64,000 nt of DNA from Eledone cirrhosa (taxonomy: Eukaryota), in assembly GCA_964016885.1 (NCBI GenBank), contig OZ024746.1, positions 27,900,001-27,964,000 of the forward strand. The letters run 5' to 3'. Below the pieces are notes generated by a model. That model saw nothing but the letters and a program-made list of their open reading frames with translations. It did no database searches and had not been told where the DNA came from. The position numbers and the translations under genes were made by a program. Shown here in pieces: positions 1 to 64,000 of the stretch; position 1 is the stretch's first letter, and each line of letters opens with the position of its first letter.

Positions 1-638
1 ACACACCACCCTACTATGTGTTTACTACAGTTGTGTTACTCTCCATACGTATATTAAACTATAAACAACGCCATATTTATATGTTTACTATCTACGTTAG
101 CGTTACATTCCTCACATATGTTAAACTACACACCACCCTACTATGTGTTTACTACAGTTGTGTTACTCTCCCTACGTATATTAAACTATAAACAACGCCA
201 TATGTATATATTTACTATCTACGTTAGTGTTACACTCCTCACATATGTTAAACTACACACCACCCTACTATGTGTTTACTACAGTTGTGTTACTCTCCCT
301 ACGTATATTAAACTATAAACAACACCATATTTATATGTTTACTATCTACGTTAGTGTTACATTCCTCACATATGTTAAACTACACACCCCCCTACTATGT
401 GTTTACTACAGTTGTGTTACTCTCCATACGTATATTAAACTATAAACAACACCATATTTATATGTTTACTATCTACGTTAGTGTTACATTCCTCACATAT
501 GTTAAACTACACACCACCCTACTATGTGTTTACTACAGTTGTGGTACTCTCCCTACGTACATTAAACTATAAACAACGCCATATGTATATGTTTACTATC
601 TACGTTAGTGTTACATTCCTCACATATGTTAAACTACA
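1..638. repeat. 127-bp tandem repeat, 5 copies (continues off the left edge)
   Basis: Unit ACACACCACCCTACTATGTG...CACATATGTTAAACT recurs at 1, 128, 255, 382 and 509 with few substitutions. Confidence 0.95.
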
Positions 639-1008
639 AACAACACCAGTTCTTATGTGCCTACATAAATCTCCCAATACATATTACCACTATGAAGATG
701 ACTGTTGTGTTGGGTGTACGTATCCTCCGTCGGTTTCGACGTTCCATTTAAATGTTTCTATCTATCGAACCACCAACTAATGAATTAAATATGTAACTGT
801 CACAAATATATTACCACTATGAACATGTTGATCAGAGGCGGTAGGAACATTTCTGATTTTTTTTAGTGGAGGGGGGCAAATTTTGGTCAATTTAGCTGTA
901 GTGACTAGTTTAGCTCTTTGCACTCTAAAATGGGAAGAACATTTCGGTATGCGATAAACATAACATGTATATAGATTGTAGTGCATATCCAAATAGCTCC
1001 ACCGCTCC

Positions 1009-1079
<71 letters not shown>

Positions 1080-1679
1080 GAATTTTAAAATATAATGCTC
1101 TGTACCCCTCCCTAATGGGTTAATATATCGAGCTTCTTCGCATTTGGTAATAACGCGTATTATACCCAATTTATTAATCTCCTATATATTTATATATATA
1201 TTCATTTATTATGGCAATTAGTGAGGTGTGTTACTATTCATTACCACAAAACTCACCCCCTCTCTACATCAACCATACTGCACTCTTTCCCAACCCCCCT
1301 CTCTATGTCAATTAACATCAAACTCTCCCCCTCTTCCATCTATATCTATGTAACATGTACATGAATTGTAGCGCATGTACAAATAAATGTTTTGGTAATT
1401 TGGGTAGGAAAATTTAATTATTGTAGGGATCCATGCAATTACTGGTACGGTCAATCTGACTAGCTTCCACACCTTTTCCGTGTCATCAATTTCCCTCTGA
1501 AGACATGAGTTATCGCGGGCCTATATTGAATAACACCAAGATATCACGAAGCTGAAACGAACCCAGTACATTATGTTTCGGAACCAAATTTTTAACCACT
1601 CCACCGTGCCTAAGTCTTATTTCTAATAGTTACTACGTAGGAATTTATGGTACATATACTAAAACGTATAGATTCTCAA

Positions 1680-1812
1680 AAATTGTCAGAGTCGTTAGAA
1701 CGTCGTATAACATACTTTATGTTATTTAAATTTAAATCCCACCGAGGTCAACTTTGCCTTTCATCCTGTCGAGGTCGATAAAAAAAGTACCAGTCTAGTA
1801 CTGGGGTCGATT
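1680..1812 (+). mobile_element. Diverged copy of the main tRNA-derived SINE family
   Basis: Contains CCGAGGTCAACTTTGCCTTTCATCC...GTCGATAAAA...GTACCAG, the central block shared with the young copies. Confidence 0.75.
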
Positions 1813-2625
1813 CTTCCTCTAGATCTCTTTCTCATTTTCCTTTCAATCTTTCACTGGAAGGAATCTGCTGTACTCAGACTTAAAACGCCAAAGAAACGCA
1901 GTATGTCAATACGGTGCTCCTACGACTTTATCAGGAGTTTCGGGACCATACATACACTCACAAACAAACATAAATAAGTTTGGGTTTTCTTCCGCTTATT
2001 TAAGTCCTGAGTTCAAATGTCATTGAAGTCAATTTTATCTTTTATCATCCCGTGATCGATCAATTATAGTGCCAGGCACGTACTGCAGTCTATCTAAGTG
2101 ACCTTCACCACCACACCACTCAGATTGATGGTCTTGTCCCTACATTAGAAATCATTGTTATATAAAATTCTTTTTTGTCTTGTTTTTATTTTTCTAAATA
2201 TATTAGTGATAATATTTTCCTAGAAATATTCTTTTTAATTAAAATTCTACATTAAAGCAATTCAATGTTTAATGTTCTTGCTCAATGAATTGTTTCTAAC
2301 AATATTTGCTTTGCTTATATATATTTATTTCCCTAATTGTTGTTTAGCTATTCGCTTTCGTTTATTATGTTGATATTTTCTTGTTTGTTATGTAATTTGA
2401 ATCTTGTGTGTTTCAATGTTAATTGCTGATGGATTGGTTTCTGTTTAGCTCAGAAACTTCATTTACAGCAGCATTAATTGTAATGGGTTTTAATCTATCA
2501 TGGATATGCATGTGATATATATATACACTATGTTATATAAAATATATGGCAAACTGGCATATACCTTCCTATCTACTCGAAGTCTACCGAAGCAACTGAT
2601 ATATTTACATGAATGCAGAGTTGTC

Positions 2626-2678
<53 letters not shown>

Positions 2679-2684
<6 letters not shown>

Positions 2685-3257
2685 ATACTTTGGGAGGGTC
2701 ATGTTGCCAATAAGAAACACACGCACCAGTTGCTTTCACTTCAATTTATTATAATAAATTTATAAATTTAGGAATTTATAAATTTCCGGTTGGTTGGTTG
2801 GTTCCACAACCAGATGGTTGTTTATATATTGTCAAAGTTCTTGCGTCACACATTCTGTGACCTCTTCATTGAGTGGGGATTCTTTTCTTTGTTTTTGTGC
2901 CTCTCCTTTGTTCTGTCCTACGCCAATTTGTTTCTGACACACACAGAAACAAGATGGCGTAGAACAGAACAAAGGAGAGGCACAAAAACAAAGAAAAGAA
3001 TCCCCACTCAATGAAGAGGTCACAGAATGTGTGACGAAAGAACTTTGACAATATATAAACAACCATCTGGTTGTGGAACCAACCAACCAACTGGAAATTT
3101 ATAAATTCCTAAATTTATAAATTTATTATAATAAATTGAAGTGAAAGCAACTGGTGCGTGTGTTTCTTATTGGCAACATGACCCTCCCAAAGTATAACAA
3201 TATCGGTTTCAACACACGTTTTCAGATAAAGAATCTTGCTAAACAAATTCAGAAACG
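2679..3257 (+). mobile_element. Family A foldback Penelope-like 3' end (pLTR) in (TA)n, copy 1
   Basis: About 258-bp inverted arms (2679-2936 / 2944-3203), unduplicated tail 3204-3257, (TA)n on both sides; hammerhead-like core at 3007-3049 (C3 mutated, ATGAAGA); homologous to 36669-37220 and 61533-63095. Confidence 0.8.
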
Positions 3258-3744
3258 ATATATATATATAATAGTCTTCTAACCGAGACTATGTAAAGGG
3301 ACATATTAATTCATACATTGAGTACAAGTTGTATATATCATGTACACAATATACACAACTTCTGAAAATCGATTCAAGATATTGATAATTAGTTTTCAGT
3401 TTACAGGCAAATATGTAAAACTTGGCTTGGTATAAATTTATATATACTTGTACGCAGTCACGATTACCTTTGTACTGTATATACACAGATATAACTATAT
3501 AAGCTCTCTATGTTAGTGTAGATATATTCATGCGTGTATTTGTGTATTTGTGTATTTGTGTATAATACGTATTTGGAAAAACATATTTTTCACAGAATTC
3601 GATGAATTTCTTTCATTGAGATTTTCTGAAGAAACGCTAAAATTTTGTAATTTCTTGAAAAGTTATTCATATTTATTAGTTATTTCTACATGTATCTACT
3701 CTCAGTAATGTTTTATATCTTCTATAATTCATCTGTATTATGAT

Positions 3745-4065
<321 letters not shown>

Positions 4066-5011
4066 TATATAAATGTGTGTGTGTGTGTGTGTGTGTGTGT
4101 TTAAATAAATTTATTTCATATTATCACTTTCCTTATATATTCCACGTGTATTTTCTGTTAAATTTTCAGGTAATTATTATATGTACACATAATTAGCTTC
4201 AACTTCTACCGTCTCTTCTGTTTAATCGAATTAATTGAATAACTAAAAACAATGAAATGAACGATAGTCGAGGAAAAAAATTAAAATAAAAACTAATTAT
4301 TTTTCTGAGACATTTACTTAGAATTTAGTTATAAAATGATGAGGAGAAAAACAAACATATGATTTGTAATTAGCACAGGTGTTCAAGTACTATATTGAGA
4401 GACACAAATTAATAATTAACAGGTGTGATCATGGTTGTGAGGTTAAGATGTTCAGAGTGTAATTATGTGGGTTCACTTTCGATATACAATGAGACATCCT
4501 TAGACATCCTTAGCTGAAATGTTTCCCATAAAAAACTAATGTAGTGTTTAACAGATGTGATGGTGTTAATATAAAATCACCCACACTACCATGTAAAATG
4601 GTAGTGTGGGTGCCACGATAAAAATGTAGCCTTGTAATGTTGTTAGCGTTAAAAAAAGGCCGCAGCCAACGAAACCATGTCAGATATGGAAGGTAACAAC
4701 AAGATCTGTCTCTCTGAGTTTGTGGTGGTGGTGGTGTTGGTGGTGCTCGTGGTGATGGTGATGAGGATGATGATGATGATGATGATGATAATAATAATAG
4801 GGGTGGGGATGATCTATATATATATATAAGGAAATAGATGAAATCGAAAATGTAGCTGGAGTCTTTTTAAGAATATTTATTTGTTTCCTTTACCGGTTTC
4901 ACAGTTCTTATGCTTTTCAAAAGTAGAATTGAGATGGAAGGTTTGTGGTTTTTCTCGCATATATATATATATCTGTGTGTGTGTGCGTGTGTATATACAC
5001 AACATATGAAG

Positions 5012-5166
5012 GGGGTGAATTGGCAAAATCGTTAGAACGTCGTATAGAATGTTATGCGGTATTTGTTTCGGCTCGCTGCTCCGAGTTCAAATCCCGCCGA
5101 CGTCAGCTTTACCTTTCATCAATTAAAGGTAGATAAAAAGTATCAGTCCAGTACTGGGGTCGATTC
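5012..5166 (+). mobile_element. Diverged main-family SINE
   Basis: GGTGAATTGGCA...GAGTTCAAATCCCGCCGA...CCTTTCATC...AGTACTGGGGTCGAT. Confidence 0.7.
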
Positions 5167-5941
5167 TTCCTCTTATATCTCTTTCTCACTTCCATTTTCT
5201 CACTCCCTATTCTTCTCTGGAAGAAATCTGTTACATTCAGACATGGAGAGAGATGCCATATGTTTGATTCCTGGTGGCGTGTTGTGGCCTTGAGTACGAT
5301 ACTTTATTTCACGATGCTCTTGTCCACTCAGCTGGAAATGAGTTGCACCTGTAATTCAAATGATCATCCCAGTCACACACACTATGTTATTGAATCTCCC
5401 TGAGTAGTCGCTTTTTATCACGATGGCACACCAACAATGCAACAGTCTACAGACGGAAACTATTAAAAGAATAATAGAAGAACTATTGGCAATATTTACA
5501 CTTAATTATTGGAAATTCACAGAATTAGGAAACACATCACGAAATTTTCAGCTTTTGTTCATTTCGTTTGTTTTATAAATTTATTTTTTTATCAGTTTAT
5601 CATCATATTTTCTTTCGCATTTCAAGCGTCCATCTTTCCCTTCCGTGTGTTTACAAACACTTTATATTTTATTTCATTAATATTGACAAGTTTTAAATTT
5701 GTAAATAGAATATGCAAAAATCATATAATCGAGTTTAGGCGACTTCTTAAAACTGGTTTACACATTCTGAGCTAAAAATAAAATAAAATTTCAAAAGAAG
5801 AAAAAAACAAATAACCAAAATAATTGTATAGCATTAGAGGATTTTTTTTTTGCTTTTATTATTACTAAAACTTTTTATTAATATCATCAACATCATCATC
5901 AGTATCATAATCATTATTATCATAATCATTATTATTATTAA

Positions 5942-5999
<58 letters not shown>

Positions 6000-6929
6000 G
6001 TTGTTGTTATTGTTAATGAAAGTGTTCGGCAAATGTCAGTACTCGTGTTAATATGTCAATATGTTTCAATATTATTATACATTATGTATTTAAAATAGTT
6101 CTTCTAACGCCGCAGCAAGTGTCTCGCCTCGAAATTATATATTGTTTATTATCAATATATTTAAGAGAATCTACATACATACATAAACTTTACACACATA
6201 TATATCCAAATACAAATACATTCGTATATATATATATATATATATAAATAAGTGTGTAACACATACATATATGGGGAGGTATATCGAATGCGAGTATGTG
6301 TTTAAGTGCATGCATGAACATACACATACATACAGCTATATATATATATAGGTAGATATATTCTCATACATATATATCAATTTGTTAATCAAATATTGCC
6401 TGGAGTGGTTTGTTTCCCTACCTTTGTATTGGTGGCAAATTAAATCATCTAAACACTTCGTTTTGTGAATCATCACCTTCTGACGTTAAAAGAAAATAAC
6501 CTGATTGTAAATAAGGAATGCAAGGGCTTGGCAAAATTTGTAGAGTCAAAAACAAAATATTTTCTTCTGTGTAGTTACATTCACTGATATTTCAAATTCA
6601 AATCGTGTATGGGTCAGCTTTGCTTATTCTACTCTGGAGTTGAACAAAGTTGTCCCAGTCTGGTATGAGAAAGATTTAATAACAGATTTAATAGAACATT
6701 TTAACAAATTGGTACATGAACAATGCTCAGATTAGAGGCGGAAATGATGAGATGGAAATCAGAGATGTCATGTATTAAGATCAAAAGAATCCATTCTATG
6801 CTCCCTCATAATTCATTGTTTTGTATCTATATGAGGAAGGAGCGATAGTTGAAATGCACTGCTATCGATAATCATGCAAATGTAAGTCCAGAGTTCAAGT
6901 TTCATACTGAGAATCGTTATAATGAGCTA

Positions 6930-7027
6930 CCGAGGTTGACTTTGCCTTTCATCCTTACGGGGTCGATAAAATAAAGTACCAGTAATGCACTGGGTAATTG
7001 CTGGCCTTGTGCCTAAAGTAGAAACAC
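6930..7027 (+). mobile_element. 5'-truncated main-family SINE with 13-bp TSD
   Basis: TSD TTATAATGAGCTA at 6917-6929 and 7028-7040; body is nearly identical to the 3' half of full copies. Confidence 0.9.
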
Positions 7028-8086
7028 TTATAATGAGCTATGCACTTTCATGAAATGACATTCAATGACGTATATTTGAGGTTAGCATCCATTTGTGAAT
7101 ATTTGTTTCTATTTGCCTACAGAAACAACGCCGTGTGTTCTGTGTTCGATATTCACCGATGCTGATTTAACTGTTCACTCGTCTATGGTCGAGGAAACAA
7201 AGTATCGGTCAAGCGGGACGATAATTTCCTCCACCTGTGATTGAACATAGAGACAAGGAAACAGAACAAATGCTGCAAAACATTTTCTCCGACCTTCGAA
7301 CGATTCTACTTGTCAACCCTCTTTAACTCACATTAATGAAAAATAAACATTTTCTCTCGTATCAAATCTACCAGGACGTTGTCGCATAGAGAAACGCACA
7401 TTCGCATACACACTTACACACACATAAACACAGACGCACACATGTGCGCATCCACACAGTGGGACACTAATATGAACTCACACACACACACACACACACA
7501 GAAATACGCACACGCGCACAGCTAACCAAACCATACACTAAAAATATACTTAGGTCCCTTTTTTAACGATCTTTTCTCATATAAACAACACACACATCGC
7601 CACACATTACACACACACACACGCACACATAAACACACATTCGCACAAATTTACACACACATACAAAATCCCACATTGATAACGACATTTGTTTATGTAG
7701 CCATCTTTGTGGCAATCAGTTTCTCTTGAAATACACACACATGCAGTAGGTAATAAGAAATAACCAGAGCCTCAATAAAAAGTTTGCTAGAAGCAGTTAT
7801 ATTATTTAAATTGCTTTTTTTATAGCTATAACCTTCTGCCCTAGATAGACGTACAAAATAACCAATTTCACTTGTAATCCTTCAGAAAGATTCATTCACT
7901 AAAAACAAGATATAATCTTCATTTATATCAATTCCTCTGTGGTTTTTCCTCCTTTATTGTATTAAAAGAGTTTTGTAGACAATTTCAAAAGACATACTTA
8001 GTCCCAAACACACACACACTCACACACACACACACATAGATATATATATATATAGTTATACATATAGAGATACATATATATGTGTG

Positions 8087-8159
<73 letters not shown>

Positions 8160-8590
8160 ACACTAAAAGGAAACCTATATTTCTAAAATAGGTTTATTTA
8201 CTTTCTCATCTGTATTTTTTTAGTTTACTGTATTTTATATTTTGTTTTATTTTGTTAATCCGACAATATATAAGAATGTAATTACAATACACTCACAAAC
8301 ACACACATTATGTGTATGTATGTATGTATGTATGTATGTATGTATGTATGTATGTATGTATGTATGTATTATGTATGTATGTATGTATGTATGCATGTAT
8401 GTATATATATATACAAGAGATCGGTTACGTATATACGATACTTGTTTACATTTAAAAGCTGTGATTCAGCCACCTAGTTTAATACGGTAGGGTGAGTCAC
8501 GGTACCTTGGGTTAATTCTTCAAATCACCTAGCAGGTATCTGGCAGAGACGAGATTTGATTCCTCATAGTGGGGTTTTAAATCTAATAAT

Positions 8591-8775
8591 TGTTTCTACT
8601 TTAGGCACAAGGCCAGCAATTACCCAGTGCATTACTGGTACTTTATTTTATCGACCCCGTAAGGATGAAAGGCAAAGTCAACCTCGGCGGGATTTGAACT
8701 CAGATCATAAAGGGACGTAACTATGCTGGAAAGCATGGCGTCCGACCCTCCACCGATACTGCCAATCCACCGTCC
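8591..8775 (-). mobile_element. Full-length tRNA-derived SINE (main family) with 14-bp TSD
   Basis: A-box-like TGGCAGTATCGG, B-box GAGTTCAAATCC, TSD TTAAATCTAATAAT at 8577-8590 and 8776-8789; the central block resembles the Meta-type SINE domain (from memory, unverified). Confidence 0.9.
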
Positions 8776-9185
8776 TTAAATCTAATAATGATTATGAAAC
8801 ATACATTTTGCGAGTGTTCCAGCCTGTTCATAAAAGTAATGTGCAAGTGGTTGACAATTCCACAAGCACGTGTGTCATTAACATAGTTCCCAAAAGGATT
8901 CAAAATATGACAAGGCTCGCAGTTGCTGTTTGAACCAGAAGTGGAACGTATATTTACCAGATGAATGGACAGGAGCAACATCAAACAAATTGCCTTGCTC
9001 AAGGATACAATGCACTGTTGGGAATGGAAGAAAGGACTTTTAAGATTGTCAGCCGCACACCCTAACCAAAAGGCCACACGTCTCTACAAAACACAGTAGT
9101 GTATATGGGAACAAATTTCTGCATACTGATATATACATAGATGTTGTACAACGTTCTGTGTAATGTCACATACATACACTAACAA

Positions 9186-9279
<94 letters not shown>

Positions 9280-9284
<5 letters not shown>

Positions 9285-9458
9285 AACAAGTAAGACCCCG
9301 ATGGCTGAGCTCAAGCCGTTTCACAGAATTAGCCGTCGAAACGGCTTGAGCTCAGCCGTCGGGGTCTTACTTGTTCCTATTACCCACTCTACTACCCTAA
9401 ATATTGAGTACTTTGGTGCGTTATGGTCCACCTGGTTCCTTACCACATTTCCTTCGTT
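9280..9458 (+). mobile_element. Family B foldback element with the 3' half of a hammerhead
   Basis: Arms 9280-9322 / 9338-9380, tail to 9458, (TA)n flanks; GAAA-CGGC-loop-GCCG-TC gives stem III and a GUC site at 9358-9360; homologous to 39421-39614 and 13061-13109. Confidence 0.75.
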
Positions 9459-9634
9459 ATATATATATATATATATATATATTCATATACAAATATATAT
9501 ACAAATATATATACATATATATGATTCCAGTTCCTCGGAGGAATAACAACACACCCAGCTGGACATATCGATGTATTGACGGAGTAAAGCACACTTCAAC
9601 AACATCTGTACCTGTCTTTTCCACTCCAATTCGG

Positions 9635-9689
9635 ACTGCCTGAAGAGGTCACAGCCAATGATGGCTGTCACCGAAATATATATACGAGT
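9635..9689 (+). ncRNA. Type I hammerhead ribozyme (stem I degraded) in a (TA)n-flanked element at about 9525-9865
   Basis: CTGAAGA (9640) - stem II GGTCACAGCC/GGCTGTCACC - GAAA (9673) - palindromic TATATATA stem III; AATAAA about 15 nt downstream. Confidence 0.65.
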
Positions 9690-9928
9690 AATTTTTAATT
9701 TATAATAAACGAAGTCAAATTTTATATATTTGACTTAATTATTTTACATTTTACTATTATTTTACTCCGGAGTAAATAAACTAACCTGCGTACTCCATCG
9801 AATGCTCTAATCTGCACACTGAGGTGTCGGTAAACAACCAACATATTCTCAAAATTTATATAAATATATATATATGATAATCAGCAGGCTACTGATGACG
9901 AACATTCTAGTTTCTCGGTCTATTTTTA

Positions 9929-9982
<54 letters not shown>

Positions 9983-10102
9983 TAGAACACTGTAGTGGTA
10001 CAGCACTCAATCCATGGGACGAGTTAGGTAGAAATGGTAACACAACAGTTAGTTCACCATACTGAGAACAATCGTTTCCCCTTAGCGGATCCTAACCTCG
10101 CA

Positions 10103-10140
10103 CGAGCTGAGGATCCGCTAAGGTGAAACAATTGTTCTCG
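10103..10140 (+). ncRNA. Minimal type I hammerhead ribozyme
   Basis: CGAG-CTGAGGA-TCCGCTAAGGT-GAAA-C-AATT-G-TT-CTCG: 4-bp stem I, 2-bp stem III with palindromic AAUU loop, GUU site. Confidence 0.8.
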
Positions 10141-10167
10141 GTATGGTGAACTAACTGTTGTGTTACC

Positions 10168-10269
<102 letters not shown>

Positions 10270-10343
10270 TATAAGTGGTAACACAACAGTTAGTTCACCA
10301 TACTGAGAACAATCGTTTCCCCTTAGCGGATCCTAACCTCGCA

Positions 10344-10381
10344 CGAGCTGAGGATCCGCTAAGGTGAAACAATTGTTCTCG
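10344..10381 (+). ncRNA. Minimal type I hammerhead ribozyme, second tandem copy
   Basis: Identical to 10103-10140. Confidence 0.8.
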
Positions 10382-10408
10382 GTATGGTGAACTAACTGTT
10401 GTGTTACC

Positions 10409-10496
<88 letters not shown>

Positions 10497-10567
10497 TATA
10501 AGTGGTAACACAACAGTTAGTTCACTATACCGAGAACTACAAGTGGAGATAGACACATACTAATTAT

Positions 10568-10692
<125 letters not shown>

Positions 10693-11510
10693 ATAATTAG
10701 TATGTGTCTATCTCCACTTGTAGTAACAACATAACAGATCAAGCGAACAGCAGTAAAACAGTATGAGGTGGGTTGGTCATATACAGTCCTGGCTCACTTC
10801 ACATCGTTATCTATCATATAAAATATATACCTGTCTATACAGGGAACAGTAAAGGTAATTAGCCGAAACCATTGCCAGCCTCTTCATTTAAAACACACAC
10901 ACCGTTACATTGTTGTTGTCAGTTCTAATTATTTGCTCTGGCCTTTAAATGAACATTCTCTCTCCCTCACACACAGTCTTCCTCTCTATTCTCCATTTGT
11001 CTTCTCTCTCTCCTCTCTCTATCTATTCCCCCTCACCCTATATTCAATATTTCCCCCTTTCCCTTTCTTTTTTTCCTTGTTCCCTCTCACACTCTCTCTC
11101 TCTTTGTCTATTCCCTCTTCTCGCTAACCCAGCTCTGTCTCCCTATTAACCTACTCACCTCTCTCTCTCCTTTCTCTTTCGGACATAGTCCTAATTAGAT
11201 ATAAATACCGTGTCTTCACCAATGCAGACATTCGTTTACAACTCTTCTCTTTATTAATCAATTAATTACACATATTTATTCTAAACATAGTTCCACTTAT
11301 TATTATTGTTTCATTTCTGTTGCACCTCATTTCCCCCCTCGTCTATCTCTCTCTTTCTCCCTGTGATATTTGAGTCTACTATGATTTGTACCTTATTCAT
11401 ATATATATATATATATATATAATGGAAAAATTTGAACAGGGACAAAACAGAGAGGCAGTACAACGAATGTTTATTAAGTTCACGCTCTGGAGAGTGGGGT
11501 GTTGGTGGGG

Positions 11511-11545
11511 GACGACATTTCAGGCATAAGCCCTTCCTCAGGTGA
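11511..11545 (-). ncRNA. Minimal PLE-type hammerhead in a (TA)n-flanked element at 11421-11612
   Basis: Minus strand reads AC-CTGAGGA-AGGGC-TTAT-GCCT-GAAA-TGTC-GT, with AATAAA about 35 nt further on. Confidence 0.6.
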
Positions 11546-11680
11546 GAAGTGTGTGGGAACAGAGTTCAAAGGGTGTGTAGGGGAGTGGTGGAGAGACATA
11601 TAGCGAAAGGAAATATATATATATATGTGTGTGTGTGTGTGTTTTGCATGTCAGTTAGATTTAGACTTACAATGATTGGC

Positions 11681-11735
<55 letters not shown>

Positions 11736-11814
11736 ATTTGTTTGTTAAAATAATCAAATTAAATTAATTCAATAGTTAAACACACATAGAAATAATAAGG
11801 TTGTTACCAAAGGG

Positions 11815-12439
11815 CCAGAAGATTGACAAGGCGACCCTAAATATTACTCATAGCTCTAGGAAAGCCATATACGACACCATATCTTTTTAACTTTGATTTT
11901 GAAAGTAGGTTTAAAATAATTAATTTTCATCATATTTTTTGTAGCTGTTTCGGTGACCTAGTTGGAGGAATCATAGACGTTAGCGATCCGGGTCTGAAGT
12001 TCGATTCTGGTCGGGAGTAGGGTTCCCGGTAAACTTTTTCAGTTTTTTTCTATGGGATGTAAAATAAAACTGAAAAAAAGACTACATGTACATCTCGACC
12101 AGGATTGAACCCTAGACCGGGATCCCCACCGGCTCTAGTACCTACTGCTAGTTCACTGAAACGACTACAAAATTCACCTGAAAATTCCTACTTATAAACC
12201 TACTTTGAAAATTTTCAAAACAAAGTGTTGTGGTGTGGTTCATGTCTTTCTTAATCTTATTTCTCCTACTTAAGGACGACTTCTAAATCATTTGGGTGTT
12301 CCATAAACTAAATCCTCGTTTTGTTTCACATCTATCTAGACTATATTTGAACTTGTAATCCTTGTTTCATTTCTGTTGCACCCAATTTCTCCCCCCACCC
12401 CCTCATTTTCTCTCATTTAATGATATTTGTATCATTGGC

Positions 12440-12502
<63 letters not shown>

Positions 12503-12725
12503 GCGGACTGGTTCTAAAAGTATTGGGTGCCAGGAGGTAAAGGGGACCCACCTACATATAGAATGATATCATTTAATTTGTATAATAAATAAATAACATT
12601 TTGAAAAAATACATTAATGAAAATAAAACAGTGCAATCTAATTGTGCGGTAAAATATCTTACCTTCTCCAATAAAAAAAATATTATGTATTTTGCGAAAT
12701 CCAGAGACTTTCAATAATGACCTTT
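11815..12725 (+). mobile_element. Family H composite repeat with a convergent pair of tRNA-like units
   Basis: Homologous in reverse orientation to 49515-50825; tRNA-like A/B-box units at about 11947-12017 (+) and 12088-12163 (-); CAGTGGCGGA-type module follows the (TA)n at 12499. Confidence 0.7.
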
Positions 12726-12877
12726 GGTCTTTGACACTCACTCAATATTTATGGGAGTACGTGTATATGTGTTCATGTACATGTGTATATATAGATTTAT
12801 ATATATGTATACATAACATGTTTTCAACTTGCACAAAAATCCCTAGGGATCTAACTGACATTGTATATATATTTATA

Positions 12878-12921
<44 letters not shown>

Positions 12922-12934
12922 TGTGTGTATGTAA

Positions 12935-13003
<69 letters not shown>

Positions 13004-13016
13004 CATATATACATAT

Positions 13017-13062
<46 letters not shown>

Positions 13063-13559
13063 CGAAGGAAATGTGGTAAGGAACCAGATGGACCATAACG
13101 CACCAAAGTTTTTTCTCCTATTCCTTTTCCCTTCCCCCTTTCTCCTTATCCTTTTCCCCCTTGTTCTTCCTCCTTACCCTCTCTTTCCTTTTCTTCCTCC
13201 TTTTTTCTCCCCTTTTTTTTCTCTCTTTCTCTCTCCTTTCCCACCTGGCCTTTTGATTAATAAAAGGCCTTGGGCGCACCCGAAATACACAGATGTCCTG
13301 TACTTCAGCGCCGAAACATCGGTTCAGGAAACATTTACAGCTGACGATGGAAACTCCTTTCTTCCCTTCTCCTCCTGTTCCGTCCCAACCACCATCCTAA
13401 ACCTTGTTTTTAGTAACCACACAGCTCCTTTCGTTTCATAACTTTTATATATCTTTAACGATCGACTTTTTTGTCAAATCGGACCGAGGGAACAATCTTT
13501 CCGTTGGTCTTTCCAATTGCTAATACTATCTATCGGTCGCAACTCCAGGTAGAAGGAGC

Positions 13560-13675
13560 AACGTGAAATAAAGTGTCTTGCTCAAGGACATAACGCATCG
13601 CCTGGTCCAGGAATCGAACTCACAACCTTACGATTGCGAATACAATTCTCTAACCACTCAGCCACCACACGCCTT
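13560..13675 (-). mobile_element. tRNA/CORE-type SINE fragment
   Basis: Minus strand: TGGCTGAGTGGTTAGAG...GAGTTCGATTCC...CCTTGAGCAAGACACTTTATTTCAC. Confidence 0.7.
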
Positions 13676-13685
13676 CACTTTTATA

Positions 13686-14417
13686 TATACACAGGTTATG
13701 TCATAGTACCTAGGTGGTTTTTAAAAAAAAAAAAAATATATATTTTCTTATTTTACGTCTTTTATATTATTGTTCTGCATCCTCCTGCATTGAACCACCT
13801 AGGTACTATGACATAACCTGTGTATTTGCTGGCATGGACGTGCATCTGTGTGCTTGTGTTAGTTGATATTTTAAATTATCTATATTTATCTCCAAATCAC
13901 TGATTTGTCGAGCAAACCTGCCAAAACCACTTCAAAATTTTTTTGGGTGTTAGTAGGCGTCAGTCATCTTACCATCCCATTCCTTCTAACTAGCCTCTGT
14001 GTCACGTGATTGATTCTTTAGAATCGGCCATTTGACTAGAAGCAGTGAGAATTTCAGTACATGGAATCCAGTCCTCGCCAGCTGTTCTATCTACCGAATT
14101 ATTATTATTTTTATATGAGCCGCCAGTGTCCGCGCATTGCCTGGAGACTTAGCTGAGAATAGACTCCCTGATGACGCAATGAATTCTCGACAGTTGGATT
14201 ACGTAACTGTCTTTATCCCATTGCAGAAACTAATTAGTTGGAGTGAAAATTTAAGTAAGTAAGTAAACAAATTTTTAAAAATTTTCTTATTTTACGTCTT
14301 TTATATTATTGTTCTGCATCCTCCTGCATTGAACCACCTAGGTACTATGACATAACCTGTGTATTTGCTGGCATGGACGTGCATCTGTGCGCTTGTGTTA
14401 GTTGATATATTAAATTA

Positions 14418-14420
<3 letters not shown>
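13686..14420 (+). mobile_element. Partial-tandem non-coding hammerhead element (539-bp unit) with a short inverted 5' piece
   Basis: Direct repeat 13742-13881 / 14281-14420; 13686-13717 is the inverse of about 13794-13825; one hammerhead inside; microsatellite at the 3' end. Confidence 0.8.
14163..14244 (+). ncRNA. Type I hammerhead ribozyme with extended stem II
   Basis: ACTCC-CTGATGA-C-GCAATG...GACAGTT/AACTGTC...CATTGC-A-GAAA-C-TAATTA-G-TT-GGAGT: 5-bp stem I, palindromic stem III, GUU site at 14237-14239. Confidence 0.85.
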
Positions 14421-14486
<66 letters not shown>

Positions 14487-14489
<3 letters not shown>

Positions 14490-14761
14490 AAAGTTTTATT
14501 TAAGATTGTTGGGTTACAACGAGTAAATATTTTATAACTGATATAAAAGCACTCAACAGTTTCTGGAGTAGGTTTACGATATTAAACAAATGGAAACTAT
14601 ATTTATAAAACCATATTTATTTCGTTATATATATTTCTGGGATATCATATTAAAAATATGGTATGAGTGAAGGCATACCATATTTTTAATATGATATCCC
14701 AGAAATATATATAACGAAATAAATATGGTTTTATAAATATAGTTTCCATTTGTTTAATATC

Positions 14762-14764
<3 letters not shown>
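14487..14764 (-). mobile_element. Foldback element in (TA)n (family J)
   Basis: About 92-bp perfect arms 14575-14666 / 14673-14764 plus tail 14487-14574; GAAA-TATATATA may be the 3' half of a hammerhead. Confidence 0.7.
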
Positions 14765-14818
<54 letters not shown>

Positions 14819-14820
<2 letters not shown>

Positions 14821-15009
14821 AATTAAAATACTAGAGTGTGTTAGAGTTAAACACCCTCTTCGTATTATAGAAATGACAGTAAAAGTATAGCTCAATGTAA
14901 TTAAACAGAGCCGAAGAATTATGAAAATAAACCAAAGAAGCCTTCAATACATCAAAAGTCTTCAATACATTTAAAGACTTTTGATGTATTGAAGGCTTCT
15001 TTGGTTTAT

Positions 15010-15016
<7 letters not shown>
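14819..15016 (-). mobile_element. Foldback element in (TA)n (family K)
   Basis: About 42-bp arms 14920-14961 / 14974-15016 plus tail carrying ATTGAGC on the minus strand. Confidence 0.65.
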
Positions 15017-15077
<61 letters not shown>

Positions 15078-15379
15078 ACGAGATATCGCTTAAGGTAATC
15101 CAAGTAGGTAGAGGTTATTCTTCACTCATTTATTATATGTATATGAGTGTGTGTGTGTGTCTGAGCGTGTATGAGTATACCCACGTAACCAAACCGCTAC
15201 AATTACCTCGTGTAGGTTACTCTGAATATAGGCCAGCGCTGGTATTAGTATCCGAATGATTTGTGACCTAAATATGTTATTTCCATAATAGTCAAATTGA
15301 TTAAATCTAAGCCTGACATATCAGTTACTGATTCAATTCACTAAAAATGTCACACATCACTAAATAAATACTCGTCATA

Positions 15380-15452
<73 letters not shown>

Positions 15453-15539
15453 GGGGGGGGGGGTATGTGCGTTTGTGTTTGTGTGTGTGGGTATGTGCAT
15501 TTGTGTGTGTGCGTGCGTGCACGTGTGTGTATCAGCAAT

Positions 15540-15724
15540 CGGTGGATTGGTAGTATCGGTAGAGGGTCGGGCGCCATGCTTTCTAGCATAGTTACGTCCC
15601 TTTACGATCTGAGTTCAAATCCCGCCGAGGTTGACTTTGCCTTTCATCCTTACGGGGTCGATAAAATAAAGTACCAGTGAGGCACTGGGTAGTTGCTGGC
15701 CTTGTGCCTAAAGTAGAAACAATT
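15540..15724 (+). mobile_element. Full-length main-family SINE
   Basis: Near-identical to the reverse complement of 8591-8775. Confidence 0.9.
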
Positions 15725-16100
15725 ATATGTTTCGTAGATGATACAATCTGTAACCAGGCTGGCCCGTTGAACTGCAAATACAGACCATCTGCTTTTAGAC
15801 CGCCTGTGGTTTCGCTGATTTAACTAGAAGTACCACGTAAAATGGACGGCTCGTGCAACAAGAGAAATAAATATTTCTGTTGGTATGATGCTTGTGTGAG
15901 GAACAAACATATTAGATAGACCGACAGAAAGTTCAGAGAGAGAGAAAAAATAAAATGCATCCACTCGTCATCAAGTCGCTGTTAGAAAAGACAACAGCAA
16001 ACACTCTGGCAGGCGGAAATGACAAGTAAGAGCGGCGACGTGTATTACCGTTTCGTGACCGTCACAACCCCATCTTCAGGATACGTATAGATATAATTGT

Positions 16101-16280
16101 TTCTACGTTAGGCACAAGGCCAGCAAATACCCAGTGTATTACTGGTACTTTATTTTATCGACCCCGTAAGGATGAAAGGCAAAGTTAACCTTGGCGGGAT
16201 TTGAACTCGGAATGGCAAGGGCCGTAACTCTATACGTCAAAGCATGGCGTCCGACCCTCTACCAATACTGCCAATCCACC
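16101..16280 (-). mobile_element. Main-family SINE with 15-bp TSD
   Basis: TSD TATAGATATAATTGT at 16086-16100 and 16281-16295. Confidence 0.9.
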
Positions 16281-17199
16281 TATAGATATAATTGTGGTCT
16301 ATTGGCTATGTACTTAGCAATGGTCATAAAATACGATGGGTGTTGTAGGATGTTATGGACGCCTAATTTATACGTTTTCAACGGTTGAAACATGACAGTT
16401 ATAATTGTTTTTACTTACGTTGTATTTCTCTGTTTTATATTAGAAAACCCTCCAGAGTTATTGGTCTGGTTTTGTGTAGAATTATGTATAGAGGTGTAGA
16501 GGTGTTCCTAATTATTTGCGTGTACTATATGGAAATGGGTTGCGATTGCTCCTTGTGTGTGTATGGCTAACTAATAGGAAAATGTGTTCTTTGGTTGACC
16601 CATGTATATATTTATACAGAAAGAGAAAGAGAACACATACAGATACACTCACACACACACACGCACACATACACACATATGCAGACACACACACTTATAT
16701 ATAAATACATATATATATATGTGTGTGTGTGTATGAGTGTGTGTACTTAGGTGTAAAGAGTAATATAAATAATGTAAATACAACAAAGTAATTTTTACAA
16801 TATAAAAATCTAAAGATTTGTTAAAATATATCATTTGCGATAATTAATATTTCTAAAGACAAAGAAGAATTAATTCACTGCTTTTTCTTTCTTGTTTTTT
16901 TTTTTTTGTTATTCACTTTTGTTATTTTTTAAAATGTTTCTTTTTATAATTTTATTCAAATTTATTTTATTTTACCATCTTTCTAGTCTAATCTTTATTG
17001 TAGTTTTCATTATTTGGGCATTTTTAAATTTCATATTTTAAAACAGAAATTAAAGTATTTTCTATTATTATTTATTCAAATGCACTTTGGAGTATTGATT
17101 TTATATAGAAGTTGATTGTATATAGAAAACAGTTGCTGAATGTCTGTGCGTCTGTGTGTGACTGTGTGACTGTGTATATCTGTGACTGTATGTATGTCT

Positions 17200-17640
17200 G
17201 CCTATGTCTGTATGTTTGTGTATGTCTGTGTAACTGCGTGTATGTCAGCCCATGTCTGTGTAACTGCATTTATGTCTGTGTATATCTTTATAACTGCATG
17301 TCTGTCTGTCTGACTGCATCTATGTCAGCCTATGTCTGTGTATGTCAGCCTATGTCTATGTAACTGCATGTATGTCTATGTAACTGCATGTATGTCAGCC
17401 TATGTCTGTGTAACTGCATGTATGTCTATGTAACTGCATGTATGTCTATGTAACTGCATGTATGTCTATCCAACTGCATGTATGTCAGCCTATGTCTATG
17501 TAACTGCATGTATGTCAGCCTATGTCTGTGTAACTACATGTATGTCTGTGTAACTGCGTGTATGTTTGTGTATGTCTATGTATGACTATGTGACTGCATG
17601 TATGTCTGTGTGTATGTCTGTGTGACTAACTGTCTGTATG
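17200..17640. repeat. Minisatellite built from 10-bp blocks (TATGTCTATG, TAACTGCATG, TATGTCAGCC)
   Basis: Visible 20/30-bp periodicity. Confidence 0.85.
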
Positions 17641-17940
17641 TGCTTGTGTCTACCTGTATATGTGTATGTGTCTGTGCCCGTGTCTCTATGTGTATGTCTA
17701 TGTATCTGTTTCCCTATCCGTATATGTGTGTCTGCGACTATAAAACGTGATATGATATACAGTTTAATACTTATTAAGACGGCATTTCTTTTTCTCGATA
17801 GTTATGGTGACGAACCCATTGACGTCCTCCATTCTTCATAAATTATTATACTCTAAATAAATAATCTGTGAAAGAAATCACTGAAAACAATTTATATGAC
17901 CAAACAACTGAATTCAGATTATTATTACTATTACATTACA

Positions 17941-18115
17941 AGGGCGGTGGATTGGCAGTATCGGTAGAGGGTCGGACGCCATGTTTTCCAGCATAGTTAC
18001 GTCCCTTTACGATCTGAGTTTAAATCCCGCCGAGGTTGACTTTGCCTTTCATCCTTACGGGGTCGATAAAATAAAGTACCAGTAATGCACTGGCCTTGTG
18101 CCTAAAGCAGAAACA
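17941..18115 (+). mobile_element. Main-family SINE with 17-bp TSD
   Basis: ATTATTACTATTACATT at 17921-17937 and 18116-18132. Confidence 0.9.
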
Positions 18116-18396
18116 ATTATTACTATTACATTTTTCATTTTATTCCTCAGTATTTCGTTGATCTTCTGTCGGTATTTAGAATGTTAGATATCAAGAAGCT
18201 CTCTCCTACAACCTAAGGTATATCTACCACCTTTCAGATAATTCTACAACCTGACATGTATTTAGCATCTTTCAGATAATTTTTCCTATGACAAGCAAAC
18301 AAGGCTTTCTATAGATTAGAGAAATTCACATATGTATCCAACATCTTCAACCAAACATACAAACTTCCAGGTTCTCTCTCTGCGACTCCGTACTCC

Positions 18397-18457
<61 letters not shown>

Positions 18458-18462
<5 letters not shown>

Positions 18463-18710
18463 AGAAGCAAAACATTGCTTATTGTGATCCAGTTCTTGGT
18501 TAAGAAAGCCAGTTTCATGGATGGTTTCAACGTACGGTTAGTGGTAACTCCACAAGTTTGTAAGAATTCCGTTCAATCTTGGAGTATAAAGTATAAAAGA
18601 GAAAACACAGGTAAGCATTAAGAGTAGGATATTATCCAGGTATTATCCAGGTATTATCCGTGTGTACCTGGATAATATCCTTCTCTTAATGCTTACCTGT
18701 GTTTTCTCTA
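18458..18710 (-). mobile_element. Foldback element in (TA)n (family M)
   Basis: About 45-bp arms 18598-18643 / 18665-18709 plus a long tail on the left; (TA)n flanks. Confidence 0.6.
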
Positions 18711-19359
18711 GATATATATATATATATATGTATATATATGTGGGGGGGGGGGGGGAGTGGATGTGTGTGTTTAAGTATGTGTGTATGTATACATAAATAA
18801 ACGATCTCGGCACTTTCCGTCTATATAGTTCCCTTCAGCAGTGCCAAGTAGCAATTGATGTTCCCAGGGATTGTCCCATACTCCATCTTGTTGCTCAATG
18901 TTCCTTTCATACTCCATACCATTATCACCAGAATCCTGATGCTCTTCTAACCACTTCCATCATGCAGACGTTTTGATATTTACTCTTTGCTAAAAGTTTT
19001 GTTCTCTGCTCTTAACCCTCCTCTTTCACTATAATGAATATTTTCCCGCCTAAATCTCCAGTTCTTGACACCAATATCATCTGGCTAGGACATGGGGGAA
19101 TCTATCCATAAATCCATAAATCCACAAATTCACGACATCCCACGTCAACTGGAAGCAATGTATAACCACTGAGGACCATCACATGATTTCTTTAATTCTT
19201 CGTAATTTATATATTTTCTTTCATGAGACTACACCAACATATCTTCCCAGGACACCGTCAGTTGATCACTCAGGGCATTTGTTGTCGAGGTACACTTTGC
19301 CATAAAGACAGTATCGTATGTTAAAGGTAGATGGCTTGGGAATACTAGCGCTTTTTTTT

Positions 19360-19530
19360 CAGAAAGAGAAGAGGAGGGAGAGAACAGAAGGGGGGGGGGT
19401 GGATAGAGAGAGGAAGAGAGGGAGATGAAGAGAGACAGGTGAAGAGAAAGGAAGAGAGGGAGTTGAAGAGAGAAAGATGAAGAAAGACAGAGAGAGAGAG
19501 AGAACGACAGAGAGTACGTCAGAGAGAACG

Positions 19531-19569
<39 letters not shown>

Positions 19570-19723
19570 GAGAAAGGGAGAGAGAGAGAGAGAGAACGAG
19601 AGAGGGGGGGGGTGACAGAAAGACGAGGAGAAGAAGAGAGACAAACAGACATAACGTCAGAGATGAAGAGAGAGAGAGGAGAAGAGACAGGGAAGAGAGA
19701 GGAGAAAGAGCGAGAAGAAGAAG

Positions 19724-19754
<31 letters not shown>

Positions 19755-19779
19755 AGAGAGAGAGAGTGAGTGAGTGAGT

Positions 19780-19832
<53 letters not shown>
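19360..19832. repeat. Degenerate (GA)n polypurine tract
   Basis: Direct inspection. Confidence 0.9.
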
Positions 19833-19838
<6 letters not shown>

Positions 19839-20040
19839 TGAGATTATCATTACACAAAAGAATGACAATAAACCGCCAACAAATCCGTGATGAAAACAAC
19901 AAGAGAAATCCATTGAAGTATTATATGTAGGAATTAACTTACATGATAGTGTGTGTGAGTGTATGTGTGTGTGTGTGAGAGTGGGTGAGTGTGTGTGTAT
20001 GTATGTATACGCGTATGTTTGTTTGCGTGTGAGTTTGTGT

Positions 20041-20242
20041 TAGCGTATGTGTGTATGTCTGTATGAGTGTGGGTGTGTAAGTGAGTATGTGTTTGTGTGT
20101 GTATGGGTGTATGCGTGTATATGTTTGAGTGTGTGTGTGTGTGTGTGTGTGTGTTAGCGTATGTGTGTATGTCTGTATGAGTGTGGGTGTGTAAGTGAGT
20201 ATGTGTTTGTGTGTGTATGGGTGTATGCGTGTATATGTTTGA

Positions 20243-20276
<34 letters not shown>

Positions 20277-20720
20277 GAGTGTGTAAGTGTGTATGTGTTT
20301 GTGTGTGTATGGGTGTATGCGTGTATATGTTTGAGTGTGTGTGTGTATGTGTGTGTGTTAGCGTATGTGTGTATGTCTGTATGAGTGTGGGTGTGTAAGT
20401 GAGTGTGTGTTTGTGTGTGTATGGGTGTATGCGTGTATATGTTTGAGTGTGTGTGTGTATGTGTGTGTGTTAGCGTATGTGTGTATGTCTGTATGAGTGT
20501 GGGTGTGTAAGTGAGTATGTGTTTGTGTGTGTATGGGTGTATGCGTGTATATGTTTGAGTGTGTGTGTGTATGTGTGTGTGTTAGCGTATGTGTGTATGT
20601 CTGTATGAGTGTTGGTGTGTAAGTGAGTATGTGTTTGTGTGTGTATGGGTGTATGCGTGTATATGTTTGAGTGTGTGTGTGTGTGTGTATGTGTGAGTGT
20701 GTAAGTGTGTAAGTGTGTAT
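20041..20720. repeat. About 112-bp GT-rich minisatellite
   Basis: TAGCGTATGTGTGTATGTCTGTATGAGTG recurs at 20041, 20155, 20359, 20471 and 20583. Confidence 0.85.
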
Positions 20721-21017
20721 GTGTGTAAGTATGTGTGTGTAATAGAGGTGTTATTGCGAAGTGGAGATGGTGTAGATGTTGAAAGCTAAACACACTCCAA
20801 AATGTTGTTATTTATTCTACACTTTACTGTGAGCTTTAATGAGGAAATATGAAAACTATATTACATTGAACGACAACACAGTCGTGCTTTTGATATAACA
20901 TGTTTGTGAGGAAAACTTTTCTATATACACATAAAAATATATACACACATACACGTACGCTCATACACACAGACACATAAATACACACATATATGTGTGC
21001 GTATATACATACACATA

Positions 21018-21080
<63 letters not shown>

Positions 21081-22093
21081 GCATGTGTGTGATGTTATTT
21101 ATTTATTATGTCCGTGGAAATTTGAAGCTGTCTGTAAACTTTCCTATTGTTTTCTGTCAGGGGAAATGATTCGTAGAAAGATCTTAGTAAATAAGATAGC
21201 TTTTTTTATTTCTTTTCCTTTGCTTCCCATGCTATAGTATAATCTATGTGTATGTCTGTCTGTGTCGGTCTGTGTCTCTCTGTGAGTCTCTCTCTCTCTC
21301 TCTCTCTGTATGTTTGTTGTTTCTGTATGTATATCTGTGTGAGTGTAAATATATGTTTGTGTACATATATGTGTGTATATGTATGGAAAAGGGGAAAGGG
21401 TGATGAATGTAGAGATATAAATATAAAATTACAGACAACTTTTATCTTATAGTCTTCTTCCTAGGAAACATATCTATAAAAAAAATAACATTGATATATT
21501 GTCGTCGTTCAATCTTCAATCAGTTTTCTTGGTGCAACACTAAAATAATATATATCCTAAATTACCCATAACATAACATTATTATGATTATTTCGTTTTT
21601 TTTTCATCATCATCAATTTTATCTTCCTGGTTCCGGGTTCGGACTAGACCTTCAAATCAAGACAAAATCACTTGAGCTGGCTGATTGGGGGTTTGTTTGT
21701 TGACTGGCTGAGTTGTTGGTTGGCGGTTGGCTATTTTAGTTAACTGGCTGGCTGATTTGTTGACTGATTAGTTGGCTGGTTGGTTGTTTGGTTGGCTGAG
21801 TATAACTTGAGCTGTCTCGGTAGTCTCACTCAGAAATATTCTATCTACATCGGACCGATTCGTGCAGCAATTGAGGGATAAAAGACTTAGAAAAGACCCC
21901 TCCAACAGTCATCACTTCTGTTCCCCTACTCAATTAACTAATGCCTATCTGATTCCGGCCTCATCGTATATTACGGATCACCAACCATTCATCCCGGGAG
22001 CGAGCTAGATTTGATTTTCCGGTTTGGAACCATTTTCCTAAACGAACTTAACTCCCCACTACAATTCCTATAACTTCCATTTCTGGTTGCACT

Positions 22094-22124
<31 letters not shown>

Positions 22125-23727
22125 CTCCAGCAACCATACACACAACACTCACACAACACTCCTGTATAGCCTCCAACACACAATTATACGTTTACACGCA
22201 CATAATCCTCTCGTTTCTCTTAACACACATGCATATCTACCCTATTGGACCCATTGTTCCAGCAACACACATTTACTTTTTCTTTTCGCACAAATATGTA
22301 TATACACACGTAGAAACTCTTGCCTTATTCACACATATATCAGCTTCCACGGCCACTCCAAACACCATCTCTACCAACCACTCTACTTTCGCCCCCTCAT
22401 TCTAGATACATGTAAGCGGATGTGCTTACGGCGGAATTGCAGGTGCTTACGGCACCCTCGTTCGCTTAAGGATGCACGTGCCACCTGCGTGTGCTACTCT
22501 CTTCACGTGGGACCTACTGCTAGTTCTTGGTCATCGTCAAATGAAAAAGCTTTACAAAACAGTCATTCCGCCTTGCAAACACTTCCTGGCTTTATCACCT
22601 TCACGCATTCATTGACTTCAGAGCATGAAGTTTGGCGGTATACGGTTGTACTGACGTAGCGTCCTCCATGATGCCTTACGGTATCCCTTACGGTCATACC
22701 CAGCACATAGGACTTGGTAACGTACATGCATGTGTGACCACCTTCATTTCTCTGTACCAACTAACGATCGCCACCACTTCTCTATGCTTGTGTGTATATG
22801 TGTATGTGTGGCGCGTTTGTATATGTACGCAAAAGTATACATACAATGTTTAATGTGCTCATATGTATGTGTGAGAATATACACATATACACAAATGTCC
22901 ATCTACACACCTACTCTACCGGTCACACCTTCTCACGCCCTGCGTTGGTCAACCTGCTCACGTGCGCACACTCTGAAACTACCACCAGCAACATCGTCAG
23001 CATCGTCACGGTATATGTGTGTGTGTTTATGTTTATGTGTAGTGTGTCTATGTGTGCGTGTGTTTATTTGTGTTTGCGTGTTGTGTCTGTGTTTATATCA
23101 CATACCATAGGGGTTCTAAATAAGAGGGTCGATAAAATATGTATAGATCTCGATATGATCAAGTATATCCCCAGCATGGCCACGGTCATATAACTGAAAT
23201 CAGTAAAATTATAAAAGAACACAATATTTTTATTCAATTAACAGCCATTTTGAGAGCAGATCTTTTCTGTCTTTGAAAATTGTCTTAAAGTTGAATTCAT
23301 TGCTTTTTTCTTTTCTTTTTTATTGTTATTCTCGTCAAACTCTTCCAATATTAACTGCTATTTATTTACTATCTTTTATGAGAAAAATATTCTAACAGTA
23401 TCTCCTTCTGCATCTTCCTCGCAATCACCAACATCTCTATAATAATGATAACTTTTTATATTGGCCAAAAATGTTCGTCTTCCGCGTTTTTCCTTTTATT
23501 TTCTGGTATATTATCATTGATATTAAGATTATTTTCAGTAATATTACTTTTAACTAAAATAATATTAATAACAGCAATACTATTTAATCATATATCATCA
23601 TCTTGGTCATTATTGATGGTAAAGATGTGACTAACTTTCAAATACCACATATACTTTAAAGTAAACATTACATACACATACGAGTATATACATACATGCA
23701 TGCATACAAATGTGTGTATATATATAG

Positions 23728-23826
<99 letters not shown>

Positions 23827-23828
23827 GG

Positions 23829-24025
23829 AGGCACGTAGCCTCGTAGTAAGGGTGTTGGACGATCATAATGTCGTGGGTTCGATTCCTGGCTGGGTTGCGT
23901 GTTGTGCTCTTGAGCAAAACACTTAATTTCATGTTGCTCCAGTATACTCAGCTAAAAATGGGTACCAGCAATAGCTGGGGGTTTAATCCTGCGATGGACA
24001 GGCGTCCTGTCCAGCGGGGAGTTCT
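23829..24025 (+). mobile_element. tRNA-derived CORE-type SINE
   Basis: B box GGTTCGATTCC followed by CTTGAGCAAAACACTTAATTTC...CTCAGCTAAAAATGGGTACC, resembling the CORE domain. Confidence 0.7.
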
Positions 24026-24027
24026 TG

Positions 24028-24275
24028 TAGTTAGAAGGTCTCAGGAAAGAATCGCGGGACAGATTTTACAGGCAAAATCAACCGGCAAGAGACCCAGAAG
24101 TAGAACCCGCGCAATATAGTTGGATAGCCTCCATGAGCTTGGCTGGTCAGGCTTGGGGATCAATCCGGATCAGTTGGAGACGGTTGCTTCTGAGCGGACC
24201 GGATGGCAGGAGTTTTTGAGCATCTGCCTCCACGTCCCTCTCAGGAATAAGTGGGCAAAGAAGAGCGAGAGAGAG
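24028..24275 (+). mobile_element. RTE-type LINE 3' remnant
   Basis: Translates as RIAGQILQAKSTGKRPRSR...DSLHELGWSGLGI...VASERTGW, like the RTE C-terminal GKRxRGRP/DRxxW region; related piece at about 32700-32860. Confidence 0.65.
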
Positions 24276-24617
24276 ACATGTTTGTTCTCATGTGACGCGC
24301 GTTTAGCAATCGATCAGCTCAAAGAACGATCGGTATCAATCATGCCCGACTTGAAATCGATAGCTTGTCTGACTTGTGGATTCCTTTCATAAAAATAAGT
24401 CTGATACACTATCGATTTCTTCTTCTTCTTCTTCTTCTTCTTCTTGAATAAACACTTTATGTAATCACATCTTTCTTAATGTTATTCTTACACTGAACCT
24501 CCCTCGTAAATACAGACTTCAGTGTAGAGAGCTTTCTCCTGTTTACTCCCGTTATTAACAAAGTGACATTCCAGCTCAAACAGATAAACAATATTTTACT
24601 GGACTCATACACACACA

Positions 24618-24648
<31 letters not shown>

Positions 24649-25318
24649 CACACACACACACATATATATATATATATGTATATATATACACACATATACA
24701 CACACATATATATACTTATAAAAGACCAATAATGTTTGCACTACACTACTTTATACATATTTATATAGATATACATATATTTATGTGTGTGTGTTGATTT
24801 CTATGTGTAGCTTGTCTGGAGATAACTGATAAATGTTGAAATGTCGAGTTGTTATATTTATTGCAATGTTGTTATAATTTTTATTGTGTTTTGGTAAATG
24901 TCTCGCTGCTGTTACTGCTAGTGCTGCTGCTGTTTTATTACTTTTGTTTGCTGTTGTTCAAACTGAACGTTATATAGGTGTTAATAGCTGAAGATTTTAT
25001 ATGACGAAGTCGATATATCTTCGAGATTAATGTTTAAGTTATCCTTAGCATAATCATTAAGGCGTCTGTAGCACAAACATTGAGCCATACTTAGAATAAA
25101 GTTTGAATCGCGCTATTTTAAATGTTAAGCCACATCTTGCATAAAATTTGAACACTCCCAAGTATGAAGTTTGAGCAATCCATAGTATAAATTGTGAGCC
25201 TTCACTAGTATAAAGTTCGAGCCTCTCCTACTATAAATTTTGAGTCGTCCTTAGTTTATATACAAACATACATATATATATATACATACGTATATACATA
25301 CATATACATGCACATATG

Positions 25319-25440
<122 letters not shown>

Positions 25441-25591
25441 TGTATGTACGTATACATACATACTTACATTTAAGTATCAGCCGTACTAAGAGTGAGAAAT
25501 GAAATTTCGTTTCATTCTTTTCCATTTATATATATATACATATATTGATCGCTCGTATATATATATATATATATATATATATTGATCCCTC

Positions 25592-25631
<40 letters not shown>

Positions 25632-26351
25632 TATACACACACATCTACGTGTTGTGTTTTCCTCTCTTATATTTTAACAATTTATTGAATATATCTTAAT
25701 CACTGACATGATTCTAATTTCTTCGTATACAATTTATACATATATAAACATAATAATAAGTAGCAACGAGGTATCTATATGCTTATTCATACGTTTCATG
25801 AATGATTAGCTCAAAGTACGTCCGGTAGTTATAGAGCCGACTTTACAATCGAAATTGGGTGTTTAGAATTACAAGGGTAGTAAGACCACGTTGGTTTGAC
25901 GGAAAATACAAGATAAATCAAAATGTATTGACCGTTTCAATAACTATTATCTCCCGGTCAGATTAGAGATTAATCTGTTTCTCCCAGAAAAGTTGTGTTT
26001 GTGACAGATAATCCGGAGGCAGTCCTCAGCGGTACATGAGATTATAAGTCACAAAGACCTATGAGAGTAGGTGAACTTAATAAACACGAGGTAATGAAAT
26101 CTCGTGTGTTCGTCGTTTCAAGTGGCGTGGGTGGATTGTAAATTCACCCAACTTGTTAGCTCACAAATCTAGGAGCCGAAATTCAAATAAAATGTAGAGT
26201 TATACACTCATAAAAATACCCTGCAATAATTAAGCTCAAGGTAAAAATACTGAGCAATTTATAATATATATAAATACATACACACACTCAAACACACACA
26301 CAAACACACACACAAACACACACACACACACACATATATAATATATATATA

Positions 26352-27032
26352 TATAAAAGAAAATTTCGCTCTACATGGCTGAATACAATAAATATAATCT
26401 GAGTTTTTCGAATATTAATAATAACATTCGATTCGTTTGCAATTATGCAAACAAGCCTCAATTTTATAGCCATGCCAGTAGAATAAACACTTCATTCTTG
26501 CTCTTGTGTTGGCATGCGAACAGAACTGCAAACACTAATGTTTCTGGGTATCATTCTACTGACATAGCTATAAAATTGAGGCTTGTTTGCATAATTGCAA
26601 ACGAATCGAATGTTATTAATATTCGAAAAACTCAGATTACATTTATTGTATTCAGCCATGTAGAGCGAAATTTTCTTTTTTATTTGAATTTGGCAAAGCC
26701 GGCCATTTATCGCTCGTATACAGGAAACTGACTGGCCAGTCTGCTGATATGCAAATCTGGCTGATCAGTGGATCTGCTAATATGCAAATCGAGCCGATCA
26801 GTCACTGTGTATTTTTGAAAAGAGCATATATTTTCACTAGCTATGACAGTTTGACGCTGTACTGATGAAGGCTGATACCCAGAAACATTAGTGTCTGCAG
26901 TTCTATTCGCATGCCAACATAAGAGCAAGAATGAAGTGTTCATTCTACTGACATGGCTATAAAATTGAGGCTTGCTTGCATAATTGCAAACGAATCAAAT
27001 GTTATTATTAATATTCGAAAATATCAGATGAC
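26352..27032 (+). mobile_element. Family N: inverted arm plus partial-tandem 390-bp hammerhead unit
   Basis: CATTCTACTGACA... recurs at 26551 and 26941; 26352-26551 is an inverted copy running from hammerhead stem II across the unit junction. Confidence 0.8.
26857..26900 (+). ncRNA. Type I hammerhead ribozyme
   Basis: CTGTA-CTGATGA-AGGCTGATACCCA-GAAA-CA-TTAG-TG-TC-TGCAG; GUC site at 26893-26895; stem II weak. Confidence 0.7.
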
Positions 27033-27042
27033 ATAAATATAT

Positions 27043-27280
27043 AAGTACAGATAAAACTTTAAGCAAAGAATCGCTGCTTTCACCCTTATTCGGGATCTTC
27101 TGAAATTCAGAGTTTCAGAAGACCCCGTAAAATAGTGCAGCGATTCTTTGCTTAAACTTTTATCTGTACTTAAAATAAATATTTGCTCTACGTGTTTTTA
27201 TATGTATATTATATATATATATGTATGAATTCCTCATCGAGCCCCTTACGGATTTTAGTCTTCAATATTTATTATTACTA
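27043..27280 (+). mobile_element. Family O foldback element, copy 1
   Basis: Inverted arms centred near 27108; homologous to 38684-38974. Confidence 0.75.
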
Positions 27281-29506
27281 TATATATATATATATATATA
27301 TCTATAGATATAGATATATATATACAGCAAACTTTAAAGTGTTAATTGCCGCAAAGAAAGCGAGTAATTGTATGTATTATGATTTTATATCTGAAATATC
27401 TAACTACAAAATCAACACACAAAAACTATATTTTCTTTTATATTTATAGAAAAATATCGCACTTGTTAAAGCGATTTCCATTATTATTAATATTATTGTC
27501 ACTATTATTATTATTGTTGTTGTTATTGCTTCTCTGATTTTTTCACGTGTATCCTGTGTAGTTTTCATCAAGTCTTTTGATCTCTAGTGTCGCGATCGCG
27601 CTACAGGTAAATGGATATATTGCAGGTATGTATGTATGTATGTATGTATGTATGTATGTATGTATGTATGTATGTATGTATGTATGTATGTATGTTGCAT
27701 GTATGTATGTATGTTACATGTATGTATGTATGTTGCATGTATGTATGTATTTATTTATATATTAGAACAAGATGCATCATTAGTGTATCCAAATAACAGA
27801 TTCTGTTCACAAACAAGTCTTATAATCTAACTGTTTGATGTGAAGTAATGTCATACTTGTTAGTTAAAGATTATTGCGAGATGTTATTGCAATGAGTATC
27901 ACCGCCATGTTGTTGCTGTTGAAATTAGTACGTATCTATTGAATTGCACTCATGAAACGTTTGTCGCCTAGAAGTTCACAGCTGATACTTTAAAGTAAAG
28001 CTATAGAAATAAATAAAACTTATAACTTATTTGCTAATGATACGGGCACCATTTTTCTGAACGGACTAATAATTCGTTTACGTAGCTGAAAGGTAACGGT
28101 TACCTTCGTCACGATTTAATGGAATACACCTTTGATTGTGGGTAGGGGTACTAATGAGTTGCAGGCGGTAAATTGGCAGAGTCGTTATAATGTTTGATTA
28201 AATGCTCGGGTATTTATTTCTGGCCTTTGTTCAGATCTCACCAAAGTCAACTTTACAATTCATCATGCTTACGAGATCGATAAATTACCTCTCGATCCAA
28301 GGAGACAGACTTAGTAGAAATCGTTAAAGATTCGGATATAGTGCTTTGTGGTATCTGCCAGCTCTGTGTCTTCCAAATTTAAATCGTCCTACCTTTCACC
28401 TGAACAATTGTGACACTCCTGACAATTTTCAGATAGATGGCGGGCTTTGCATGAGAAGTAATTGGCCTAAAAGATCAACTGATAGTACACCACTTCCTTA
28501 GACGATAAGTTTCACATGAGAAGTAATCAGCATAAAAAAGTGATCATAAACATACTCAAATATCACTCGAACTATGCTCGTTACATCTAGTACCCTGCTT
28601 TTAGGGAAAATAACGACTAAAAAGAGAGAAAGAGACACATGAGTTACATTATATGTCATATTAATAATCCTAGAAATATTATTTCTAACAAGGCCAGAAA
28701 TATAACGAAGAGGGATACATTAGTCGATTAAATCGACCAACTTCTTAATTGATACTTATTTTAATAACCTGGCAAAGATGAGAGATAATGTTAATCTGGA
28801 AGATAAAGGACCGGATGTATTAGTTATGAGCTAATGATATGGACGCCATTTGGAGCAACTATTCATATACGAATTTCATTCGTCACAACTTAATATAATA
28901 AATACAATTTAGATTGTAACTAGGGTGTTAACCAATACGTTACAATAGTACTAATGAAATCTTATGATTTCCAATAAATTTAGAAAATAATCATGGATTC
29001 AGAAAGATTTAAGAATACGACTAATTCTTTCGTTATTTCAGTGATGTTTGGAAGATAGCTTAAAGAAGAATACATTGGATAATGTATTTCCAGATAAATG
29101 ATGTTCCAGAAAAGGAGGGGTATACTTTTCAGGATGATCTAAGCTGGAACACATTTGAAAATAGGACTAATCTGGGTCTACGCAACATCATCGATAACAA
29201 TTAGTTGGAAATTAATTGTTATGAGTTATGAAAAACGTTTCTTTCATGACGGTGATCACTCTGTCCTAAGACCGTGACCAGACTTTTATTGCCCATGGGG
29301 GCCCAAGATATTGGACATATGGGTTCAGGTTATTAAAGAAAATACACGGACAACACACAACACAGAGTGGTTTACATCAAGTAGAATAAAGGTGAAAAGC
29401 GGTCATCAACAAACACAAAGCAGTAGATATGACAATAACATTAATTGCAATATTCGCATTATTATTGTAGAGCAAGAATTTTTGTCACGAAATTACGACA
29501 GAAAAT

Positions 29507-29558
<52 letters not shown>

Positions 29559-29620
29559 ATAAATGAGACAAAACAAACACAGGGATGAAAAAATACACAG
29601 TTGGATGAAATTGAGGAGTG

Positions 29621-29648
29621 TTCAACATTTCGGACAGAAGTCCTTCAT
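29621..29648 (-). ncRNA. 5'-truncated minimal PLE-type hammerhead
   Basis: Minus strand ATGA-A-GGAC-TTCT-GTCC-GAAA-TGTT; the CTG is missing; element ends in (TA)n near 29537. Confidence 0.5.
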
Positions 29649-29899
29649 ATATATTTTCAATGTGGTCTACCCTTCGTAGTAGGGTCCATGCCATAGATAG
29701 AACTCAATTTAATCTGAGAGCGAGTAATCCAGTGAAAGGAGACGGTCTGGTCGAACCTATATATGATAATATACACTTATATAACTGCTATATATCAGTC
29801 AATATGCCAATATGATCAACCCTACGAAACGAACGTAAAACAATGACATGAATAGGTAAAATAATTTGACTTTGTTATTATTTTCATTGTTAAATTAAT

Positions 29900-30079
29900 T
29901 GTTTCTACTTTATGCACAAGGCCAGCAATTACCCAGTGCATTACTAGTAGTTTATTTTATCGACCCTGTAAGGATGAAAGGCAAAGTCAACCTCGGCGGG
30001 ATTTGAACTCAGATCGTAAAGGGACGTAACTATGCTGGAAAGCATGGCGTCCGACCCTCTACCGATACTGCCAATCCAC
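29900..30079 (-). mobile_element. Main-family SINE with TSD
   Basis: TTGTTAAATTAAT on both sides. Confidence 0.9.
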
Positions 30080-30135
30080 TTGTTAAATTAATATCTAATA
30101 TATATATATATATAGATATATATATATATATATAG

Positions 30136-30177
<42 letters not shown>

Positions 30178-30586
30178 CCATATATATATATATATGATAT
30201 CATATAATATATATTTGTTGAGTTGTAGAAAATAACAGTTCTAAATTTCAGTTATAAACCATTCAGTCACTGATACTCGGTGGGGGTAATAGTGGCTGTG
30301 GTGGTGGGTGGGTGGTGGGTGTGGTGGTGTATTGATAGTGGTGGTTTAGTAGAATAGCTTTAATGCACTTCTAGTTGTATTGAAAGCAAAAAATAACAAC
30401 AATAACCCAACAACCATATAATAACATACAGATAAATGTTGTTAATTTAAACATATATTCAAACAGAAACGTATTAAAATTGAACAGAAATTTCTCTTCA
30501 TGAAAATGCATGAATATTTATTCAGTTTACAGTGCTGCAGGCAAATTCACTACAAATTTCTCTCTATTAATTCTCTATATAATACA

Positions 30587-30652
<66 letters not shown>

Positions 30653-30694
30653 GTGTATATATATATATATATATACATTTATATATATATATAT

Positions 30695-30726
<32 letters not shown>

Positions 30727-33019
30727 TTATTTATTTATTTTTTTTATTTTTTTTATTCAAATACATTTCTTCAAATTTATAATCTCTAGTATAATTTTAT
30801 TTTACGAAATATTTCCTTGTTATTCCTGTTGATGCAATTCTCCGTTTTATAATATTTTCTTCTGTTTTAGTTTATATTTTTGTTCATTTTATTCTTCAAG
30901 ATAAACTCATTAATACCATTTCAAAAAGTTTTTGAAAAGGAAATCAGAGTTTATATGCTGCGACCAATTTTGTTTATGATAATTTTTTCTGAGTGAGCGG
31001 GGAAACTCTACAGGGAATTTATATAATTTTTAAGTTTTATTATTTAAATATCAAAATTAAAAAAATATAATATTGCAAATAAAACAAAAAAAATATTTCA
31101 TGTCTATTTAAATACCTGTCTCAATTGTACATACGATTTTACAAACAATCACATAGATACATCCTTACATAAATACATACATACATATATACATACATTC
31201 ATGCATACATGCATACATAAAAAGGTACATGCATATATATACATACCTGCATGCATGCATTCATATATACTTACATACAAGCATACATGCATACATACAT
31301 AAAAAGATACATGCATATATATACATACCTGCATGCATGTATACATGTATACTTACATGCATACATGCATGTATGCATACATAGGAGGACTCTATTTTCG
31401 CTGATGAAATAGAATATCACATGGTATATTTCAAGGAGACAGTCTCACTGTGCTACTATTTATTTTATCATTTAACCCTTTGTCCTTTCGGCTCAATAAA
31501 TGTGAAGGATACATCATGGCCTCACAGGAGGACAACACATACCTAACCCATAACTTCTTCTATCTCGTTATCTCTCTCTCTATTTATGAAAGTACCCGGA
31601 AAAACCCCGTATCTCGGGAACCCGTGCTTCGATTTACGCGAAACATGTTTTATTCCATTTGTATTCAAATTTCATGGACAACCTCTTTTCAAAGTATTTT
31701 CCCATTATGCGCCGTTTGGGCTGTATTAAATAACAGACAAGCACAAAATCACAGAATTTTAGTAATATATTGATATATTCAGAAAACTATGTGAGTCCGG
31801 ATACTCATATGTCTGTTATTTTTTCCTTATATCTATGTCTATGCAGGTTTGTGTTTGTATATGTGAATGAGTGTTTGTCTGTGTCTAAGTGTGTATTTAT
31901 ATATTACATATTGTAAAATGTGTATTTGAATACACACACAAGCAAATGCATTTTCTCTATAATCTACGTGACGATAACGTAGGAAATTAGCGGGACATGC
32001 GTCAATCCTAGTTAGGATTCTATTCGGAGATCACTTGTTCGCCTCTTTCTATGGAAATATAAACTAATAGCTATTTATATGTTTTGCACTGCTTATGAAA
32101 GTTATACAGTATAATATATTTCCAATATCCAAAATATGATTCTTTGTAAATCAATAATTATTTGATTGACCTAGCTACTAACAAAACACTATTCATGCAA
32201 ACTAGAATTGCCTATGTAATGAAGACATTTGTTGTTACTGTATAAATATCTAAACGCTATATCTCTCTGTGGATGGAAAACTGGGAATATGTGGCCGCTG
32301 AACAAAATTTATGTGCGTGTAACGAATAACTGCTCTGTAGTTTAGCATCCATCAGGATAATAGTTAAATCTATAATGAAAATAAAACCACCTCCTTTTTG
32401 GCAAGTAAGGACGGCAAATCGTTCACCGTATATTGGCTTTGGTAAAACAAATGCTGTTGTAGACAAGGCTGAGAGGTTTGAAGACAGGAACTTTCCTTTC
32501 CGGCCAAGCCCTTATGGATTCCTTCAAGTACCACTAAAGTTCTCCCGCCGGCTGGTTTTGCCTATAAATTCTGTCCAGCGATTCTTTCCTGAGACATTCT
32601 AACCACATGTTCGTAGTATCGGAGCTGTAATCTTTCAATTCGGAGGAGTAGCGGCTCTACCTGGAGTGACGCTCTGATCTTCGAGCTACGCACTCTATAG
32701 AGTAACGTTACGCCAAAGACCCTTGTCTACCCAAACCATGAGTTTGGCTGGTCTCGCTTGGGGATCCAGCCAGATTAGTTGGAGAAGGTTGCTTCTGACA
32801 GGACCCGCTAGAGGTAGTGTTTGATTACTCAGCCTCCATGATCTGCTCGGGAATAAGTGAATCCTTTTAGATCATCAATTTTAAGCCACGACCAACTCTT
32901 TTCCTAACCAATGTCTATTTTATATCTAGAGTACAGCCCATGCATACGTTTGTCCTTTCATTCCTTTTCAATATCTTTTTTCACTCGCTTCTTGTATCCA
33001 TTGTGTGCTACTGCATAAG

Positions 33020-33385
33020 CTGAATAGAAAAATCAGGGTGGAGAGGGAAATTCTGCCTTCGAACAAAATTTGTTGAAAGGGGTAGAAAGAGGCGAGAATG
33101 GTCCGAGCAAATGGCTTCCTCTGAGTATGCGCCAGTAAATTTGATAGAAATTGAGAGAGAGCACTTGCCCTGGCGGTCAAGGTTAGAATGAATTTTTGTG
33201 GGCTTTCTCCATGAGTGACCCTCAGAGATCTCCCAACATTGGGGGAATTTTTTATGTTTGAATTTCAAAATATTTATTTTTCTTAGTCTTTTATAAACTT
33301 TTTTTTTACCCCCAAAACACCACACTGTACCGTCCTGTGTCGTCTTTATTGTCCTCTTAATGTTTATGGCCAATAAAGAAACTAT
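33020..33385 (+). mobile_element. 3' fragment of the L1/Tx1-type LINE
   Basis: AAAATCAGGGTGGAGAGGGAA... is homologous to 35200-35550; ends with AATAAAGAAA. Confidence 0.8.
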
Positions 33386-33389
33386 TATT

Positions 33390-33815
33390 GGTGGATTGGA
33401 AGTATTGGAAGTATCGGTAGAGGGTCAGACGTCATGCTTTGTAGCATATAGTTACGGCCCTTTACGGTCTGAGTTGAAATCCCGCATAGGTTAACTTTAC
33501 CTTTCATCTTTACGGGGTCGATAAAATAAAGCACCAGTAACGTACTGGGGTTCGATTTAAGCGACTTTACCCTCCCCTCAAACTACTGGCCTTGTGCCAG
33601 AAGTAGAAAGAATTATTAACATTGTTGCGGCGGATTGGCAGAATCGGTAGAGCACCGGACGCCATGCTTGGCAGCATAGACTTACGCCCCTTTACGATCA
33701 GAGTTCAAATCCCGCCGAGGTTATCTTTGCCTTTCATCCTTACGGGGTCGATAAAATAAAGTACCAGTAATGTACTGGGTAATTGCTGGCCTTGTGCCAA
33801 AAGTGGAAACAATTA
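33390..33815 (+). mobile_element. Two adjacent main-family SINEs
   Basis: Copies at about 33390-33615 and 33627-33815. Confidence 0.85.
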
Positions 33816-33871
33816 TTAATATTGTTGATGTTGTTGTTGTTGTAGATGTTATTATTACTATTATTACTATT

Positions 33872-35553
33872 AGCACGAAGGCAGCGTTGTCAGAGCTAGG
33901 GTGCGTGCTCTCAGACACGAGGGAACAAAAGCCGTTCAATGGGTCCGGGTTACGGAGGCGCGTCGTGGCACAAAGCCACGATCCGGTCTTTGGCGAACCA
34001 CGAGGGGCACATGATACTCGATCCCGGGCAGATGTGTGCGGCTTTTCAGCAGCACTTTGCTCAGCTGTTCGGGGACAATGGACTTCATTGCCTACCTCGA
34101 CGGACTGCCGTGGGTCTCGGCCACTGAGGCAGAGTGTTGCGAAAGGCCGATTACAGCTGCTGAAGTACGGGAGGCAATGACTAGCTGCACAATGGATAAA
34201 TCGCCTGGTTTGAATGTTCTGCCCTACGAATTTTACATACATATGACAGACTTTTTCGAAGACCTCTTGGCAGACGTCTACTGCAACTGGCAGCAGAACC
34301 GGAGAATTCCCAGCTCTGTGAGCCGCGGAGCAGTGACGCTACTGAAAAAGGATCCGAGCAATGGGTATAACATAGAAAATTTCAGGCCCATAACTCTGCT
34401 AGACACAGACTTCAAGATTTTGGCTAAGGTGCTAGCAAAGAGGTTGGCGCTTGTCGTTGGTGGTTTGGTGGGAGAGGCGCAAACATGCACTCAGGCTACG
34501 GCATCTCCACCTCTTCCTCGACGGTGATCAGGTGTGGTCGCCCTTTGCTAGACACATGTTTCCCCAGCTTGTCTCCTTGGTGGAGCTGCAGTCCTGGGTC
34601 AAGCGAAGACCGAGAGGAAGCGCTTGGAGACTACAATGTCTTCAGGTACTTACAGCCCTCGACCAGTAAGCAATACAATCGCTGGAAACTCCACCTTGGC
34701 TTTCTACAGAGGATTAGTGGAAAGAAAGAGCAACGACGTCCTTGGGGAGACTCTAGGCGTCGACGAAAACCAACTAGCCAATCTCTTCGGGAGAACTTTC
34801 GGCCGGGGCACATGGACAACTTCCAGAAATACATGGCCTGGCAGTGCTACTGAGGAGCCTTGCCAGTTGGGGGGAAACTCTACAGGCATGGAAGTGCCGT
34901 CAGCCGAACCTGTCCGAGATGCGCACAGGGCGATGAAACCGTCCTGCACGGACTCGTCCAGTGTCCGAGCATTGCTAATTTGTGAGTTTATGCCGAACAC
35001 CTGCTGTCACGTGTAGAACAGATCCATCGTGAAGATTGCCCCGCCGCCTTCCTTTAGCTGAGAAGGGCAGGCAGTTTTTATCTTCCTGGTGGCCATGGTA
35101 AAATAGATTGTATTGTGGACACGTCTGAATGGGTTGAGGACCGATACTTTCCTTTTCGCTGACGCCCTCATTAACTTTTTCAGGTTTCACCTGAAGAGGA
35201 AAATCAGGGTGGAGAGGGAAGTGCTGACCTCCAGCCAGTTTGTTAAAAGGTGGGTGAGAGAGGCAAGAATGGCCCGTGTGAATGGGTCTACCCTGAGCGT
35301 ATGCCTGTAGCATTGTAGGAGAAAAACTGAAAGAGGGCGCTTGCCCTCGCGGTTAGGGTAACTGTGGCTTTTCTTGTGGGCTTTCTCCACGAGCAACTCT
35401 TGGAGGTCTCCCCCCCCCCCCTATTGGGAATATTTCATTGTTTCCTTTTGTCACACTCGGTTTTTTGTTTTTTTTACACGCAGAAATGCCCATTTGTATT
35501 GTACTGTGTTGTCCTTAATGTTATACTTTGTGTCAACCTGGTTAATAAAGAAA
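33872..35553 (+). mobile_element. Internally deleted L1/Tx1-clade LINE (RT N-terminal part, CCHC zinc finger, 3' UTR)
   Basis: ORF 34036-34527 has KSPG.NVLPYEFY, VTLLKK and NFRPITLLDTDFKILAKVLAKRL; about 34840-34970 reads WQCY..ALP...TCPRCAQGDETVLHGLVQC; AATAAA at about 35544; stops and a deletion are present. Confidence 0.9.
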
Positions 35554-35556
35554 GCA

Positions 35557-35935
35557 TGGCAGTATCGGTAGAGGGTCGGACGCAGCAAAGAGTTACGGAC
35601 CTTTATGATCTGAGTTCAAATCCCGCCGAGGTTAACTTTGCCTTTCATCCTTACGGTCGATAAAATAAAGTACCAGTAATACACTGGGATAATTGCTGGC
35701 CTTGTCCCAAAAGTAGAAACAATTATTATTATTATTATTATTATTAAGGGCGGTGAATTGGCAGTTTCGGTAGAGGGTCGGACATGCTTTACAGCATAGT
35801 TACGTCCCTTTACGATCTCAGTTCAAATCCCGCCGAGGTTAACTTTGCCTTTCATCCATACAGAGGTCGATAAAATAAAGTACCAGTAATGTACTGGGTA
35901 ATTGCTGGCCTTGTGCCTAAAGTAGAAGCAATTAT
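35557..35935 (+). mobile_element. Two adjacent main-family SINEs separated by (ATT)n
   Basis: Copies at about 35557-35725 and 35748-35935. Confidence 0.85.
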
Positions 35936-36541
35936 TATTATCATTATACCTCTTTTTGCAATCTTGTCTACATCATTTGAAACGAATAAGCCAGGTGTTT
36001 AATTTCCATTGATATGATCTAATAAAACCTCTTCACTAATTCCTCCTTTGATGTTGTAAAGCTAACAGATATCATATTTACTCCAGTAAATCTATCAGAT
36101 ATTATATTATTACAGAGATTTATCACTTCAGACACACAATTAATCGCCTTCTCATTTACACATTAATATATGAGTATATATGTGTGTGTAGAGTATACTG
36201 TTCTGTGCGTCTACGTGTATGCATGTGTGTTCAGTTTGTCCGGTGGTCTGTGTGTGTGTATTTGTAATAGCGTCATAAACCTACCTGGAGCCGAACCTCA
36301 TGTATATCATTTGTATATCAAAATGTGTTATCGTCTGGTGAAATGTTAAATGAGATCTGTGTTAATATATTTAATATTTGCCAAAATTTTAACATAGGTC
36401 GTTTAATTTTATATATTTTATTATATTTCATTTAAGTCATGTCTGTCAGAATTAATACATTGATATTTCATATTGCATGTGGTGACTGAATGTAAAAGTT
36501 TAATGTTTCATTATATATATATATATATATATATAGGCGCA

Positions 36542-36668
<127 letters not shown>

Positions 36669-37218
36669 ATTGTTATACTTTGGGAGGGTCATGTCGCCAA
36701 TAAGAAACACACGCACCAGTTGCTTTCAGACCAATTTGTTATAAATTAAACATTTAAAAAAAAAAAAAAAAAAAATTATAAATTTCCGGTTGGTTGGTTG
36801 GTTGGTTCCACAAACGGACGGTTGTTCATATATTGTCAAAGTTATTTCGTCACACATTCTGTGACCTCTCTTCATTGTCTGGGGATTCTTTTCTTTGTTT
36901 TGTGCCACAAAAACAAGATGGCGTAGGACAGAACAAAGGAGAGCCACAAAACAAAGAAAAGAAACCCCAGTCACTGAAGAGGTCACAGAATGTATGACGA
37001 AAGAACTTTGATAATATATGAACAACCGTCCGGTTGTGGAACCAACCAACTAACCAACAGGAAATTTATAATTTTTTTTTTCTTTTTAAAATAATAAATT
37101 GGAGTGAAAGCAGCCGGTGCGTGTGTTTCTAATTGGCTACATGACCCTCCCCAAGTATAACAATATCGGTCTCAACACACGTTTTCAGATAAAGAATCTT
37201 GCTAAACAAATTCAGAAA

Positions 37219-37220
<2 letters not shown>
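36669..37220 (+). mobile_element. Family A foldback element, copy 2
   Basis: Same outer arm end and tail as copy 1 but a different fold point (about 36905); hammerhead GTCA-CTGAAGA...GAAA-G-AA-C-TT-TGAT at 36970-37012. Confidence 0.8.
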
Positions 37221-37268
<48 letters not shown>

Positions 37269-37276
37269 ATATATAT

Positions 37277-37686
37277 ATTATTAAAAATGTAAGCTATCGC
37301 CGTATTTTTGACTAAAGAAATTAAATAAATTATTTAGCCTGATAGTGGGGTTAAGAACCCTCGGATAAATGGAAAAAGATGAGTATTGACGTTCATCGCT
37401 GTTTCGAAAATATTCTTACTTGACATTACAGTCGCTAAGTTTATAGCTTCTATTTTGAATGGAAAAAGACGGGTGATATGTTGGTGTAAATGGTAGCACA
37501 GTGGTCCGAATAACCAAAGAAGTGGGTTCGACTCCCATGTACGTCAATACTCATCTTTTTCCATTTCTGCGAGGGGTTCTTAACCCCACTAAATAATTTC
37601 TTTAATTGCTTTAGTCAAAAATACGGCGATAGCTTACATTTCTAATAATTTCAAACCTACTCGCTGTTTCGAAAATATTCTTACTA
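37277..37686 (+). mobile_element. (TA)n-inserted foldback/partial-tandem element carrying a tRNA-like unit
   Basis: Inverted arms 37277-37392 / 37541-37649; 25-bp direct repeat TCGCTGTTTCGAAAATATTCTTACT at about 37395 and 37660. Confidence 0.75.
37475..37546 (+). ncRNA. tRNA-like cloverleaf (probably not a translating tRNA)
   Basis: 72 nt; D arm GTGT/GCAC, anticodon arm TGGT/ACCA with loop CCGAATA, T arm GTGGG-TTCGACT-CCCAT, imperfect acceptor GATATGT/GTACGTC; T5 about 10 nt downstream. Confidence 0.65.
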
Positions 37687-37769
37687 TATATATATATATA
37701 TATATATATGAAAATAGGGAGAAAAAGACGATTATTAGGAAGAAAAATATATTTTTTCTCTTTTTTTAT

Positions 37770-37955
37770 ATTAATATAGAACACCTTCTACAACACTAGA
37801 AATGTTTCATTCGTGAGAAATCATCAGGGAGCCCTGATGATTTCTCACGAATGAAACAGTTCTAGTCCTGTAGAAGCTATTCTATATTAAAACATTTATA
37901 CTTTGCTATGTATTGAGTACCTTACTGTGTTTACCTCCGTTTCAACCCGGAATAA

Positions 37956-37958
<3 letters not shown>
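37770..37958 (+). mobile_element. Family P foldback element with hammerhead core
   Basis: Arms 37770-37829 / 37832-37890; CTGATGA (37834)-TTTCTCACGAAT-GAAA (37853)-C; the fold lies just 5' of the core; degraded relative at 60292-60451. Confidence 0.75.
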
Positions 37959-38027
<69 letters not shown>

Positions 38028-38033
38028 TATATT

Positions 38034-38093
<60 letters not shown>

Positions 38094-38541
38094 GGACAAG
38101 ATATTCATTATATTCCTTTGACATATGTAAGTATAAAGTGTACAAACAATTAATTGAAAATACAAAATAGTGTGAAACGTTGGTGAATTTCCATTATTCG
38201 TACATAGGTGCAATATTGCAATATAAGCATTAATTCAAGGGAGTAGATAATAATTCTGCTCATATATATGTCATCAGAGATGGTATAAATGATTAAGGGA
38301 GCAATAACAGTGAAAATACATCCCTATATCATAACAATGTCATGATTTTGTGTCAGAAGAATTAAACCACTTTCTGATTCATCTTTGCCTTTTCTATGTT
38401 ATTTGTGTGTTCTGTATCAATACATTTATCTGAATATTAACTCTTGGTGTAATGATTAAAATGGAGTAAGATTCTAACATACTGCCTTCTATAATAATTA
38501 TATATATATATGTTAATATATATATATAGTTATATTACAGT

Positions 38542-38595
<54 letters not shown>

Positions 38596-38683
38596 TAACA
38601 AATCTTAATATATATATATATATATATAGTTATATTACAGTCGTATATATATATATATATATATATATATTAAGATAAAAAAT

Positions 38684-38974
38684 TTAAGTTTAAGCAAAGA
38701 ATCGCTGCTTTCACACTTAACGGGATCTTCTGAAACTAAAAAAAAATCAATCTGTGAACACAGAAGTAAATATTTCGAAATATTTACTTCTGCGTACACC
38801 GATTGTTTTTTTTAGTTTCAGAAGATCCCGTTAAGGGTGAAAGCAGCGATTCTTTGCTTAAACTTTAATCTGTTATTTTAATAAATATTTACTCTATGGT
38901 TCTTATATATTTGATATATATTTATCCTTATCGAGCCCTCTTTGGATTTTAGTCTTCAAATTTATTATTATTAC
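38684..38974 (+). mobile_element. Family O foldback element, copy 2, with a variant hammerhead at 38814-38864
   Basis: Spacer-less palindrome centred at 38776/38777; AGTTT-CAGAAGA-TCCC-GTTAA-GGGT-GAAA-GCA-GCGATTCTT-TGC-TT-AAACT; other pieces at 39637-39720, 43671-43725 and 43975-44062. Confidence 0.75.
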
Positions 38975-39097
<123 letters not shown>

Positions 39098-39387
39098 ACG
39101 GAGATAACAAACGGAGGTAAAACAAGTCACATTATTTTCACGCGTTATATGGAAAAGGGGAAAGAAAGCTTGACGTGTCGGGCTTAAGCCCTCGTTAAAG
39201 AGTATAAAATCGACACAGGATCATAAAGGAGAAACAGAAATAAAGGGGGTCCAGGTAAAGAAAAAAATCGAAAATAAAGACTATAAAGAAGACAAACCGT
39301 TAGGTAGTCTTGGTTAAGAGATGGAACGTAAAGTGAATTGTATGCGTATTAGTGTCGATATCATACGTGAGTGTAAGTATATGTATG

Positions 39388-39420
<33 letters not shown>

Positions 39421-39422
<2 letters not shown>

Positions 39423-39614
39423 CGAAGGAAATGTGGTAAGGAACCAGGTGGACCATAACGCACCAAAGTACTCAATACTTAGGGTAGTAGAGTGGGTAAT
39501 AGGAACGAGTAGGACCCCGACGGCTGAGCTCAAGCCGTTTCGACGGCTAATTCTGGACTAGAATTAGCCGTCGAAACGGCTTGAGCTCAGCCGTCGGGGT
39601 CCTATTCGTTCCTA
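39421..39614 (-). mobile_element. Family B foldback element, copy 2
   Basis: Reverse-complement homologue of 9280-9458 with longer arms (centre about 39556). Confidence 0.8.
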
Positions 39615-39710
39615 TATATATATATATATATATATATAGTAATAATAATAAAATTGAAGACTAAAATCCAAAGCAGCGATTCTTTGCTTAAACTTTAATC
39701 TGTTATTTTA

Positions 39711-39797
<87 letters not shown>

Positions 39798-39868
39798 TGT
39801 GTGTGTGTGTGTGTGTGTGTGTCTGTGTGTGTGTGTGTGTGTGTGTGTCTGTGTGTGTGTGTGTGTGT

Positions 39869-39968
<100 letters not shown>

Positions 39969-40545
39969 ACATACATATATATACATAGATATAAAATGAA
40001 TAAAATGATTGTGGTTATAGTGATTGAATAATAAAACAGAATTACAAGCACAACAACAACAAATGTGGTGTTATGGACGAGGACAAAGATAATGAAAACT
40101 CACCGATGTGCGATTACTTAGAAATAAGACAGAATTGCTTAAACAACTCTGAAAAGAAACTAAAATATATCTAGATTTGCTTTAGAAAAAGTTTGTTTTG
40201 TCAGATATAAAACCAACAAAAAGACTAAAGAAAGTTAAAGAAATACTTTCTAAAAAAATAGATAATATTTTGATAATAAATACGTGAAATCGAGGTTACT
40301 GTGGCAAAGCAATTAATGTATGCAGGTGCTTTATTTATTTAGAAAGAGATTAATATCTTTCTAGAAGGAATTGGAGACAAAACCACTCAAATCCACTGTT
40401 AAATTCCTGGGAGACAGGAACATGCTGATCGCTAAAGAAATAGATGAAGTCTCTAAAACGTAATCGATAAAAAATATAAAGATTCCAAGAAAGTTCAGAT
40501 TGTGAATAAACATCTAAAGAATGTGAAATACTATATATATAAAGT

Positions 40546-40790
40546 ACTGGTGAACTTCCGTCGGTTTAAACGATGAGTATGTCACTAGTTTGACAAAAGT
40601 TCAGAATCTGAACACACATAAATAAATTGGAATACTATGTTTGTAAACAACTGGTGAACTTCCGTCGGTTTAAACGATGAGTATGTTACTAGTTTGACAA
40701 AAGTTCAGAATATGAACACACATAAATAAATTGGAATACTATGTTTGTAAATAACTGGTGAACTTCCGTCGGTTTCGACGATGAGTATGT
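40546..40790. repeat. 104-bp tandem repeat, about 2.4 copies
   Basis: ACTGGTGAACTTCCGTCGGTTT at 40546, 40650 and 40754. Confidence 0.9.
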
Positions 40791-41519
40791 CAATGGGTCG
40801 GTTCAGTGGTGACATAGAGTTTAATATCAGCCAGAATTGAACTGATATTGCAAAGTGTTAGTGGATGATTTAGATAAAAATCTAAATTTTGTAACACTTA
40901 ACTCTTACCAAAGTCCCCAAACTACCCCTGGTTTTACGCTACCAAACAATTCATATTACGCTGCTTATATTTATTGAAAGAAAAGCTTTCGATGAACATT
41001 TGATGAAAGAAGTTTTATTGAGTTATTCTTCAAACACCAAGTTGATAGAGACAAGATTATATATTTTACTAAAGCCTGGAAATTGTGAATTCCTTTAAAT
41101 TTCACTAAAACACACAAGCACCGTCTTACATTAGAAATGTAATGAAAATGTTGTGTGTCAAAAACAAACTAAGTAACCTCTACCTATCTTAAGCTCTACC
41201 TTTAAACCCGATTTACCTGACTATATATTAAACCCAGAAAAACTGGGTTATATATTATAAAAGATAATACGAGATTTTATAAAAGTATCTGTAAGCCTTT
41301 AAGGAATCATCTCATATCTCTTCCTTAATGTTTTCTACAACAGATGTGAGAAGTGTCAGCAGCCATTTTTTGAATAAAAAAATCGAAAACAATAAGAAAT
41401 CCGAGTTATCAATGTTAAAACCCGAAGAATCGTAAACAAGACCGCAACCACACCAGATATAAACAGGGAAAATAAAGCATGCACAGAAGTGGGAGTCAGA
41501 TACCAATATAATAAGAAAG

Positions 41520-41756
41520 ATTAACAAAAAGGAGAACATTATGCAGAACTAATCAGGAATCTGCAGATACTCCACCATGACTATACCTGTGATCATTAAG
41601 GCCCTGAAATATGTTACTTATTGCTTCAGTACAAATCTTGAGAAGCTGGGCTTCACAGAACCAGAAAGAACACGACTAATTAGGAAGTTACAAGTACAAT
41701 CCATTAATGGAACTGTATAAATATGTAAAACATTGCAGAAATTCAGCATGTATTAA
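41520..41756 (+). pseudogene. Remnant of a restriction-like-endonuclease non-LTR element (R4/Dong-like C-terminus)
   Basis: Frameshifted YAELIRNLQILH / IPVIIKALKYVT...TNLEKLGF...LIRKLQVQSINGTV*ICKT resembles the Y..L...IP(V/I)IIGALG region of RLE elements. Confidence 0.6.
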
Positions 41757-41984
41757 CTGCATTTACACATGTATAGATACAAAACATATACACGTGTACA
41801 CATATAACTCAAAGAAAAGAGATCCACACATACAATAACACCCAGACCTGTGCACGCACGCACGCACGCATGTATGCCAACATACATACATATTTACCTA
41901 GTTGGTGTTGTCTAAATACAGATGTGAGAGACTTGTGTCTATGTTAGAAACCAGCTCTTTCTCTATTGATAAGATTTATAAAAT

Positions 41985-42165
41985 AATTGTTTCTACTTTT
42001 GGCACAAGGCCAGCAATTACCCAGTGCATTACTGGTACTTTATTTTATCTACCTCGTAAGGATGAAAGGCAAAGTTAACCTCGGCGGGATTCGAACTCAG
42101 AATGGCAAGGGCCGTAACTCTATGCGTCAAAGCATGGCGTCCGACACTCTACCGATACTGCCAAA
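41985..42165 (-). mobile_element. Main-family SINE
   Basis: Homologous to 16101-16280. Confidence 0.85.
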
Positions 42166-43923
42166 ATGAAACCAGAACATACATACATACATACATAAAT
42201 ACATACGTAAATACAGATTCGGGTCTTGGCCAACCCAACCGTTAAAGTTTATTAATGTGGTGCTCCAGTATGGTCAGAGTCTAATGATTGAAACTATATA
42301 ATTTATATGTGATTTACAGTATATAATGATGATGTAATACTAGTATCATCCATCATCATCATCTTCTTCACCTCCACCTCAACCCCCCTCCTCCTTCTTC
42401 TTGTCTCTTTGTTCGCTATTCTTCTTTGTTGTTTTTTTTATCCTTTCTTTCAATTGTTTCACACCTTTATATTTCGTATTCCGACAACCGTCAAATAACT
42501 TCCTTCAACTTTTAGAAGTTGAGACAAAAACAAACAAACAAACAAAAACCGTTTCTAGGCAATTTTCCCTTATCTTAAAGTTTGTGGACAATAAGACGTG
42601 TTTACTTAAATTTAATAAATGTCATATCGTTTTAAATCAACTAGCTTCTTTTTTGTGGTGAATTTTTATCATATCTTTTTATTTATATACTGTATATATT
42701 CGTTTCAAGAATGAAGCTACGATGCTATGAAGCTACTTTGGCTCAATTCCATTAGAATGTAATCACCGAAAGTAGTTCCAGAATGGAATATAAATCATGA
42801 TGTACCATAAACCTTGTGATATGAATTTTATTATAACTTTCTATTAATATATTCCCACAAACTTTCCAATAGACATCAATCAATGAACTTTATAATGATT
42901 ATTTATTCTTTACAAAAAGAAGAGAAATAAAAAGATTAAAGTGCGATATATGAATATATATATATATATATATCTTATGAGCGACAGAAACATATATTTC
43001 CATAATTAAGATAGCATATTTTTTATGGTGGGAAAGTTTAAAGATTTAACATATTACAGCGTGGCTAGGGCCATTATAGTTAGATTAAAACCAATGGATT
43101 TATATTATAGACGACATTTATAAACCATTATATGGGAAATCATATACAGTTGATTGACGATTAAACGTTCGAACAAAATATGAAATTTGTTGCATTAAAA
43201 AAAGAATAATTAGTGGAGTTTTTTTTTTCTGATTTTATTTATTTTACGTATAGATTTATTGTATATTTCCAGGGGGTATTTTATCTCTTTAATCAGGAGT
43301 TTGATTAAAATCTCACCAGCGCTCTGGCTGAACATTTTCGTCTAAGTATAATGCATTGTTAATGGCAACAAAAATATTAATTTGGGGTTCTTTAAATATT
43401 GTGGACCACTAATGAATATTGTGGGGTCCTGGATACAGCCTAGTCATCCCTTGTTGTTTTTGATCTACCACTGAATGACAGTAATAGAAACAACAATGTA
43501 AAAATACTTACTGTTAATATAAGTTGAGTCTTAGACAACTGTCTTTATCAAAGTCGGGGTCGACACAAGAATTGCGTGTGAAATTTGGTAGACAGAAACT
43601 GTTTGAAAGACCGTCGAATAGACTGTACCTGTACTTCAATGGTCTGGCCTTCATATATATATATATATATATAGTAATAATAACTATGAAGACAAGACCA
43701 AAATCCGAAGAGGGCTCGATAAATATATATATATATGTATATATATAAAGATTTACATATACATAAAGTCATAGATATATATGTGGCAACCGGTCACGTT
43801 GTGGCTCAATGAAGAATTAATAATAAATTAAATAATCAGAGCAATATATCATAAATAGAATTATTAGATAAAATATATACCATTTCCTCTAATTAATGAA
43901 TTAAATAATCAGAGGAAATGGTA

Positions 43924-43956
<33 letters not shown>

Positions 43957-44293
43957 AATATATATATATATAAAACCCGTAGATCAAATATTTATTGTTA
44001 GTACATATTAAGGTTTAAGCAAAGAATCGGTGCTTTCATCCTATCCCGAGATCTTCTGGAACGATATGCATTCATGAGTTTTATAACGAATAATTATAAT
44101 ATTCGATTCGTTTACAAGCAAACAGTCTCATTACGCTATGCTTTTTAGATGACCATCCTTTTGTTCTAGCGGTAAAAGAAAAGCATAGCGTAATCAGGCT
44201 GTGTTCTTGCATACGAATGGAATATTATTAGTATTCGATTAACCCATATTAAGCTGGAGTGTCATATATGTAAGGTTGAAGGTGTATCTCTTG

Positions 44294-44400
<107 letters not shown>

Positions 44401-45147
44401 CGTGCGTGCGCGTATATTTAGGAGCATATTATTTATATTAACTATTACCCTTTTACTTGTTCCAGCTGGTAGTCTGAGGCCATGCTGAAGCACCGCTATT
44501 TCTAGAGTACCGTTTTAATGCTTAAATGTATTTAAGTATAATTAAGTGCTGTATGATATACGTAGAGGCTTAAGGCGAATTAATGGTTTATGGTCGCTGT
44601 AAAATAGTATTTTGTGTTGTCTGGGCCCGTATGCTTCCATTGTAAATATTTCCTTTACTTATGAAACATTAGCAACATTTGAAAATTTAAATGTAGTCGT
44701 CCTAACGCGGGTAGCTATAACAATAGCCAATCAATATAAATAAATTTGAGAAAATGCTGTAAAGTGCACATGGAGAGAGAAATGGAGGTCAGATGTGTGA
44801 CGAACATCGTATCTTACTGTTCCGACTCAATATTTATAGGGATTGACTATTATCACAGTCATCTTCGTTTGGACAACTACATTTCGAATATAAAATGTAT
44901 AATTATGCATGTGTGTATAACTGCACGTATCATTTCTTATGGATATTATTCTCTAGGTAGAGTAGTGGTGCTTATGTATTTCTTAGAGGACTCAATATAT
45001 AATTATGAGACTGACATTAATCAAGATAAGTTCAAGATGAAAGCATTCATAAATTAACCAACATTAGGTCATATTCCTTCTACTGCCACACTAACGACTA
45101 GTTCAATCGCACTTTAAATGTATCACACAAAGCTAAATATCTCAGTC

Positions 45148-45178
<31 letters not shown>

Positions 45179-46373
45179 AAGCAGGCTTATAGGAGGAATA
45201 TAGTCACCTGATCTCCTCACATCAGCTCAATTTGCATTCGAAATTATTTTTAAAATACCATATGCTATCCTCTTTCTTCTCTGATAAAGAAACTTTACTC
45301 AGAAAATGGGGGGAAAAGGTGAGGAAAGAAAAATAAATAAAAACGAACGAAAAAGAACGAACATGACGTTATCTTTACGTTGAGAGAATCCGTTGATACA
45401 TACTTTTATATTTTTTTAGGTTTCATGTTTTACTTTTTATATATCTTTTGAACAAGTATCATGCATTATTCAAAACATTTCCTCGTTCAAACGTCAAGTT
45501 TATCTTTTGCAACAGTTTTTTTTTTTTCATCCTTTTTGTGATTTGAGATATTCACTGGAGGAGGAGGGCGAGGAGGAGGGCGAGGAGGGCGGCGGCGGCG
45601 GCGACGACGGCGACGGCGACGACGACGACGAAGAAAGGGATGAGGAGGAGGGGCAATAGGGGAGGAGGAATGGTAATGGCAACAAACTTGTTCCACGTCG
45701 CTAATCAACAACATTTCCTTTACGCCGTCTTTTATTTCCTTCCTTTGTTCTTGATAACACAGAAGTAAATGTAAATCCCAAATAATAACACTTTGATGAC
45801 TTCCGGTGAATCAGTGCCTTTCTGGGGGATTACATTTCTGATTTACCAAAAATATACCAGACAAAACCAATGGAAAGATATTCAAGACGAAACCAATGGA
45901 AAAATATAAAGATAATGTTAACAAGAAACCATCAATTTGGGGGTGGGAGGAAAAGTCAATTATATCGAACCCAGTATTTAAATGGTACTTTAATTTATTG
46001 ACTTTGGAAGGATGAACGGCTAAGCTGATTTTGGTGGGATTTTAATTCAAAATACACATATTTACATATTTCACAAAATTGAATAGCACAGGCTTGGTTA
46101 TGTGGTTAAGGAGTTTGATTTATAACAATGAAGTGCTGGGTTCAGTCATAATGTGCGACAGTATGACTATGTATCTTTTACTGTATCCTCAGGTTCACCG
46201 ACGCCATGTGAGTGGAATTTGATAGACCGAAACCTCAGAAAACTCTCTCTATATATATTTATATATAAATAACTTTGGTAGGTTTCAGCCAGTATTGGCC
46301 CAGGCCATGTCTAACTTATATATATATACATTGCATGTATTCAAAGTGTATATACATTTTTGGGTGACATCCT

Positions 46374-46540
46374 GTGTATTAATGAAAGCAGAGGATCTAC
46401 CAGTTTCGTCTAATCACCTCTGAAGAGGTAACTAGCCCAAACAACCGAGCTCGTGGTAGATCCTCTACTTTCACTAATACACCCACTCTGCATTTTATCA
46501 TGTATCGAGTACTTCTTTCCCTGTAACGCAGACCATCAAT
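46374..46540 (+). mobile_element. Foldback element with a degraded hammerhead (family Q)
   Basis: 29-bp arms 46374-46402 / 46454-46482; CTGAAGA at 46420 with GAAA mutated; ATCGAGT in the tail. Confidence 0.55.
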
Positions 46541-46579
46541 ATATATATAGTGTAGTTGTATCTTTGCGCATATAAACTC

Positions 46580-46640
46580 GCATATCTGACGATTTGGATT
46601 TTACCCTGAGCTGATCGATATCGAAACAATTGTAATATGC
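46580..46640 (+). ncRNA. Type I hammerhead ribozyme followed by AATAAA
   Basis: GCATAT-CTGACGA-(30 nt, weak stem II)-GAAA-C-AATT-G-TA-ATATGC: perfect 6-bp stem I, palindromic loop, GUA site; AATAAA at 46642. Confidence 0.75.
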
Positions 46641-48049
46641 CAATAAAGTTTGTACATATGCTGCAACACTGACTTCGATTCTACTTAATTTCTCTCTCTA
46701 TATATATGTATATATATATGAGTGGGGTGGGGTACGTGTATCTAGGATTACGTTAGTGTCTGTTTTTATGTCCCGAAACTTAACAATTCAACAAAAGAGA
46801 TCGATAAGTACTAGATTTGAAAAAAGAAACTACGTTGGATGGATATGATCGAGTAAATCAATACGGTGTCCCAGCCTGGCTGCTGCTTAACGACTGAAAC
46901 CAATGAAATAATAAAAGAATAGGATTTTATTTTTGAGGCATTTTAATCAAACAGTTAGTTCGTATTATAAATAATTCATTCGTGTTGCAATTGTTATGAA
47001 TACATACTTTCATTTTATTCTGAATTTTAAGTGCAATAAGACTATAGCTTAGTTTATTTTATCCTTTAAACAAATTCTCAAGATTTACGCTCTCATTTAA
47101 AAGCGATTCCATCATTTCCAATTTGTAATATAATATTAAAGAAATGTGGAATTGATTTAAGTTGTGCCATTGAAAAAGAAAACAAAATTTGTCAACTGAA
47201 AACAAATATCCATTTAAAGTTAATTCATATTTAATCATTTGGTTAAGAGATACTTTAATTATCCGAGAGTAACTAATTTCATACAACTGATACTCGAAAG
47301 CTGATATGCTGCTTGTATTTTCGTTAATTCATGCAAAACGAAAAAAAATTACTGTTTGATTCAAAGAAATAAAACATTGCACAAGGGTTGGCGACGTCAT
47401 TTATAACTTTCGAGGTTTTGACGACGAAACGGTTTAGCATCAATGCCATCGTTACTTTCTTTTTTTACCAGATGAAGCACGAGAAAGAACATAATATGCC
47501 ACCATGTCTAGTGGTCGAACTAACGACTTTACGATCGTAAGGTCAATATCAAAACTCCCTGGCGAGTCCTCAAGAAAGCCTTCCAGCGTGTCCTGTCAGA
47601 ATCAACTATCCCGAATTAATCCGGCTGGATCCCCAAGCGAGACCGACCGAGGTCATGAATGTTATATTATATCATATATATTGTATTATATTATATCATA
47701 TATTATATTACATTATATTATATTATATTGAGGCAGAATAGCCGGATGGTAAAGATCTGCGCTTCGCTATCATTAGGTTCCGTGTTCGATCCCACTGCGT
47801 GGCATCTATGGGAACTTTTATTTGCGATAACCTCGTGTATATCCAGGCCTTGAGAATGAAATTTGATATACGAAAACTGCCCCGTTGATTGAATATCAGG
47901 AGTGATAATCATCGAAACCGACAGAGGCTTATTTAGTATTACATTATATTAGAAAAAAAGTAAATTAACTAATTAACATGCTACTTTTCTCGTATTTTTA
48001 CTGATTTCAATGCTCATCATTGAAGATGTTTACCTCATTCCCATCGAAC

Positions 48050-48780
48050 AGATAGACCAGGAGAAATATGCTGTAACTTCTCTAGCTCATGATCTCACAC
48101 AAATTATTGACATTCCTATCAGGTTTTCTAACAATGATGCTGACACACCTTCTCTACTTAAGCCCTTTCTGACTTCGTTCCCAGAAAGCTGTTTACCCAC
48201 TTCTTTCTCTCCTTTTGGTTACTCGAATCATGGAGTGATCTCTGTCAATGTTAAATTTGCTGCTGTTGTTAGTGAAGATAAGACATATCATAGTAAAACT
48301 TTCAACTTTCCAAAGTCTGACAAGGAACTCTGTTTTGGGGAAAGCTACCTCTGATGCTTCAGGAGAATTCACAGAGTGGGATTGACACTTTCATTCTTAG
48401 TAGCCATTTTAAGGTAAAACCTCACTCTCTACTTTGGTCCAATGCACAGTGTTCATCTGCTATTGCACATTGAAAGCTCTTTTACCAAGGCTTTCCCCCG
48501 GATCAGTCTGGTGATTTCTTTATGGAGATCAAGCAATGCCTGTGAAAGAGTTACTGCTGATTCTAAATCTTCCTATGCGCACAGAGTTCGTGAGTCCGTT
48601 GCCTAGCAGAGACATCACAGTCGCGACTTTTGGAAAATCTGCGATAGTGTTATTAATCCTGGTAAGTATGTTGTGCTCTCACTTTTTGAAGGTGTTAGCT
48701 GTTCTAGGTCTTCCACAGAAAAGAAAGACTAAGCTGTTAGCTCGTTTGTTTGCTGTTAAAGCTTGCACTTTACTTTTACG
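48050..48780 (+). pseudogene. Degraded CR1/Jockey-group LINE (end of APE endonuclease and linker)
   Basis: DLTQIIDIPIRF...PSLLKPFLTS.P...SPFGYSNHGVISV matches the LTQ.V..PTR...LLDL.LTS...LG.SDH pattern; downstream KPHS..W and SRDFWKI. Confidence 0.65.
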
Positions 48781-49475
48781 CGTTGGCTGTTAGAACAAAT
48801 TGGAACACTCATTAACGAAACCAACTGAAGTAACACACACACAGACCCAGATACACGCAGACAATCAGCCACAGACACGCACAAACACACAAGCACACAA
48901 ACACACAGACAGCCACATACACAGAGATAGACACACACATGAACCCACAGGCACACACACATATATACAGACATACAGACACGTACACAGACAGACACAT
49001 ATACACAGTGGTGGACTGGCCATGTTGCCAGGCTGCCCAATGGCAAGTGGGCCGCAGGGGGCCCATGGTAGCATTGCAAGAGCCCACATTAGCATTGCAG
49101 GGCCCCACAGTAGTATGTTAGGGGCCAATGTTTTTGTTTTCAAAAAATACCTGAAATGTAAGAGAAAGAATAAATTAAAACAAAATTAAATAAAGCAATT
49201 AAGCAAAACATTTGGTTAACCAATTCCCCAGGGAATTACTAGAAACCCAAATATATGATAGTGCAAATAGCTGGAATCAGTGGTTGTACATTCTACTAAA
49301 TCTAAAGCTTAGTTTATTCATTCATGCAAACATACATATATAGACAAGCATATATATATATATATATATATATACATACACTTACAAACGAACTACTGAC
49401 CAAATAATATTTGGTATCAATGTGTTAAAGACATTAGTCAAATCAATTAATGGTGAAGGTGGTGTGTGTGTGTGT

Positions 49476-49509
<34 letters not shown>

Positions 49510-49514
49510 TTATT

Positions 49515-50825
49515 TATTATTGGAGAAGGTAAAATATTTTCCGCAAAAATTTGAATGCACTGTTTTGGTTCCACTTAACTATTTTTTGAAAATGTTATTT
49601 ATTCATTATAAAAATTAAATGATATTCTATATATAGCATTATATATGTAGGTGCCCCCCCCCCCCTTCATCTGGCAACCAATACTTTTAAACCTAGTCCG
49701 CCACTGTATATATATATATATATAAATAAATATATATATATATATATAATGCCAATCATTGTAAGTTTGAATCTAACTGACACACAAAAACATATATAGG
49801 AAGAAGGTAAGCCCAAATTATAGTAGATTCAAATATCACAGAGAGAGGAGGGGGAGAAATGAGGTGCAACAAAAATGAAACGTGGATTACAAGTTAAAAT
49901 ATAGTCTAGATAGATGTGAAACAAAACGTGGATGTAGTTTATGGAACACCCAAATGATTTAGAAGTCGACCTTAAGTAGGAGCAATAACATTAAGAAAGA
50001 CATGAACGGCACCACAACACTTTGTTTTGAAAATTTTTAAAGTAGGTTTATAAGTAGGAATTTTCATAAGATTTTCGTAGTTGTCTCTGTGGCCTAGCGG
50101 TAAGTACTAGAGACAGTGGAGATTCTGGCCTTGGGTTCAATCCTGGTCAAGTGGTGCATGTAACCTTTTATTTAGTTTTTATTTTACAACCGATAGAAAA
50201 AAAACTGAAAAGGTTTATGGGAACCTTACTCCCGACTGGGATCGAACTTCAGACCGGGATCACCTCCGTCTATGGTTCCTCCAGCTAGGCCACCGAGACA
50301 GCTACTAATTATAAACCTTTCAAAATCAAAGTTAAAAAGATGTGGTGTTGCTTATGGCTTTGCTAGAGCTATTAGTAATATTTAGGGTCGACTTCTGGTC
50401 ATTATTGAAAGTCTCCGCAGGTGGTGGATTGGCAGTATCGGTAGAGGGTTGGACGCCATGCTTTCCAGCATAGTTACGTCCCTTTATGATCTGAGTTCAA
50501 ATCCCGCCGAGGTTGACTTTGCCTTTCATCCTTACGGGGTCGATAAAATAAAGTACCAGTAATGCACTGGGTAATTGCTGGCCTTGTGCCTAAAGTAGAA
50601 ACAATTATTGAAAGTCTCCGCATTTCGTAAAATATAATATTGTTTATTGGAGAAGGTAAGATATTTTCCCGCAAAAATTTGACTGCACTGTTTTGTTTCC
50701 ACTTGCCTATTTTTTTTAAATGTTATTTATTCATTATAAAAATTAGCATTCTATATGTAGCATTCTATATGTAGGTGGGCCCCCTTCATTTAGCAATTAA
50801 TATTTTTAGACGCAATCCGCCACTG
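49515..50825 (-). mobile_element. Family H composite repeat, copy 2 (interrupted by a SINE)
   Basis: Homologous to 11815-12725; about 190-bp CAGTGGCGGA module at both ends; tRNA-like units at 50083-50155 (+) and 50229-50299 (-). Confidence 0.7.
50420..50603 (+). mobile_element. Main-family SINE with 19-bp TSD
   Basis: ATTATTGAAAGTCTCCGCA at 50401-50419 and 50604-50622; the empty site is visible in the paralogous repeat at about 12704-12722. Confidence 0.92.
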
Positions 50826-51329
50826 CACACACAGGCACACACAAACTCTTTTCCGAACATATCTCTTATTCATTAGCAACAGCCTTCTCAGAGTAAAATT
50901 AAAACTCATGACCACTGTCGCTGGTGATGGTGGTGTTGATGATGGTAGTGGTTGTGATGGCGATGATGTTTGTGGTAGTGGTGATAGTGGTGTTGTTGCT
51001 GGTGGTGTTTCTGCCGCTGCTGTAGGTGATGGTGGTTGTGGCAGTGGTGACGCTTGTGTTGATGGTAATGGTTGTGATGTTGATGCTGGTAGTGATGATA
51101 GTGATTTGTTGTGTTTTATTTTTATAACCCCCCCCCCCCACACACACACACACACTCACACCTTTCATCTGGCAATATTTGCTAATAAATTATATCAAGT
51201 ATTTGACGATAACGAGACGATGTAAAATATTCATATCAACGAATTATCCGCTTCAGTGAATCAGATAGTTAAGCAGTCGTCATATTTTGCCAATAATCCT
51301 GTTTGTTCATCTGCCGTCAACCGTAACTT

Positions 51330-51377
<48 letters not shown>

Positions 51378-51829
51378 GTTAGCAAACACTTTCCATTGAA
51401 AATAATTATTCAATATCTGTGTCAATTACCGGGACATAAGCAAGGCCGTGTCGTTAGGCGGTATAGAAAAGGTAACATGTCTTGGTTACCACTGGAGAGC
51501 TTAAGCAACTAACATTGAAATACTCGTCACAATGATATACACATCAATAATGTTTTATATTATTATATAGCCACATCAATATACAGTAAGCACCACTAGA
51601 AAATAGTGGGCAAACGTCAACCAATCAATATAATCAATACTGGCTTTGATTATTATTATTATTATACTGGTTCCAGCCATTAGACTACTGCTATGCTGGG
51701 TGGGACACCGCTTTGGAAAGAACTGATCATATATATCGATCCCAGTACATTCACATTTTCACATCTGGTACTTAATGTTTTTGTCAAGCCATTAATTTAC
51801 GACATACACACACACACACAGTGAGAGAG

Positions 51830-51866
<37 letters not shown>

Positions 51867-54800
51867 CAAAATGTGGAGTTAAAATAATTTCCTACAATCA
51901 AATAAGCTCAATGAACAAACTCCGAGCACTATAAAACATGAGAGAAATACAAAGATATGTATGTCCGATAATAGAGGATTTTATTGGATATATATTTATT
52001 GTGTTTTATATATATGGCGTAATCCTGAAGTTTCTGTCAACCAAATTTTATACAAGGCATTGGTTAATCCGCAGCTCTAATACAAAACACCCCAAGGACC
52101 AGGCAATAGAAGTGAACCTGAAACTATGTAATTGCAAACCAAACCCCTTAAGCACACAGCTATGCCTAGTAACTATTACTAGAAAAATGGTGTCGAAACT
52201 GTACTCAATCAATATAATCTATATTGGCTTTGATGTTTGTTAACGATTTCCTATTAAATATATTCCGAATGATGTAATTTTCATTTTTTTCTTTTCACAT
52301 CATTTTCCTCTGAAGATAGGAAATAAGAAACGCAATGTTACATTGAATGAACGACTCTAAAATCATATTATTGGGGAGAGAAGGGCAGTGGATTGGCAGA
52401 ACCATGCATTGCAGGATTTCAATACAGCCCTCTATTTTCTGGTTTAAAATCCCCCTAAATTCAGTTTTACATTTATGAAGTAAATGAAGTACCAGCAACG
52501 CACCTGGGTGGGAATAATCAACGTTTCTCTTCAACCAAAATCGTGGATTGTGTGCCTAAATTAGAAATCAATCTAAGTGGTAACTATGACGACGGTGTAT
52601 TAGTTCACCCTTGATACGTGTACCAAGGTTTTAGGTTTTAAGATTAAATTATGCCAAAGTCAACTTTTCTTTTTATTCCTCCGGCATTTGTGAAATAAAG
52701 TATCGCTCATATACGAAGGCTGATGAAATTAACTTTCTCCCTCTACATAAACTGCTGGGCATGTGTCTGAATAAGAAAAACCATTATTACTAGTGACTTA
52801 ACTTGAAACTTTCATCGAGACTACTAACTTCTCAAAACTGCTTTGAGAAGCTAGTAGTCTCTGCGAAACATTGTAGAAAACAATCACTGGTAATAATAAA
52901 ATGGTCAGTGGTTAGAGTGTTAGTCTCACGATCATAAGGTCGTAGGCTCAATTTCCGAATCGTGTAATGCTTCGTTTCATATTGCCCAGTTCACTTAGCT
53001 ATAAATGAATACCAGTGGCAGCAAGAGTCGACAGTGTGAGGGACTAACGTATTACACTCTCAGACACTTAATAAGCATGGTATCATGGACGGAGAATGAT
53101 AAATTTAATACGTGTGAATGGGGGTTGTACTTATGGTGACCTCTGAGATAATATACATGGACTTAACCCGATATCGAAATATTTGAAATCATAGTAAAAT
53201 CGTCCTACGGTTATTCTGTCCCTATCTCTACAACAGAAAGGTTATACAGGCGTGTACTGTACATAGACATGACAGAGATAACTGGGTGATGAAAGCTTCC
53301 GGTTACATTTAAACTTGATAATAAAACCGACTGACATGACTTCAGAGAACCACTATTTTGGTACATTGTTTAATCTAAAGGGGGCGCTGTATCAAATTAC
53401 GCAATCTTCTGTAAACATTTTCGCTTCTCTTATTTTCAGAAAGGGAGTGTCAAAAATGTCACTAAGCTTTACATACATTCCTCTTTGAGTATGGAGCGGT
53501 TAGGAAATTGGCTTTACAATCATGATTCCCAGCGTGGAATCTTGGGAAGGTTTCTTTACCATCGCCTCGAATCGACCCAAGCTTAGTTAGGGAAATTGAT
53601 AAGATAGAAGCTGTGGGGGGAACCTATTGGGTGGAATGTACCTGTAATTAAAGGGAGGATTTCAAAAGTTAAATAGTCAAACTAAATTCTAGGCGGTGTT
53701 TATTGCAGCTTAGCACCGTCTATGTTCAACTACCTCCTATCACCCGAGAAACGGTGATGGTTCCAACAAGAGCTTTGACCGACAAATAGTATCAGCAAAG
53801 GAAAGACCAATCGAATCAAGTTCCATGGAACCATGTGGAGAGAAAGTGAATGAATGTATGTATGCCTCAAATTGGCTGATATAGCAAATAAAAGTTTAGA
53901 TAAGGTAACAAAGAGGGGGATACAGGATATAGGTCTCGTTTTATCACACCATGGTAGCATTTTATTAGTAGTTGATTATATCATACTGTTGTACTGTGGT
54001 AAATTAGTCGAAAGCTGCATATATTTACTGTACTATGGTAATTGGGTCATTAACTATATTATCTACCATACTGTGATAAATTAGTCACTAATTGTATATT
54101 ATCTGTTATTTTCGATGTCACATTTTTTTTGGTGATGATAGTACATGCTCAATTTCGATTAAAGGACGTCATTTATTTCTTTTTTCGCCCAAACATCTTC
54201 CTTCGTGATCAATATTTTATTGCGAAGGTTTCTTTATTAGCTTGCAGGATATTCTCTTAACGTACGTCAATGAAAAATAATTTAGAATCTGCAGCACTTC
54301 CTCTTATTGTATATCAACATTAAATGTTGGAATCTTGTTTCTTTTGAAATAACTTGATTGAATATTCAATAGAACATTTTCTAGATTAACATTTTTGCCG
54401 TACTATTTTAAAACTTAATATATGAAAGTTTTTAAATTTAATAAGAAAAATAAAAGAAATAGGTAGATGAAAAGTTACATGGAGGGAAATAGCAAATAAA
54501 AGAAATTCCTACATTAACAGCAATCATATGAGCTGTTAATGAAACGAGTAACAGCTGCTAAATGATATATCAATGTCAGTGACATTGAACAAATAGATAA
54601 GAGAAACTACAACAAAAAATAGCAATAACAGCGGTATCAAGAGCAGCTATAATAACAAAGGAATCAGAAGTAGCAACAACAGCACTAACTGCAACAACTC
54701 AACAAAAACGAATACATCAACCAGGAAGAAGTATACAATCTACAAATATTGAATGTTGATATGATAAATTGTGGTTTTTCTCTTTACTATGTCGATCTTT

Positions 54801-55049
54801 TCCTTTTTGCTGCTATAAAACTAAAGCGTTCAAGATTAATTTTACTAGAATATATTTCTAACACATTTTACCATCCCCTCCTACAGTATCTAACAAAGTT
54901 ATAACTCTAAGGCGATTGTCATGGGATGTGTACGGCTTTCAACAATTTGGCCTTTTAGTGAGGGAGGCGTATCTTCATCTTCATTTAGAGTAATTAGAAT
55001 GAGTTAAACACGAATCATAGTAAATTACTTCTAAAACATTTCTTAGAGG

Positions 55050-55815
55050 TAATTCATAAGATAAGCTACGACCAGGTGAGTAAAAGCCGCCTCTAAAAAG
55101 GCCTAGTTCTCGTGGTTTTGAGAAAATATCAGATTGACGCCAATAAGACCACCGAGACTACAATATGGTGAGAGGAACGAAAAGGAACCATACTGCATCG
55201 TCCTTCGCATGAGTTAACAAGGAACGCATTGAGGACTTATGTAGAGGTGCCTGTTCGAATGTATTGCAGCTTCCATATGTCGCAAAAACTGGTGATGGGC
55301 TAGCGACCTGTCCTGGAAGCGTGGAATGGAGGCAAAGTTTGCTTATACCGAGACCCCGAATATGATCCGGAAGGGAGTAAAGCTGGAACATCATAACTCT
55401 TACAGGTAAGGAGCAGGAACTAGTGGAGAAGGCTAGATGTTATTGGCTCGATATATTCGGGGTTTCCTCAAAGTTCTGAGGCTCCGATACTGTAGATTTT
55501 GTAACTCCATTATTCAGGGAAGATTTGTTTACTTGAAGCTTAGGCTGAAAGATTTGTGTGGGTGTGGTGCAAATTTATGCACTCAGCAAGGAGTCCGAAC
55601 AGAGGTCCTTCGTTGAAGTCAATGCAGCGTTCCATGTAGTTAAGACCGAGTCATATCCCGATGGTACACTTCAATGCACATGTTGGCACCGATGACCTGA
55701 TATGGAAAGGAGTTATTGGAAGGCGACCCCGATCTAAATACGAATGGAGGGGGACCTTGCTAGACTTCTGTTCTAGCAACGGACTATTATGAACACCTTC
55801 CAGCACAGAGACAAC
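55050..55815 (+). pseudogene. RTE-type LINE 5' remnant (APE endonuclease)
   Basis: Broken frames read WNIITLTGKEQELVEKA..Y.LDIFGVS, VVQIYA, FNAHVGTD...WKGVIG, LLDFCSSNGL and MNTFQH. Confidence 0.75.
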
Positions 55816-56699
55816 CAAACAGTGAATCAATATTTATAAGATAAGGAAATAATCACTTTTGTTGCAATAGAAAAGAATGAAACACCGGTTTAACCCTTTC
55901 AATTATAAAACTTTATATTTAGTTAAAAGTCTTCCTTTTATGGCATAAGTTATCTTCCACATACTAGATTAACAAGTATTTTTAAATATCAGTTCTACAT
56001 AAGTATGCCTACCTATTTTCAAAATTCATTTGAAAATTATAGTATTTCATTTAAAATATGATAAAGTAAGGGCCAAATTTTGTCCAAAGAACAAACTGAT
56101 CAAACCGGGGCAGAACGGTGCTTATTCGTTTCCTTGGCGTTAAATAACGGAAAATAGAAATAAGAGATGTCAGTCCGTTGCAGATTTTATTCCAGTCAAC
56201 TGCTCGCCTGAAACAATGTGAGGAAGTATATCGTTTAATACACCACCTCGTCCTAGTATCGAACTATTCGCATGCACGGTAGTGGATAAAATTGGGCAGC
56301 TGAGACATTTTTAGTTCAAATCGTGATAGGTTTGAAAGAAAATATCTGAGTTCGACATAAAACTTCTCGAATACAATCAACTTTTTTTTTTTTTTTTTTT
56401 CCTTTAAATCATAAAATTAATCGACATATTTGATAATCAGGTGGTAGCAATCATTAAAGCAATGTAATGTACGCGTATGTAATCGTGTTGCCTTCTAGGA
56501 AGACAGTAAGCTGTTGAACATCACAGATAATAGATTACTGAAATACGAGATACATTTTACTAATGTTATCTTCAAAATTATTAGGATAATGTTTTCAACA
56601 TATGCTACAATGCTATTTCATATGACAACAGAAATATACACAAATATATACAAATGAATTGTCACAAATTCTCTCAACATCCACCTAAATTTCACATAC

Positions 56700-56795
56700 C
56701 TCGCTACAAATGTCAGTCTCTGTTAGTCGCCGTAGATGGTGTAACGCGAGACGCGGGTGGAATATGCGCCGAAATAGCCAGTTCAGCAACGGCAT
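56700..56795 (-). other. Candidate 96-nt exon
   Basis: CpG-rich island bounded on the minus strand by AAACAG| and GAG|GTATGT; phase 0 is open (MPLLNWLFRRIFHPRLALHHLRRLTETDICSE). Confidence 0.35.
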
Positions 56796-57858
56796 CTGTT
56801 TATCGATAAATATACAATACTGGGAAAAGTTATATACTCTTAAAACGAATACTAGCCAGTAACAAACCGAAGACAGGTTTACCTACAATAAAGAGCTCGG
56901 TATACAGTCAATAATTAGGTGTTTTGCCTAACCACGGTCAGTTGTGTATTGAAAAGGCACATTATTATACGCTAGTTAGAATTATATAGTCAGACAAAAA
57001 GGGGAAATATAGAAGAAGTAAACTCCAACTGAACATTTCAGTGGTGTTGAATGCACAAGATGGTGAAGGTATTGCTGCGAGAACAGCCAGTGATAGCTGC
57101 TGTATTAGTTCAGAAATAACAGGTCATTATTAGATTTAAAAAAGGATGACTATCATTGATAAGTGAATGCGGCGGCTCCCCCCCCCCCCCCCCCCTCTTA
57201 TTTTAGAACGAATAGAAAAGTAAAAAAAAATTGAAAACAATTTTATGCTGACAAATTTTATTATCTCAGTATATAAGTGTGAAAAAAGAAATTGATAAAC
57301 TAAATCAGGAAATATGAGATGTGGAATAGTAAAATAACTTCCTCAAAAACAATGTATTTTTTATACAGTAAAAGATTACTATTAAATGTTGACCGTTAAA
57401 CAATGTTTCCCATTGAAGGGAAAAGTCATTAATAAGGAGAAAGAAGAGGCAAAGTGATTCAAATAATAAAACAACCCTTTCAACACCATATGTTCAAAAC
57501 TGCATGGGGAGAGGGAGCTTTTATCATTACTAAGTACATTTTATTTCATTTAAATCAAGATGTGAGGGGCTTAAAGTAAAACGATATCACAATTCTGAGA
57601 TTGCCGTAACAAAGGTGAAGATGGAACTCAAAACTACAAACTTAAGAGTTTAAGAAATACAAGATTAATTCTGAATTAGAAACAGGATTAGTTCGTTAGT
57701 AAAGTTTGTCTGAAATCTGTGTGCTTCATGTAAGGTATCTGCGTGTGTGTTCTAGTAAGTCTGTTTTATTAATAATTAACAGTTTTTAAAACTTTTAGAA
57801 GTTTTTCAATATATACCGTCCGTTGCCATTTACAGTTTTGCCGCTAACTGATATAGCC

Positions 57859-59847
57859 TCATTTATATGTTCCAGAGATAGCACAGGAAGCCGATTTCTC
57901 AGACTTGGTATTGGTGGTGTCAATAGCTTTCTCTTTCACAGACTTGCTACTGTCGGATTCTTCTACAGATTTAACACTGTCGTTACTGGTGGCCTCCTCC
58001 ACAGATTTAGCACTTTCGTTACTGGTGGCTTCCTCCACAGATTTAACAATGTCTTTAATGGTGGCCTCCTCCACAGATTTAGCACTGTCCTTACTGGTGG
58101 CTTCCTTCACAGATTTAACACTGTCCTTACTGGTGGCTTCCTCCACAGATTTAGCACCGTCTTTAATGGTGGCTTCCTCCACAGATTTAGCACTGTCTTT
58201 AATGGTGGCTTCCTCCACAGATTTAGCACTGTCTTTAATGGTGGCTTCCTCCACAGATTTAGCACCGTCTTTAATGGTGGCTTCCTCCACAGATTTAGCA
58301 CTGTCCTTACTGGTGGCCTCCTCCACAGATTTAGCACTGTCCTTACTGGTGGCCTCCTCCACAGATTTAACAATGTCGTTACTGGCAGTCTCTTCCACAG
58401 ATTTAACACTGTCGTTACTGGCAGTCTCTTCCACAGATTTAACACTGTCGTTACTGGCAGTCTCTTCCACAGATTTAACACTGTCGTTACTGGCAGTCTC
58501 TTCCACAGATTTAACACTGTCGTTACTGGCAGTCTCTTCCACAGATTTAACACTGTCGTTACTGGCAGTCTCTTCCACAGATTTAACACTGTCGTTACTG
58601 GCAGTCTCTTCCACAGATTTAACACTGTCGTTACTGGCAGTCTCTTCCACAGATTTAACACTGTCGCTGCTGGCAGTCACTTCCACAGATTTAACACTGT
58701 CGCTGCTGGCAGTCTCTTCCACAGATTTAACACTGTCGCTGCTGGCAGTCTCTTCCACAGATTTAACACTGTCGTTACTGGCAGTCTCTTCCACATATTT
58801 AACACTGTCGCTGCTGGCAGGCTCTTCCACAGATTTAACACTGTCGCTGCTGGCAGTCACTTCCACAGATTTAACACTGTCGCTGCTGGCAGTCTCTTCC
58901 ACAGATTTAACACTGTCGTTACCGGCAACCTCTTCCACAGATTTAACAATGTCGCTGCTGGTGGCTTCTTCCACAGATTTAACACTGTCGCTGTTGGCAG
59001 TCTCTTCCACACACACGGGACTCTCTTCCTCAGACATGTGTCTATCGCTAGTGTTCGTCTGCTCTTCCACAGATTTAGCACCGGTGCTGGCTGTCGTATT
59101 TTCCACAGTCACGGTACTGTCACTTTCGGTTTTATCTGACTTGGCACCGTCACCGGCATCCTCTGTCGTCTCATTCCACGATTTAACTATTGCTTTTAAA
59201 GACTTCACTTCTCCAGCAGATGTTAAACCTGCAGTTATTTCTCCAGATTTAGTTACTTCTGCTGTAGCAATACCTTTAACTAAGTTTTCTGGCGTTACCG
59301 TGTCCGAGTTCTCTGTTACACTGTCTTCCATAGTAGAAACGGGTTTTAACAGTGAATCTTCACCGGTACCGGATGAGGTTGTTTCACCTTCTAGATCCTT
59401 CGAAGTATTCTCAACAGGAGAACCGTCTTTATTCTCAGATTTATTTATTTCACATTCCTCTATACTGTGGTTTTCCGTAGTTATCACTATTGATATTTTA
59501 GATTCTGGCATCGCTGCATTCGATTCAGTACACTCTTCACTTTCAAATCTCGTTACAGTATTTGGCTTAAGAACAGTTATACCGGCAGGATTAGATGTGT
59601 TACCATCGGTTTTTGAAATTACATCTGTTGGTGTGCTTTCATCTGTTGCTTGGCCACCTTGCTTATTATCATTTGGAGGAAGGTGTTCATTTCCATTATC
59701 CATTTTAACTTTTTTAGCAAGCGGTTCGTTTACAATTTCAACAGAAGATGGCTCTTTACACTTAAAGTCGTCAGGTACAACACGTTTTAGCTGTATCGTT
59801 ACACCTTTCTGATATTCAACTGCTGTTGTAGTACTGTCTTCGTCCAT
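57859..59847 (-). CDS. Acidic Ser/Thr/Glu-rich, probably disordered protein with about 29 12-aa repeats (SVKSVEETASND)
   Basis: 2-kb ORF, about half of it non-repetitive; Met at 59847 in ATTATGG context, 23 nt after a possible acceptor CTGTAG (59871-59876); NLS-like PLAKKVK; AATAAA on the minus strand at 57765-57770; the ORF track extends it to 59916. Confidence 0.7.
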   Translation of the reverse strand: MDEDSTTTAVEYQKGVTIQLKRVVPDDFKCKEPSSVEIVNEPLAKKVKMDNGNEHLPPNDNKQGGQATDESTPTDVISKTDGNTSNPAGITVLKPNTVTRFESEECTESNAAMPESKISIVITTENHSIEECEINKSENKDGSPVENTSKDLEGETTSSGTGEDSLLKPVSTMEDSVTENSDTVTPENLVKGIATAEVTKSGEITAGLTSAGEVKSLKAIVKSWNETTEDAGDGAKSDKTESDSTVTVENTTASTGAKSVEEQTNTSDRHMSEEESPVCVEETANSDSVKSVEEATSSDIVKSVEEVAGNDSVKSVEETASSDSVKSVEVTASSDSVKSVEEPASSDSVKYVEETASNDSVKSVEETASSDSVKSVEETASSDSVKSVEVTASSDSVKSVEETASNDSVKSVEETASNDSVKSVEETASNDSVKSVEETASNDSVKSVEETASNDSVKSVEETASNDSVKSVEETASNDSVKSVEETASNDIVKSVEEATSKDSAKSVEEATSKDSAKSVEEATIKDGAKSVEEATIKDSAKSVEEATIKDSAKSVEEATIKDGAKSVEEATSKDSVKSVKEATSKDSAKSVEEATIKDIVKSVEEATSNESAKSVEEATSNDSVKSVEESDSSKSVKEKAIDTTNTKSEKSASCAISGTYK
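57961..59010. repeat. 36-bp coding minisatellite, about 29 copies
   Basis: Unit CCACAGATTTAACACTGTCGTTACTGGCAGTCTCTT; in-frame variants arranged in blocks. Confidence 0.95.
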
Positions 59848-60643
59848 AATAAAATTACTACCACTTCCCTCTACAGATATAGTAGACCAAATAATACCAG
59901 TCCAATACAATTTCATGTTTTAACTATTACTCACACCACTACTTGCACGTAAAAATCATGCCTTCTTCGCTTTGAATTTCTGATCATGTGATGTGAATTA
60001 AATATGGAATTAAATTAAACGCCTTGGTATCTGCTCCGGGACTCTGCATTCTGAGGTCAAATCCCGCCGAGGCCAACTTTGATGTTCCGTCCTTGAAATA
60101 AAGTAGCAGTGAAGAACTCGTGTTGATTTAGCACCCCCCACACACACACACACTCACCAACAACAAATTATTGGTCTTGTACCCTAAATAGAAATTATTA
60201 TTTTACAGCGTGTGTTTCTCATAAATTAGAAATGTTTTCTATAGAACCAGTACAAAACACATTGTTTTAGGTACGAGGTAAGTAAATGAAATCTACAGGA
60301 CTGCAACTGTTTCATTCTAAAGAAATCCCCGGGAAAGCCCTTGATGACCCCTTTTGAATGAAACAATTCTAGTCCTGTAGAAGCCATTTCTATATTGAAC
60401 TAATTTATTGAGTAAGTTGCTTACTGTGGTTACCCCCGATTGAACGTGGAGCACACACACAAACACACACACACACACACACACACATATGTGTGTGTAT
60501 GTGTGTGTTTGTGTGTATTCCTTGATTGTAGATAATTTGAATTGATTTTGCTTATGGACAAAGTATTCAGCAAGGGTTATGTCCTACATTTAAACAACCA
60601 TCGGAAGATGAGATCCTAGCAACCCCTTATGGCACATTCGACA

Positions 60644-60685
<42 letters not shown>

Positions 60686-60719
60686 GTATGTATAATGGTG
60701 TTTTAAACAAATATATAAG

Positions 60720-60787
<68 letters not shown>

Positions 60788-60968
60788 GTAGCTATGCTTA
60801 TCTTGTACAGTAATGTAGAAAATTAGAGTATGAGCAAATCAAGAAAAAAACAGCACACATTATTATCGCAGATAACCTCTTGTCTTTCGTTTTAGTTTTC
60901 CGAGAAAACCAATTACGATTTCCTATGAGCGACTTAATGATATTTGGCAATATACACATTTACATACA

Positions 60969-61096
<128 letters not shown>

Positions 61097-61532
61097 TATA
61101 CACATACATATGGAAACACATGTTTCGCTTGCTTATCTCTATTAACGACCTACTACTTAACATAAACACCTCTATAACCTCTTAACTATATCTATAATGT
61201 ACCAAAAAAATATATAAAAAAGATGATTATTGCATTATATGTAGGTTAGTTTGGCTGGTCATTGAGCAAATAAGTCAAACATGTGTACGATGGTATGGGG
61301 AGGGGCGAAGGGGAAAACGAGGATGGGAGAAAATAATTGTGCTTTTAAATCAGAGAACCGAATATGGCTGAACTATATATAGGTATATTTATATCTGTGT
61401 GTATATATGTTTATATAGGTGTATATAGATGTTGATATATATATATATATGTATACATATATATGCATATATATGTTGATGTGTGTTTATATACATATAT
61501 ATGTTTATATATATATATATATATATATGTAT

Positions 61533-63095
61533 TTCCTTTCTGAATTTGTTTAACAAGATTCTTTATCTGAAAACGTGTGTTGAAACCGATACTTTTATAC
61601 TTTGGGAGGGTCATGTTGCCAATAAGAAACACACGCACCAAATGCTTTTACTCCAATTTATTATAAATAAAATTTATAAATTTATAAATTTCCGGTTGGT
61701 TGGTTCCACAACCGGACGGTTGTTCATATAGTGTCAAAGTTCTTTCGTCACACATTCTGTGACCTCATCAGTGACTGGGGATTCTTTTCTTTGTTTTGTG
61801 CCTCTCCTTTGTTCTGTCCTACGCCATCTTGTTTTTGTGTGTGTTGTGTGCTTAGTTTGCGCATGTGTTACATCCGGGTGTCTGTGTGTGTTTTTATTTG
61901 TTTATTTATTTGTTTATTTACACGTTACTGGTTGGTTGTTTTGTCCTTAATCGTAACTTGTGATGTTGCTATTCCATTCATGTTTTCTATTTAATTTTGG
62001 TTGGAGGTCACAGAATGTGTGACGAAAGAACTTTGACAATATATGAACAACCGTCCGATTGTGGAACCAACCAACCGGAAATTTATAAATTTATAAATTT
62101 AATTTATAATAAACTAGCAGTAAAGCCCGGCGTTGCTCGGGGTCGCTCAGTAGCTGTGTTAAAGTTACAATGTTAAGTTTCTTTCTTGGCTTAAAAACTG
62201 TAGTGTCTACTGTGCAGACTTGCATGTGGTGTTTTTGATTAATATTCCCTCAACCAACAATATGCCTTATGAAGTTAAGAAAACATAACGATAACCCGAA
62301 TGTTATAACAAAAGAGGATGCTGGGGATAGAAACTGCACTGGTTATTTATTAACAAAGATCGAAAATGTAAACACTGCAACGCAGAGAAAAACATTAGCG
62401 TAACCAAATTATCAGTTATGTCTGTCTGCACGCCTATATCACCTCTCTGCACGACTGTCTGTCTGCACGCCTATATCACCTCTCTGCACGACTATCTGTC
62501 TGCACGCCTATATCACCTCTCTGCACGACTGTCTGTCTGCACGCCTATATCACCTCTCTGCACGACTATCTGTCTGCACGCGTATATCACCTCTCTGCAC
62601 GACTGTCTGTCTGCACGCCTAACGACGAAATATTTGCTTGTTTTACGTAGTCTTTAAATAGACTTGTTTTCAAGTAAAAATATTGTTTTAAAATGCTTTT
62701 AAATGGAAATGAAGCAAAACGGAAGCTTCGTGTATTGTGTTAATGTCATTTTAAACACTGAGAAAGCCAGCGTAATTTTTTACGTAAGACGCTCAATGTA
62801 AACAGAACAAAGGGAAATAACTGATAACTTACGCTAAAAAATCGATACATTATATTCGATTTCGTCAGATAGGGCGGGTCAATTTGAAATATTTTTTTCC
62901 GATGTCTTCGCTAGGGCTCAATGTACAAGTATAGCAATTTCGGTGCAATTCCGTGAGAGATTCTAAGAGGAGATGTGTGCCAAAAATCGATAGACAGACA
63001 GACAACCACAGTTTTATATATATATATATTGGAGTGAAAGCAACTGGTGCGTGTGTTTCTTATTGGCAACATGACCCTCCCAAAGTATAACAATA
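61533..63095 (-). mobile_element. Family A element, copy 3 (longest; inverted arm split by a Helitron)
   Basis: Tail 61533-61590, body to 62003, inverted arm 62005-62113 resuming at 63029-63095; hammerhead GTCA-CTGATGA-G-GTCAC..GTGAC-GAAA-G-AA-C-TT-TGAC at 61775-61733; ORF end QPKLNRKHEWNSNITSYD* at 62003-61947. Confidence 0.8.
62114..63028 (-). mobile_element. Non-autonomous Helitron with an internal 37-bp minisatellite
   Basis: Minus-strand 3' end is hairpin CCCGAGCAACGCCGGG, 8 nt, then CTAG|T; (CTGT)n near the 5' end; no TSD; minisatellite at 62419-62620 (about 5.5 copies). Confidence 0.75.
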
Positions 63096-63153
63096 TATAT
63101 ATGTACATATACATATATATATTTTCTTTTCTCTCTCTCTCTCTATATATATA

Positions 63154-63236
<83 letters not shown>

Positions 63237-63302
63237 ATATATATATATATAAACATATATATGTATATAAACACACATCAACATATATATGCATATATAT
63301 AA

Positions 63303-63660
<358 letters not shown>

Positions 63661-64000
63661 ATGTATATATATATATTAAGTATAAACCGAAGTTTAAGCT
63701 GTCGCACAGCAAGTACTATTTGATTTGTTTGAGGCAATCACAAAGCATTCAATGGAGCGAAAGTTAAAAAAACATTAAGTCCAGAGTAAACACACCAGTT
63801 AGAAAGGGGTGACACCAAGAAAAGCGACCAAAGGCACTGGGCATACTTATATCGCGACGATATATATATATATATATATATATATGAAAACATGGCGTGC
63901 TGCGTGGTTGCAAATGGGTTACATATGAATAAATTTAGTCCTTCATCAGTGATCTTCCAGCCTTCATTGGTATTTCATCGCTTTAAAGACCATATACCTC

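Follow-up and report, generated by a model that had tools for sequence, protein, structure and literature searches.

A tRNA-like cloverleaf in a multicopy element of Eledone cirrhosa: a candidate Pol III-driven non-autonomous Penelope-like element

Introduction

Animal (non-LTR) retrozymes derive from Penelope-like elements (PLEs) as non-autonomous forms with units of 150–400 nt (PMC7229834; bioRxiv 10.64898/2026.07.22.740005). The element described here lies in a 64,000-nt stretch of the E. cirrhosa genome, hereafter called the window. It shares with retrozymes the short non-coding tandem unit, the range from monomers to long arrays, and the link to PLEs. However, each retrozyme unit carries a type I hammerhead, whereas the element has none in the two subfamilies scanned, A and B, and carries a tRNA-like cloverleaf on an outer stem instead. 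The hammerhead-bearing neighbours of the element in the window are of the retrozyme kind.

The SM-alpha and Sj-alpha repeats of Schistosoma are likewise tandem, with a Pol III promoter inside the unit, and an upstream unit transcribes the next one. The SINE-like SM-alpha keeps an active hammerhead (reviewed in PMC6765202), whereas the element lacks one and has a full cloverleaf, a PLE tail and inverted arms. The TRIMp3 group of TRIMs (Cassandra, Helenus and Ajax) carries tRNA or 5S promoters inside terminal repeats (PMC10886601). These elements resemble ours in their non-autonomy, their non-decoding tRNA and the promoter derived from a small RNA within a terminal repeat, which in our case is predicted from sequence. 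TRIMp3 elements have true LTRs of fixed extent, an internal region, PBS and PPT, a 5-bp TSD and LTR machinery. In contrast, the element forms pseudo-LTR tandems with variable 5′ ends, a PLE tail and (TA)n targets, and has no internal region.

Non-autonomous Chlamys (MRC1) and Naiad PLEs are hammerhead-less like the element, and likewise have pLTRs, head-to-tail multimers and a tail of 30–40 bp; Naiads also share its (TA)n bias. No tRNA module is reported for MRC1 or Naiads in the available text (PMC8557442). MRC1-type elements share their 3′ ends with a partner, whereas none was found for the element among 40 loci. The autonomous PLEs sampled in the E. cirrhosa genome have a C-terminal endonuclease, which distinguishes them from Chlamys and Naiads. 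The tRNA-derived SINEs have A and B boxes and a start just upstream of the A box, as is proposed here, but they consist of a 5′ tRNA head and a LINE-type tail, whereas the element has an internal tRNA, a permuted tandem unit and a PLE signature.

The initial annotation knew of no described class of this kind. No tRNA-bearing non-autonomous PLE was found in the full-text literature searched, which included the available parts of PMC13282606 and 10.1101/596502 and few subscription papers, but SM-alpha and Cassandra/Helenus are close analogues. The family may be present in Repbase or Dfam as an unclassified SINE or PLE. The element appears to work like an animal retrozyme, yet does not have the defining hammerhead. 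The best reading is that it would be the PLE counterpart of what SINEs are to LINEs and Cassandra and Helenus to LTR elements. We propose, with a probability of roughly 0.6, that it is copied by PLE machinery and transcribed by Pol III from the A and B boxes of its tRNA part, which would make it a Pol III-driven non-autonomous PLE.

Results and discussion

Structure of the copy in the window

The copy in the window is 5′-truncated and represents a non-coding tandem unit of which there are some thousands of copies. In unit numbering, u1 corresponds to window position 37396, and the cloverleaf spans u80–u151. The parts of the copy are the following:

37221–37278: left (TA)n target array
37277–37396, minus strand: inverted 5′-truncated arm, matching 37537–37649 with 106 of 121 alignment columns identical
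37396–37420, plus strand: first copy of the 25-nt direct repeat, the end of the preceding unit's tail and the 5′ end of the direct tract
37421–37456, plus strand: spacer from tail to outer stem
37457–37474, plus strand: 5′ arm of the outer stem closing the cloverleaf; its pairing purine run is conserved in subfamilies A–D
37471, plus strand: G at −4, the outer edge of copy 5′ ends and putative Pol III start
37475–37546, plus strand: tRNA-like cloverleaf of 72 nt (Rfam), with a Gln-like D arm and a non-conserved anticodon loop
37482–37493, plus strand: A box (by sequence)
37525–37535, plus strand: B box and T loop (by sequence); A58 is 37531
37547–37567, plus strand: 3′ arm of the outer stem, with T5 at 37556–37560
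37571–37587, plus strand: small hairpin 3′ of the outer stem
37650–37685, plus strand: PLE-type tail between two putative RT start sites, containing the second copy of the direct repeat (37661–37685)
37685–37709: right (TA)n target array

The layout agrees in most respects with the initial annotation, which had described (TA)n flanks, an inverted arm, an unduplicated tail of about 35 nt (37650–37684 has no copy in the arm) and a 72-nt cloverleaf with A box, B box and T5 run. The Rfam tRNA model matches 37475–37546 with 35.1 bits (cut-off 29); ARAGORN with default settings called no tRNA at the element. The 25-nt direct repeat exists with the annotated spacing of 265 nt, but the family unit is 271 nt long, and the difference is due to a short deletion in the window copy. 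The arm had been placed next to the 3′ end of the cloverleaf, which is close, but it actually extends 6–10 nt into it. The end of the arm thereby falls in the 3′ strand of the T stem and acceptor, the main truncation zone of the family. A TSD is unreadable inside a (TA)n target.

Subfamilies and tandem arrays

The 3.0-Gb host genome contains at least four subfamilies, A–D, with units of 262–290 nt. A 22-mer from the tail of subfamily A (271-nt unit) has 1433 exact matches genome-wide, the tail of subfamily B (262-nt unit) has 1308, and the tail or body of subfamily D (unit of about 289 nt) has 421; these are matches and not loci, because tandem and inverted copies are counted twice. The unit of subfamily C is 290 nt long. 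The median identity to the consensus is 96.6% for A (84 loci), 94.3% for B (28 loci) and 91.1% for D (57 loci). The element is thus not single-copy. Its cloverleaf belongs to the repeating unit and was present in every full unit examined, which argues against the separate insertion of a SINE head.

The 290-nt units of subfamily C are arranged head to tail in a satellite on one contig (C28, approximately 19.44–19.71 Mb; L269–L274). All six 10-kb samples between 19.438 and 19.71 Mb contained 25–35 units, which are about 94% identical to a dispersed copy, and samples at 19.35 and 19.40 Mb contained none. If continuous, the satellite is about 270 kb long or more. A diverged tandem array of subfamily B, several kb in length, was found at contig C1:131.459–131.466 Mb (L277). 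Three loci (L149, L152 and L134) carry a tRNA-type SINE within the unit's tail or spacer, at roughly the same place in all three; the SINE at L149 is flanked by a 16-nt duplication. These SINEs were possibly co-mobilised with the unit or prefer it as a target. A pattern scan of metagenomes for the element gave no matches. Contigs from two runs of unrecorded kind on one sample also contain the family.

Insertion anatomy and the link to Penelope-like elements

Insertions were characterized in 87 subfamily A loci picked by the tail alone, the first ones on contig C1, with duplicates removed. The standard 3′ end was present in 81, and in 79 of the 81 the direct tract ends at u23–28. An inverted arm accompanies 63 of the 81; it ends at u237–262 in 57 of the 63, and at u257–262 in 36. 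The length and junction of the arm differ copy by copy, whereas the tail of about 35 nt is fixed and occurs on one end only. The terminal tail runs into (TA)n in 75 of the 81 loci, compared with a background of 6.9% in the window, and into (CA)n in four. In 11 of the 81 loci, the direct tract exceeds one start-to-tail length and reaches up to 805 nt. Copies are variably 5′-truncated, tandem and circularly permuted, and have no poly(A) or simple-repeat tail of their own. These observations bear out the claim of a non-autonomous element with PLE geometry: the 5′ truncation and junction points vary among loci, the tail is fixed, and the targets are (TA)n.

The same layout is described for PLEs (PMC8557442). 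In PLEs, the tail is bounded by two internal start sites of the RT, and both target strands are cut and extended (PMC11167929). PLE RNAs with mutated hammerheads still insert in vitro, which shows that cleavage is dispensable there (PMC11167929). The E. cirrhosa genome contains 10,596 GIY-YIG candidates, of which at least 150 were scored as GIY-YIG loci. Its autonomous PLEs have open reading frames of up to 937 residues that combine an RT with a C-terminal GIY-YIG domain and a Neptune/Nematis-type cysteine linker motif. Intact elements of this kind lie in (TA)n and have the same arm-plus-tail layout, with tails of 36–63 nt in six of eight loci. No sequence shared with the A or B unit was found in the 40 RT–GIY-YIG loci compared (best E 0.71). 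Therefore, the case for PLE mobilisation rests on geometry and target. On this basis, the copying enzyme is very probably a PLE RT-endonuclease.

The element is extremely unlikely to be a SINE of the ordinary, LINE-mobilised kind, or a MITE, present in (TA)n by chance. The tRNA-derived segment with its A and B boxes and the inverted repeats at the ends would fit such elements, but arm length and junction set per copy, a fixed 35-nt tail, permuted tandem units and the missing poly(A) or simple-repeat tail do not.

Two sequences outside the family share short stretches with it. The end of an unrelated (TA)n element (L046:1501–1528) consists of the last 28 nt of the family A tail, likely as a result of a template switch between families. 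A hammerhead-type neighbour family has a 16-nt motif (L135:458–473) that matches the region of the unit's downstream hairpin with an E value of 0.11 and may do so by chance.

Search for a hammerhead

When both strands of the A and B units were scanned with a relaxed pattern that allowed a C3–G8 or U3–A8 pair, no hammerhead was detected, in agreement with the initial annotation, which had seen no CUGANGA/GAAA core. As a positive control, the same pattern returned candidates in nine segments of the window and in all seven autonomous PLE loci scanned. Rfam ribozyme models matched nothing in a dimer copy, but they also missed the hammerheads of the neighbours, so that the pattern scan is the search with a working positive control. 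An antisense hammerhead-like core in the unit was rejected, as it has neither the 3–8 pair nor the stem geometry.

Hammerhead-bearing (TA)n elements with inverted arms are located in the window at 36671–37220, 37710–37957 and 61529–63014. In the second of these, the head-to-head join is found immediately upstream of the catalytic core of either strand. Six autonomous RT–GIY-YIG PLEs (L219, L220, L225, L234, L236 and L237) and the window fragments 4829–4958 and 38091–38498 contain minimal hammerhead candidates that have a U3–A8 core and a short palindromic stem III. Such candidates escape a search for the canonical CUGANGA.

Conservation and fold of the cloverleaf

Of the 72 positions of the cloverleaf, a single one distinguishes subfamilies A and B, compared with 46 of 202 positions elsewhere. 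Because the tRNA part had led to the discovery of subfamily B, 27 B loci were re-sampled by the tail, and only the length of the D loop and the anticodon loop vary within the cloverleaf of this sample. Between A and D, 9 of 72 cloverleaf positions differ, compared with 82 of 193 outside the arms, and each of the four stem changes either preserves a pair or adds one (simulated chance 0.02). This pattern suggests that the cloverleaf is under constraint between subfamilies. Covariation was not seen: none of the 21 cloverleaf pairs shows a two-sided change, and the percentage paired is not above that of shuffles. In strict register, two acceptor pairs are mismatched in the cloverleaf of subfamily C.

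The cloverleaf might be a passenger, picked up in a single template switch, that does nothing but block the RT. The missing two-sided covariation would agree with this, as would the decay within subfamily A, which is equally fast in the cloverleaf (3.9%) and outside it (2.5–5.3% in four other regions), as dead copies would show. Nevertheless, a passenger is very unlikely, given the strong conservation between subfamilies, the stem changes that preserve pairs, and the cost of keeping a segment that truncates about two thirds of the cDNAs.

The anticodon loop differs among subfamilies, with T at position 37 in A–C. Since the anticodon is free to vary, the cloverleaf is predicted to be non-decoding and not a functional tRNA gene; a conserved anticodon, U33 and a purine at 37 were not found together, in line with the negative ARAGORN result. 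The cloverleaf, its D arm especially, is Gln-like by sequence, with 43–45 matches to the genome's own tRNA-Gln and 45–53 to seven pattern-selected phage tRNAs (five Gln, two Trp), which settles neither the genome nor a phage as the source. A cluster of tRNA-Gln genes at 168.21–168.28 Mb of contig C1 (L158–L168) includes some with altered anticodons, which ARAGORN calls Pyl.

In each of the four subfamilies, leader and trailer pair to form an outer stem. It is more stable on the tRNA strand (−35.9 to −43.6 kcal/mol) than on the opposite one (−23.8 to −28.7 kcal/mol) in each of them. Changes between A and G are retained opposite U, both arms are longer in D, and pairing continues past the T run, which lies 10 nt 3′ of the cloverleaf and consists of T5 in A and B and of T7 plus T6 in D. 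The z value of the core alone is −2.6; a circular fold of the A monomer is no better than shuffles (z −1.4). In the bare 71–72-mer, the cloverleaf lies 2–6 kcal/mol above the minimum-energy fold.

These properties of the outer stem, together with stem conservation that extends beyond the A and B boxes, also suit a different role. The element could be mobilised by PLEs while the cloverleaf on its outer stem serves mainly as a structural RNA module (a stabiliser, an RT-binding site or a circularisation aid). The RNA would then be a tandem or circular read-through product of another polymerase, and the −4 end a nuclease nick. The T5–T7 run, the T58 box of subfamily D and the tracts longer than one start-to-tail length would be in keeping with such a module. 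Against it, both boxes have stayed intact in the younger three subfamilies, at the 5′ edge a purine follows a pyrimidine 11 nt before the A box, and no nuclease is known to us that cuts at −4. On balance, a mainly structural role is rather unlikely.

5′ ends at the −4 edge

The 5′ ends of A copies form a weak cluster at u74–84, which contains 9 of the 81 direct tracts (p 0.006) and 5 of the 63 inverted ones, the latter not significant. In a set of 123 cloverleaf 5′ halves, which includes loci picked by tRNA identity, 77 run on into upstream unit sequence; the tRNA part is thus internal, as annotated, and unlike a SINE head. The remaining 46 have no upstream arm. Their starts fall between −6 and +9 in 44 cases and at −13 in two, and the interval from −12 to −7 is empty. 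A 4-nt leader is present in 10 of the 46, and the start is exactly +1 in one. Several copies with the 4-nt leader carry one or two more letters, which are explained by microhomology. The −4 cluster comprises 10 of 30 tracts that reach it in subfamily A, about 2 of 22 by eye in D (p 0.05), and none of 10 in the tail-selected B sample.

The −4 edge (37471) is a G that follows a pyrimidine 11 nt 5′ of the A box. A purine after a pyrimidine at this distance from an A box is as in a Pol III start, and not as in RNase P cleavage. The Pol III promoter, one of two roles that the initial annotation had offered for the cloverleaf, fits this map of 5′ ends, and we consider initiation at −4 moderately probable.

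The second role offered was that of a processing signal, in which RNase P and/or RNase Z, or tRNA splicing endonuclease with RtcB, would cut the tRNA mimic in place of the hammerhead. The near-perfect cloverleaf with discriminator and the clustering of 5′ ends near +1 speak for it, but the ends extend to −4 and only one lies exactly at +1. There is no excess of A 5′ ends past the discriminator (u150–160; 5/81 direct, 2/63 inverted) or at the anticodon loop (u110–120; 1/81 and 1/63). A genome-wide leader-to-trailer pattern gave 10 matches, none of which was a tRNA-less unit; all were chance inversion junctions. Moreover, paired leader and trailer should hinder both RNase P and RNase Z. Processing in place of the hammerhead is therefore improbable, even with the ligation of retrozyme circles by RtcB in its favour (PMC7229834).

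5′ ends at the T arm

The main accumulation of A 5′ ends is at u135–149, with 28 of the 81 direct and 31 of the 63 inverted tracts, where about four are expected. Among tracts reaching the T arm, 75 of 124 stop there in A and B, which have A58, and 11 of 60 in D, which has T58 (p 5e-8); in this comparison, D is older and differs elsewhere too, and copies share masters. A fresh sample of D contained T-arm stops in 6 of 37 tracts. The anchor-based count had been 73/124 versus 5/17 (p 0.035) before 60 D loci were added, and an earlier BLAST-based count gave 67/151 versus 5/31 (p 0.004) by a method that undercounts palindromic junctions. Stops inside the body are more frequent in D (26/49 versus 9/49).

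Subfamily D has T58 and G59, yet it keeps the same 4-nt palindrome at the T arm as A and B. Since D stops less often, the palindrome alone does not explain the T-arm peak. A block that depends on A58, either m1A58 or the T54–A58 fold of the loop, would account for it. The stops peak at position 63 and not at 59, just 3′ of A58, and trimming to the 4-nt palindrome or AT microhomology must be assumed to fit this. Misreading of m1A was looked for as substitutions of A58, which occur in 5 of 142 copies, with 0–3 at eight other A positions; these are too few for a signal. The A58-linked stops suggest that the template RNA likely folds like a tRNA, and it may also be methylated like one. Stalling of the RT at a folded, possibly methylated T arm is quite probable.

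Proposed mechanism of copying

Based on the anatomy of the copies, a cycle can be proposed for a Pol III-driven non-autonomous PLE. In a tandem (pseudo-LTR) master, Pol III would initiate 4 nt upstream of the cloverleaf, at the G, and would partly read through the T5 run. The PLE protein would nick both strands of a (TA)n array, and cDNA synthesis would begin internally, at two sites separated by about 35 nt. These cDNAs would stall at the folded and probably A58-methylated T arm, or run off the 5′ end of the RNA, and their head-to-head joining would yield the inverted arm together with a direct copy and the tail. A two-unit transcript with one promoter and two tails would rebuild a dimer with a fresh promoter, which is the logic of pseudo-LTRs. 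Alternatively, the promoter could be rebuilt by an R-type jump between repeated cloverleaves, as in Cassandra. If two-unit transcripts regenerate the promoter, ribozyme cleavage is not needed.

Three observations count against the Pol III reading. The T5 run of A and B, or the T7 plus T6 runs of D, should halt Pol III before the tail; subfamily D was amplified despite a B box without A58; and the outer stem requires sequence upstream of the putative start. The T runs, the weak B box of D, the outer stem and the patchy −4 cluster together keep the structural role of the cloverleaf alive. The promoter and the structural role can both hold.

We give about an even chance to the most extensive form of the preferred reading: an undescribed class of tRNA-promoter elements ("PLE-SINEs") that dropped the hammerhead, whose truncation map records an A58-dependent, probably m1A58, block, and that can seed a quarter-megabase satellite. 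If true, the third subclass of retrotransposons would gain a "PLE-SINE" beside the SINEs of LINEs and the TRIMp3 of LTR elements. What the hammerhead does for PLEs and animal retrozymes is an open question, since in vitro it can be dispensed with (PMC11167929). The success of a family that has a tRNA mimic in its place suggests that a transcribed tandem unit that has a tail is all that trans-mobilisation by PLEs requires. The 270-nt unit would be a natural substrate for mapping recognition by the PLE protein, and the A58/T58 pair of subfamilies is a natural experiment that ties RNA folding or modification to 5′ truncation. Families of this kind would probably be mislabelled as SINEs, tRNA pseudogenes or unknown repeats.

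Elsewhere in the window, a 36-nt tandem repeat of 29 copies (57959–59011) lies inside long open frames on both strands.
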